Source: Atribacterota bacterium (lineage in GTDB: Bacteria > Atribacterota > Phoenicimicrobiia > Phoenicimicrobiales > Phoenicimicrobiaceae). Taken from it: DNA of 35,813 bases. This document shows positions 1 to 35,813 of this stretch, piece by piece. Under the pieces are notes generated by a model, which made no database searches, was not told the DNA's origin, and worked only from the letters and a program-made list of their open reading frames with translations. The number at the start of each line of letters is the position of its first letter. Within the stretch, counting starts at the first letter, position 1. The stretch covers positions 1 to 35,813 of the forward strand of contig DAOUWX010000002.1 in NCBI GenBank assembly GCA_030666935.1. The letters run 5' to 3'. Position numbers and translations under genes: made by a program.

Positions 1-918
1 AGAAAAGAGGAATTTATCGGGCTTACTGCGCCAAATACGGGTGACCAATATGAACTTATGAAAAAAGTAGCCCAGACGGGGGTAATGATAGGTTTTCACG
101 CAGAAAACAATGATATGATAAATAAAAATATTGCACGCTTAAGAAGTGAAGGTAAAATCTCTCCCATATATCACGGCAGGTCCCGACCCCCGGTAGCAGA
201 GATAGAAACAGCTTCTAAAATTTTACTCTTTGCCGAAAAGACCGGAGCGAGGGTTGAAATGTGCCACATTAGCACTCCGGAAGTAGTAAAATTAGTAAAT
301 AAGGCTAAATGTAAAGGGGTATATGCTATTGCGGAAACTTGTCCTCATTACTTATTCCTTAATGAGAATGCTCTTAATAAAGTAGGAGTATTTGCCAAGT
401 GCAACCCTCCTTTAAGGAGCGAAAAAGAGCGGCAGGGTATGTGGGGAATGGTAAATAATGGAAGTATTGATATTATTGGAAGCGACCACGCACCATATAC
501 CAAAGAAGAAAAAGCAAGAGGAAGTGAAGATATATTTACTCCCCCGGCAGGATTTCCGGGTTTATCCACCAGATTACCCCTGCTTTTCACTGCAGTAAAG
601 GAAGGAAAAATGGAATTAGATAGAATGGTTAAACTTGTCTGCGAGAATCCTGCTAAAATATTTGGTCTGTTTCCTAAAAAAGGCACTATTGCTCTCGGTT
701 CAGATGCAGATTTTGTAATCTTCGATCCTGACAAAAAAGATGTTATTTCCAAAAATAAAATGTTCACCAAATGTAGAGACAGCGCCCTGGTATATGATGG
801 ATGGGAAGTTTACGGAAAACCGGAAATGACCATAGTTAGAGGGAAAGTGGTTTTTGATGATGGGAAAATAACTGTTTCTCCGGGATACGGAGAGATTATA
901 AAAGTATACAAAAGTTAA
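1..918 (+). CDS. Cyclic amidohydrolase (dihydroorotase / allantoinase / hydantoinase superfamily), C-terminal ~305 aa; 5' end off-window
   Basis: Frame 1 is open from nt 1, with no stop before the tracked Met at 58. 'IIGSDHAPYTKEEK' and 'GSDADFVIFDP' are typical of this metallo-amidohydrolase superfamily. The subfamily cannot be resolved from the C-terminus alone. Confidence 0.8.
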   Translation, partial: RKEEFIGLTAPNTGDQYELMKKVAQTGVMIGFHAENNDMINKNIARLRSEGKISPIYHGRSRPPVAEIETASKILLFAEKTGARVEMCHISTPEVVKLVNKAKCKGVYAIAETCPHYLFLNENALNKVGVFAKCNPPLRSEKERQGMWGMVNNGSIDIIGSDHAPYTKEEKARGSEDIFTPPAGFPGLSTRLPLLFTAVKEGKMELDRMVKLVCENPAKIFGLFPKKGTIALGSDADFVIFDPDKKDVISKNKMFTKCRDSALVYDGWEVYGKPEMTIVRGKVVFDDGKITVSPGYGEIIKVYKS

Positions 919-1045
919 TGATTTTGCATATTCTTAATTGAAGATTTATAGAAAACAAACATATATAAAGCAATATAACTTTATAAAACTTATATTATCA
1001 TCCCATGAATCTGCATTAATTTAAAAGATAAGTGAGGGTAAATCT

Positions 1046-2884
1046 ATGGACAAAATAAATTTACGGAAATTAGAAGAACTAAATAATCAGCATGTTATAA
1101 AAGTAGTAGAAGAAGCTATCCAGCTTTGCAAGCCGGCAAAAGTAGTTGTGATAACTGATTCAAAAGAGGATATTGCCTATGTGAGAGAATTAGCTTTGAT
1201 TAATGGTGAAGAAGCGAAATTAAAGATGGAAGGCCATACCATTCACTTTGATGGTTATTATGATCAAGGAAGAGATAAAGCTAATACCAAGTACTTGTTG
1301 TCTAAAGATGTAGATTGGGGGATAAAGGTAAATTCAATAGAAAAAGAAAAAGGACTAAAAGAAATATGTTCTTTCCTTGATGGCAGTATGGCCGGGAAAG
1401 AAATGTTGGTAAGATTTTTTTCTCTCGGTCCAACTAATTCGATATTTTCCTTAAAAGCCCTCCAGATTACCGATTCTGCATATGTAGCTCATAGTGAAGA
1501 CATCCTCTATCGGCCAGCTTATGAAGAATTTAAAAAACTTAATGGTTCTCCGGATTTCTTTTTCTTCCTCCACTCTGCCGGAAGGTTAAAAAATGGAGTT
1601 AGCGTAGATATAGATAAACGGAGGATTTATATCGACCTTGAAGAAAACAGAGTTTATTCGGTAAATAACCAGTATGCCGGTAACTCTCTGGGATTAAAAA
1701 AATTAGCCTTTAGGTTAGCTATCAATAAAGCTCAAAGAGAAGGATGGTTAGCTGAGCATATGTTTATAATGGGTGTTCATGGTCCAAATAGTCGGGTTAC
1801 TTATTTTACCGGGGCTTATCCCAGTGCCTGTGGTAAGACCAGCACTGCCATGATTCCCGGCCAGACCGTAGTTGGTGATGATATCGCTTATCTTAGAAAA
1901 ATTGACGGGGTAATAAGGGCGGTAAATATGGAATCAGGCATATTTGGTATCATCCATAGTGTAAATTCAGAAAACGATCCCGTGATTTATCAGGCGTTAA
2001 CTACATCGGGTGAAGTTATCTTCTCTAATGTATTGATTAATAATGGAATCCCTTACTGGGAAGGGATGAAAAAGGATATCCCGGATACGGGGATTAATTT
2101 TTCAGGAGAATGGTTCAAAGGGAAAAAAGATTGCGAGGGCGAGGAAATTCCTTGTTCTCATAAGAATGCAAGATACACCCTCAAGTTAAACGAACTGAAA
2201 AATATTGATTCCAAGGCAGATGATCCTGGTGGGGTACCAGTACAAGCTATTTTCTATGGAGGGAGAGATTCTGATACTACCATACCTGTAGTGGAATCAC
2301 TTACCTGGGCACATGGTGTTTTTCTGGGGGCTACAGTCGAATCTGAAACCACTGCCGCAACCCTTGGTGCCCAAGGGGTGAGGAAATACAATCCCATGGC
2401 CAATCTTGATTTTATTTCGGTGCCACTGGGAACTTATATAGAAAATCATCTAAATTTTACTAAAGATCTTAAGGTAATTCCCAAAATTTATGCCACTAAT
2501 TATTTTTTAAAGGACGAATCTGGCAATTATTTAAATAGTAAATTAGATAAAAAAGTATGGCTTCTCTGGGCAGAGGGGAGAGTTTATGGTGAATACAAAA
2601 CCATTGAAACTCCCGTTGGCCTAATACCAAAATACGAAGATTTAAAAACCTTATTCATCCGTGAGCTGGATAAAGATTATACTAAGGCTGAATATATACA
2701 GCAATTCTCCTTAAGGGTGGTAAAATACCTGGAGAAAATGGAAAGGATGAGAAAAATCTTTGAAAATATCCAGATGCCCGCAGCCTTTACCGAAGAACTA
2801 AAAGCACAAACCGAAAGATTAAAATATGTAAGGACAAAATTTGGAGAAGAGGCAATTTCTCCTTTTCAATTTTTAGATATATAA
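1046..2884 (+). CDS. pckG: Phosphoenolpyruvate carboxykinase (GTP-dependent)
   Basis: 612 aa with the 'YPSACGKTSTAM' P-loop/kinase-1a motif of GTP-PEPCKs. Length is typical and a GTGAGGG RBS lies just upstream. Confidence 0.88.
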   Translation: MDKINLRKLEELNNQHVIKVVEEAIQLCKPAKVVVITDSKEDIAYVRELALINGEEAKLKMEGHTIHFDGYYDQGRDKANTKYLLSKDVDWGIKVNSIEKEKGLKEICSFLDGSMAGKEMLVRFFSLGPTNSIFSLKALQITDSAYVAHSEDILYRPAYEEFKKLNGSPDFFFFLHSAGRLKNGVSVDIDKRRIYIDLEENRVYSVNNQYAGNSLGLKKLAFRLAINKAQREGWLAEHMFIMGVHGPNSRVTYFTGAYPSACGKTSTAMIPGQTVVGDDIAYLRKIDGVIRAVNMESGIFGIIHSVNSENDPVIYQALTTSGEVIFSNVLINNGIPYWEGMKKDIPDTGINFSGEWFKGKKDCEGEEIPCSHKNARYTLKLNELKNIDSKADDPGGVPVQAIFYGGRDSDTTIPVVESLTWAHGVFLGATVESETTAATLGAQGVRKYNPMANLDFISVPLGTYIENHLNFTKDLKVIPKIYATNYFLKDESGNYLNSKLDKKVWLLWAEGRVYGEYKTIETPVGLIPKYEDLKTLFIRELDKDYTKAEYIQQFSLRVVKYLEKMERMRKIFENIQMPAAFTEELKAQTERLKYVRTKFGEEAISPFQFLDI

Positions 2885-2950
2885 AATAAATCAAAAATAG
2901 ATTTTGGTATTTTAAAAACAACTACAGATAAAGAACAAATTTAATAAAGA

Positions 2951-2972
2951 GGGGTCGGATTCATCCGACCCC
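2951..2972. terminator. Perfect 9-bp GC-rich hairpin (GGGGTCGGA-TTCA-TCCGACCCC) between convergent pckG and the minus-strand HTH ORF; likely bidirectional terminator and best-preserved copy of a hairpin repeat family
   Basis: Read directly from the sequence. Lies 67 nt after the pckG stop and 17 nt after the minus-strand ORF stop. Diverged copies occur at 20921-20957 and 21913-21950. Confidence 0.6.
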
Positions 2973-2988
2973 TTCAAGAACTAACTTC

Positions 2989-3387
2989 CTATTTTTTCTT
3001 CTCCTTCTTCCACAAACTTGCTCTTTCCAAAATTTTCTGTACCCCACTTGGGCTAATTATTTTTTTACCATTATTTTCATTAAATATAACAGAAGCGATA
3101 GTTCGCCGTCCCCACAAAGGATGTTTCTTTTTTAATTCAATAATTCTATTCTTAAATTTTTCCTCAATTCTTTCTAACTGTTTATTAATATGGCTTTTTG
3201 GTTTTTTAATTCCTTCTAAACCGCTTTCTAAATAACGAGGATACCATCTACGAAAGGTATTAATAGCTACCCCGGCCTTACGACAGGATTGGTTAATATT
3301 ATGAGTCTCAAGATAAGTCTCAATCATTAATTTTCTCTGCAGAAAAGTAGTAATCCCACGATATTTTCTTCTTTCTTCATTTTTCAT
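2989..3387 (-). CDS. Stand-alone transposase-type N-terminal HTH protein (IS481 / IS3-OrfA-like architecture) without a DDE catalytic domain; IS remnant or domesticated regulator
   Basis: 132 aa. An HTH ('QSCRKAGVAINTFRRWYPRY') is followed by 'GLEGIKKPKSH...IIELKKKHPLWGRRTIASVI...SPSGVQKILERASLW', the layout of the N-terminal DNA-binding part of IS481-type integrases. The ORF stops where the rve/DDE domain would begin. It is the only minus-strand gene. Confidence 0.55.
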   Translation of the reverse strand: MKNEERRKYRGITTFLQRKLMIETYLETHNINQSCRKAGVAINTFRRWYPRYLESGLEGIKKPKSHINKQLERIEEKFKNRIIELKKKHPLWGRRTIASVIFNENNGKKIISPSGVQKILERASLWKKEKKK

Positions 3388-3465
3388 ATAATTATGCCTC
3401 TGAATAAGTATTTACTTTTTTATTTTAGAACTATTACAGCTACTAGTCAACGTCCGAGTAACCAT

Positions 3466-3523
3466 TAATTTAAAATATTTTCTAAAAAAGGAAGGATTTT
3501 TAAAATTTATGATAGTATTATAG
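3466..3523 (+). promoter_or_regulatory. Promoter-like AT-rich box with invariant core AAGGAAGGATTTTT (copy 1 of 3), ~110 nt upstream of the RraA-like gene
   Basis: TTAATTTAAAATATTTTCTAAAAAAGGAAGGATTTTTAAAATTTATGATAGTATTATAG aligns with 21996-22053 and 29743-29808. A TG-N3-4-TAT(T)AT element lies downstream of the core in all three copies. Confidence 0.35.
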
Positions 3524-3535
3524 AACATAGAATAG

Positions 3536-3559
3536 AAATATAAATTATAATTTATATTT
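3536..3559. promoter_or_regulatory. 24-bp perfect palindrome AAATATAAATTATAATTTATATTT; candidate operator upstream of the RraA-like gene
   Basis: Base-by-base check gives perfect dyad symmetry. Sits 45 nt upstream of the ATG at 3604, between the promoter-like box and the RBS. Confidence 0.35.
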
Positions 3560-3603
3560 TATATTTTATAAAACAGAATTTAAAAATAATTAGGAGGTTG
3601 TTT

Positions 3604-4275
3604 ATGGCGGATGTGATTACGAAAATTGAAAGGCCTGAGAAGAAAATATTGGTTCAGCTCGGAGAGATAGCACCCGCTAGTGCGTATGAGGCGCAAGGAA
3701 AGACAGGCGCGATGATGAGTGACATCAAGCCTATATATAGTGGTATGAAAATTTGCGGTCCAGCTATAACGGTGCAGTGTCATCCAGGGGACAATATTAT
3801 GCTACATAAGGCTATTGCCATCGCTCAACCTGGCGATATTATTGTAGCTTGTGTAAGTTATTCAGAGGCTGGGTATTGGGGGGAAGTTTTAACCGTTGCT
3901 GCCCAAGCTATAGGGGTTAGAGGATTGGTTATAGATGGAAGTGTCCGTGATGGGTTGGCTATTAAAAAACGTGGGTTCTCAGTATTTTCTCGAGGCCTAT
4001 GTATGAAAGGAACTGTGAAAGAAACAGTGGGTTTTATTAATTATCCTCTTGTATGTGGGAATGTTTTAATTAATCCAGGGGATATTATACTTGGGGATGA
4101 TGATGGAATAGTAGTTATCCCCAGAGAAAAAGCTCAAGAAACATTGAAGAAATCTCAGGATAGAGAGAAAAGTGAGCAGATGATGATGGAGAAGCTCACA
4201 TCGAGGGAATTAACAACTTTAGAATTATTGGGGCTTGATAAGGTATTAAAAGCAAAAGGGCTTCAAGAAGAGTAA
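3604..4275 (+). CDS. RraA-family protein (4-hydroxy-4-methyl-2-oxoglutarate aldolase / oxaloacetate decarboxylase-like)
   Basis: 'AYEAQGKTGAM', 'GDNIMLHKAI..AQPGDIIV', 'GYWGEVLT', 'GLVIDGSVRD' and 'GDDDGIVVIP' match the RraA/HMG-aldolase fold family. I place the start at ATG 3604, 6 nt after AGGAGG; the tracked TTG at 3598 abuts the RBS. Confidence 0.8.
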   Translation: MADVITKIERPEKKILVQLGEIAPASAYEAQGKTGAMMSDIKPIYSGMKICGPAITVQCHPGDNIMLHKAIAIAQPGDIIVACVSYSEAGYWGEVLTVAAQAIGVRGLVIDGSVRDGLAIKKRGFSVFSRGLCMKGTVKETVGFINYPLVCGNVLINPGDIILGDDDGIVVIPREKAQETLKKSQDREKSEQMMMEKLTSRELTTLELLGLDKVLKAKGLQEE

Positions 4276-4643
4276 TTCTGATAATTTATAATGATATCTC
4301 TTGTAATGTCATAAAGGCGATGACGCTAATTTTACAAGGGTTTATGCAATTTTCTTATTTAAAATTATAATAAAAAACATATAAGATGGCTCAAAAGATT
4401 TTTCCCATATTTTTTAAAAGAAAAAAAATAGATCGTAAGTAGTTAATAGGAGATTAGATTTCCTGATTTTGGAATGAGAAGGATTTATGAAAAATAGAAA
4501 ACAAGACAATGATAAACTTAGATAAGCTTACTTGCGAAGATATTATCAATTGAATGTTAATGATATGAAAGCTTAAAGTTTTATTCGGGAAGTGAATAGT
4601 ATTTAGATCCAGTTGAGTAAAAATAAGACAAGGAAGGAAAGAA

Positions 4644-5696
4644 TTGCCTGAAATGGAAATTAAGATAGAAGAACAAAAGTTAAGAATATTTTGTGAAAAT
4701 ATTTTAAAAAAATCTGGTTTACCCCAAGAAGACGCCTATATAGTTGCCGATTCTCTTATTTTTGCTAATTTAAAAGGAATAGATTCACATGGAATTATGA
4801 GATTTCCTTTTTATTTAGAAAGGTTAAAAAAAGGGGGAACTAAAGCTAATCCAAAAATAAAGAAGGTAAAAGAAAAAGCGGCATCAGCGTTACTTGATGG
4901 TGATAATGGAATGGGGCAAGTAATAGGTAAGTATGCTACAAAATTAGCTATAGAAAAGGCTAAGGAAGTAGGCATTTCTTTTGTAGGGATTAAAGGCAGT
5001 TCTCATTATGGAGTTGCGTCATATTATACTACAAAAATTGCTGAAGTTAATATGATTGGGTTTTCCGTAACTAATAATACTAATAATATGGCTGCATGGG
5101 GAGGATCAAAAGCGGTTATAGGAAATAATCCTCTTTCTATTGCTTGTCCATATAAAGACGGTAAACCAATAGTATTGGATATTTCTATGAGCAATGTAGC
5201 AGGAGGAAAAGTAAGATTAGCGGCAAAAAATGATCAAAATATCCCTAAAGGTTGGATAATAACTAGAAATGGAGAAGATACAGAGGATCCCAGTGATTTA
5301 CCTAAAGGAGGAGCTTTACTTCCTTTTGGAAATCATAAAGGTTATGGATTAGCAGTTATTATTGAAATTTTAGCTGGAGTGCTTACCGGTGCAGGAATGC
5401 TGAAGCAGATTCCATTATGGATTAAGAATGTTGTAGACCCCTTAAATGTGGGGCATTGTTTTGCTGCAATTGATATAGAGGCTTTTATAGATTTAAAAAG
5501 TTTTAAAGAAAGATTAGATTGGGTAGTCCAAGAACTTAAATCATCTCCTCTAGCCGAAGGATCTCATGGGATTTTTATGCCCGGAGAAATAGAATTAGAA
5601 GTTGAAAAGAAAAGAAGAAAAGAGGGAATTCCTATATCAGAAGAAATTTGGCAAGATTTAAGAAAGCTATCTGAGGATTACCAAGAATCTTTATAG
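4644..5696 (+). CDS. Ldh2-family NAD(P)H-dependent 2-hydroxyacid/ketoacid dehydrogenase (malate/L-lactate/sulfolactate/2,3-diketogulonate reductase family)
   Basis: 'HGIMRFPFYLERLKKGG', 'SSHYGVASYY', 'GNNPLSIA', 'GGKV' and 'FGNHKGYGLAVIIEILAG' are hallmarks of the Ldh_2 family. The TTG start lies 6 nt after AGGAAGG; ATG 4653 is an alternative. Confidence 0.82.
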   Translation: MPEMEIKIEEQKLRIFCENILKKSGLPQEDAYIVADSLIFANLKGIDSHGIMRFPFYLERLKKGGTKANPKIKKVKEKAASALLDGDNGMGQVIGKYATKLAIEKAKEVGISFVGIKGSSHYGVASYYTTKIAEVNMIGFSVTNNTNNMAAWGGSKAVIGNNPLSIACPYKDGKPIVLDISMSNVAGGKVRLAAKNDQNIPKGWIITRNGEDTEDPSDLPKGGALLPFGNHKGYGLAVIIEILAGVLTGAGMLKQIPLWIKNVVDPLNVGHCFAAIDIEAFIDLKSFKERLDWVVQELKSSPLAEGSHGIFMPGEIELEVEKKRRKEGIPISEEIWQDLRKLSEDYQESL

Positions 5697-5786
5697 AAAT
5701 TACATATTCGAGAAATAATGTTACAAAAGGAAAAAACTATTTTCATTTAAGTAGTATTTTCAGGTTACATAAAAGAGAAGTGATGA

Positions 5787-5963
5787 ATAAGGAATATTTT
5801 ATGGAAAATTTACGAAAATACCAAAGCAGATTTTATAAGAACTGTATTAGAAGGAATTGGATATTCTTTTTGGCATAATATTGAATTTCTGGTACAGGTG
5901 TCGAGCGAAGCTCGAAGAGTGGAAAAGGTGCCACGGACTTGTCCGTGGGATTTCCACAAATAA
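5787..5963 (+). pseudogene. Relic of an FGGY carbohydrate kinase (C-terminal domain fragment)
   Basis: The open frame translates to '..NTKADFIRTVLEGIGYSFWHNIEFL..'. This parallels 'TRSDIVRSILEGVAYGIREIMEIIEG' in the intact kinase at 9163-10671. A shifted frame just downstream reads 'EGGGKLFKIKF' (compare 'VGGGAKNDLWNQIKADV'). No start and no N-terminal domain. Confidence 0.6.
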
Positions 5964-6039
5964 GAAGGAGGTGGTAAGCTGTTTAAAATAAAATTTAATA
6001 AAAGCAAAAAAATAAAAAATTAGAAAGGAGTTTTGTAAA

Positions 6040-7056
6040 ATGAAAAATTCATCAAAAAAAGCATTAATCATTACATTTGTAGTAATTTTCTTGTTGACCA
6101 TGTTTGCAGTGATCAGCATTGCTGCAACAGAAGATACCATGTTAATTAGACTAGCTGTTGGCGACCCTATTCACTCATCTGTAGGTGTGACTGCGAAGCA
6201 TTTTGCTGAAAAAGTGTACGAAGATACAAATGGTCAGCTCAAAGTAGAGGTGTTTGCAGATGGTGTGTTGTTTGGTGGTGATCAAAACGCAGCTGTAAAT
6301 ATGGTTGAGGATGGATCTCTGGATGCAACTATTCTATCTACTTCTGTTTACGCATCATTTGAAAAACGCATGAATGCGATAAGTCTTCCTTATCTTTTTA
6401 AGGATTACGATGACTTTAAAAACTATCTGACAGGTGAACTAGGGAAAGAACTGCTGGCTTCCTTGGAAAAGTTTAATACAGTGGGTCTGGCGCTTATGAT
6501 TCGTACATTTAGAAATGTTACTAACTCTAAGCGACCGATATACACACCTAAAGATCTTAAGGGATTAAAGCTCCGTGTTCCCAATAACAAGCTTTGGGTG
6601 GAGTTCTTTGGCCCTCTTGGTGCTGATCCCACACCAATGGACTTTAAAGAAGTTTATACTGCCCTTCAGCTAAAAACCATTGATGGTCAGGAAAATCCGG
6701 TTGAAGTACCACTGGCGAATAAATTTTATGAAGTACAGGAATATCTTTCTTTAACTAATCACATTGCAGATGGGTATATCCTCGCTTTTAATCAAGACCT
6801 CTGGAAAAAACTTAATTCTGAAACACAGGAGATTGTACGCAGAGTGGCCGAAGAGACAGCTCAGTTTAAGCTTGAGTATGACCTAAGTGAGGAAGAGAAA
6901 ATTATCAAAGAGCTCGAAGCCAAAGGAATGAAAGTGAATCGATTGACTGCAGAGCAAAAAAACGCTTTTCAAGAAGAGGCTTTAAAATTGTATCCAAAAT
7001 TTGAGTCTTTGGTTGGCTCGGATTTTATGGAAAAGTCTATTAAATTTTTTAAATAA
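6040..7056 (+). CDS. dctP: TRAP transporter substrate-binding protein (DctP family), system 1
   Basis: Signal-anchor N-terminus. 'RTFRNVTNSKRPIYTPKDLKGLKLRVP' and 'DGQENP' are DctP-family motifs. Followed by dctQ and dctM. Confidence 0.9.
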   Translation: MKNSSKKALIITFVVIFLLTMFAVISIAATEDTMLIRLAVGDPIHSSVGVTAKHFAEKVYEDTNGQLKVEVFADGVLFGGDQNAAVNMVEDGSLDATILSTSVYASFEKRMNAISLPYLFKDYDDFKNYLTGELGKELLASLEKFNTVGLALMIRTFRNVTNSKRPIYTPKDLKGLKLRVPNNKLWVEFFGPLGADPTPMDFKEVYTALQLKTIDGQENPVEVPLANKFYEVQEYLSLTNHIADGYILAFNQDLWKKLNSETQEIVRRVAEETAQFKLEYDLSEEEKIIKELEAKGMKVNRLTAEQKNAFQEEALKLYPKFESLVGSDFMEKSIKFFK

Positions 7057-7203
7057 AAATAAAGATTAGCGTATAATTTTTTTTGGAAATGCACTGAGAA
7101 AAGTATTTCTTAAAGGTAAGTAAAAAAAAGATAAATGGTGAATGCCTCCTTCAATTATGAGTGTTGGAGGGGGCTTTCCCATTATAAGAGGGAGATTAAT
7201 GAT

Positions 7204-7710
7204 ATGCCCAAGCGAGGACTTTTGTGGGTTGTAGTCGATAAATTTATCTTTATTGGCGTTGCTGGTCTGTTTATTACAGTCTTATTACAAGTAACTACAC
7301 GATTATTAGGACAGTCTCTGCCGTGGACTGAAGAGCTAACACGTAACTTGTTTATATTAGTAGTTTTTCTTGGCATGGCATCAGGTTTTCGTTCAGCAGA
7401 GCATACTAGGATTACTTTTATGCTAAAACTGATCCCTAAGAAATTGAAAAAAATTCAATTATACATTTATTTTTTTGGTGATATTATATTCTTTGTACTG
7501 CTTGCGTATCAAGGTTTATTTTTGTCCCTAAGACAATTTAGAAATGGAGAGTTCTCCCCAGCTTTGGGGCTTCCAATGTATTTTGTTACGATTCCTATTT
7601 GTATCGGTGCTGTTTTAGCGATTATTGCTCTTGTACAGAGTGTTTTTATCGATAAATCTACACGACAACAATTGATGAATGAAGATGATCTTGGGAGTGA
7701 TGAGCTATGA
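7204..7710 (+). CDS. dctQ: TRAP transporter small permease (DctQ family), system 1
   Basis: Four predicted TM helices and ~170 aa. The ATG at 7204 is preceded by a GAGGGAG RBS; the tracked start at 7135 adds a non-hydrophobic extension with no RBS. The stop overlaps the dctM start (ATGA). Confidence 0.82.
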   Translation: MPKRGLLWVVVDKFIFIGVAGLFITVLLQVTTRLLGQSLPWTEELTRNLFILVVFLGMASGFRSAEHTRITFMLKLIPKKLKKIQLYIYFFGDIIFFVLLAYQGLFLSLRQFRNGEFSPALGLPMYFVTIPICIGAVLAIIALVQSVFIDKSTRQQLMNEDDLGSDEL

Positions 7711-8978
7711 GCATAATGTTGCTAGGTATATTTTTTATATTAAGTCTTTTGGGGGTTCCGCTGGCAATCTCACTTGGTCTTTCTATAGCCGTAACACTAG
7801 TAATGTTTGATCTCTCTATGGCAGTAATAGCACGCTTAATGTATACGTCTATGAATAGTTACTTGCTTGTTGCAATTCCTCTTTTTATTCTTGCAGGTGC
7901 TATTATGGAAAAGGGTGGGATTTCTAATTACATCTTTAATGCGGCTAATGCTGTTGTTGGGAGATGGCGTGGTGGCTTAGGACATGTGAATATTATAGCT
8001 AGTATGATTTTCGGCGGGATTTCCGGGTCATCGATTGCTGATGTGGCAAGCTTGGGGCTGTTAGAAATAAAGGCTATGACTGAACACAAATATCCTAAAC
8101 CTTATTCTGCGGCAGTTACAATGGTCACTTCTACATTAGCATCTATAGTACCACCCAGTATATTAATGATTATAGCTGCAGTCTCTGCCGAACAATCGGT
8201 AGGAAAGGCATTGGCAGGTGGTTTAGGCCCTGCAATGCTTCTCGTCTTAATGTTTATGGGACTGAATTACTTTCTATCTGTTAGAAATGGGTATGGTGAT
8301 TCTATAACGATGACAGCAAAAGAAATCCTATATTCAATTATTATCGCAATACCAGCACTTTTTTCACCTCTAATTGTTCTGGGAGGGATATTTCTTGGTT
8401 TTGTAACACCTACCGAGGGAGCCGCAGTGGCCGTTTTTTATACGCTTATAATATCATCATTTATTTACAGGCCAATATCGTGGAAAGAATTTTCTAAAAT
8501 GATAATAAAAACAGGAATAACGACAGGAACTATCCTTCTTATTGCCATGACTGCTTCTGTAGCTACTTACATTTTTACGATTGATCAGTTGCCGGCTAAG
8601 GTGAGTAATATAATTTTGTCTTTTTCACAAAATCCTAGAATAGTCTTACTCTTAATGGGAGCGGTATTTATCATTAGTGGTATGTTTATGGATATAATTG
8701 CGACAATACTTATAATTACCCCGGTTCTGATGCCTACTGCCGTTGCTGTAGGTGTAGACCCAATACACTTTGTTGTTTTTATGGTGGCTTCTTTGGCCAT
8801 TGGTCTTTCTACTCCGCCGGTAGGAGTGTGTTTGTTTACAACTTCAGTTATTTCTAATCTAAAAATTGAAAGGATTATAAAAGCTGCGGTTCCCTACTAT
8901 ATTATATTGTTTATTTTCGTAATAATTATTGCATTATTTCCAAATATTACGCTTTGGCCCGTAAAGTTGCTTATGTAG
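7707..8978 (+). CDS. dctM: TRAP transporter large permease (DctM family), system 1
   Basis: 423-aa polytopic membrane protein translationally coupled to dctQ, with 'GGISGSSIADVAS' and 'PPVGVCLF' DctM motifs. Confidence 0.9.
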   Translation: MSIMLLGIFFILSLLGVPLAISLGLSIAVTLVMFDLSMAVIARLMYTSMNSYLLVAIPLFILAGAIMEKGGISNYIFNAANAVVGRWRGGLGHVNIIASMIFGGISGSSIADVASLGLLEIKAMTEHKYPKPYSAAVTMVTSTLASIVPPSILMIIAAVSAEQSVGKALAGGLGPAMLLVLMFMGLNYFLSVRNGYGDSITMTAKEILYSIIIAIPALFSPLIVLGGIFLGFVTPTEGAAVAVFYTLIISSFIYRPISWKEFSKMIIKTGITTGTILLIAMTASVATYIFTIDQLPAKVSNIILSFSQNPRIVLLLMGAVFIISGMFMDIIATILIITPVLMPTAVAVGVDPIHFVVFMVASLAIGLSTPPVGVCLFTTSVISNLKIERIIKAAVPYYIILFIFVIIIALFPNITLWPVKLLM

Positions 8979-8996
8979 CCTAAAACAATAATTATT

Positions 8997-9080
8997 TAAT
9001 AGGCTTTCAGAAAACTCGCTCTTTAGAAATTAAATATTAGGAAGGAAAGATTTAATAAAACGAATTTTATCTTTTAATTG
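8997..9080. repeat. ~85-bp intergenic repeat B, intact copy (TAATAGGCTTTCAGAAAACTCGCTCTTTAGAAATTAAATATTAGGAAGGAAAGATTT...)
   Basis: Aligns at roughly 85-90% identity by eye with 12685-12726 + 13150-13190, which is split by the MITE. Both copies start ~20-70 nt after the stop of a + strand operon-terminal gene. Confidence 0.7.
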
Positions 9081-9162
9081 TACTAATTTCGAGTAGTGTT
9101 TACACTTAGCTTAAAATAAATTGGTCATGCATGTGATGTCTTAATATGAAAGAAGGATATGA

Positions 9163-10671
9163 ATGCAGGAATTATATTTATTAGGAATAGATATTGGAAC
9201 TACCAAGATAAAGGTGGGTATTTTTTCAGCAAAAGGCAAACTTAAAAGTTTTACTACCATGCCCCTTAGAATTTTACATCCTGAATCAAATTATTGTGAA
9301 ATAGCCTTAGCGACCCAGTGGGAAAAGCTATTACAATGCTTGTCTATAACTTTAAAGGAAGCACAGGTTTCTACAGAAAAGATAAAAAGCATTGGAATAA
9401 GTACTCTATGTCCAGTTTTTGTAGCTTTGAATGCAGAGGGAGAACCTCTTCGTGCTGGAATAATTTATTCTGATCAAAGGAGTATTAATATAAAAAAATA
9501 TATTAACAAAACATTCACCGAAACAGAGTTTTTCAATATTACTGGCAATAGAATACACTCAGCAGTTTGTTCCTTTAGTAATGTAATATGGATAAAAGAT
9601 AATGAGCCAGAAACATTTGATAAAACAAGTATTTTTGGTCATATTGATACTTATCTTATCCACAAACTTACCGATAAATTTGCCATAGATTGGACTAATG
9701 CATCTTTTACTGGAATATATGACATTAAAGAAAATATTTGGTCAAAAAAATTGTGTGCATTATTTGGTATTCCATTAAAAAAATTGCCACCCATATTTGC
9801 TCCCACTACTGTTGTTGGTGGTATTACTCAAAAAATTTCTAAGCTTACAGGGCTGAAAGAAGGAACGCCAGTAATTGCTGGGGCAGCAGATACAGCTTGC
9901 TCCGCACTAGCACTTGGCGTAACAAAAAATGGTCAAATTTTTCAAACTAGTGGCGGAAGCGAAGTTACTTCTATCTGTAGCGATACTCCGCGATTTGATA
10001 ATAGATTTGCGAACCGCAGTCATATAATTTCGGGAAAGTGGTTGTTTCATGGAGCTATGTCAACAGGAGGAACTTCTTTAAAATGGGCTAATGATAAAAT
10101 ATTTTATCCAAGGCTTAAAGAGACTTATAGATACAGAAAAATGGAAAAAGAAGCTCGTATTTCTTCACCAGGCGCAAATGGAATAATTTTTCTTCCTTAT
10201 CTTAGTGGAGAAAGAACTCCAAAATGGGATCCCTCTGCAAAAGGTGTTTTTTGGGGGTTGTCTCTTAAGAGTACCAGAAGTGATATAGTTAGGTCTATTC
10301 TTGAAGGAGTTGCATATGGAATACGTGAAATAATGGAAATTATTGAAGGAAATTTAGGAATAAAATTTAATAAAATTACTATTGTAGGAGGCGGAGCGAA
10401 GAATGATTTATGGAATCAAATAAAGGCAGATGTAATCCAAAAGGAGATTTTAAAATTTAAATTTGATGAAGCAGCCCTTTTGGGGGCTGCTTTATTGGGA
10501 GGTGTAGGAACTAAAATATTTAGTAATTATGAAGAGGCCATTATAAAAGTAGCTGCTTCATTAAAAATAGAGAAAATTTATTATCCAAATTCTAAAATAT
10601 TTTCACAATATTATAGAAGGAATTTTAAGATATATAAATCTTTATATAATACTATAAAGAATATCAATTAA
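9163..10671 (+). CDS. FGGY-family carbohydrate kinase (xylulokinase / L-xylulose-3-keto-L-gulonate kinase-like)
   Basis: 'LLGIDIGTTKIK' N-terminal ATPase motif, 'AGAADTACSALALG' and 'VGGGAKNDLWNQIKADV' C-terminal FGGY signature; 502 aa. Confidence 0.88.
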   Translation: MQELYLLGIDIGTTKIKVGIFSAKGKLKSFTTMPLRILHPESNYCEIALATQWEKLLQCLSITLKEAQVSTEKIKSIGISTLCPVFVALNAEGEPLRAGIIYSDQRSINIKKYINKTFTETEFFNITGNRIHSAVCSFSNVIWIKDNEPETFDKTSIFGHIDTYLIHKLTDKFAIDWTNASFTGIYDIKENIWSKKLCALFGIPLKKLPPIFAPTTVVGGITQKISKLTGLKEGTPVIAGAADTACSALALGVTKNGQIFQTSGGSEVTSICSDTPRFDNRFANRSHIISGKWLFHGAMSTGGTSLKWANDKIFYPRLKETYRYRKMEKEARISSPGANGIIFLPYLSGERTPKWDPSAKGVFWGLSLKSTRSDIVRSILEGVAYGIREIMEIIEGNLGIKFNKITIVGGGAKNDLWNQIKADVIQKEILKFKFDEAALLGAALLGGVGTKIFSNYEEAIIKVAASLKIEKIYYPNSKIFSQYYRRNFKIYKSLYNTIKNIN

Positions 10672-10760
10672 AAATTATAAAAGATTAATATTATTTTTTA
10701 TTTTAGATAAGTATCAATTTCATAAAAATGATCCGAAGGTAAAGTGGAGGCAAAAATAAA

Positions 10761-11795
10761 ATGGAAGCTTTAATTTTCGAGAAACCCTATACATTGGTTT
10801 TAAAAGAGATACAAAAACCAAAAATAGAAAAAAATGAAATATGCCTTAAAATGAAAGCTGCTGCAATATGTGGTACAGATTTAAGAGTTTATAAAGGAGA
10901 AAAAACTAAGGGAATAAGAAAGCCTTCAATTATTGGTCATGAATTTAGTGGTGAAGTAGCTGAAGTAGGAGATAAAATTATAGATTTTAAAATTGGAGAT
11001 AGAGTAGGAGTTGCTCCCGTAATTTCTTGCGGTAAATGTTATTGCTGTTTAAATGATTTAGAAAATATTTGCATAAACAGAATGGCAATTGGTTATGAAT
11101 TTGATGGTGCTTTTGCAGAATATATTAAAATTCCTTCTGTAGCAATTGAATCTGGTAATGTTTTTAAATTATCAGATAAAGTAAGTTTTGAAGAAGCAGC
11201 ACTTTTAGAACCATTATCTTGCTGTATAAATGGCCATAATAAATGTAAAATTAAAATAAAAACGGATGTTTTAATTATTGGAGCCGGTCCAATTGGATTG
11301 ATGCATTTACAATTAGCAAAAATTTCCGGAGCAAGAGTATTTACTAGTGAGCCAAATAGTAAACGTAGAAAAATTGCAGAATCATTAGGAGCAGATATTT
11401 TAATAGACCCCCAAAAGGAGGATTTATCTAAAATTATCATGGAAAATACAAACAATCAGGGGGTAGACGTAGTTATTATGGTTATAGGTATTGATCGAAT
11501 GTTAAATGATTTATTGACTTTGATTAAAAAAGGTGGAATTCTTAATTTATTTGCTGGTTTTCAAAAAGAATCTGTTTCAAATATAGATCCAAATTTAATA
11601 CATTATAACGAAATAAATATTATAGGTAGCTCAGCTATGAAGTTGAGAAACTATATTACTGCTATTAAGCTAATAGAAGAAAATAAGATTAATTTAAAAA
11701 GTTTAATTACCGATGTTTATTCGCTATCTGAATACGAGAAAGCTTTTTCAAAAGCTTTAAAAAACGAATCTATAAAAATAGTATTTCAAGATTAA
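10761..11795 (+). CDS. Zn-dependent medium-chain dehydrogenase (sorbitol / L-threonine / polyol dehydrogenase-like)
   Basis: 'CGTDL', 'GHEFSGEV', structural-Zn cysteines 'CGKCYCCLNDLENIC' and the 'GAGPIGL' Rossmann motif. Confidence 0.88.
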   Translation: MEALIFEKPYTLVLKEIQKPKIEKNEICLKMKAAAICGTDLRVYKGEKTKGIRKPSIIGHEFSGEVAEVGDKIIDFKIGDRVGVAPVISCGKCYCCLNDLENICINRMAIGYEFDGAFAEYIKIPSVAIESGNVFKLSDKVSFEEAALLEPLSCCINGHNKCKIKIKTDVLIIGAGPIGLMHLQLAKISGARVFTSEPNSKRRKIAESLGADILIDPQKEDLSKIIMENTNNQGVDVVIMVIGIDRMLNDLLTLIKKGGILNLFAGFQKESVSNIDPNLIHYNEINIIGSSAMKLRNYITAIKLIEENKINLKSLITDVYSLSEYEKAFSKALKNESIKIVFQD

Positions 11796-11822
11796 AAAAC
11801 GAAAAGAAAGAGAGGAAGTAAA

Positions 11823-12617
11823 ATGTTAGGCAAAGAAATTAGATTAAATCGCTTAAAGAACAAGAAATCAGGGAGAATGTTAGGGATTATGATTGATCAT
11901 CCTATAGGCCATGGGGTATTACCTGGTATAGAAGATATTAATAAAACATTAAAACAAATAGTTGAAGGTGGACCAGATGTTATTACTATGCATAAAGGGA
12001 TAGCAATGAAATGTTTTAGTAAATTTACTGATAGTTCTATACCCTTTCTTTTAAAATGTACCAGTTTTTCTCCATATCAAAAAACTTATGATACTTTGAT
12101 CTCGGATGTAGAAGAAGCGGTTCAACTTGGGGCAGATGGTGTTTCAGTTGGAGTAATACTGGGTGGAGATCGTCAACCCGAAATGCTTCATAATATAGGT
12201 TTAATTTCTAAGCAAGCACAGATTTATGGTATGCCATTAGTAGCTCATATTTATTCCAGGGGAGAATATATTAAAAATGAACTAACGGTTAAAAATGTTT
12301 CTTATGCTGTAAGAGTTGCAGCAGAGCTGGGAGTAGATATAGCTAAAACGCATTATACTGGTTCTAAAGAAACATTTAGGCAGGTTATTGCTTCAACCCC
12401 ATGTAAAGTTGTAATTGCTGGAGGTAAAGTGGGAAATGAAATCAAAGATTTATTTCAGATGACAAGGGATGCTATAGATGTTGGAGCTTTTGGAATAGCA
12501 TACGGCCGTGCTGTTTGGCAATACCAAGATCCTACCAGAGTGATTGAGGCATTGAAGCTTATTATTCATGAGGATGCTAGCGTTGATAAAGCTATTGAGT
12601 ATTTAAATTTAAAATAG
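11823..12617 (+). CDS. Class I aldolase of the DhnA/FbaB/LsrF (DeoC-like) family
   Basis: 264 aa. 'IMIDHP', 'DIAKTHYTG' (Schiff-base Lys context), 'VVIAGGKV' and 'GAFGIAYGRAVWQ' are typical of archaeal-type class I FBP aldolase / LsrF-like enzymes. Confidence 0.78.
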   Translation: MLGKEIRLNRLKNKKSGRMLGIMIDHPIGHGVLPGIEDINKTLKQIVEGGPDVITMHKGIAMKCFSKFTDSSIPFLLKCTSFSPYQKTYDTLISDVEEAVQLGADGVSVGVILGGDRQPEMLHNIGLISKQAQIYGMPLVAHIYSRGEYIKNELTVKNVSYAVRVAAELGVDIAKTHYTGSKETFRQVIASTPCKVVIAGGKVGNEIKDLFQMTRDAIDVGAFGIAYGRAVWQYQDPTRVIEALKLIIHEDASVDKAIEYLNLK

Positions 12618-12684
12618 GAAATTAATTTAGAATTATATAAGGAAATATTATTTAGTACCGATGAAGTGTGCAAGTTAATTTTCC

Positions 12685-13190
12685 TAATAGACTTTCAAAA
12701 AACTCGCTCTCTAGAAATTAAATATTAAATATCAATACATCGTGAACCCTTCTTAGGGTCATTATAATACACAGACATCGTGAACTCCTAATGATAATAG
12801 AATATCAAGACATCATGAACTCTAGAGATCGAACCTTGATAAATCAATAGAGCTTTTGGTAAGGAATTAGAATTTTTATCGAGTTTATAGTGTTTTAACT
12901 ATTTTAAAAACCAGGTTTTACCTTTACCAAGGCTCTAAATAGATCTCCTTAGGAGATTCATCGTTTTTATATCTTTTTATAGCTTGTTCTCTTAATTGTT
13001 TGATATTCATACTGACCTCTTTTTTTAAGGTCAGTATAGAACGTTTATATTATCAAGTTCACGATGTCTTGATACAAAGTACCGTTAAGGTTCGCTAGGT
13101 TATGATATTTTTAAGTTCGCGATGTGTTGATATTTGTCAATTAAATATTAAGAAGGAAAGATTTTACAAAGCGAATCTTATCTTTATTAC
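12685..13190. repeat. Repeat B, second copy, split in two by the MITE (left half 12685-12726, right half ~13150-13190)
   Basis: The left half matches 8997-9038 and the right half matches 9039-9080 of copy 1. The junction in copy 1 (..AATTAAATATT|AGGAAGG..) behaves as the empty site. Confidence 0.7.
12727..13138. mobile_element. Non-autonomous MITE-like element (~412 bp) with terminal inverted repeats, three subterminal repeats per end and a flanking direct duplication
   Basis: The left terminus AAATATCAATACATCGTGAAC (12727-12747) matches the reverse complement of the right terminus GTTCGCGATGTGTTGATATTT (13115-13135). Internal copies of the ACATCGTGAAC core lie at 12771-12785 and 12801-12820 (left) and, inverted, at 13057-13075 and 13089-13110 (right). 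AATTAAATATT occurs at 12716-12726 and 13139-13149. No ORF is present. Internal hairpins lie around 12944-12960 and 13010-13037. Confidence 0.75.
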
Positions 13191-13538
13191 CTGTCTTAAT
13201 AGCAGTCAAGCCAACCAAAAGAACAGTAATATAGGGAATAGTATAGTGATTAGAGAGCTCGGAGTCCTCTGACACTCGGATTTTGCATACAAAGGTCAAG
13301 TAATCTGGAAAATATCCTTTCACGCTCACTGCGGATGTTAACTTTCTTAAATTTCGGAGCAACATAAGCAATTTACTTACGGATATCTTTGCTAAATACC
13401 AGAGTATAAGCAAAACAAAAAGATATGGTTACATCACTAAATATTGGTCAGTTAAAAAGGTTACATCGTTGGTTAAAAATAAAATTAGTGATAAATCGGT
13501 ATATTTAATATATGGTAAAAGATAGGAGTTTGCAAAAA

Positions 13539-13808
13539 ATGAATATTAGACTATCTTCACCTTTTAAAGAAATTATAGGATTAGAGGTTTTAAATATAAA
13601 CATAATAAGTGAAGTTACTTTAAAAGAGATAATACAAATTTTATTTTTAAAATGTCCTCAGTTTAAAAAATTTTTACCAGAGGAATTGAAAGATGAAAAA
13701 ATTTCTAAGAGTTTTATTGTAGTAAGAAAAAATCAAATTGTGTTATTAAATGAAAAAATTAGTGAAGAGGATGAATTAAAAATATTTCCTACTTTGGCAG
13801 GAGGATAA
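13539..13808 (+). CDS. MoaD/ThiS-like small beta-grasp protein ending in Gly-Gly
   Basis: ~89 aa from ATG 13539, with a TAGGAG RBS upstream; the tracked start is 13512. The C-terminus is '..IFPTLAGG*', the diglycine tail of sulfur-carrier/ubiquitin-like proteins. Lies 17 nt upstream of the AOR gene. Confidence 0.65.
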   Translation: MNIRLSSPFKEIIGLEVLNINIISEVTLKEIIQILFLKCPQFKKFLPEELKDEKISKSFIVVRKNQIVLLNEKISEEDELKIFPTLAGG

Positions 13809-13825
13809 GGAGGTATAATACTAAT

Positions 13826-15670
13826 ATGTTAGGTGGATATATGGGGAAAGTGCTTCAAATAAATTTAAGCAAGAAAAAATATGAAATAGAAGAATTAAAT
13901 GATTCCTTGGTTAAAAAATATATAGGTGGTAGCGGATTGGCAGCTAAATTACTTTACGATCTTACCAACGGTGCGACCGACCCTTTAGGTGAAGATAACA
14001 CACTTATATTTATGACCGGGCCCTTTACTGGTACTATTATTCCTACTTCTGCTAGACATGCTGTAGTTGCCAAGTCTCCCTTAACAGGAATTTGGGCAGA
14101 ATCAGATGTTGGCGGTAGTTGGGGTTATGAGCTTAAAAAAGCTGGTTTTGATGGGATTATAATAACTGGTAAAGCAGAAAAACCAGTATATATTTGGATT
14201 AAAAATGGAGAGGTTGAGATAAAAAATGCACAGCATCTTTGGGGTATAGACACCTATGATTTCGATTTTATTATTAAAGAGGAAACTGATCCGAAAGCCG
14301 TAGTCACTTGCATTGGACAGGCTGGAGAAAATCAAGTTTTATTATCTTCGATTATGTCAGATGGACCTAATGCCCGAGTAGCGGGTAGGTGTGGTATGGG
14401 AGCGGTAATGGGTTCGAAAAAACTAAAGGCAATTGTAGTTAAAGGGAATCAGGAAGTACCCGTTATAGACCGAGAGAAATTAAGGAAATTAATTAAACAA
14501 AATGCTCCGATAATAGTTAAAGAGACAAAGATGTTTGGAAAGTATGGTACCTCAGGTGGAATTGAAGGTCATGAGGAGATGATGAATTTTCCGATAAAAA
14601 ATTGGTATCAGGAACGCTGGCCAGAAGGGGCTAAGAAAATAAATGGTATCAAAATGGCAGAAACAATTCTAACTGGCAGATATTACTGTAAGACTTGCAT
14701 CATTGGTTGTGGCCGGGAAGTGGAAATAACAAAAGGTCCTTATTCAGGGGTTAAAGGAGCAGGTCCAGAATATGAAACAATTGGTACTTTAGGAGGACTT
14801 TGCCTTATTGATAACCTTGAGGCAATAGCTAAAGGGAGTGAACTATGTAATCGTTATGGACTGGATACAATATCTACCGGGGCAGTTATAGCCTTCGCTA
14901 TGGAAGCTTATGAAAAAGGAATTGTTAACCAAAAAGATACTGAAGGAGTAAAACTTACTTGGGGTAATGCAGATGCAATGCTTATTCTGATAGAAAAGAT
15001 AGCTAAAAAAGAAGGTTATATAGGAAGATTGTTGGGACAGGGAGTACGAAAAGCTGCAGAAACTTTAGGTCGGGGAGCAGAAGAGTTTGCTATTCACGTT
15101 AAAGGACTAGAATTTCCTGCCCACGATCCTCGGGCCTATAATGGGGTCGCTCTATCTTATGCAACTTCTAACAGAGGGGCTTGTCATTTACAGGGTTTTA
15201 CACATGGCTTTGAAAAGGCATTTACTATGCCAGAGATTGAAATAAATCAGCCGAATCCACGTCATCAAATAGAAGGTAAAGGTAAATTTACAGCTAAACT
15301 ACAAGATCTAATGTGTTTATTTGATTCTTTAAAGTTGTGTAAATTTGTTATTATTGGAGGTATAAAGCTTACAGCAATAACGGATTGGTATAATGCAGTA
15401 ACAGGATTAAGTTTAAAGAATAAAGATTTAATGAAGATAGGAGAGAGAATATATAATCTGAAGCGATTATATAACGTGAGATGTGGAATAAGTCGTAAGG
15501 ATGATACCTTACCTTCTAGAATATTAACCCATAAGCGTGGCCCAAATTTTCCTCATTTAGGAAAAATGTTGCATGATTACTATAGTTTTAGGAATTGGAA
15601 TGAAATAGGTATTCCCTCTCGGGAAAAAATAAAGGAACTTAGATTAGATAAAGAAGCTCAGCAAATTTAA
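13826..15670 (+). CDS. aor: Aldehyde:ferredoxin oxidoreductase (tungstopterin AOR family)
   Basis: ~610 aa with the AOR N-terminal domain ('GKVLQINLS..YIGGSGLAAKLLY', 'ESDVGGSWG.ELKKAGFDGIIITG'), the [4Fe-4S] motif 'CKTCIIGC' (CxxCxxxC) and a later 'NRGACHLQG'. ATG 13841 (MGKVL) is an alternative start. Confidence 0.9.
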   Translation: MLGGYMGKVLQINLSKKKYEIEELNDSLVKKYIGGSGLAAKLLYDLTNGATDPLGEDNTLIFMTGPFTGTIIPTSARHAVVAKSPLTGIWAESDVGGSWGYELKKAGFDGIIITGKAEKPVYIWIKNGEVEIKNAQHLWGIDTYDFDFIIKEETDPKAVVTCIGQAGENQVLLSSIMSDGPNARVAGRCGMGAVMGSKKLKAIVVKGNQEVPVIDREKLRKLIKQNAPIIVKETKMFGKYGTSGGIEGHEEMMNFPIKNWYQERWPEGAKKINGIKMAETILTGRYYCKTCIIGCGREVEITKGPYSGVKGAGPEYETIGTLGGLCLIDNLEAIAKGSELCNRYGLDTISTGAVIAFAMEAYEKGIVNQKDTEGVKLTWGNADAMLILIEKIAKKEGYIGRLLGQGVRKAAETLGRGAEEFAIHVKGLEFPAHDPRAYNGVALSYATSNRGACHLQGFTHGFEKAFTMPEIEINQPNPRHQIEGKGKFTAKLQDLMCLFDSLKLCKFVIIGGIKLTAITDWYNAVTGLSLKNKDLMKIGERIYNLKRLYNVRCGISRKDDTLPSRILTHKRGPNFPHLGKMLHDYYSFRNWNEIGIPSREKIKELRLDKEAQQI

Positions 15671-15698
15671 TTTTTTTTAAACAAAAAAGAAAGGTGAA

Positions 15699-16874
15699 AT
15701 GAAAATGAATTTCAATTTAATTAAATCATTCAAGTACGAAATGCCCACCAAAATTATCTTTGGCTGTGGGGTAGTCAATCAAACAGGTAAAGAGCTAGAA
15801 AAATTAGGAGTTAAGAAGGTAATGATAGTTACCGATAGAGGATTTATAGAAAGTGGACTTGTATGCCGACTTGAAAATTCTCTAAAATGTTCTAAAATAG
15901 AGTATGTTACATATAATAAAGTTCAACCCAATTCAGGGGACAAACTTGTTAAGGAAGCGGCCAATATCGCAAAAGATGAAAATTGTGAGCTTACAATAGG
16001 TATTGGAGGCGGTAGTTCAATGGATACCGCAAAAGCTGTAGCGGTTATGGTAACAAATACAGGCAATATAATGGATTATGCTGGAATGGATAAAATAAAA
16101 AATAAGCCTTTGCCCAATATTGCGATTCCAACAACAGCAGGAACGGGTAGTGAAGTTACTATATGGGCAGTGATTACTGATCACGAGAAGAATTATAAAA
16201 CAGGAATTGGTAGTTTTATGATAATACCCAAGGTTGCTATCTGTGATCCGGAGCTAACAATATCCTTACCAACTCATATTACTGCGGCAACAGGAATGGA
16301 TGCTTTAACTCATGCTATCGAATCGTATGTCTGTACTGCTACTCAACCGATTTCAGAAGCGCTGTCTGAAAAGGCAATAACTTTAATAGGTGAATACTTA
16401 AGGATAGCCGTAGCTAATGGTAAGAATATAGATGCAAGAGAAGGAATGTTAATGGGTAGTTTAACCGCAGCTTTAGCGTTTAATGAAACTCGTTTAGGTA
16501 TTGCTCATTCTTGGGCTTCACCATTAGGAGCTCATTTCCCAATATCACATGGACTAGTTAATTCCATTTTATTACCTAATGTTATGGAATATAATTTAAT
16601 AGGAAATCCAGAGAAATTTGCAAGAATTGCACTACTTATGGGAGAAAACATTGAAGGGTTGAATTTAATGGATTCTGCGCGGAAGTCGGTAAAGGCGGTA
16701 AGAGATCTATCCACAGATATTGGATTACCACAAAGACTTAAAGATGTGATAGATATTAGCGAAGAGGATATTCGAAAAATGGCTAATGAAGCACTACAAA
16801 GTGGGAATAACCTTGTAAATCCGCGCAAACCCACACTTGAAGATATGATAGAAATTTGTAGAAATAGCATGTAA
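15699..16874 (+). CDS. Iron-containing (group III) alcohol dehydrogenase
   Basis: 'GIGGGSSMDTAKA', 'PTTAGTGSE' and 'DALTHAIESY' His-rich metal-site motifs; 391 aa. Confidence 0.9.
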   Translation: MKMNFNLIKSFKYEMPTKIIFGCGVVNQTGKELEKLGVKKVMIVTDRGFIESGLVCRLENSLKCSKIEYVTYNKVQPNSGDKLVKEAANIAKDENCELTIGIGGGSSMDTAKAVAVMVTNTGNIMDYAGMDKIKNKPLPNIAIPTTAGTGSEVTIWAVITDHEKNYKTGIGSFMIIPKVAICDPELTISLPTHITAATGMDALTHAIESYVCTATQPISEALSEKAITLIGEYLRIAVANGKNIDAREGMLMGSLTAALAFNETRLGIAHSWASPLGAHFPISHGLVNSILLPNVMEYNLIGNPEKFARIALLMGENIEGLNLMDSARKSVKAVRDLSTDIGLPQRLKDVIDISEEDIRKMANEALQSGNNLVNPRKPTLEDMIEICRNSM

Positions 16875-16929
16875 TTTCCCCATATAGAGATGTGGATATC
16901 GATAATCAGGAGGAGGTGATGAATAATTT

Positions 16930-17634
16930 ATGTTAGGAGGCAGTAATTATCATGCTTTAAGCGAAGTTATATATCAAAATATTAGAGAGTCGATCATTAA
17001 TTGCAGATATAAAAGTGGGCAGAGATTGTTACTAAAAAAAATATCGGATGAAATGGGTGTTAGTATAACACCTGTAAGAGAATCTTTAAAAAAGTTAGAG
17101 AAAGATGGATTGGTTAAGCTCGTTCCAAATAATGGAGCAATGGTAATAGACCTTGGGATTAGAGATGTAATTGAACTTTATGATCTTCGGAGACAATTGG
17201 AATGTTTAGCAATCGAACTATTAGCGGACAACATAAGCAAAAAATTGATAGATAAATTAGGTGATATTTGTGATAAAGATGAGAATTGTTTAAGAGAAGA
17301 TAACTTAAATTTACATGTAGAGTATAATAATAAGTTTCATGAATTATTAATAAAATCTGCACAAAGTAAAAGATTAGTTAAATTTTATAATGAGATTAGC
17401 GGACAATTATCAATATTAGCGGGCAAAACTGCAAAAATTCCAGGGCAGGCTAAAAAATCATTAACTGAACATATAGAGATTGTAAAAGCACTTGATAAAA
17501 AAAATACAGAACTTGCAAAGAAAATTATTTTTAACCACATCCAAGGTACAAAGGAAGATATTTTAAAAAAAGTCAAGGATGTACTAAAAAAGAGAGAAAT
17601 AGACCTTAATATTAAAATTGATAAAATTATTTAA
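16930..17634 (+). CDS. GntR-family transcriptional regulator (FadR/FCD subfamily)
   Basis: N-terminal wHTH 'ISDEMGVSITPVRESLKKLEKDGLVKLVPNNGAMV' followed by an all-helical C-terminal domain with 'FHELL' and 'EHIEIVKAL'. Confidence 0.88.
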   Translation: MLGGSNYHALSEVIYQNIRESIINCRYKSGQRLLLKKISDEMGVSITPVRESLKKLEKDGLVKLVPNNGAMVIDLGIRDVIELYDLRRQLECLAIELLADNISKKLIDKLGDICDKDENCLREDNLNLHVEYNNKFHELLIKSAQSKRLVKFYNEISGQLSILAGKTAKIPGQAKKSLTEHIEIVKALDKKNTELAKKIIFNHIQGTKEDILKKVKDVLKKREIDLNIKIDKII

Positions 17635-17810
17635 ATTTTAATAAATTAATGTTTTAAAAAAAGATAGTGAAATTTAAGATTATTATAAACGGATTATTGT
17701 GTTAAAAAAAAGCGAAGTAAGTTTTGTATACAGGGCTTATAGGTGATTTTGATTTCATTAAAGAAGAAGACTATTATGTTAAATTATAACATATCTAGCA
17801 AGGAGTAATT

Positions 17811-18819
17811 ATGACTATTAAAATAGTTGATACTACACTAAGGGATGGTAGTAATGCAATTAATTTTCAATTTGGGAGAAAATTGACTCAAAATATTCTA
17901 GTTGGATTGGAGCAAGTAGGGATTGAATGGATAGAGATAGGCCACGGTTTGGGTTTAGGTGCTAGCAAGAAGTGTGGGAAACCAGCACTTCTATCTGATT
18001 AGGAATATATCGATTTAACAAAAGTTTGCTTAAAAAAGGCAAATTTCGGATTTATTTTTTTACCAAAATTTGGGGGAGAAAAAAGACATAAAGCTTATAT
18101 CGAAAAAAGGTGTAAATTTTATACGAATTGGCTTAAATATAACTGAGGTTGACCAAATTGAAGAATATATAAAATATGCCAAAAATCAAGGTTTATTAAT
18201 TTTTATAGCTTTAATGAAAGCAGATGCTATTAATAATAAAGCAAAAGAATACGTAAGAATATTGCAAAAACTAGGTGAGTGGGGAGTAGACCTCATAACT
18301 TTAATGGATTCTGTAGGAAGAATGTTACCCGAAGATGTTAAAAAATAAATTAATTTGGGGAAAACAAATATAGAAACATCATTAGGTTTTTACTCTCATA
18401 ATAATTTACAGTTAGCAGTTACAAATGTTATTTCTGCAATAGAATCTGGTGCAGATGCAATATATGTTTCGGTGGGAGGCTTAGGGAGAAGCGCAGGTAA
18501 TGCACCAACAGAAATTTTAGTAATTTTTTTAGAAAAATACGGATGGGGTAAATTATTAGACTATAAAATTTTATCGGATCTAAGTGATAAATATATTTTT
18601 CCCCTAATTAAAGAAGAAAATCGGTTTTCATCAAAAACATTAACCTTTGGTTTTGCTGGATTTCATTCGAGTTTCTTTCTGTTAATTCAGAAGGGTTGCA
18701 AAAAGCATCCCTCTATAGATTATAGAGATGTAGTATTGGCAGTAAATGCGAAGGAAAAAATTAATGTAACTGAGGGACTAGTTAATGAAGTGATTGGTGA
18801 AATTTTACAAAGCAAATAA
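17811..18819 (+). pseudogene. 4-hydroxy-2-oxovalerate aldolase-like (DmpG / HMGL-like TIM barrel) gene disrupted by two in-frame stops and one frameshift
   Basis: 'IVDTTLRDGSNAINFQF', 'IEIGHGLGLG', 'LMDSVGRMLPEDV', 'GFYSHNNLQLAVTNVISAIESGADAIYVSVGGLGRSAGNAPTEILV' and 'GFAGFHSSFF' follow DmpG order but are spread over three ORFs. There is a TAG at 18001-18003, a frame change within the TTTGGGGGAGAAAAAAG run (18069-18085) and a TAA at 18349-18351. Confidence 0.8.
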
Positions 18820-18870
18820 AGTAAAACAAAAAAGTTCATTTAAATTTGGTTTATAGGGAGGAATATAATA

Positions 18871-20901
18871 GTGTCCATTATAGATTCCAAAACAGGAAAA
18901 ATCAAAAAAGACTATACCCTTGAACAATTAATAGAAAAAGCTCGAGAGATGAGGGCTTACAATATAATAGCCATTACCGCCGCCGGCTCCGGCCACACCG
19001 GAGGTACCCTCTCCATTATGGATATCACTGCTGCCTTGTATTTGAAATATATAAAACATGATCCAGACAACCCCACTTGGGAGGACCGGGACAGAGTCTT
19101 CTGGTCGGTTGGCCATAAGGCCCCCGCTTTATATATAGCTCTTGCTGAGGCTGGTTACTTCCCTTTGGAGGAAACCGTAAAACTAAGAAAATTATGGTCT
19201 GGTTTTGAGGGTCACCCTAACAGACTAAAACTTCCCGGATTAGAACTTTCCGCCGGCTCTTTGGGCCAGGGCTTAGGAGTCGCCATAGGCTGTGCCTTAA
19301 ACGCTAAATTAGAGAAAAAAGACTACCGGGTTTATACTATCTTAGGGGACGGAGAACTTAACGAAGGTTCTCTCTGGGAGGCAGCAATGTGTGCCTCCCA
19401 CTATAAATTAGATAACCTTATTGCTATTGTAGATAGAAATAGATTGCAAATTGATGGACCTACAGAAGAGGTAATGTGCTTAGAGCCTCTCCTTGCCAAG
19501 TGGCAGGCCTTTGGCTGGCATACCCTGGAGATTGATGGACACGATATGTCCCAGATACTCTCCGCCTTGGATGAGGCGGAAAAGATCAAGGATAAACCCA
19601 CGGTAATCATCGCCCATACGGTTAAAGGCAAGGGAGTATCCTATGCGGAAAACATAGTAGACTATCATGGTATCGCTCCTAAAGACGGAAGGTCTGGAAA
19701 AGAATCTTTAGATCAGGCTCTGCAGGATATCAAAGATCCTCAGTTTACCAAGGAAAAGGTAGACCATCTTTTAAAGATAGCTTCCGATTATCAAAGCAAA
19801 GTAGATAAAAAGGTAGAAGATTCCCTGCCTAAGTTTTCCCGTAATTACTGGTGGAACAGTTCTCCCTCTATGCAGGTCAAGATGGAACCCACCCGTAATG
19901 GTTTTGGTCAGGCCATAGAAGAATTGGGTAAAGATGAGAAAGTTATAGCCCTGGGGGTAGATATTACCTCATCCATCCGGATGGATAAGTTCTATGCTTC
20001 CCATCCGGAAAGGAAGAACAGATTCTTTGAAATAGGTATCGCTGAAGCGAATATGACTCTGGTAGCCTCCGGTCTGGCCAAAGAAGGAAAGATCCCCTTT
20101 ATCGGCCCCTACGGGGTCTTTGCCACCGGTAGGAACTGGGATCAGCTTCGTACTACCGTCTGTTACAATAACTATAATGTCAAGATAGCTGATGCCCATG
20201 CCGGTATCTCGGTAGGAGCAGATGGGGCAACTCATCAGGCCTTGGAGGATATCAGTAATCTCTATTATCTACCTAATATGCATTTAACTGTCCCTTGTGA
20301 TTCTATAGAGACTGAAAAGGCAACTCATGCCATAGCTTCTATTATAGGTCCGGCGGTAGTAAGATATGCCCGGGAGGCCACCCCAGTAATTACTACTCAG
20401 GATACTCCCTATCAGTTTGGTCTGGCTAATATAATAAGATACCGAGGAGAAAGGGAAAATTTTATGGAGGCCTTTGAAACAAAACTATCCTCTCACTATA
20501 CTTCAGAGAACGAAGATCTTACCTTGATAGCCTGTGGACCCATGGTTGCTGAGGCTATGCGGGCTGCTTATATCCTAAAAGAAGAATATAATCTTGAAAC
20601 CAGAATCTTAAACATTCATACTTTAAAGCCAATTGATAAAAAAGCTATTATAAAAGCAGTTGAAGATACCAATATGATAATTACCATAGAAGAACACCAG
20701 GTAGGTGGATTCGGAAACATTATAGCCGGAGTAATAGCTAAGAATAAAAAATATTCTACTCCTCTGCTTTTGGATATGGTTGGAGTAGAAGATAGGTTCG
20801 GTGAATCGGGAGCTCCCTGGGAATTAACTAAAGTATTTGGCTTAACTGCAGAACATGTTGCTAAGAGAGCTAAAGAATTGTATGAGAAAAAAAATAGATA
20901 G
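18871..20901 (+). CDS. tkt: Transketolase, single-chain fusion of the split-type N-terminal (TPP/PP) and C-terminal (Pyr + C) halves
   Basis: 'AAGSGHTGGTLSIMD' (split-type TktN signature) and 'GDGELNEGSLWEAA' TPP motif, then a ~60-70 aa linker, then 'TRNGFGQAI..LG', 'FEIGIAEANM' and 'EEHQVGGFG'. GTG start with an AGGGAGG RBS. Visibly more GC-rich than neighbouring genes. Confidence 0.88.
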   Translation: MSIIDSKTGKIKKDYTLEQLIEKAREMRAYNIIAITAAGSGHTGGTLSIMDITAALYLKYIKHDPDNPTWEDRDRVFWSVGHKAPALYIALAEAGYFPLEETVKLRKLWSGFEGHPNRLKLPGLELSAGSLGQGLGVAIGCALNAKLEKKDYRVYTILGDGELNEGSLWEAAMCASHYKLDNLIAIVDRNRLQIDGPTEEVMCLEPLLAKWQAFGWHTLEIDGHDMSQILSALDEAEKIKDKPTVIIAHTVKGKGVSYAENIVDYHGIAPKDGRSGKESLDQALQDIKDPQFTKEKVDHLLKIASDYQSKVDKKVEDSLPKFSRNYWWNSSPSMQVKMEPTRNGFGQAIEELGKDEKVIALGVDITSSIRMDKFYASHPERKNRFFEIGIAEANMTLVASGLAKEGKIPFIGPYGVFATGRNWDQLRTTVCYNNYNVKIADAHAGISVGADGATHQALEDISNLYYLPNMHLTVPCDSIETEKATHAIASIIGPAVVRYAREATPVITTQDTPYQFGLANIIRYRGERENFMEAFETKLSSHYTSENEDLTLIACGPMVAEAMRAAYILKEEYNLETRILNIHTLKPIDKKAIIKAVEDTNMIITIEEHQVGGFGNIIAGVIAKNKKYSTPLLLDMVGVEDRFGESGAPWELTKVFGLTAEHVAKRAKELYEKKNR

Positions 20902-20920
20902 ATAGAACTATACAAGAGCA

Positions 20921-20957
20921 AGGTCAAATTCATACAACATCCTTCGAGAACTAACCA
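20921..20957. repeat. Decayed copy of the hairpin repeat (AGGTCAAATTCATACAACATCCTTCGAGAACTAACC)
   Basis: Aligns with GGGGTCGGATTCATCCGACCCCTTCAAGAACTAACTT at 2951-2987. The stem is no longer complementary. Lies 20 nt after the tkt stop. Confidence 0.55.
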
Positions 20958-21046
20958 CTCATCTTTACTTTTATCTTCGTATTATATTACTTCTAATCAT
21001 TTCTAAAAAATATTTAAAATTTATTAAACAATAAAGGAATATTTAA

Positions 21047-21811
21047 ATGTTTAAAAATGCTATCGTAAGAAGGCCAGGTCATTCATTGGTAAATGGCATA
21101 ACATCAGCTCCTGAATTGGGAAAACCGGATTATGGATTAGCTATAAAACAACATGATGCCTACATTGCTGCTTTAAAATCTTGCGGAGTTGAAGTAACTG
21201 TATTGGAGACAGATGAAAGATTTCCTGATTCTTGTTTTGTCGAAGATGTAGCTGTTTGTACAAAAAAATTTGCAATGATTGCAAAACCGGGAGCGTCCTC
21301 AAGGAGAGGGGAAGAAAAAGAAATAATAGAAGTGATTAAAAAATTTTATAATAACCTTGAATATATAAAAGAACCCGGAACCCTTGAAGGTGGAGATGTA
21401 ATGATGGTAGGGGACCATTTTTATATCGGGCTTTCAAAGAGGACAAACAGAGAAGGAGCTGAACAATTGATAGAAGTTTTGGAAAAATATGGAATGTCCG
21501 GTTCGATTGTAGAAATTTCAGAGATGCTTCACCTGAAAAGCGGTTTGGCATATTTAGAGGATGATGTTCTTCTTGTTACAGGTGAATTTATAAATATTTT
21601 AGAATTTAAAAAGTTTAATAAAATAATGATTGATGAAGAAGAAATATACTCAGCTAATTGTATTAGGGTAAATGATTACGTGTTAGTCCCGGCAGGTTAT
21701 CCTAAAACCAAAGAGAAAATCAAAGCCGCTGGTTTTAAAGTGATTGTAGTGGACACATCTGAATATAGAAAGGTTAATGGGGGTCTTAGTTGCCTATCCT
21801 TGAGATTTTAA
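21047..21811 (+). CDS. Amidinotransferase-superfamily hydrolase, dimethylarginine dimethylaminohydrolase (DDAH)-like
   Basis: 254 aa. 'AIVRRPG.SLVNGIT', 'FPDSCFVEDVAV', 'LEGGDVMMVGDHFYIGLSKRTN' and the C-terminal catalytic-Cys context 'GGLSCLSLRF*'. Confidence 0.78.
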   Translation: MFKNAIVRRPGHSLVNGITSAPELGKPDYGLAIKQHDAYIAALKSCGVEVTVLETDERFPDSCFVEDVAVCTKKFAMIAKPGASSRRGEEKEIIEVIKKFYNNLEYIKEPGTLEGGDVMMVGDHFYIGLSKRTNREGAEQLIEVLEKYGMSGSIVEISEMLHLKSGLAYLEDDVLLVTGEFINILEFKKFNKIMIDEEEIYSANCIRVNDYVLVPAGYPKTKEKIKAAGFKVIVVDTSEYRKVNGGLSCLSLRF

Positions 21812-21912
21812 AATAAATGTCTAAATAGTGCGTAAATACTATAGGATTTGTTAAAAAATATACGAAAATATCTTTAAAAGGATACTTCTCATTGTTTATT
21901 TGTTGTAAAAAT

Positions 21913-21950
21913 GAGGTCGAATTCATCCGACTCCTCCTGCGAGAATCATC
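21913..21950. repeat. Diverged copy of the hairpin repeat (GAGGTCGAATTCATCCGACTCCTCCTGCGAGAATCATC)
   Basis: Same loop TTCA and flanks as 2951-2972, with three stem mismatches. Lies 100 nt after the DDAH-like stop. Confidence 0.55.
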
Positions 21951-21995
21951 TGTCTATCTCCAGTTTTATCCGCATAATTTATACCATTTCAAAAA

Positions 21996-22053
21996 AAATT
22001 AAAAAAATATTTAAAAAAAAGAAGGATTTTTGAAAGTTATGTCGTATATAAAA
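21996..22053 (+). promoter_or_regulatory. Promoter-like box, copy 2 (core AAGAAGGATTTTT at 22019-22031), ~100 nt upstream of the OTC relic / aminotransferase
   Basis: AAAATTAAAAAAATATTTAAAAAAAAGAAGGATTTTTGAAAGTTATGTCGTATATAAAA aligns with copies 1 and 3. Confidence 0.35.
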
Positions 22054-22119
22054 ATAATTGATATAATTCTGTATCATGAATAATAATTACCATAATACGG
22101 AAAATATAAAAAGAGAATA

Positions 22120-22311
22120 ATGATACCGATTAATTTGAAGAATAGAAATCTAATTACTTGGAAGGATTTCAGCAATAATGATATTTTATACCTTAAAAAA
22201 ATAGAGGTAACAGATGAGGTATTTAGAAGTAAAGATTCGGTAGTTTTTGATGAAGCTGAAAATCGTATGTATACTATAAAAGCAGTGATGTTTGCTACTA
22301 TAGGAAATTGA
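22120..22311 (+). pseudogene. Ornithine carbamoyltransferase relic: N-terminal ~26 aa fused in frame to the C-terminal ~36 aa (internal ~270-codon deletion)
   Basis: '[23 protein letters not shown]' matches the OTC N-terminus pattern (..R.FL.L.DF...E...LL). '[36 protein letters not shown]' matches the E. coli ArgI C-terminus '[36 protein letters not shown]'. The carbamoyl-phosphate (STRTR) and ornithine (HCLP) motifs are absent. Confidence 0.8.
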
Positions 22312-22345
22312 AAAATAATTTAAAAATTAAAGGAGATACAACCAT

Positions 22346-23647
22346 ATGACCAAATTTATTTCAATTAAAACTACTTTGCCGGGCCCAAAATCCCAAGAAA
22401 TAGCTAAAAGAAGAGAAAAATATATTGCCAAACCCATGGGCAGTTCCCTCTCTCCCTGTTATATCGCCCATGGTGAGGGAGCGTTGGTTACCGATGTAGA
22501 CGGTAATCGGTTTATCGACCTTACCGGAGGATGGGGATGTCTGGCAGTAGGGCATACCCATAAGAAAGTAGTTGCTGCAATTAAGGATCAAATTGATAAG
22601 TATTTACATACCGACTTCACCGCTGTCCCTTATGAATCTCTGGTAGAACTAGCCGAGAGACTGGTAAACTTAGCTCCTGGGAATACTCCCAAAGTAGCCG
22701 CTTTTTTCAACTCCGGAGCAGAAGCGATAGAGAATGCGGTAAAGATTGCCCGAGCTCATACTAAAAGACCGGCTATCATTGTCTTTGAAAATGCCTTCCA
22801 TGGCCGAACTCTTCTAACCATGACCATGACCCATAAGGCTATGCCCTACAAATACCGTTTCGGACCCTTTGCCCCCGAGATATATCGACTACCTTTTCCC
22901 AGTCCTTTTCATCCTATGGCTAATGAAGATTTTGAAAAAATACTGGTAAATACTGTAATCCCTGACTCTGTTGCCGCTATAGTGATTGAACCCATCCAGG
23001 GAGAAGGAGGATTTAATGTCCCCCAGAAGGGTTTTTTAGAATACTTAAGAAAGCTTACCGATAAATACGGTATGCTACTTATTACTGATGAGATTCAAAG
23101 TGGTATAGGCCGAACCGGAAAATTTTTTGCCATAGAAAATTGGGATATAGAACCGGACATTATCTGTTTGGCTAAATCTTTAGCTGCCGGTCTACCCCTT
23201 TCGGCAGTAATTGCCAAAAAAGAGATCACCGATACTCTTCCCGAAGGATGTATCGGCGGAACCTATATAGGTAACCCGGTAGCCTGCCGGGCAGCCCTGG
23301 AAGTGATAAATATTATTGAAGAAGAAAATCTCTTAGACAGAGCTCTAAAGATTGGAGAAAGATTAAAAGAACGTTTTCTTCAGATGAAAGGCAGCTATTC
23401 CCTAATAGGAGAGATTCGGGGTATAGGAGCGATGAGAGCTATAGAATTAGTAAAAGACCAGAAGACCAAAGAACCGGCTACCCAGGAAACAGCCCAGATT
23501 GTTCAGGAATGCATAAAGAACGGAGTATTTATTGCCACTGCCGGAATCAATAAAAACCTTCTTAGGATGTTAGTCTCTTTGGAGATTACCAATGAGCAGT
23601 TAGATGAGGCTTTAGATGTATTGGAGAAGGCAATAGCTAAAGTTTAA
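22346..23647 (+). CDS. Class III PLP-dependent aminotransferase (4-aminobutyrate / ornithine / omega-amino acid transaminase-like)
   Basis: 'FNSGAEAIENAVKIAR', 'FHGRT', 'ITDEIQSGIGRTGKFFA' and 'LAKSLAAGLPLS' (PLP-Lys); 433 aa. Confidence 0.88.
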   Translation: MTKFISIKTTLPGPKSQEIAKRREKYIAKPMGSSLSPCYIAHGEGALVTDVDGNRFIDLTGGWGCLAVGHTHKKVVAAIKDQIDKYLHTDFTAVPYESLVELAERLVNLAPGNTPKVAAFFNSGAEAIENAVKIARAHTKRPAIIVFENAFHGRTLLTMTMTHKAMPYKYRFGPFAPEIYRLPFPSPFHPMANEDFEKILVNTVIPDSVAAIVIEPIQGEGGFNVPQKGFLEYLRKLTDKYGMLLITDEIQSGIGRTGKFFAIENWDIEPDIICLAKSLAAGLPLSAVIAKKEITDTLPEGCIGGTYIGNPVACRAALEVINIIEEENLLDRALKIGERLKERFLQMKGSYSLIGEIRGIGAMRAIELVKDQKTKEPATQETAQIVQECIKNGVFIATAGINKNLLRMLVSLEITNEQLDEALDVLEKAIAKV

Positions 23648-23793
23648 TAAAAAAATAAATAAAAAAAGAGGTGTTTTGAAAAATGTGTCGAAATTAGTAC
23701 ATATTTATATGAAAGGAGGAAATTATTTTAAGTAAAAATAAAGTAATAAGAATATTTTTTCATTTCTAAAACAAAAAGGAGGTTTACGAAAAA

Positions 23794-24807
23794 ATGTTGA
23801 AAGAAAGTAAAGGGAGAAAAATATTATCTCTCTCAAAAGTCTCAGTACTAATCATTGCTATTATTTTAGTATTGAGTGTAATTGGATCTGTACAGGCAAA
23901 AGAGTTAGTTTTTAAATTAGGTCAGGTATTACCTGCAGAACATAGTTGGGGTATTTGTAGCTCGGGATTTGCTGAAGAAGTTACCAAAAAAACTGAAGGA
24001 CGAGTTACTATCGAAGTTTACCATAATGCTCAATTGGGCAATGAAAAGGACATGGTTGAAGGTTTGCAATTGGGTACTTTACAAATGGGATTGATAGGGG
24101 GCGGTTCTTTCCAGGACTTAGAACCCAAAATGGGTATCGCTAATCTACCTTATGCATGGGAGGATCATTTTCATGCTTATCGAGCTTTTGATGGAGAGCT
24201 TGGCGATAAATTATTAGGTCTTCTTGCTGAAAAAGGTATAGTTGGATTATCCTGGTGGGAAAATGGTTTCCGAAACATTACTAACAATAAGAGATCTATT
24301 AACACACCAGAGGACTTGAAAGGATTAAAATTAAGAGTAACTCCTATTAAAATGCGTTTAGACACTTTTAATGCACTAGAAGCTCTTCCTGTGCCTATGC
24401 CTTTTTCTGAACTTTATTCTGCACTCCAACAAGGTGTAGTAGATGGTCAGGAAAATCCTTTGGCAATTATTTATAGTAACCATTTTTATGAAGTACAGAA
24501 ATATTTATCCATGACCGGTCATATCTGGGGAACTGCCATCCTGGTTATTTCTGAGAAAGATTGGAATAAAGTTTCTCCGGAGGATAAGGTAATTATTGAA
24601 GAAACTGCAAAAAAATGGGCTGATGAACAAAGAAAAATGATTAGAGACGCGGAGGATGATTTAAAATCAAAGCTTGCAGAAAAAGGGATGATTATTAATG
24701 AAGTAGACAAAGCTCCATTTATTGCAAAAGTCCAACCAGTATGGGTAGAATATGAAGAAACCTTTGGAAAAGACTTCATTGAGTTAATAGATAAATACAG
24801 GAAATAA
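23794..24807 (+). CDS. dctP: TRAP transporter substrate-binding protein (DctP family), system 2
   Basis: Signal peptide, 'ENGFRNITNNKRSINTPEDLKGLKLRV' and 'DGQENP'. A paralogue of 6040-7056. Confidence 0.9.
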   Translation: MLKESKGRKILSLSKVSVLIIAIILVLSVIGSVQAKELVFKLGQVLPAEHSWGICSSGFAEEVTKKTEGRVTIEVYHNAQLGNEKDMVEGLQLGTLQMGLIGGGSFQDLEPKMGIANLPYAWEDHFHAYRAFDGELGDKLLGLLAEKGIVGLSWWENGFRNITNNKRSINTPEDLKGLKLRVTPIKMRLDTFNALEALPVPMPFSELYSALQQGVVDGQENPLAIIYSNHFYEVQKYLSMTGHIWGTAILVISEKDWNKVSPEDKVIIEETAKKWADEQRKMIRDAEDDLKSKLAEKGMIINEVDKAPFIAKVQPVWVEYEETFGKDFIELIDKYRK

Positions 24808-24821
24808 AAGTAAAAAAACCT

Positions 24822-24865
24822 AAGGGTACCTATAATTCTCCTTTTGGTGAATTGTAGGTACCCTT
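24822..24865 (+). terminator. Strong 16-bp stem-loop (AAGGGTACCTATAATT / AATTGTAGGTACCCTT, 12-nt loop) directly after dctP-2; intra-operon attenuator or mRNA stabiliser
   Basis: Read from the sequence: one G-U pair, otherwise perfect. Starts 15 nt after the dctP stop and is followed by a moderately T-rich stretch. Confidence 0.6.
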
Positions 24866-24944
24866 GTTTAATATTTTGTAGCGCAAAAATATATTTTTTA
24901 ATTACACCTCTTTACTAATTTATAACCTAATAGGTGAGAAAAAA

Positions 24945-25715
24945 TTGAACAATCAAGAAATATTAATAAGAGATTTATCAAAGATTATTTCCGAAAAAAT
25001 ATATGATTTTAAAAGGAAAACGATTTTTTCTCCTTTAGTTACCGGTAATAATAATTTAATGTTTGCTTTAGTAGAAGGGCAATATCTAGCGAAAAGTCAG
25101 AATCATATCCATCCAGGAGATGAACAAACCTTAACTTTGTCTGGAAAAGCTGAGATTACTATTAATAATGAAAAATATACCATATTACCTCAGACTGCAA
25201 TTCGGGTTCCCCCCGGGCAAGTTCACCCTCTAGTCGTAACCAGTAAAGAGACATGGATTGCTCTTGCTGCTTATTGTGATAATTGTTCGTTATTAAAGGA
25301 AAAGAATAAAAAGATTATTAAAAATGGTAAATCCAATATAATAAAAAATACTTCCAGAGTCAAATTTCAAAATAAAAATAATTTAAAGATAAAAAATATA
25401 TTTTCACCTTATATAACGGACGTAGGATATCTTAATCTTTCTATAATAAATGGTCACTACGTTAATAATGGCGATAGTCAGAAATATTGTAATTTTGGCG
25501 AAAATATATTCCTAACTCTAAGCGGTGCAGTTGAAGTAGAAACTAAAACAAAAAAATTTCTGTTATCTCCTGAGAGAGCTATTCTAATTAGCTCAGAACA
25601 AGATATTTCATTGAGGGTCATTAGCAAGGAACCATGGGTCGGGATAAATATTTCTTGTAAAAATTGTCCTCTTTTACAAATAAAGACGAATAGGAAAAAT
25701 AAATTAAGTTATTAA
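24945..25715 (+). CDS. Bicupin protein of unknown function (two tandem cupin barrels, each followed by a C-x-N-C-x-L-L motif)
   Basis: Domain 1 carries canonical cupin motifs 'HIHPGDEQTLTLSG' (HxH-x3-E-x6-G) and 'PPGQVH' (PxGxxH). Domain 2 ('NFGENIFLTLSGAVEV') has lost the metal ligands. 'CDNCSLL' and 'CKNCPLL' close the two domains. TTG start after AGGTGAG. The stop lies 12 nt before dctQ-2. Confidence 0.65.
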   Translation: MNNQEILIRDLSKIISEKIYDFKRKTIFSPLVTGNNNLMFALVEGQYLAKSQNHIHPGDEQTLTLSGKAEITINNEKYTILPQTAIRVPPGQVHPLVVTSKETWIALAAYCDNCSLLKEKNKKIIKNGKSNIIKNTSRVKFQNKNNLKIKNIFSPYITDVGYLNLSIINGHYVNNGDSQKYCNFGENIFLTLSGAVEVETKTKKFLLSPERAILISSEQDISLRVISKEPWVGINISCKNCPLLQIKTNRKNKLSY

Positions 25716-25727
25716 GGAAAAACAAAT

Positions 25728-26222
25728 ATGAAAGAATTTTTACCAATAAAATTTCTAAATTTTATCATTGTAGCTATGTTTAGCTGTATGTCTATAGCGG
25801 TTTTTATTCAGATAATTTTTCGTTATCTTTTACATCAACCTATTTATTGGTCTGAGGAATTCCCCCGATTTATTCTTATCTGGCTTACTTTTCTTGGTTC
25901 AGCTATAGCAATGAAAAATCGTTCTCACCTGAGTATATCATTATTGACTAATCGATTATCTGTAAAAAAAAGAATATCGGTTCAATTTTTCGCAAATTTA
26001 TTATCTTTATTATTTATTTCAATTTTAGTATGGGGAGGGATAATTATTACTATTTTAACTATGCCCAATCGAACAGCAGCTCTTCAAATGCCTACCGGAT
26101 TAGTTTACCTTGCAGTACCGGTAGGGGGGATAATAATGATTATCTATCTCTTGAAAAATACCATAGAGTTATTTAAAGAAAATAATAATAAAGCAAAAGG
26201 CAAGGAGGAAGAAAAATGTTAA
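25728..26222 (+). CDS. dctQ: TRAP transporter small permease (DctQ family), system 2
   Basis: 164 aa and four TM segments, with a 7-nt overlap with dctM-2. Confidence 0.85.
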   Translation: MKEFLPIKFLNFIIVAMFSCMSIAVFIQIIFRYLLHQPIYWSEEFPRFILIWLTFLGSAIAMKNRSHLSISLLTNRLSVKKRISVQFFANLLSLLFISILVWGGIIITILTMPNRTAALQMPTGLVYLAVPVGGIIMIIYLLKNTIELFKENNNKAKGKEEEKC

Positions 26223-27493
26223 TTTTAACCATAGCGCTTCTATTTTTTATTTCGATTAATATTCCCCTTGCTATATCCATTGGCTTATCTTCGCTAATAT
26301 ATATATTGCTAACCCAGACAATACCCCTTACTCTTATTGCTCAACGTATGGTAGCCGGAGTTGACTCTTTTCCTCTTTTGGCTATACCCTTTTTTCTTTT
26401 TGCGGGAAGTCTTATGGCAGAAGCAAAAATTACGCCGCGTATTATGCAGTTAGCTAATTCTTTCGTAGGAAAAATCAAAGGTGGCCTGGCAATGGTAATG
26501 GTTTCATCCTGTATGTTATTTGGGGCAATATCTGGTTCAGGGGTTGCCGATGTAGTCGCTATTGGTTCTATTCTATTACCGGCTATGAAAAAAAGTGGTT
26601 ACAAACCCGAGTTTAGCGTCTCCCTTTTAGGATGCTCCGGGGCTCTGGCCACAATAATACCTCCTAGCGTGGTTATGGTTATACTGGGAGTAACCACAGG
26701 AACATCTATTGGTAAACTCTTTTTAGGGGGGATAATTCCTGGGATTATTACTGGTTTTTCTTTAATGATTTTAGCTTATTTTTTTTCTATTAAAAGAGAA
26801 GATAAACAAGAAAAAGTTTTTTCTTTAAGGAAAATTTTATATGCGTTTAAAGATGCTTTTTTATCACTCATGATGCCCTTAATAATTATCGGAGGAATCC
26901 TTACAGGCGTTTTTACTCCAACCGAAGCTGCAATAGCAGCAGTAGCTTATGCACTTTTTCTGGGTATTTTTATTTACCGAACTATTAAGATAAAACAATT
27001 ACCGGGGATGATTCTTTCTACTGTAGAAACAAGTGCTACAATTTTATTTATTATCGCCTCTGCCTCTATTTTCGGATGGGTTCTAGCAGCAGAACAAATT
27101 CCTCAGCATTTTGCAAATGGACTCTTTTCTTTAACTAATAATTATTTTTTGGTCATTTTTCTTATTAATATAATGCTTCTTGTTTTGGGCATGTTTATGG
27201 AAACCATAGCAATAATAATCATTGTAGTTCCGGTTCTAATGCCGGTGATTACTTCTTTAGGAATGGACCCTGTTCACTTTGGGGTTATGCTTGCGGTTAA
27301 TCTAGCTATTGGCGCTAATACTCCTCCTGTAGGTGTAGATCTTTTAGCTGCCTGTCGTATAGGTGGAGTTAACCTTGAAGGAACGCTTAAATATGTCGCT
27401 TCATTTGTCGGGGTTATGGTAATTGCTTTAATTCTTATTGTTTTATTTCCCTCACTTGTGTTGTTTGTGCCTAATTATTTTATACCCGGTTAA
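26216..27493 (+). CDS. dctM: TRAP transporter large permease (DctM family), system 2
   Basis: 425-aa polytopic protein with 'GAISGSGVADVVA' and 'PPVGVDLL', paralogous to 7707-8978. Confidence 0.9.
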   Translation: MLILTIALLFFISINIPLAISIGLSSLIYILLTQTIPLTLIAQRMVAGVDSFPLLAIPFFLFAGSLMAEAKITPRIMQLANSFVGKIKGGLAMVMVSSCMLFGAISGSGVADVVAIGSILLPAMKKSGYKPEFSVSLLGCSGALATIIPPSVVMVILGVTTGTSIGKLFLGGIIPGIITGFSLMILAYFFSIKREDKQEKVFSLRKILYAFKDAFLSLMMPLIIIGGILTGVFTPTEAAIAAVAYALFLGIFIYRTIKIKQLPGMILSTVETSATILFIIASASIFGWVLAAEQIPQHFANGLFSLTNNYFLVIFLINIMLLVLGMFMETIAIIIIVVPVLMPVITSLGMDPVHFGVMLAVNLAIGANTPPVGVDLLAACRIGGVNLEGTLKYVASFVGVMVIALILIVLFPSLVLFVPNYFIPG

Positions 27494-27572
27494 ATTAAAA
27501 TAAAAGAATGTGATATAAATTATATACAATATTAATATAATAGTAAATTAGATAAGGAGAATTAAAGAAAAA

Positions 27573-28745
27573 GTGATGAAAATTAAAGATATTTTTTCTA
27601 AGAAAACAAAAGAAATATCTTATCCCAAAATTAGAGAAATATTCGATAGGGCAAGTAAGTTTCGGGATGTAATAAATTTAGGAATTGGGGACCCTGATTT
27701 CGACACTGATAGTAGAATTATTAACAGAACATTTGAATTGATAAAAGAAAAAAAATCCACCCACTATACTCCAGTTCCTGGGTATAAAGAATTACGAGAA
27801 GCCATTGCTTCAAAATATGGAGATGAAAATAAATTTGAAGTTACTTATGAAGAAGTTATTGTTACTCATGGAGCACAATATGCGTTAATGGTAACGATGC
27901 TTACTCTGCTTAATCCCGGGGATGAAATTTTAATACCCGATCCTTATTATCCAAGTTATCCCTCGCAAGCATTTTTGGCTGGGGCTGCTCCGGTTTTTAT
28001 ACCGGTATTTGAAAAAGATGGCTTTAAAGTAAAGGGTGGGAATATTGAAAAGAAGATTACTGAAAAAACTAAACTACTTATTATAAATAGCCCTAACAAC
28101 CCTACTGGAGCAGTTTTAAGAAAAGAAGAATTGGAAGAAATATCTAAAATAGCCATAAAAAATGATTTACTGGTAATTTCTGATGAGGCCTACGAGACAA
28201 TGATCTATAATAATAAAAAACATTTTTGTATTGCTAATTTTCCGGGGATGAGAGAAAGAACGATAACTATTAATAGTTTCTCTAAAAGATATGCTATGAC
28301 TGGTTGGCGGGTTGGATATGCAGTTGCCGCAAAGGAAATTATTACAAATATGATGAAGATAAGTGGATATAATTTAAGTTGTCCCTGTTCAGTTTCTCAG
28401 CAAGCTGCAATAGCCGCACTGGATAGTTCGTCAGGAATAATTGAAAAATTGAAATTTGAATATGAAAGAAGGAGAAATTTTATTGTTGCAGAGTTAAATA
28501 AAATAAAAGGAATTTCCTGCATAAAACCGGAAGGTGCTTTTTACGTTTTTGCAAACATAAAAAGGACGGGAAAATCTTCAGAAGAAATATATGATGAATT
28601 ATTAACTAAAGGAAGAGTGGTAGTTATCCCTGGTTCCGCCTTTGGTAAACAAGGGGAAGGTTATATTAGAATTGCCTATACACTTCCTATAGGTAGTTTA
28701 AGAGAAGCTATAAAGAGAATAAGAAAAGTTATCGAAAAAGAATAA
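27573..28745 (+). CDS. Class I/II PLP-dependent aminotransferase (aspartate/aromatic aminotransferase-like)
   Basis: 'INSPNNPTG', 'SDEAYE' and 'SFSKRYAMTGWRVGY' (PLP-Lys motif); 390 aa. Confidence 0.88.
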   Translation: MMKIKDIFSKKTKEISYPKIREIFDRASKFRDVINLGIGDPDFDTDSRIINRTFELIKEKKSTHYTPVPGYKELREAIASKYGDENKFEVTYEEVIVTHGAQYALMVTMLTLLNPGDEILIPDPYYPSYPSQAFLAGAAPVFIPVFEKDGFKVKGGNIEKKITEKTKLLIINSPNNPTGAVLRKEELEEISKIAIKNDLLVISDEAYETMIYNNKKHFCIANFPGMRERTITINSFSKRYAMTGWRVGYAVAAKEIITNMMKISGYNLSCPCSVSQQAAIAALDSSSGIIEKLKFEYERRRNFIVAELNKIKGISCIKPEGAFYVFANIKRTGKSSEEIYDELLTKGRVVVIPGSAFGKQGEGYIRIAYTLPIGSLREAIKRIRKVIEKE

Positions 28746-28934
28746 AGTTATAGTTATTTTTAAGATAACTGTAAATATTATTTGAAATTAGTAAAATAAT
28801 TATGGTACAGAAAGGAGAAATTTATAATAGGTAAAAAAGATTATTATATAAAGTCAGTTATTAAATCCTTAAATATCTTAAATTTATTTTCTGAATCAAG
28901 ATGTGAATTATCCATATCTGAAATAAGCAAAGCA

Positions 28935-29591
28935 TTGGATTTAGGTATTAGCACAACTTACCGATTGCTTGGTACATTAAGATATAAAAATTATATTGAA
29001 CAGAATCCTCTAAATTTAAAATATAAATTAGGTTATGAATTTCTAAATAAAGCTTTTTTAGTTTCTAACGATGAAGCAAATATTGTAAAAAAATCGATGC
29101 CCTATTTAGAAAAATTACGTGATTTTACCAAAGAAAGTATTAGCTTAGCAGTTTTAAATGGCAGAGATATAGTTTATATCGCTAAAGCAGATAGTTATGA
29201 AGTTTTAAGAACGAATATTGAAATAGGTAAAAAATTTCCTGCTTATAAAACCGCATTAGGAAAAATATTATTAGCATACCTTTCCCCAGAGCAATTTAAT
29301 CGCCTATTTGATAAAGATAAACTTCTTATTAGCGATCCCTGTTTTAACTTAAACATTTCTGAGTTTAAACAATATTTGGAAAAGGCAAAAGAAGAAGGAA
29401 TTACTTTTGATGATGAAGAAGCTACTCCCGGGATAAGATGCATAGCTGCACCTATAGTAGATGCAACTGGTGAAGTATCGACAGCGATAAGTATTAGTGG
29501 CCCTACAATACGTTTTACTTTAGAGAAAATAGATTTATGCAAGAGAGAACTCGTTAAAGTTGCCAAAGGAATATCTTTTAAAAGTGTATAG
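28935..29591 (+). CDS. IclR-family transcriptional regulator; the frame is open from 28800 and already encodes the wHTH, but has no canonical start upstream of TTG 28935
   Basis: 'GKILLAYL' and 'PGIRCIAAPIVDATGEVSTAISISGP' are IclR effector-domain motifs. The upstream in-frame translation '..GKKDYYIKSVIKSLNILNLFSESRCELSISEISKAL' is the missing N-terminal half of the wHTH. Confidence 0.75.
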   Translation: MDLGISTTYRLLGTLRYKNYIEQNPLNLKYKLGYEFLNKAFLVSNDEANIVKKSMPYLEKLRDFTKESISLAVLNGRDIVYIAKADSYEVLRTNIEIGKKFPAYKTALGKILLAYLSPEQFNRLFDKDKLLISDPCFNLNISEFKQYLEKAKEEGITFDDEEATPGIRCIAAPIVDATGEVSTAISISGPTIRFTLEKIDLCKRELVKVAKGISFKSV

Positions 29592-29742
29592 AAAAAGCAT
29601 GTAGAAGAATTATCTTCTTATCCCCCCCCTGATAAGTATTCCCAATATCAATTTTTTAAAGAGAATCCATCAAGTAACTACATCCCTCAAATCATCTGCT
29701 TGAGTCATTATTTATTTTGTAAAGAGTGAGTCTACCTGTCTA

Positions 29743-29808
29743 TTTAAAAAATTAATAAATATTTTAAAAAAAAGAAGGATTTTTCAAACACCGTGTGGTA
29801 TATTAAAA
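29743..29808 (+). promoter_or_regulatory. Promoter-like box, copy 3 (core AAGAAGGATTTTT at 29772-29784), ~85 nt upstream of the second GntR gene
   Basis: TTTAAAAAATTAATAAATATTTTAAAAAAAAGAAGGATTTTTCAAACACCGTGTGGTATATTAAAA aligns with copies 1 and 2. Confidence 0.35.
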
Positions 29809-29816
29809 ATAGTAAA

Positions 29817-29837
29817 TTGGGTCACCCAGTAACCCAA
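29817..29837. promoter_or_regulatory. Inverted repeat TTGGGTCAC-CCA-GTAACCCAA (8/9 arm match); candidate GntR autoregulatory operator
   Basis: Read from the sequence. Contains the GT-Nx-AC cores typical of GntR/FadR operators. Sits between the putative -10 (TATATT) and the GntR start codon at 29861. Confidence 0.45.
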
Positions 29838-29860
29838 TCACATAATAAAAAGAGGCAAGT

Positions 29861-30553
29861 ATGGAATTTAAAAAAATTATTCCTATCCGTTTATATGAGA
29901 ATGCAATAGAACAAATTATGGATTTAGTCAAAAGAAGCGAACTGAAGCCCGGGGATAAACTTCCACCGGAGAGAGAATTGGCTAAAAAATTGTCTATCAG
30001 TAGAAATTCCTTACGGGAGGCTTTCCGAGTTTTAGAATCAAGAGGCTTAATTAAAAGCAAACCCGGCGGAGGAAGATATATTCGAGAGATAAGAAAGAAT
30101 GGCCATAACAATACAGAAAATATTATCTTAGGTTTAGAAAAATCTTCTATTTTAGAACTTTTAGAAGCAAGAGAAATGTTTGAGGTAAAAATTGCTAAAA
30201 TTGCTGCCCAGAGAGCCACTGCTGAAGATACAGAATTAATTGAACGGGCTCTAAATAAAATGAACGAGGAAGAAGAGCTAAAATATGGTAAAGAAACAGA
30301 ATCAGATACCGAATTTCATTTGGCTATTGCGGGTGCGTCTCATAATTTCGTCTTTGTTAATATAATAAAATTACACTTGGATCTGCTAAAAGAAACTCGG
30401 GGTAAGACCTGGAAAATACCGGGAAGACGAGAAAAACAATATCAAGAACATCAGTCAATATTACAGGCTATTAAAGAACACAATAGCAAAAAAGCCGGAG
30501 AGGCTATGCTGAAACATTTGGGAAATGTAAGAAAAGTTTTACTGAAGACATAA
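29861..30553 (+). CDS. GntR-family transcriptional regulator (FadR/FCD subfamily)
   Basis: 'LPPERELAKKLSISRNSLREAFRVLESRGLIKSKPGGGRYI' wHTH, and a helical C-terminal domain with 'FHLAIA' and 'EHQSILQAI'. Confidence 0.9.
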   Translation: MEFKKIIPIRLYENAIEQIMDLVKRSELKPGDKLPPERELAKKLSISRNSLREAFRVLESRGLIKSKPGGGRYIREIRKNGHNNTENIILGLEKSSILELLEAREMFEVKIAKIAAQRATAEDTELIERALNKMNEEEELKYGKETESDTEFHLAIAGASHNFVFVNIIKLHLDLLKETRGKTWKIPGRREKQYQEHQSILQAIKEHNSKKAGEAMLKHLGNVRKVLLKT

Positions 30554-30648
30554 AATAAAACCGAAAATCGTATTAAGAATTAAAAAAAGCAGAACAAAAA
30601 TTGGAATATTTAAAGAATATTATTTAGTAAAAGTGAGGAGATTATACT

Positions 30649-32007
30649 ATGAAAGAAATGAGAGTTTTATCACCCGTAGGTATGTTGGGATATGGTTTCC
30701 CAGCAGAATCTTTTCAGAAAGGTTTAGAAAAGAAACCCCATGTTATAGCTGCCGATGCTGGTTCTACTGATGCCGGTCCCCATAAATTAGGAGCAGGTGT
30801 GGGCATTGTAAGCAAAGAAGCAACTAAAAAAGATCTTACTTTAATGTTAACAGCAGGATGTAAAAATAAAATACCGGTTATTATTGGTTCTGCCGGAGGT
30901 TCCGGAGCAGAAGTACATCTTAATTGGACCTCAGAAATAGTAAAAGAAATTGCAAAAGAGCAAAACCTACACTTTAAGATGGCTTTAATTCATGCAGAAG
31001 TTGAAAAAGATTATCTTAAAAAGAAGTTAACCGAAGAGAAAATAAAACCTTTAGGCCCTGTTCCCGAATTAACTTCTAAAGATATAGAAGAAGCTACTCG
31101 AATTGTAGCGGTAATGGGCACACACTCTCATATAAAAGCCTTGGAGATGGGGGCAGAGGTTATTATTGCCGGTCGTTCCAACGACCCGGCTATGTTTGCC
31201 GCTCTTCCCATTAAGGAAGGATATGATCCCGGACTGGCTCTACATATGGGAAAGATTTTAGAATGTGGGGCTATGGCTTCTACCCCGGGGACTACCTCTG
31301 ATTGTATGATGGCATATTTAAGAGAGGATTATTTTATAGTAGAACCGACTAATGCCCTGCGAAAATGTATCCCCAGCACAGTAGCTGCCCATACTCTTTA
31401 TGAAAAATCAAGCCCACTTCATATTATTGGCCCGGAAGGAGTGGTTGACGTTACCGGATGTAAATTTGAGCAATATAGCGAAAGGGCAGTAAAGGTATCG
31501 GGCTCCAAACTGAAGAAGAGCGAAACCATTAATATAAAATTAGAAGGGGCAAGTAAAGTGGCTTATCGGACTATATGTATTGCCGGCTTGAGAGACCCAA
31601 TTATGATTAAACAGATTGATGAATGTGAAAAACATGTTCGTGACACTGTGCTTACTTACTTTAACAATATTTCTCCGGAAGATTACAGCTTAATCTTTCA
31701 TGTTTACGGGAGGAACGGAGTTATGGGAGAATTAGAGCCTCGAAAAGAGATTACCTCTCATGAACTTTGTCTGATCTTGGAAGTCGTAGCCAAAGACCAG
31801 GAGCTGGCTAATACTATTTGTGCTTTTGCTCGTTCTACTTTAATGCATTATTCTTACAAGGGGCGCGTTGCTACTGCCGGTAATTTAGCTTTTCCTTATG
31901 CTCCTTCAGATATACCTACCGGAGCGGTGTATAAATTTAATATTCATCATTTAGTAGAAATCGATGACCCCGACGAACTTTTTTCCATAGAAATGGTAGA
32001 AGTTTAA
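30649..32007 (+). CDS. AtuA-like / DUF1446-family protein (function unknown)
   Basis: 452 aa. The size, the N-terminal 'RVLSPVGMLGYGF....VIAADAGSTDAGP' layout and, mainly, the immediately following DUF4387-type small partner fit the DUF1446 + DUF4387 gene pair as I recall it. Needs HMM confirmation. Confidence 0.55.
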   Translation: MKEMRVLSPVGMLGYGFPAESFQKGLEKKPHVIAADAGSTDAGPHKLGAGVGIVSKEATKKDLTLMLTAGCKNKIPVIIGSAGGSGAEVHLNWTSEIVKEIAKEQNLHFKMALIHAEVEKDYLKKKLTEEKIKPLGPVPELTSKDIEEATRIVAVMGTHSHIKALEMGAEVIIAGRSNDPAMFAALPIKEGYDPGLALHMGKILECGAMASTPGTTSDCMMAYLREDYFIVEPTNALRKCIPSTVAAHTLYEKSSPLHIIGPEGVVDVTGCKFEQYSERAVKVSGSKLKKSETINIKLEGASKVAYRTICIAGLRDPIMIKQIDECEKHVRDTVLTYFNNISPEDYSLIFHVYGRNGVMGELEPRKEITSHELCLILEVVAKDQELANTICAFARSTLMHYSYKGRVATAGNLAFPYAPSDIPTGAVYKFNIHHLVEIDDPDELFSIEMVEV

Positions 32008-32040
32008 AATAATAAGGAATTTAAAAAGGAGAATATATAA

Positions 32041-32370
32041 ATGACTAAAGAAGTTTCTATTATAGATTTAGTAAAAGTAATTAGAAGTAAAAATGCCGGT
32101 CCTTTTGAGGTGACCTTTGATATAATTTTTAAAGATAAGGAAACTTACGAAAAAGTTAAGAAAACCAAAGTAATTACCAAAGAACTTATTGCAAAACTCT
32201 ACCATGTTCCCATTGAAAAAGTTCTTTATTTTGTGGAATTTGATCCTGCTAATGCTATAAAGGCAACTATTGTAAGACCGGTGGATTCGGGGAGTATCGG
32301 GGAGACCGATGTCTATGGTGCTCAACAACATGCGCCACTTTTAGAGATCAAAATACCTTTCGAGGAATAA
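32041..32370 (+). CDS. DUF4387-family small protein (partner of AtuA-like proteins; function unknown)
   Basis: 109 aa. 'IRSKNAGPFEVTFDIIF', 'AIKATI.RP' and 'GETDVYGAQQHAPLL' resemble the conserved blocks of DUF4387 as I recall them. Confidence 0.6.
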   Translation: MTKEVSIIDLVKVIRSKNAGPFEVTFDIIFKDKETYEKVKKTKVITKELIAKLYHVPIEKVLYFVEFDPANAIKATIVRPVDSGSIGETDVYGAQQHAPLLEIKIPFEE

Positions 32371-32380
32371 GGAGGAAAAA

Positions 32381-32911
32381 ATGAGAGAAGATATATTAAA
32401 ATTTATTCCGGAATTTAATTTAATCAAAGATTTAGATTTGAAGGAAAAGGTTTTAAAAGTTTGGGAGATTGCTCTTGTTGCCGGAGGATGGGAAGTGAGT
32501 GACCTGCAAAGAATGCCCTTTACTTTATTAATTGAATCTTGTCCGTGTAATATGATTGAACATATCAGGGGAGTAGTAAATGTTTCTGTGAATGCTACGG
32601 AGGCTCTTCAAAGTATCTATGAAGATAAAGTGAAAATAAATGAGGATTACCTTGTTGCCGGGGCATTACTTCACGATATTGGAAAATTAGTAGAATATAA
32701 AGAGGAGAATGGAAAATTTATTCAGAGCAATTTAGGGAAGTTAGTTCGTCACCCCATATCAGGAGTGGGTCTTTGTTACAGTCAGGAAATTCCGGAAGAA
32801 GTAATGCATATTATTGCCTCCCATTCCTGGGAGGGAGATCGTTCAAAGCGAACTCCGGAAGCCATTATTGTCCATCATGCTGATTTTACCAACTTCGAAC
32901 AATTTAAATAA
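32381..32911 (+). CDS. HD-domain (HDIG-type) metal-dependent phosphohydrolase
   Basis: 'LLHDIGK', an upstream 'EHIRGV' His and downstream 'HH.D' residues; 176 aa. Starts 10 nt after the DUF4387 stop. Confidence 0.75.
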   Translation: MREDILKFIPEFNLIKDLDLKEKVLKVWEIALVAGGWEVSDLQRMPFTLLIESCPCNMIEHIRGVVNVSVNATEALQSIYEDKVKINEDYLVAGALLHDIGKLVEYKEENGKFIQSNLGKLVRHPISGVGLCYSQEIPEEVMHIIASHSWEGDRSKRTPEAIIVHHADFTNFEQFK

Positions 32912-32924
32912 AAATAAATGATTA

Positions 32925-33031
32925 TACAGATTAAAAACACAGATTACACAGATAAATAAGCAGAAATAATTATATAAATTAAGAGAATATTATAATTAAT
33001 CAGTGTAATCTATTGTAATCAGTGTAATCAC
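32925..33031. promoter_or_regulatory. Opposed heptamer arrays: ACAGAT(TA) x3 (32926, 32939, 32948) and TGTAATC x3 (33004, 33014, 33023; ~10-bp phasing), ending 17 nt before the dehydratase start codon
   Basis: Read from the sequence. The 13-mer AATCAGTGTAATC occurs twice (32998-33010, 33017-33029). Left-arm ACAGATTACAC is nearly complementary to right-arm GTGTAATCTAT. Confidence 0.45.
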
Positions 33032-33048
33032 TTCAAGGAGGCTATAAA

Positions 33049-34308
33049 ATGGGAAAGACTTTTGCAGAGAAGATATTAGCCCTTAAATCGGGTAAAGAAA
33101 GTGTAGTTACCGGAGAAATTGTGACTGTTTCTCCGGATATAGTAATGTCTCACGATAATACTGCCGCTATAGCAAAAAAATTCAAACAAATTGGAATTAA
33201 TAAAGTAAAAAATCCGGAGAAGATAATAATTCCCCTGGATCATTGTGTTCCTGCAGCAACAGAAAAATATGCTACCAATCATAAAGAGATAAGAGAATTT
33301 ATCCGGGAACAGAAAATTGAGAATTTTTATGATATTAATATCGGAGTCTGTCATCAGGTTCTTCCGGAAAAAGGACACATCATCCCCGGGACTATGATTT
33401 TAGGAGCAGATTCCCATACTACAACCCATGGAGCATTTGGTGCTTTTTCAACCGGGATTGGTAGAAGTGAAGTAGCTTCTATCTGGGCTACAGATGAAAT
33501 CTGGCTCAGAGTGCCGGAGACCATCAAGGTAAATATTGAAGGGGAAATTCCTCTCGGAATATATCCCAAGGACATAATCCTCCACATTGTTGGGGATTTA
33601 GGTGCGGATGGAGCACTGTATAAAGCGGTGGAATTTAGCGGGAAAGTAATTAGGGAAATGAGTATTGGCGGTAGGATGACCTTATGTAATATGGCAGTGG
33701 AAATGGGAGCTAAGATTGGCTATGTAGAACCGGATGAAAAAACTATTCAGTGGCTTGCTCCGATGACTAATAAAAAATACGAAATAATAAAGTCAGATGC
33801 TGATGCTGAGTTTGAAAAGATTTTAGATTACGATATAAGTGATTTAGAACCTCAAATTGCCTGCCCTCACACCGTAGACAATGTAAAACCTGTTTCGAAA
33901 GTGGTAGGGACCAGAATTGACCAGGCATTAATTGGGACTTGTACTAATGGGAGATTGGAAGATTTAAAAGTTACCAGCGAGATTCTTCGTGGTAAAAAGA
34001 TTTATAACAGAGTTAGACTTTTAGTCTTTCCTGCCTCGATGGAGGTTTTTGCCCAGGCGATGGGATTAGGAATCCTTCAAGAATTGGTTAAAAGTGGGGC
34101 AGTAATCATGAATCCAGGATGCGGTCCTTGTTTGGGAGCTCACGAAGGAGCCTTAGCTCCGGGAGAGGTTTGTTTGAGTACTGCTAATAGAAATTTCAAG
34201 GGAAGAATGGGGTGTAAAGAGGCAGAAGTTTATTTAGCCAGTCCGGCAACCGTTGCTATCTCTTCCCTTTATGGTGAAATTACTGATATAAGGGGGGATT
34301 TAAAATGA
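33049..34308 (+). CDS. leuC: Aconitase-family dehydratase large subunit (3-isopropylmalate / homoaconitate / citramalate isomerase type, archaeal-type LeuC/HacA)
   Basis: 419 aa. 'MSHDNT', 'GADSHTTTHGAFGAF', and Fe-S ligand contexts 'GTCTNGRLEDL', 'NPGCGPCLGAHEG' and 'STANRNFKGRMG'. The physiological substrate is not deducible. Confidence 0.85.
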   Translation: MGKTFAEKILALKSGKESVVTGEIVTVSPDIVMSHDNTAAIAKKFKQIGINKVKNPEKIIIPLDHCVPAATEKYATNHKEIREFIREQKIENFYDINIGVCHQVLPEKGHIIPGTMILGADSHTTTHGAFGAFSTGIGRSEVASIWATDEIWLRVPETIKVNIEGEIPLGIYPKDIILHIVGDLGADGALYKAVEFSGKVIREMSIGGRMTLCNMAVEMGAKIGYVEPDEKTIQWLAPMTNKKYEIIKSDADAEFEKILDYDISDLEPQIACPHTVDNVKPVSKVVGTRIDQALIGTCTNGRLEDLKVTSEILRGKKIYNRVRLLVFPASMEVFAQAMGLGILQELVKSGAVIMNPGCGPCLGAHEGALAPGEVCLSTANRNFKGRMGCKEAEVYLASPATVAISSLYGEITDIRGDLK

Positions 34309-34808
34309 GTATTAAAGGGAAAGTGTGGAAATATGGTGATGATGTAAATACCGATGTTATCTTTCCGGGGAAATATACTTATACTATAACTGACCCCAAA
34401 GAGATGGCAATTTATGCCCTGGAAGATATTGATCCGAAATTTGCCAAAGAAGTTAAAAAGGAAGATATTATTGTCGCGGGAAGGAATTTTGGCTGTGGTA
34501 GTTCTCGAGAACAAGCCGCAACCTGTTTAAAATATGCTGGTGTAGGGGCAATTATTGCTAAATCATTTTCTAGAATATTTTTCCGAAATGCTATTAACCA
34601 GGGACTTCCTTTGGTTCAATGCAAAGAAGCAGTGGAGAATATATCTTCAGGTGAATTAATTGAAATTAATTTTGAAAAAGGAAAATTATCGTGTAAGAAG
34701 GGAGTTTTTGATTTTCTTCCTTTACCGGAATCGGTATTAGGAATTCTTAAAGATGGGGGACTTATTCCTCATATTAAGAAAATATTGAAAATAGAGAAGG
34801 GAGAATAA
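34305..34808 (+). CDS. leuD: Aconitase-family dehydratase small subunit (LeuD/HacB type)
   Basis: 167 aa with '[20 protein letters not shown]' and '[13 protein letters not shown]'. ATGA overlap with the large subunit. Confidence 0.85.
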
Positions 34809-34810
34809 AA

Positions 34811-35813
34811 ATGGCAAAATATAAGATAGCCTGGCTGCCGGGCGATGGAATCGGAAATGAAGTAATGGAGGCAGCGAGGATTGCATTGGATGTGCTAAAA
34901 CTGGATGCTGATTATATACCTGGCGATATGGGTTGGGAATTCTGGAAAAAAGAAGGAAACCCTTTACCTAATAGAACTATAAAACTTCTTAAAGAGACTG
35001 ATTGCTGTCTCTTTGGAGCGATAACCTCCAAGCCTAAAGAAGAAGCAGAAAAGGAACTTACCCCTGAGCTTAAAGGAAAAGGTTATGTTTATTCAAGTCC
35101 TATTGTAAGACTACGACAGGAATTTAAATTACATACTAATCTGAGACCGTGCAAAGCCTACAAAGGAAATCCACTGAATTATAGAGATGACATAGATTTG
35201 GTAGTTTTTCGGGAAAATACCGAAGGGTTATACAGTGGAGTGGAATTTCATCCTCTACCCAAAGAAGTAATGGATTCTCTTTTAGAAAATCATCCTAAAA
35301 TGAAAAGGTTTATGAATACCTCTTTAGAAGATATTGCTTTGTCTTGTAGAATCTTTACTCGGAAAGCTTGCCAATCGATTATTCGTCAGGGTTTTGAATA
35401 TGCCAAGAAGTTTAACAGAAATTCAGTTACTGTTATTGAGAAACCAAATGTAATCAGAGAGACCAGTGGATTGATGGTAAGAGAAGCCCGCAAGATTGCC
35501 TTGGAATATCCCGGAATCGAACTCTGGGAGACTAACATAGATGCAATGTGTATGTGGCTGGTCAAGAATCCTCAAAATTATAGTGTTCTGGTTTCTTCCA
35601 ATATGTTCGGAGATATAGTTTCTGATCTTTGTGCTCAATTAATAGGCGGTTTAGGGTTTGCCTCCAGTGCCAACATTGGAGATGATTATGCCCTCTTTGA
35701 ACCAACTCATGGCTCTGCTCCTAAATATGCAGGGAAATTCAAAGTAAATCCCATGGCGATGCCTTTAACGGTTAAATTAATGTTGGATTATTTAGAAGAC
35801 AAAGAATTGGCTC
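34811..35813 (+). CDS. Isocitrate/isopropylmalate/homoisocitrate dehydrogenase-family beta-decarboxylating dehydrogenase; 3' end off-window
   Basis: Not in the supplied ORF track because there is no stop in the window. I translated from ATG 34811, which lies 2 nt after the LeuD-type stop and has a GAAGGGAG RBS: 'KIAWLPGDGIGNEV', 'NLRPCKAY', 'VVFRENTEGLYSG' and 'NMFGDIVSDLCAQLIGGLGFASSANIG' family signature. No stop through 35813. Confidence 0.85.
   Translation, partial: MAKYKIAWLPGDGIGNEVMEAARIALDVLKLDADYIPGDMGWEFWKKEGNPLPNRTIKLLKETDCCLFGAITSKPKEEAEKELTPELKGKGYVYSSPIVRLRQEFKLHTNLRPCKAYKGNPLNYRDDIDLVVFRENTEGLYSGVEFHPLPKEVMDSLLENHPKMKRFMNTSLEDIALSCRIFTRKACQSIIRQGFEYAKKFNRNSVTVIEKPNVIRETSGLMVREARKIALEYPGIELWETNIDAMCMWLVKNPQNYSVLVSSNMFGDIVSDLCAQLIGGLGFASSANIGDDYALFEPTHGSAPKYAGKFKVNPMAMPLTVKLMLDYLEDKELA

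Follow-up and report, generated by a model that had tools for sequence, protein, structure and literature searches.

The locus lies in the genome of an uncultured subsurface bacterium of the Atribacterota, at the end of the 35,813-nucleotide stretch of DNA analysed here (the window), where seven plus-strand genes run in one direction from position 29861 to the window end. The first encodes a GntR regulator of the FadR subfamily (29861-30553, 230 aa, wHTH and FCD domains). It is followed by genes for the large and small subunits of a lyase (30649-32007, 452 aa, CmlA-like, AtuA/DUF1446; 32041-32370, 109 aa, CmlB-like, DUF4387), a stand-alone, metal-dependent HD/HDIG-domain hydrolase (32381-32911, 176 aa), the large subunit of an aconitase-family enzyme of archaeal LeuC/HacA-like type (33049-34308, 419 aa), a LeuD/DmdB-like small subunit of the same family (34305-34808, 167 aa) and a beta-decarboxylating dehydrogenase of the Iso_dh family that is cut by the window end (34811-35813). 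The gene order and spacing given in the initial annotation are reproduced by the ORF list and by translation of 34811-35813, with distances of 95, 33, 10 and 137 nt, a 4-nt overlap and 2 nt in gene order, and a Pfam search returned every family it had assigned: GntR and FCD in the regulator, AtuA/DUF1446 (E 1.5e-23, a partial match whose best stretch is residues 67-210), DUF4387 (E 7e-43), HD, Aconitase in the LeuC-like and Aconitase_C in the LeuD-like protein, and Iso_dh. The spacer between the HD and LeuC-like genes is just 15 nt in two related loci (L007 and L017), and an Rfam search found no element inside the operon. Given the tight gaps, this short spacer in relatives and the lack of an internal Rfam element, the seven genes are one operon in Atribacterota. 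Transporter and aminotransferase genes are present near the operon.

The adjacency of DUF1446, DUF4387 and leuCD-like genes, proposed earlier as a point of comparison with relatives, recurs widely: at least 10 independent assemblies of Atribacterota share the order GntR, lyase large subunit, lyase small subunit, HD, LeuC-like, LeuD-like, dehydrogenase, which is therefore not due to chance, and identities among at least 10 Atribacterota loci are 74-96%. The HD protein matches Pfam HD and the HDIG model TIGR00277 and has no sequence match in the PDB. Its gene keeps this place in every LEU-type Atribacterota locus, with flanking gaps down to 10-15 nt; any part for the protein in the pathway is pure conjecture. 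Upstream of the regulator gene, at 29794..29838 on the plus strand, a promoter-like element with an extended -10, TGTGGTATATT, is followed by a palindrome-like operator candidate, AATTGGGTCACCCAGTAACCCAAT, at a distance of 22 nt from the start codon of the GntR gene. This pairing of -10 and TTGGGT-N9-ACCCAA precedes the regulator gene in 10 of 12 Atribacterota loci and has a single occurrence in the window; we take its half-sites to resemble PdhR/LldR-type ATTGGT..ACCAAT boxes. The regulator itself is most similar among NCBIfam models to LldR, NanR, PdhR and GlcC, all below cut-off, and its gene is kept at the head of the cluster across related loci. The operon is probably repressed by the product of this first gene.

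DUF1446 and DUF4387 proteins had been described in the initial annotation as lacking any demonstrated activity, a statement that is now outdated. PDB entries 9ERQ and 9EVF name their chains CmlA and CmlB, the two subunits of a citramalate lyase, and a CmlAB-type enzyme has been employed as a direct citramalate lyase (2026 preprint, bioRxiv 10.64898/2026.01.16.699985). The window's large subunit matches 9erq_A/9evf_A ('citramalate lyase subunit A') at E 1.7e-140 and its small subunit matches 9erq_B ('citramalate lyase subunit B') at E 1e-30; an AF2 model of the large subunit (pLDDT 92) aligns to 9evf_A with a TM of 0.95 and an rmsd of 1.8, and structure comparison found no other PDB fold resembling it. 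ADP is present in the solved CmlAB complex. CmlAB of Raoultella planticola shares its two-gene architecture and its fold with the window's pair, at ~49-57% sequence identity and 130 conserved large-subunit columns identical across both clades, including DAGSTD..GP and H.GKILEC, and the DUF4387 gene always adjoins the large-subunit gene in the loci compared. These sequence matches support the view that the pair would act on a citramalate-like acid, beside the isomerase and the dehydrogenase. AtuA, from the acyclic terpene utilisation cluster of Pseudomonas, belongs to the same Pfam family (PF07287) as the large subunit, but the atu genes are absent here and the name says nothing on function in the context of the window.

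The window's lyase nonetheless falls in a sister clade ('type 2', motif DAGPHKLGAGVGIVS) to the characterised CmlAB, the two being reciprocally monophyletic and separated in the large subunit by 11 discriminating columns that adjoin invariant motifs and include Y46K, S52G, F53I, T54V, D55S, S215T, G216T and N337Y, so that SFTD of the characterised clade is GIVS in that of the window. Because of these differing residues, the substrate of the window's lyase may not be citramalate itself, and a further carboxylate on the substrate, possibly a tricarboxylate, would fit the gained Lys and the lost Asp. GlmS, MutL and MutE genes precede the lyase in 46 loci classed as methylaspartate-type, whereas these glutamate mutase genes were never found beside the window's clade in the loci compared, and the FumAB-like neighbours of this clade share merely 27-31% identity with those of type 1. 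One alternative, which we consider unlikely, is that the lyase cleaves citrate to oxaloacetate and acetate, or homocitrate to 2-oxoglutarate and acetate, with the LeuCD-like enzyme as aconitase or homoaconitase, helped by a downstream PrpD-like dehydratase, and with a dehydrogenase of isocitrate or homoisocitrate type. Such a tricarboxylate would be in keeping with the positive charge that Y46K and D55S add beside the invariant DAGSTD..GP motif, with the PEPCK, RraA and Ldh_2 genes also found within the window, and with the TctABC transporters, RraA-type 4-carboxy-4-hydroxy-2-oxoadipate aldolase/oxaloacetate decarboxylase, Ldh_2 and FumAB-like genes that adjoin members of the clade. In relatives the conserved cluster extends downstream of the window into genes for a PrpD-like protein, a protein with PH1688/3abi as its top match in the PDB (E 2e-67; presumably L-lysine 6-dehydrogenase), a second saccharopine-DH-like protein and a GABA/aminoadipate-type transaminase, and with these the tricarboxylate version could amount to a reversed alpha-aminoadipate lysine route or to a B12-free glutamate/citrate fermentation. 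These downstream genes are, however, outside the window and known to be syntenic among close relatives only, and the PrpD-like protein reaches 109 bits where the cut-off is 575, its gene lying 68-329 nt from that of the dehydrogenase.

The isomerase and dehydrogenase bear on the same question. The LeuC-like protein carries the three Fe-S cysteines (GTCTN, GCGPC). Of the NCBIfam models it passes only NF001614, TIGR01343 and TIGR02086, at family or subfamily level, and neither the LEU2 nor the HacA equivalog; the LeuD-like protein passes TIGR02087 (LeuD/DmdB family) but not the equivalogs leud and HacB. Among solved structures the pair is closest to the M. jannaschii isopropylmalate/citramalate isomerase, to whose large subunit the LeuC-like protein is nearer (E 3e-140, its best PDB match) than to homoaconitase (E 4.7e-120), and this argues against a tricarboxylate. 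So does the specificity loop of the LeuD-like protein, an unusual YTYTIT kept in 11 Atribacterota loci, with a one-residue insertion relative to YL-VY (3vba), YNLT (1v7l) and YLRT (2pkp) and lacking the Arg that methanogen HacB has in its YLRT motif. The dehydrogenase, 376 aa at full length in relatives (complete in L004), fails every NCBIfam equivalog or subfamily cut-off and belongs to a widespread, divergent, unassigned subfamily of the Iso_dh family; the two insertion peptides singled out earlier as not typical of canonical LeuB are both in the translation and, with the motif Y-x-S-P-[IV]-[VI]-[RQ]-L-R, are traits of this subfamily. Its best NCBIfam score, below cut-off, is to AksF2 homoisocitrate dehydrogenase, and in the PDB it is matched best by NAD-IDH and HICDH, as a tricarboxylate substrate would lead one to expect, but an Ile/Val pair replaces L90/L91 of T. 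thermophilus IPMDH, N115/V116 of IDH and I/R85 of HICDH, so that Ile stands in for Asn115 of IDH and Val for Arg85 of HICDH. Of the citrate-, citramalate- or homocitrate-like acids first suggested as substrates, the citramalate-like one is favoured by the CmlAB match, and the Ile/Val of the pocket and the Arg-free loop do not favour the other two.

It is rather improbable that the LeuCD-like enzyme and the dehydrogenase are ordinary leucine/isoleucine enzymes to which the lyase and HD genes are simply adjacent. In favour of that reading, both LeuCD-like subunits pass their family-level HMMs of archaeal-type IPMI, no Fe-S cysteine or catalytic motif is disrupted and the dehydrogenase pocket is hydrophobic, but the LeuC, LeuD and LeuB equivalog cut-offs all fail, the LeuD-like loop is atypical, the dehydrogenase subfamily occurs in other phyla alone or fused to CinA-N or RraA domains, and the genes are packed tightly with those of the lyase behind a single regulated promoter. 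The window and more than 10 related loci, each of ~20 kb at most, contain neither leuA nor ilv genes. The window also holds no leuA/cimA synthase gene, as had been claimed: its sole HMGL-like sequence (17811-18819) is disrupted by a frameshift and a stop and, considered as LeuA/CimA, was rejected on its best score, to 4-hydroxy-2-oxovalerate aldolase. The missing synthase, the GntR regulator, the failed equivalog cut-offs and the tight conserved unit all speak, as first proposed, against a standard leucine locus.

Beside the gene identities, clade, synteny and promoter element shown above, we infer a substrate, a coupling of the three activities and a direction. Our tentative preference, held at somewhat less than even confidence, is for a CoA-independent 2-alkylmalate module of lyase, isomerase and decarboxylating dehydrogenase whose net use is catabolic or interconverting. 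The two-subunit C-C lyase of the CmlAB family would interconvert a 2-hydroxy-2-substituted succinate (citramalate-type) with a 2-oxoacid (pyruvate-type) and acetate without a thioester; the Fe-S LeuCD-like enzyme would interconvert 2-substituted malate, cis-enoate (citraconate-type) and 3-substituted malate; and the divergent Iso_dh enzyme would link 3-substituted malate to the next-higher 2-oxoacid, CO2 and NAD(P)H. The likeliest series would be pyruvate and acetate, citramalate, 3-methylmalate, then 2-oxobutyrate and CO2, with homologous pairs possible, and the sequence should be near equilibrium because no thioester is spent. The PdhR/LldR-like GntR repressor, the nearby transporter and aminotransferase genes and the absence of biosynthetic partners suggest that C5-type branched or unsaturated dicarboxylates, or 2-oxoacids, are probably broken down to pyruvate and acetate. 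The operon would thus serve an undescribed pathway of small organic acids and not leucine synthesis. Against citramalate itself, the characterised lyase acts downstream of mesaconase, whose product is (S)-citramalate, whereas LeuCD-type enzymes use (R)-citramalate. Entry of flux at the enoate would make the lyase and dehydrogenase compete for isomers of one pool.

The proposed reactions are of the citramalate/isopropylmalate type, with the lyase replacing the acetyl-CoA-dependent synthase of CimA- or LeuA-initiated elongation (with LeuCD and LeuB; M. jannaschii 4KP1/3VBA), a system that has the same isomerase and dehydrogenase families and gene order but differs in the failed equivalogs, the atypical LeuD loop, the dehydrogenase subfamily and the GntR repressor. 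The position of the lyase gene mirrors that of the synthase in cimA/leuA-leuC-leuD-leuB operons, and together with the lack of a synthase gene in both the window and the related loci and the closeness of the LeuCD-like enzyme to a biosynthetic isomerase it raises the rather improbable alternative of an anabolic use, in which the lyase would be a CoA-independent synthase making citramalate from pyruvate and acetate, with flux pulled by the later enzymes to 2-oxobutyrate for isoleucine; if true, one acetyl-CoA would be saved per molecule in an energy-starved, acetate-rich habitat. However, catabolic operons are the typical setting of a FadR-type GntR repressor with an operator like those of PdhR/LldR, the Rfam search of the operon found no T-box or leader, the neighbourhood has no ilv genes, the dehydrogenase is of a subfamily other than LeuB, the mismatch of (S)- and (R)-citramalate applies here too, and by our own estimate equilibrium citramalate would be micromolar. 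A near-equilibrium reaction is indicated by the preprint authors' suggestion that 20 mM acetate may disfavour citramalate cleavage thermodynamically (bioRxiv 10.64898/2026.01.16.699985).

Two further systems resemble parts of the preferred catabolic or interconverting module. CitDEF-type citramalate and citrate lyases convert a 2-hydroxy-2-(carboxymethyl) acid to a 2-oxoacid and acetate, as in the proposed lyase reaction, but are unrelated, ACP-dependent proteins, and the window's operon is without ACP, ligase or CoA-transferase subunits. In the nicotinate fermentation of Eubacterium barkeri the LeuCD-type hydratase DmdAB feeds the C-C lyase 2,3-dimethylmalate lyase, giving pyruvate and a short acid; the LeuD-like protein recalls this system in passing TIGR02087, but the E. 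barkeri lyase is of the isocitrate-lyase/PEP-mutase family and not AtuA/DUF4387, and the pathway there has no Iso_dh enzyme. One member of the window's lyase clade is located in an amidohydrolase/enoate-reductase-like cluster, and elsewhere the AtuA/DUF4387 lyase adjoins an enoate hydratase of FumA type or aconitase type, a general pattern that favours the preferred module.

The DUF1446/DUF4387 pair at the centre of the operon belongs by sequence to a known enzyme family, so the operon is not categorically new; the statement in the initial annotation that these two proteins lack demonstrated activity is outdated, since PDB entries 9erq and 9evf name their chains citramalate lyase subunits A and B. 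The large-subunit gene (AtuA/DUF1446, 30649-32007) and the small-subunit gene (DUF4387, 32041-32370), assigned with Pfam and the ORF list, adjoin with a 33-nt gap, and each protein has a single match in the PDB, the large subunit to chain A of 9erq/9evf ('Citramalate lyase, subunit A (cmlA) / AtuA family protein', E 1.7e-140) and the small subunit to chain B ('Citramalate lyase, subunit B (cmlB) / DUF4387', E 1e-30). An AlphaFold model of the large subunit (76 homologues, pLDDT 92.2) superposes on 9evf_A with a TM score of 0.95 and an rmsd of 1.8 Å, and a fold search of the PDB returned no other structural neighbours at E<=0.001. Cml from Raoultella planticola, a gift of the Berg laboratory, cleaves citramalate directly to pyruvate and acetate, with (S)-citramalate from mesaconate as the working isomer, and the cleavage is possibly disfavoured thermodynamically by 20 mM acetate (bioRxiv 10.64898/2026.01.16.699985). 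An earlier paper, from 2015, describes a DUF1446 gene that lies downstream of the gene for methylaspartate ammonia-lyase and is frequently mis-annotated as the latter (PMC4682846); a literature search limited to the available library yielded no primary paper on CmlAB, but only this note and the 2026 preprint in which the enzyme is used. The entry title of 9evf is 'Citramalate lyase - ADP - pyruvate complex', and the complex contains ADP besides pyruvate, though the reaction described is a simple split to pyruvate and acetate. The AtuA/DUF4387 family numbers in the thousands (6825 matches at E<=1e-10 among 8000 candidates scored), and its members are currently labelled 'AtuA family', 'DUF1446' or, wrongly, 'methylaspartate ammonia-lyase'. 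The AtuA of terpene utilisation is ruled out as a counterpart, as atu genes are absent.

Within this family the lyase of the window is, as judged from its sequence, a member of a sister clade of the solved enzyme, and citramalate cleavage by the pair is a prediction. Large subunits of the clade that includes the solved enzyme and every pair in a methylaspartate context (type 1) carry the motif DPGP[YH]YLGAGxSFTD followed by PGSGS, whereas the window protein and those of all close Atribacterota relatives (type 2) read DAGPHKLGAGVGIVS followed by PGTTS, as do further sequences assigned to Thermotogae, Clostridia, Spirochaetales and deltaproteobacteria. A neighbour-joining tree of 201 sequences resolves the two types as reciprocally monophyletic groups. 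They share 130 conserved and identical alignment columns and are told apart by 11 columns that are at least 90% conserved within each type (A11G, P42A, Y46K, S52G, F53I, T54V, D55S, A207G, S215T, G216T and N337Y), and these discriminating columns directly adjoin the invariant DAGSTD..GP and H.GKILEC motifs. There is a second, multi-phylum lyase clade with its own active-site-proximal signature, wired in one phylum to LeuCD/LeuB-like enzymes.

The gene contexts of the two types also differ. Among 84 loci in which the context of the large subunit was classified, 46, from Bacillota, Bacteroidota and other phyla, have methylaspartate ammonia-lyase and/or MutE near the pair, and these are of type 1. 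Neither the window nor any of the 10 loci in which the pair stands with LeuCD/Iso_dh-like genes shows the methylaspartate context (GlmS, MutL, MutE, methylaspartate ammonia-lyase, mesaconase), and no type-2 locus surveyed has a glutamate mutase. That the pair is simply the citramalate lyase of the methylaspartate pathway is ruled out, as clade, motif and context are all different. The neighbours of type-2 pairs include FumAB-like class I hydratases, whose identity to their type-1 counterparts is only 27-31%, together with Ldh_2 and D-2-hydroxyacid dehydrogenases, RraA-type aldolase/oxaloacetate decarboxylase, NAD_binding_2/DUF1932 dehydrogenases, PrpD-like proteins, enoate-reductase-like flavoproteins, and TctCBA or TRAP transporters; in one case a methylaspartate ammonia-lyase homologue adjoins and the mutase is absent. 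On proteobacterial plasmids, the neighbours of pairs with the type-1 motif include class I fumarate hydratase as well as aldehyde or alcohol dehydrogenases, and in Variovorax a third motif type is accompanied by a Tct binding protein, by RraA and by a gene of the aconitase family. What these contexts have in common is the lyase together with a FumA-type or aconitase-type enoate hydratase, and Atribacterota lyases of one type, 83% identical, occur either with FumAB and Ldh_2 (relative locus L002) or with LeuCD-like and Iso_dh-like genes (the window).

Several proteins beside these pairs are worth recording. Directly downstream of cmlB in 35 type-1, methylaspartate-context loci (L059 11703-12653, L038 11780-12721 and 33 more) lies a gene for a protein of about 316 aa without a Pfam match, which is absent from type-2 loci and may be a transporter or a third component overlooked so far. 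A 306-aa protein, likewise without a Pfam match, is 82% identical between two type-2 loci (L002/L003 461-1381, L089 7451-8371), both of which also carry FumAB-like and PrpD-like genes, and is a candidate pathway component. In the window itself, the region 3598-8978 holds an RraA-family gene that passes the curated cut-off for 4-carboxy-4-hydroxy-2-oxoadipate aldolase/oxaloacetate decarboxylase, with genes for an Ldh_2 dehydrogenase and a TRAP transporter after it; type-2 lyases of other phyla (L086, L095) likewise have RraA and Ldh_2 genes on their flanks.

The operon of seven co-directional + strand genes (29861-35813) was reproduced by the ORF list and the translation of 34811-35813, with intergenic gaps of 95, 33, 10 and 137 nt, a 4-nt overlap and 2 nt, and the families first proposed by eye were all recovered with Pfam, as GntR with FCD, AtuA/DUF1446, DUF4387, HD, Aconitase, Aconitase_C and Iso_dh. 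The adjacency of the DUF pair to leuCD-like genes proved to be conserved: the order GntR-DUF1446-DUF4387-HD-aconitase large-aconitase small-Iso_dh recurs in at least 10 Atribacterota loci (L004-L010, L013, L016, L017), whose gene content was established by our own ORF calling followed by blastp and tblastn on the fetched loci. The isomerase genes of L013 are only 71-77% identical, yet lie in the same operon order, and the dehydrogenase gene of L009 is present by tblastn. MAGs and single-cell genomes of Atribacterota (Candidatus Atribacteria/Caldatribacteriota, Sediminicultor, Phoenicimicrobium) carry copies of the DUF1446 protein at 92-96% identity. A look-up of the exact window protein gave a single record, on a contig of 1.9 kb. 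Within the loci surveyed the combination of lyase and LeuCD/LeuB-like genes was found to be confined to Atribacterota. The spacer between the HD and isomerase genes ranges from 15 to 620 nt across relatives, and a single transcript is argued for because it is only 15 nt in some of them. We regard the conserved, tightly packed and jointly promoted arrangement as established, together with the gene families and the clade of the lyase. In the window the 137-nt spacer contains two exact copies of TAATCAGTGTAATC, 19 nt apart, and inverted copies, GATTACACAG (32997-33029 and 32937-32957); as the spacer length varies among relatives, the repeated sequences could represent either a minor insertion or an operator of local action. 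The HD protein had no match in a PDB sequence search, and its single-sequence AF2 model (pLDDT 41) was too poor for use. A search limited to the available library found no literature on these genes in Atribacterota.

The regulator belongs to the FadR subfamily of GntR proteins, with an N-terminal winged helix-turn-helix (PF00392) and a C-terminal FCD domain (PF07729), and its nearest NCBIfam models are LldR, NanR, PdhR and GlcC. Upstream of its gene lie a promoter-like element, TGTGGTATATT (29794-29804), and, downstream of that element, a palindrome-like candidate operator, AATTGGGTCACCCAGTAACCCAAT (29815-29838). Of 12 Atribacterota loci, 10 have the pattern TTGGGT-N9-ACCCAA at this position, and the window contains it only once; a more distant GntR-lyase locus has ATTGGT...ACCAAT there. 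From these features the GntR protein looks like an autoregulated, acid-responsive repressor; leu and ilv operons are usually under other kinds of control. No riboswitch, T-box or leader was detected by Rfam, and generic promoter and terminator scans gave results at chance level.

The gene cluster is real, and we judge that it is not a leucine operon, as had been proposed. The absence of a leuA/cimA-type synthase stands for the window, where the sole HMGL-like sequence (17811-18819) is broken and, when joined, reaches its best score, 200 bits against a cut-off of 229, as 4-hydroxy-2-oxovalerate aldolase; its scores as LeuA, CimA or NifV are much lower, which rules it out as a hidden LeuA or CimA. 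A frameshift and an in-frame stop divide it into three ORFs, so that it is probably either a sequencing error or a pseudogene. The alternative that the isomerase and dehydrogenase are housekeeping leucine enzymes has to be weighed against the curated models. The large isomerase subunit, LeuC' (33049-34308), keeps all three Fe-S cysteines and resembles the isopropylmalate/citramalate isomerase of M. jannaschii (E 3e-140) more closely than homoaconitase (4.7e-120) in the PDB, and it passes only NCBIfam family and subfamily models, the LeuC and HacA equivalogs having failed. Scores for the LeuCD equivalogs fall below cut-off (TIGR02083, 485 vs 611; TIGR02084, 181 vs 246), and no association with leuA, leuB or ilv genes occurs in the window or in the related loci fetched. 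The specificity loop of the small subunit, LeuD' (34305-34808), is conserved and reads YTYTIT, one residue longer than the YLVY, YNLT and YLRT of solved small subunits; it differs from the YLV[YM] of isopropylmalate isomerase and lacks the Arg of the homoaconitase loop YLRT. The HacAB equivalogs failed as well (HacA_Meth, 521 vs 550; HacB, 168-177 vs 230), but the loop is not decisive for homoaconitase, because the LeuD of P. horikoshii (YNLT) reportedly serves that enzyme.

The dehydrogenase (34811-35813, cut by the window end) fails every curated NCBIfam cut-off, including those of the LeuB models TIGR00169 (192 vs 353) and TIGR02088 (282 vs 410), of the homoisocitrate dehydrogenase model AksF2 (299 vs 540) and of all isocitrate dehydrogenases. 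It has Val at the position of Arg85 of the T. thermophilus homoisocitrate dehydrogenase, whose R85V mutant is reported to keep homoisocitrate activity, and Ile-Val (..SSPIVRLR..) at the T. thermophilus L90/L91 positions, a hydrophobic pair as in LeuB. In isocitrate dehydrogenase, Ser113 and Asn115 (E. coli numbering) contact the gamma-carboxylate; here Ser is kept and Asn is replaced by Ile. The residues at the specificity positions are Leu-Leu in IPMDH, Asn-Val in IDH and Ile-Arg in the Thermus HICDH, and the Ile-Val pair would favour an alkyl side chain over a distal carboxylate, which is suggestive only. Both insertions initially read in the protein are present in the translation. When 1.84 billion cluster representatives were scanned in full and the matches aligned, these insertions and the motif Y-x-S-P-[IV]-[VI]-[RQ]-L-R set a separate subfamily apart. 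It occurs in Gemmatimonadota, KSB1, Calditrichota and Chloroflexi, and all five members scanned have no curated NCBIfam assignment. The homologues of the dehydrogenase listed in a direct search, at least 120, were all from close Atribacterota relatives, with identities of 77% or more. Neighbourhoods in Gemmatimonadota, KSB1 and one further lineage held no informative partner genes. Some members are fused to an RraA-like domain (P0267) or to a CinA-N/MoCF domain; eight proteins of about 715-765 aa (P0247, P0249, P0251, P0254, P0256, P0257, P0260, P0263) combine Iso_dh with CinA-N/MoCF_biosynth, a domain related to NMN deamidase/ADP-ribose pyrophosphatase, and we know of no described function for this fusion. 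What appears to be new, from these comparisons, is the sister clade of a known lyase family, a gene combination seen within the survey only in Atribacterota, and a dehydrogenase subfamily without curated assignment.

Lyase, isomerase and dehydrogenase would share one family of acids, and a 2-alkylmalate as the common intermediate is suggested because the lyase occupies the cimA/leuA position of elongation operons. The overall reaction would be 2-oxoacid(n) + acetate + NAD+ <-> 2-oxoacid(n+1) + CO2 + NADH, near equilibrium because no thioester takes part (an estimate from the energetics of synthase-based pathways that agrees with the remark on acetate in the preprint), and metabolite and redox ratios would then decide which way it runs. 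It is a tentative and, in our estimate, rather improbable proposal that the operon is a thioester-free, near-equilibrium module for 2-oxoacid homologation, in which the lyase condenses free acetate with a 2-oxoacid or cleaves the product and the LeuCD/Iso_dh-like enzymes complete the step. If true, one use would be a citramalate route to 2-oxobutyrate and isoleucine that saves ATP. A rival to the reading we favour is an anabolic route to isoleucine that spares acetyl-CoA. The favoured reading is that acids of the citramalate/citraconate/methylmalate type, or 2-oxobutyrate, would on balance be degraded or interconverted to pyruvate and acetate, which the type of regulator and the catabolic genes nearby (for TRAP transporters, transaminases, RraA aldolase, Ldh_2 and PEPCK) would support. 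The main weaknesses of the 2-alkylmalate model are the sister-clade status of the lyase, the (S)/(R)-citramalate mismatch, and the substitutions that add charge together with the clade's links to Tct, RraA and Ldh_2 genes, as these would suit a tricarboxylate such as citrate or homocitrate. The rival with a tricarboxylate substrate would also draw into a reversed alpha-aminoadipate route the genes with which the cluster continues, in relatives, beyond the window end: a very divergent MmgE/PrpD protein (109 bits, where the PrpD cut-off is 575), two proteins of the saccharopine-dehydrogenase fold, of which the first has its best PDB match to PH1688/3abi (E 2e-67), an L-lysine 6-dehydrogenase, and a GABA/aminoadipate-type class III transaminase. 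With these PrpD-like, lysine-6-dehydrogenase-like and transaminase genes the second use of the homologation module, if it is one, would be a reversed alpha-aminoadipate pathway from lysine to 2-oxoglutarate and acetate; to our knowledge neither use has been described so far. The type-2 clade with its LeuCD/LeuB-like partners is a concrete handle on how acetate and 2-oxoacids could be joined or parted at a C-C bond independently of CoA. In anoxic subsurface sediments few uncultured bacteria are as abundant as Atribacterota, and what is known of their carbon metabolism comes mostly from annotation; if reversible, the module would bear on energy-saving biosynthesis under extreme energy limitation and would offer parts for synthetic pathways, for which the characterised clade is already used.

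The surroundings of the operon vary. Compared with L016, the window has a variable insert of about 26 kb between PEPCK (1046-2884) and the GntR gene. An IclR-family ORF (28800-29591) has no ATG, GTG or TTG before its HTH region, and as the in-frame sequence back to a stop at about 28797 encodes the HTH, it either has an unusual start codon or is truncated. In L016 (the single-cell genome SCGC AAA255-G05) a group II intron reverse transcriptase/maturase (7549-8961) lies between the DDAH-like and GntR genes.
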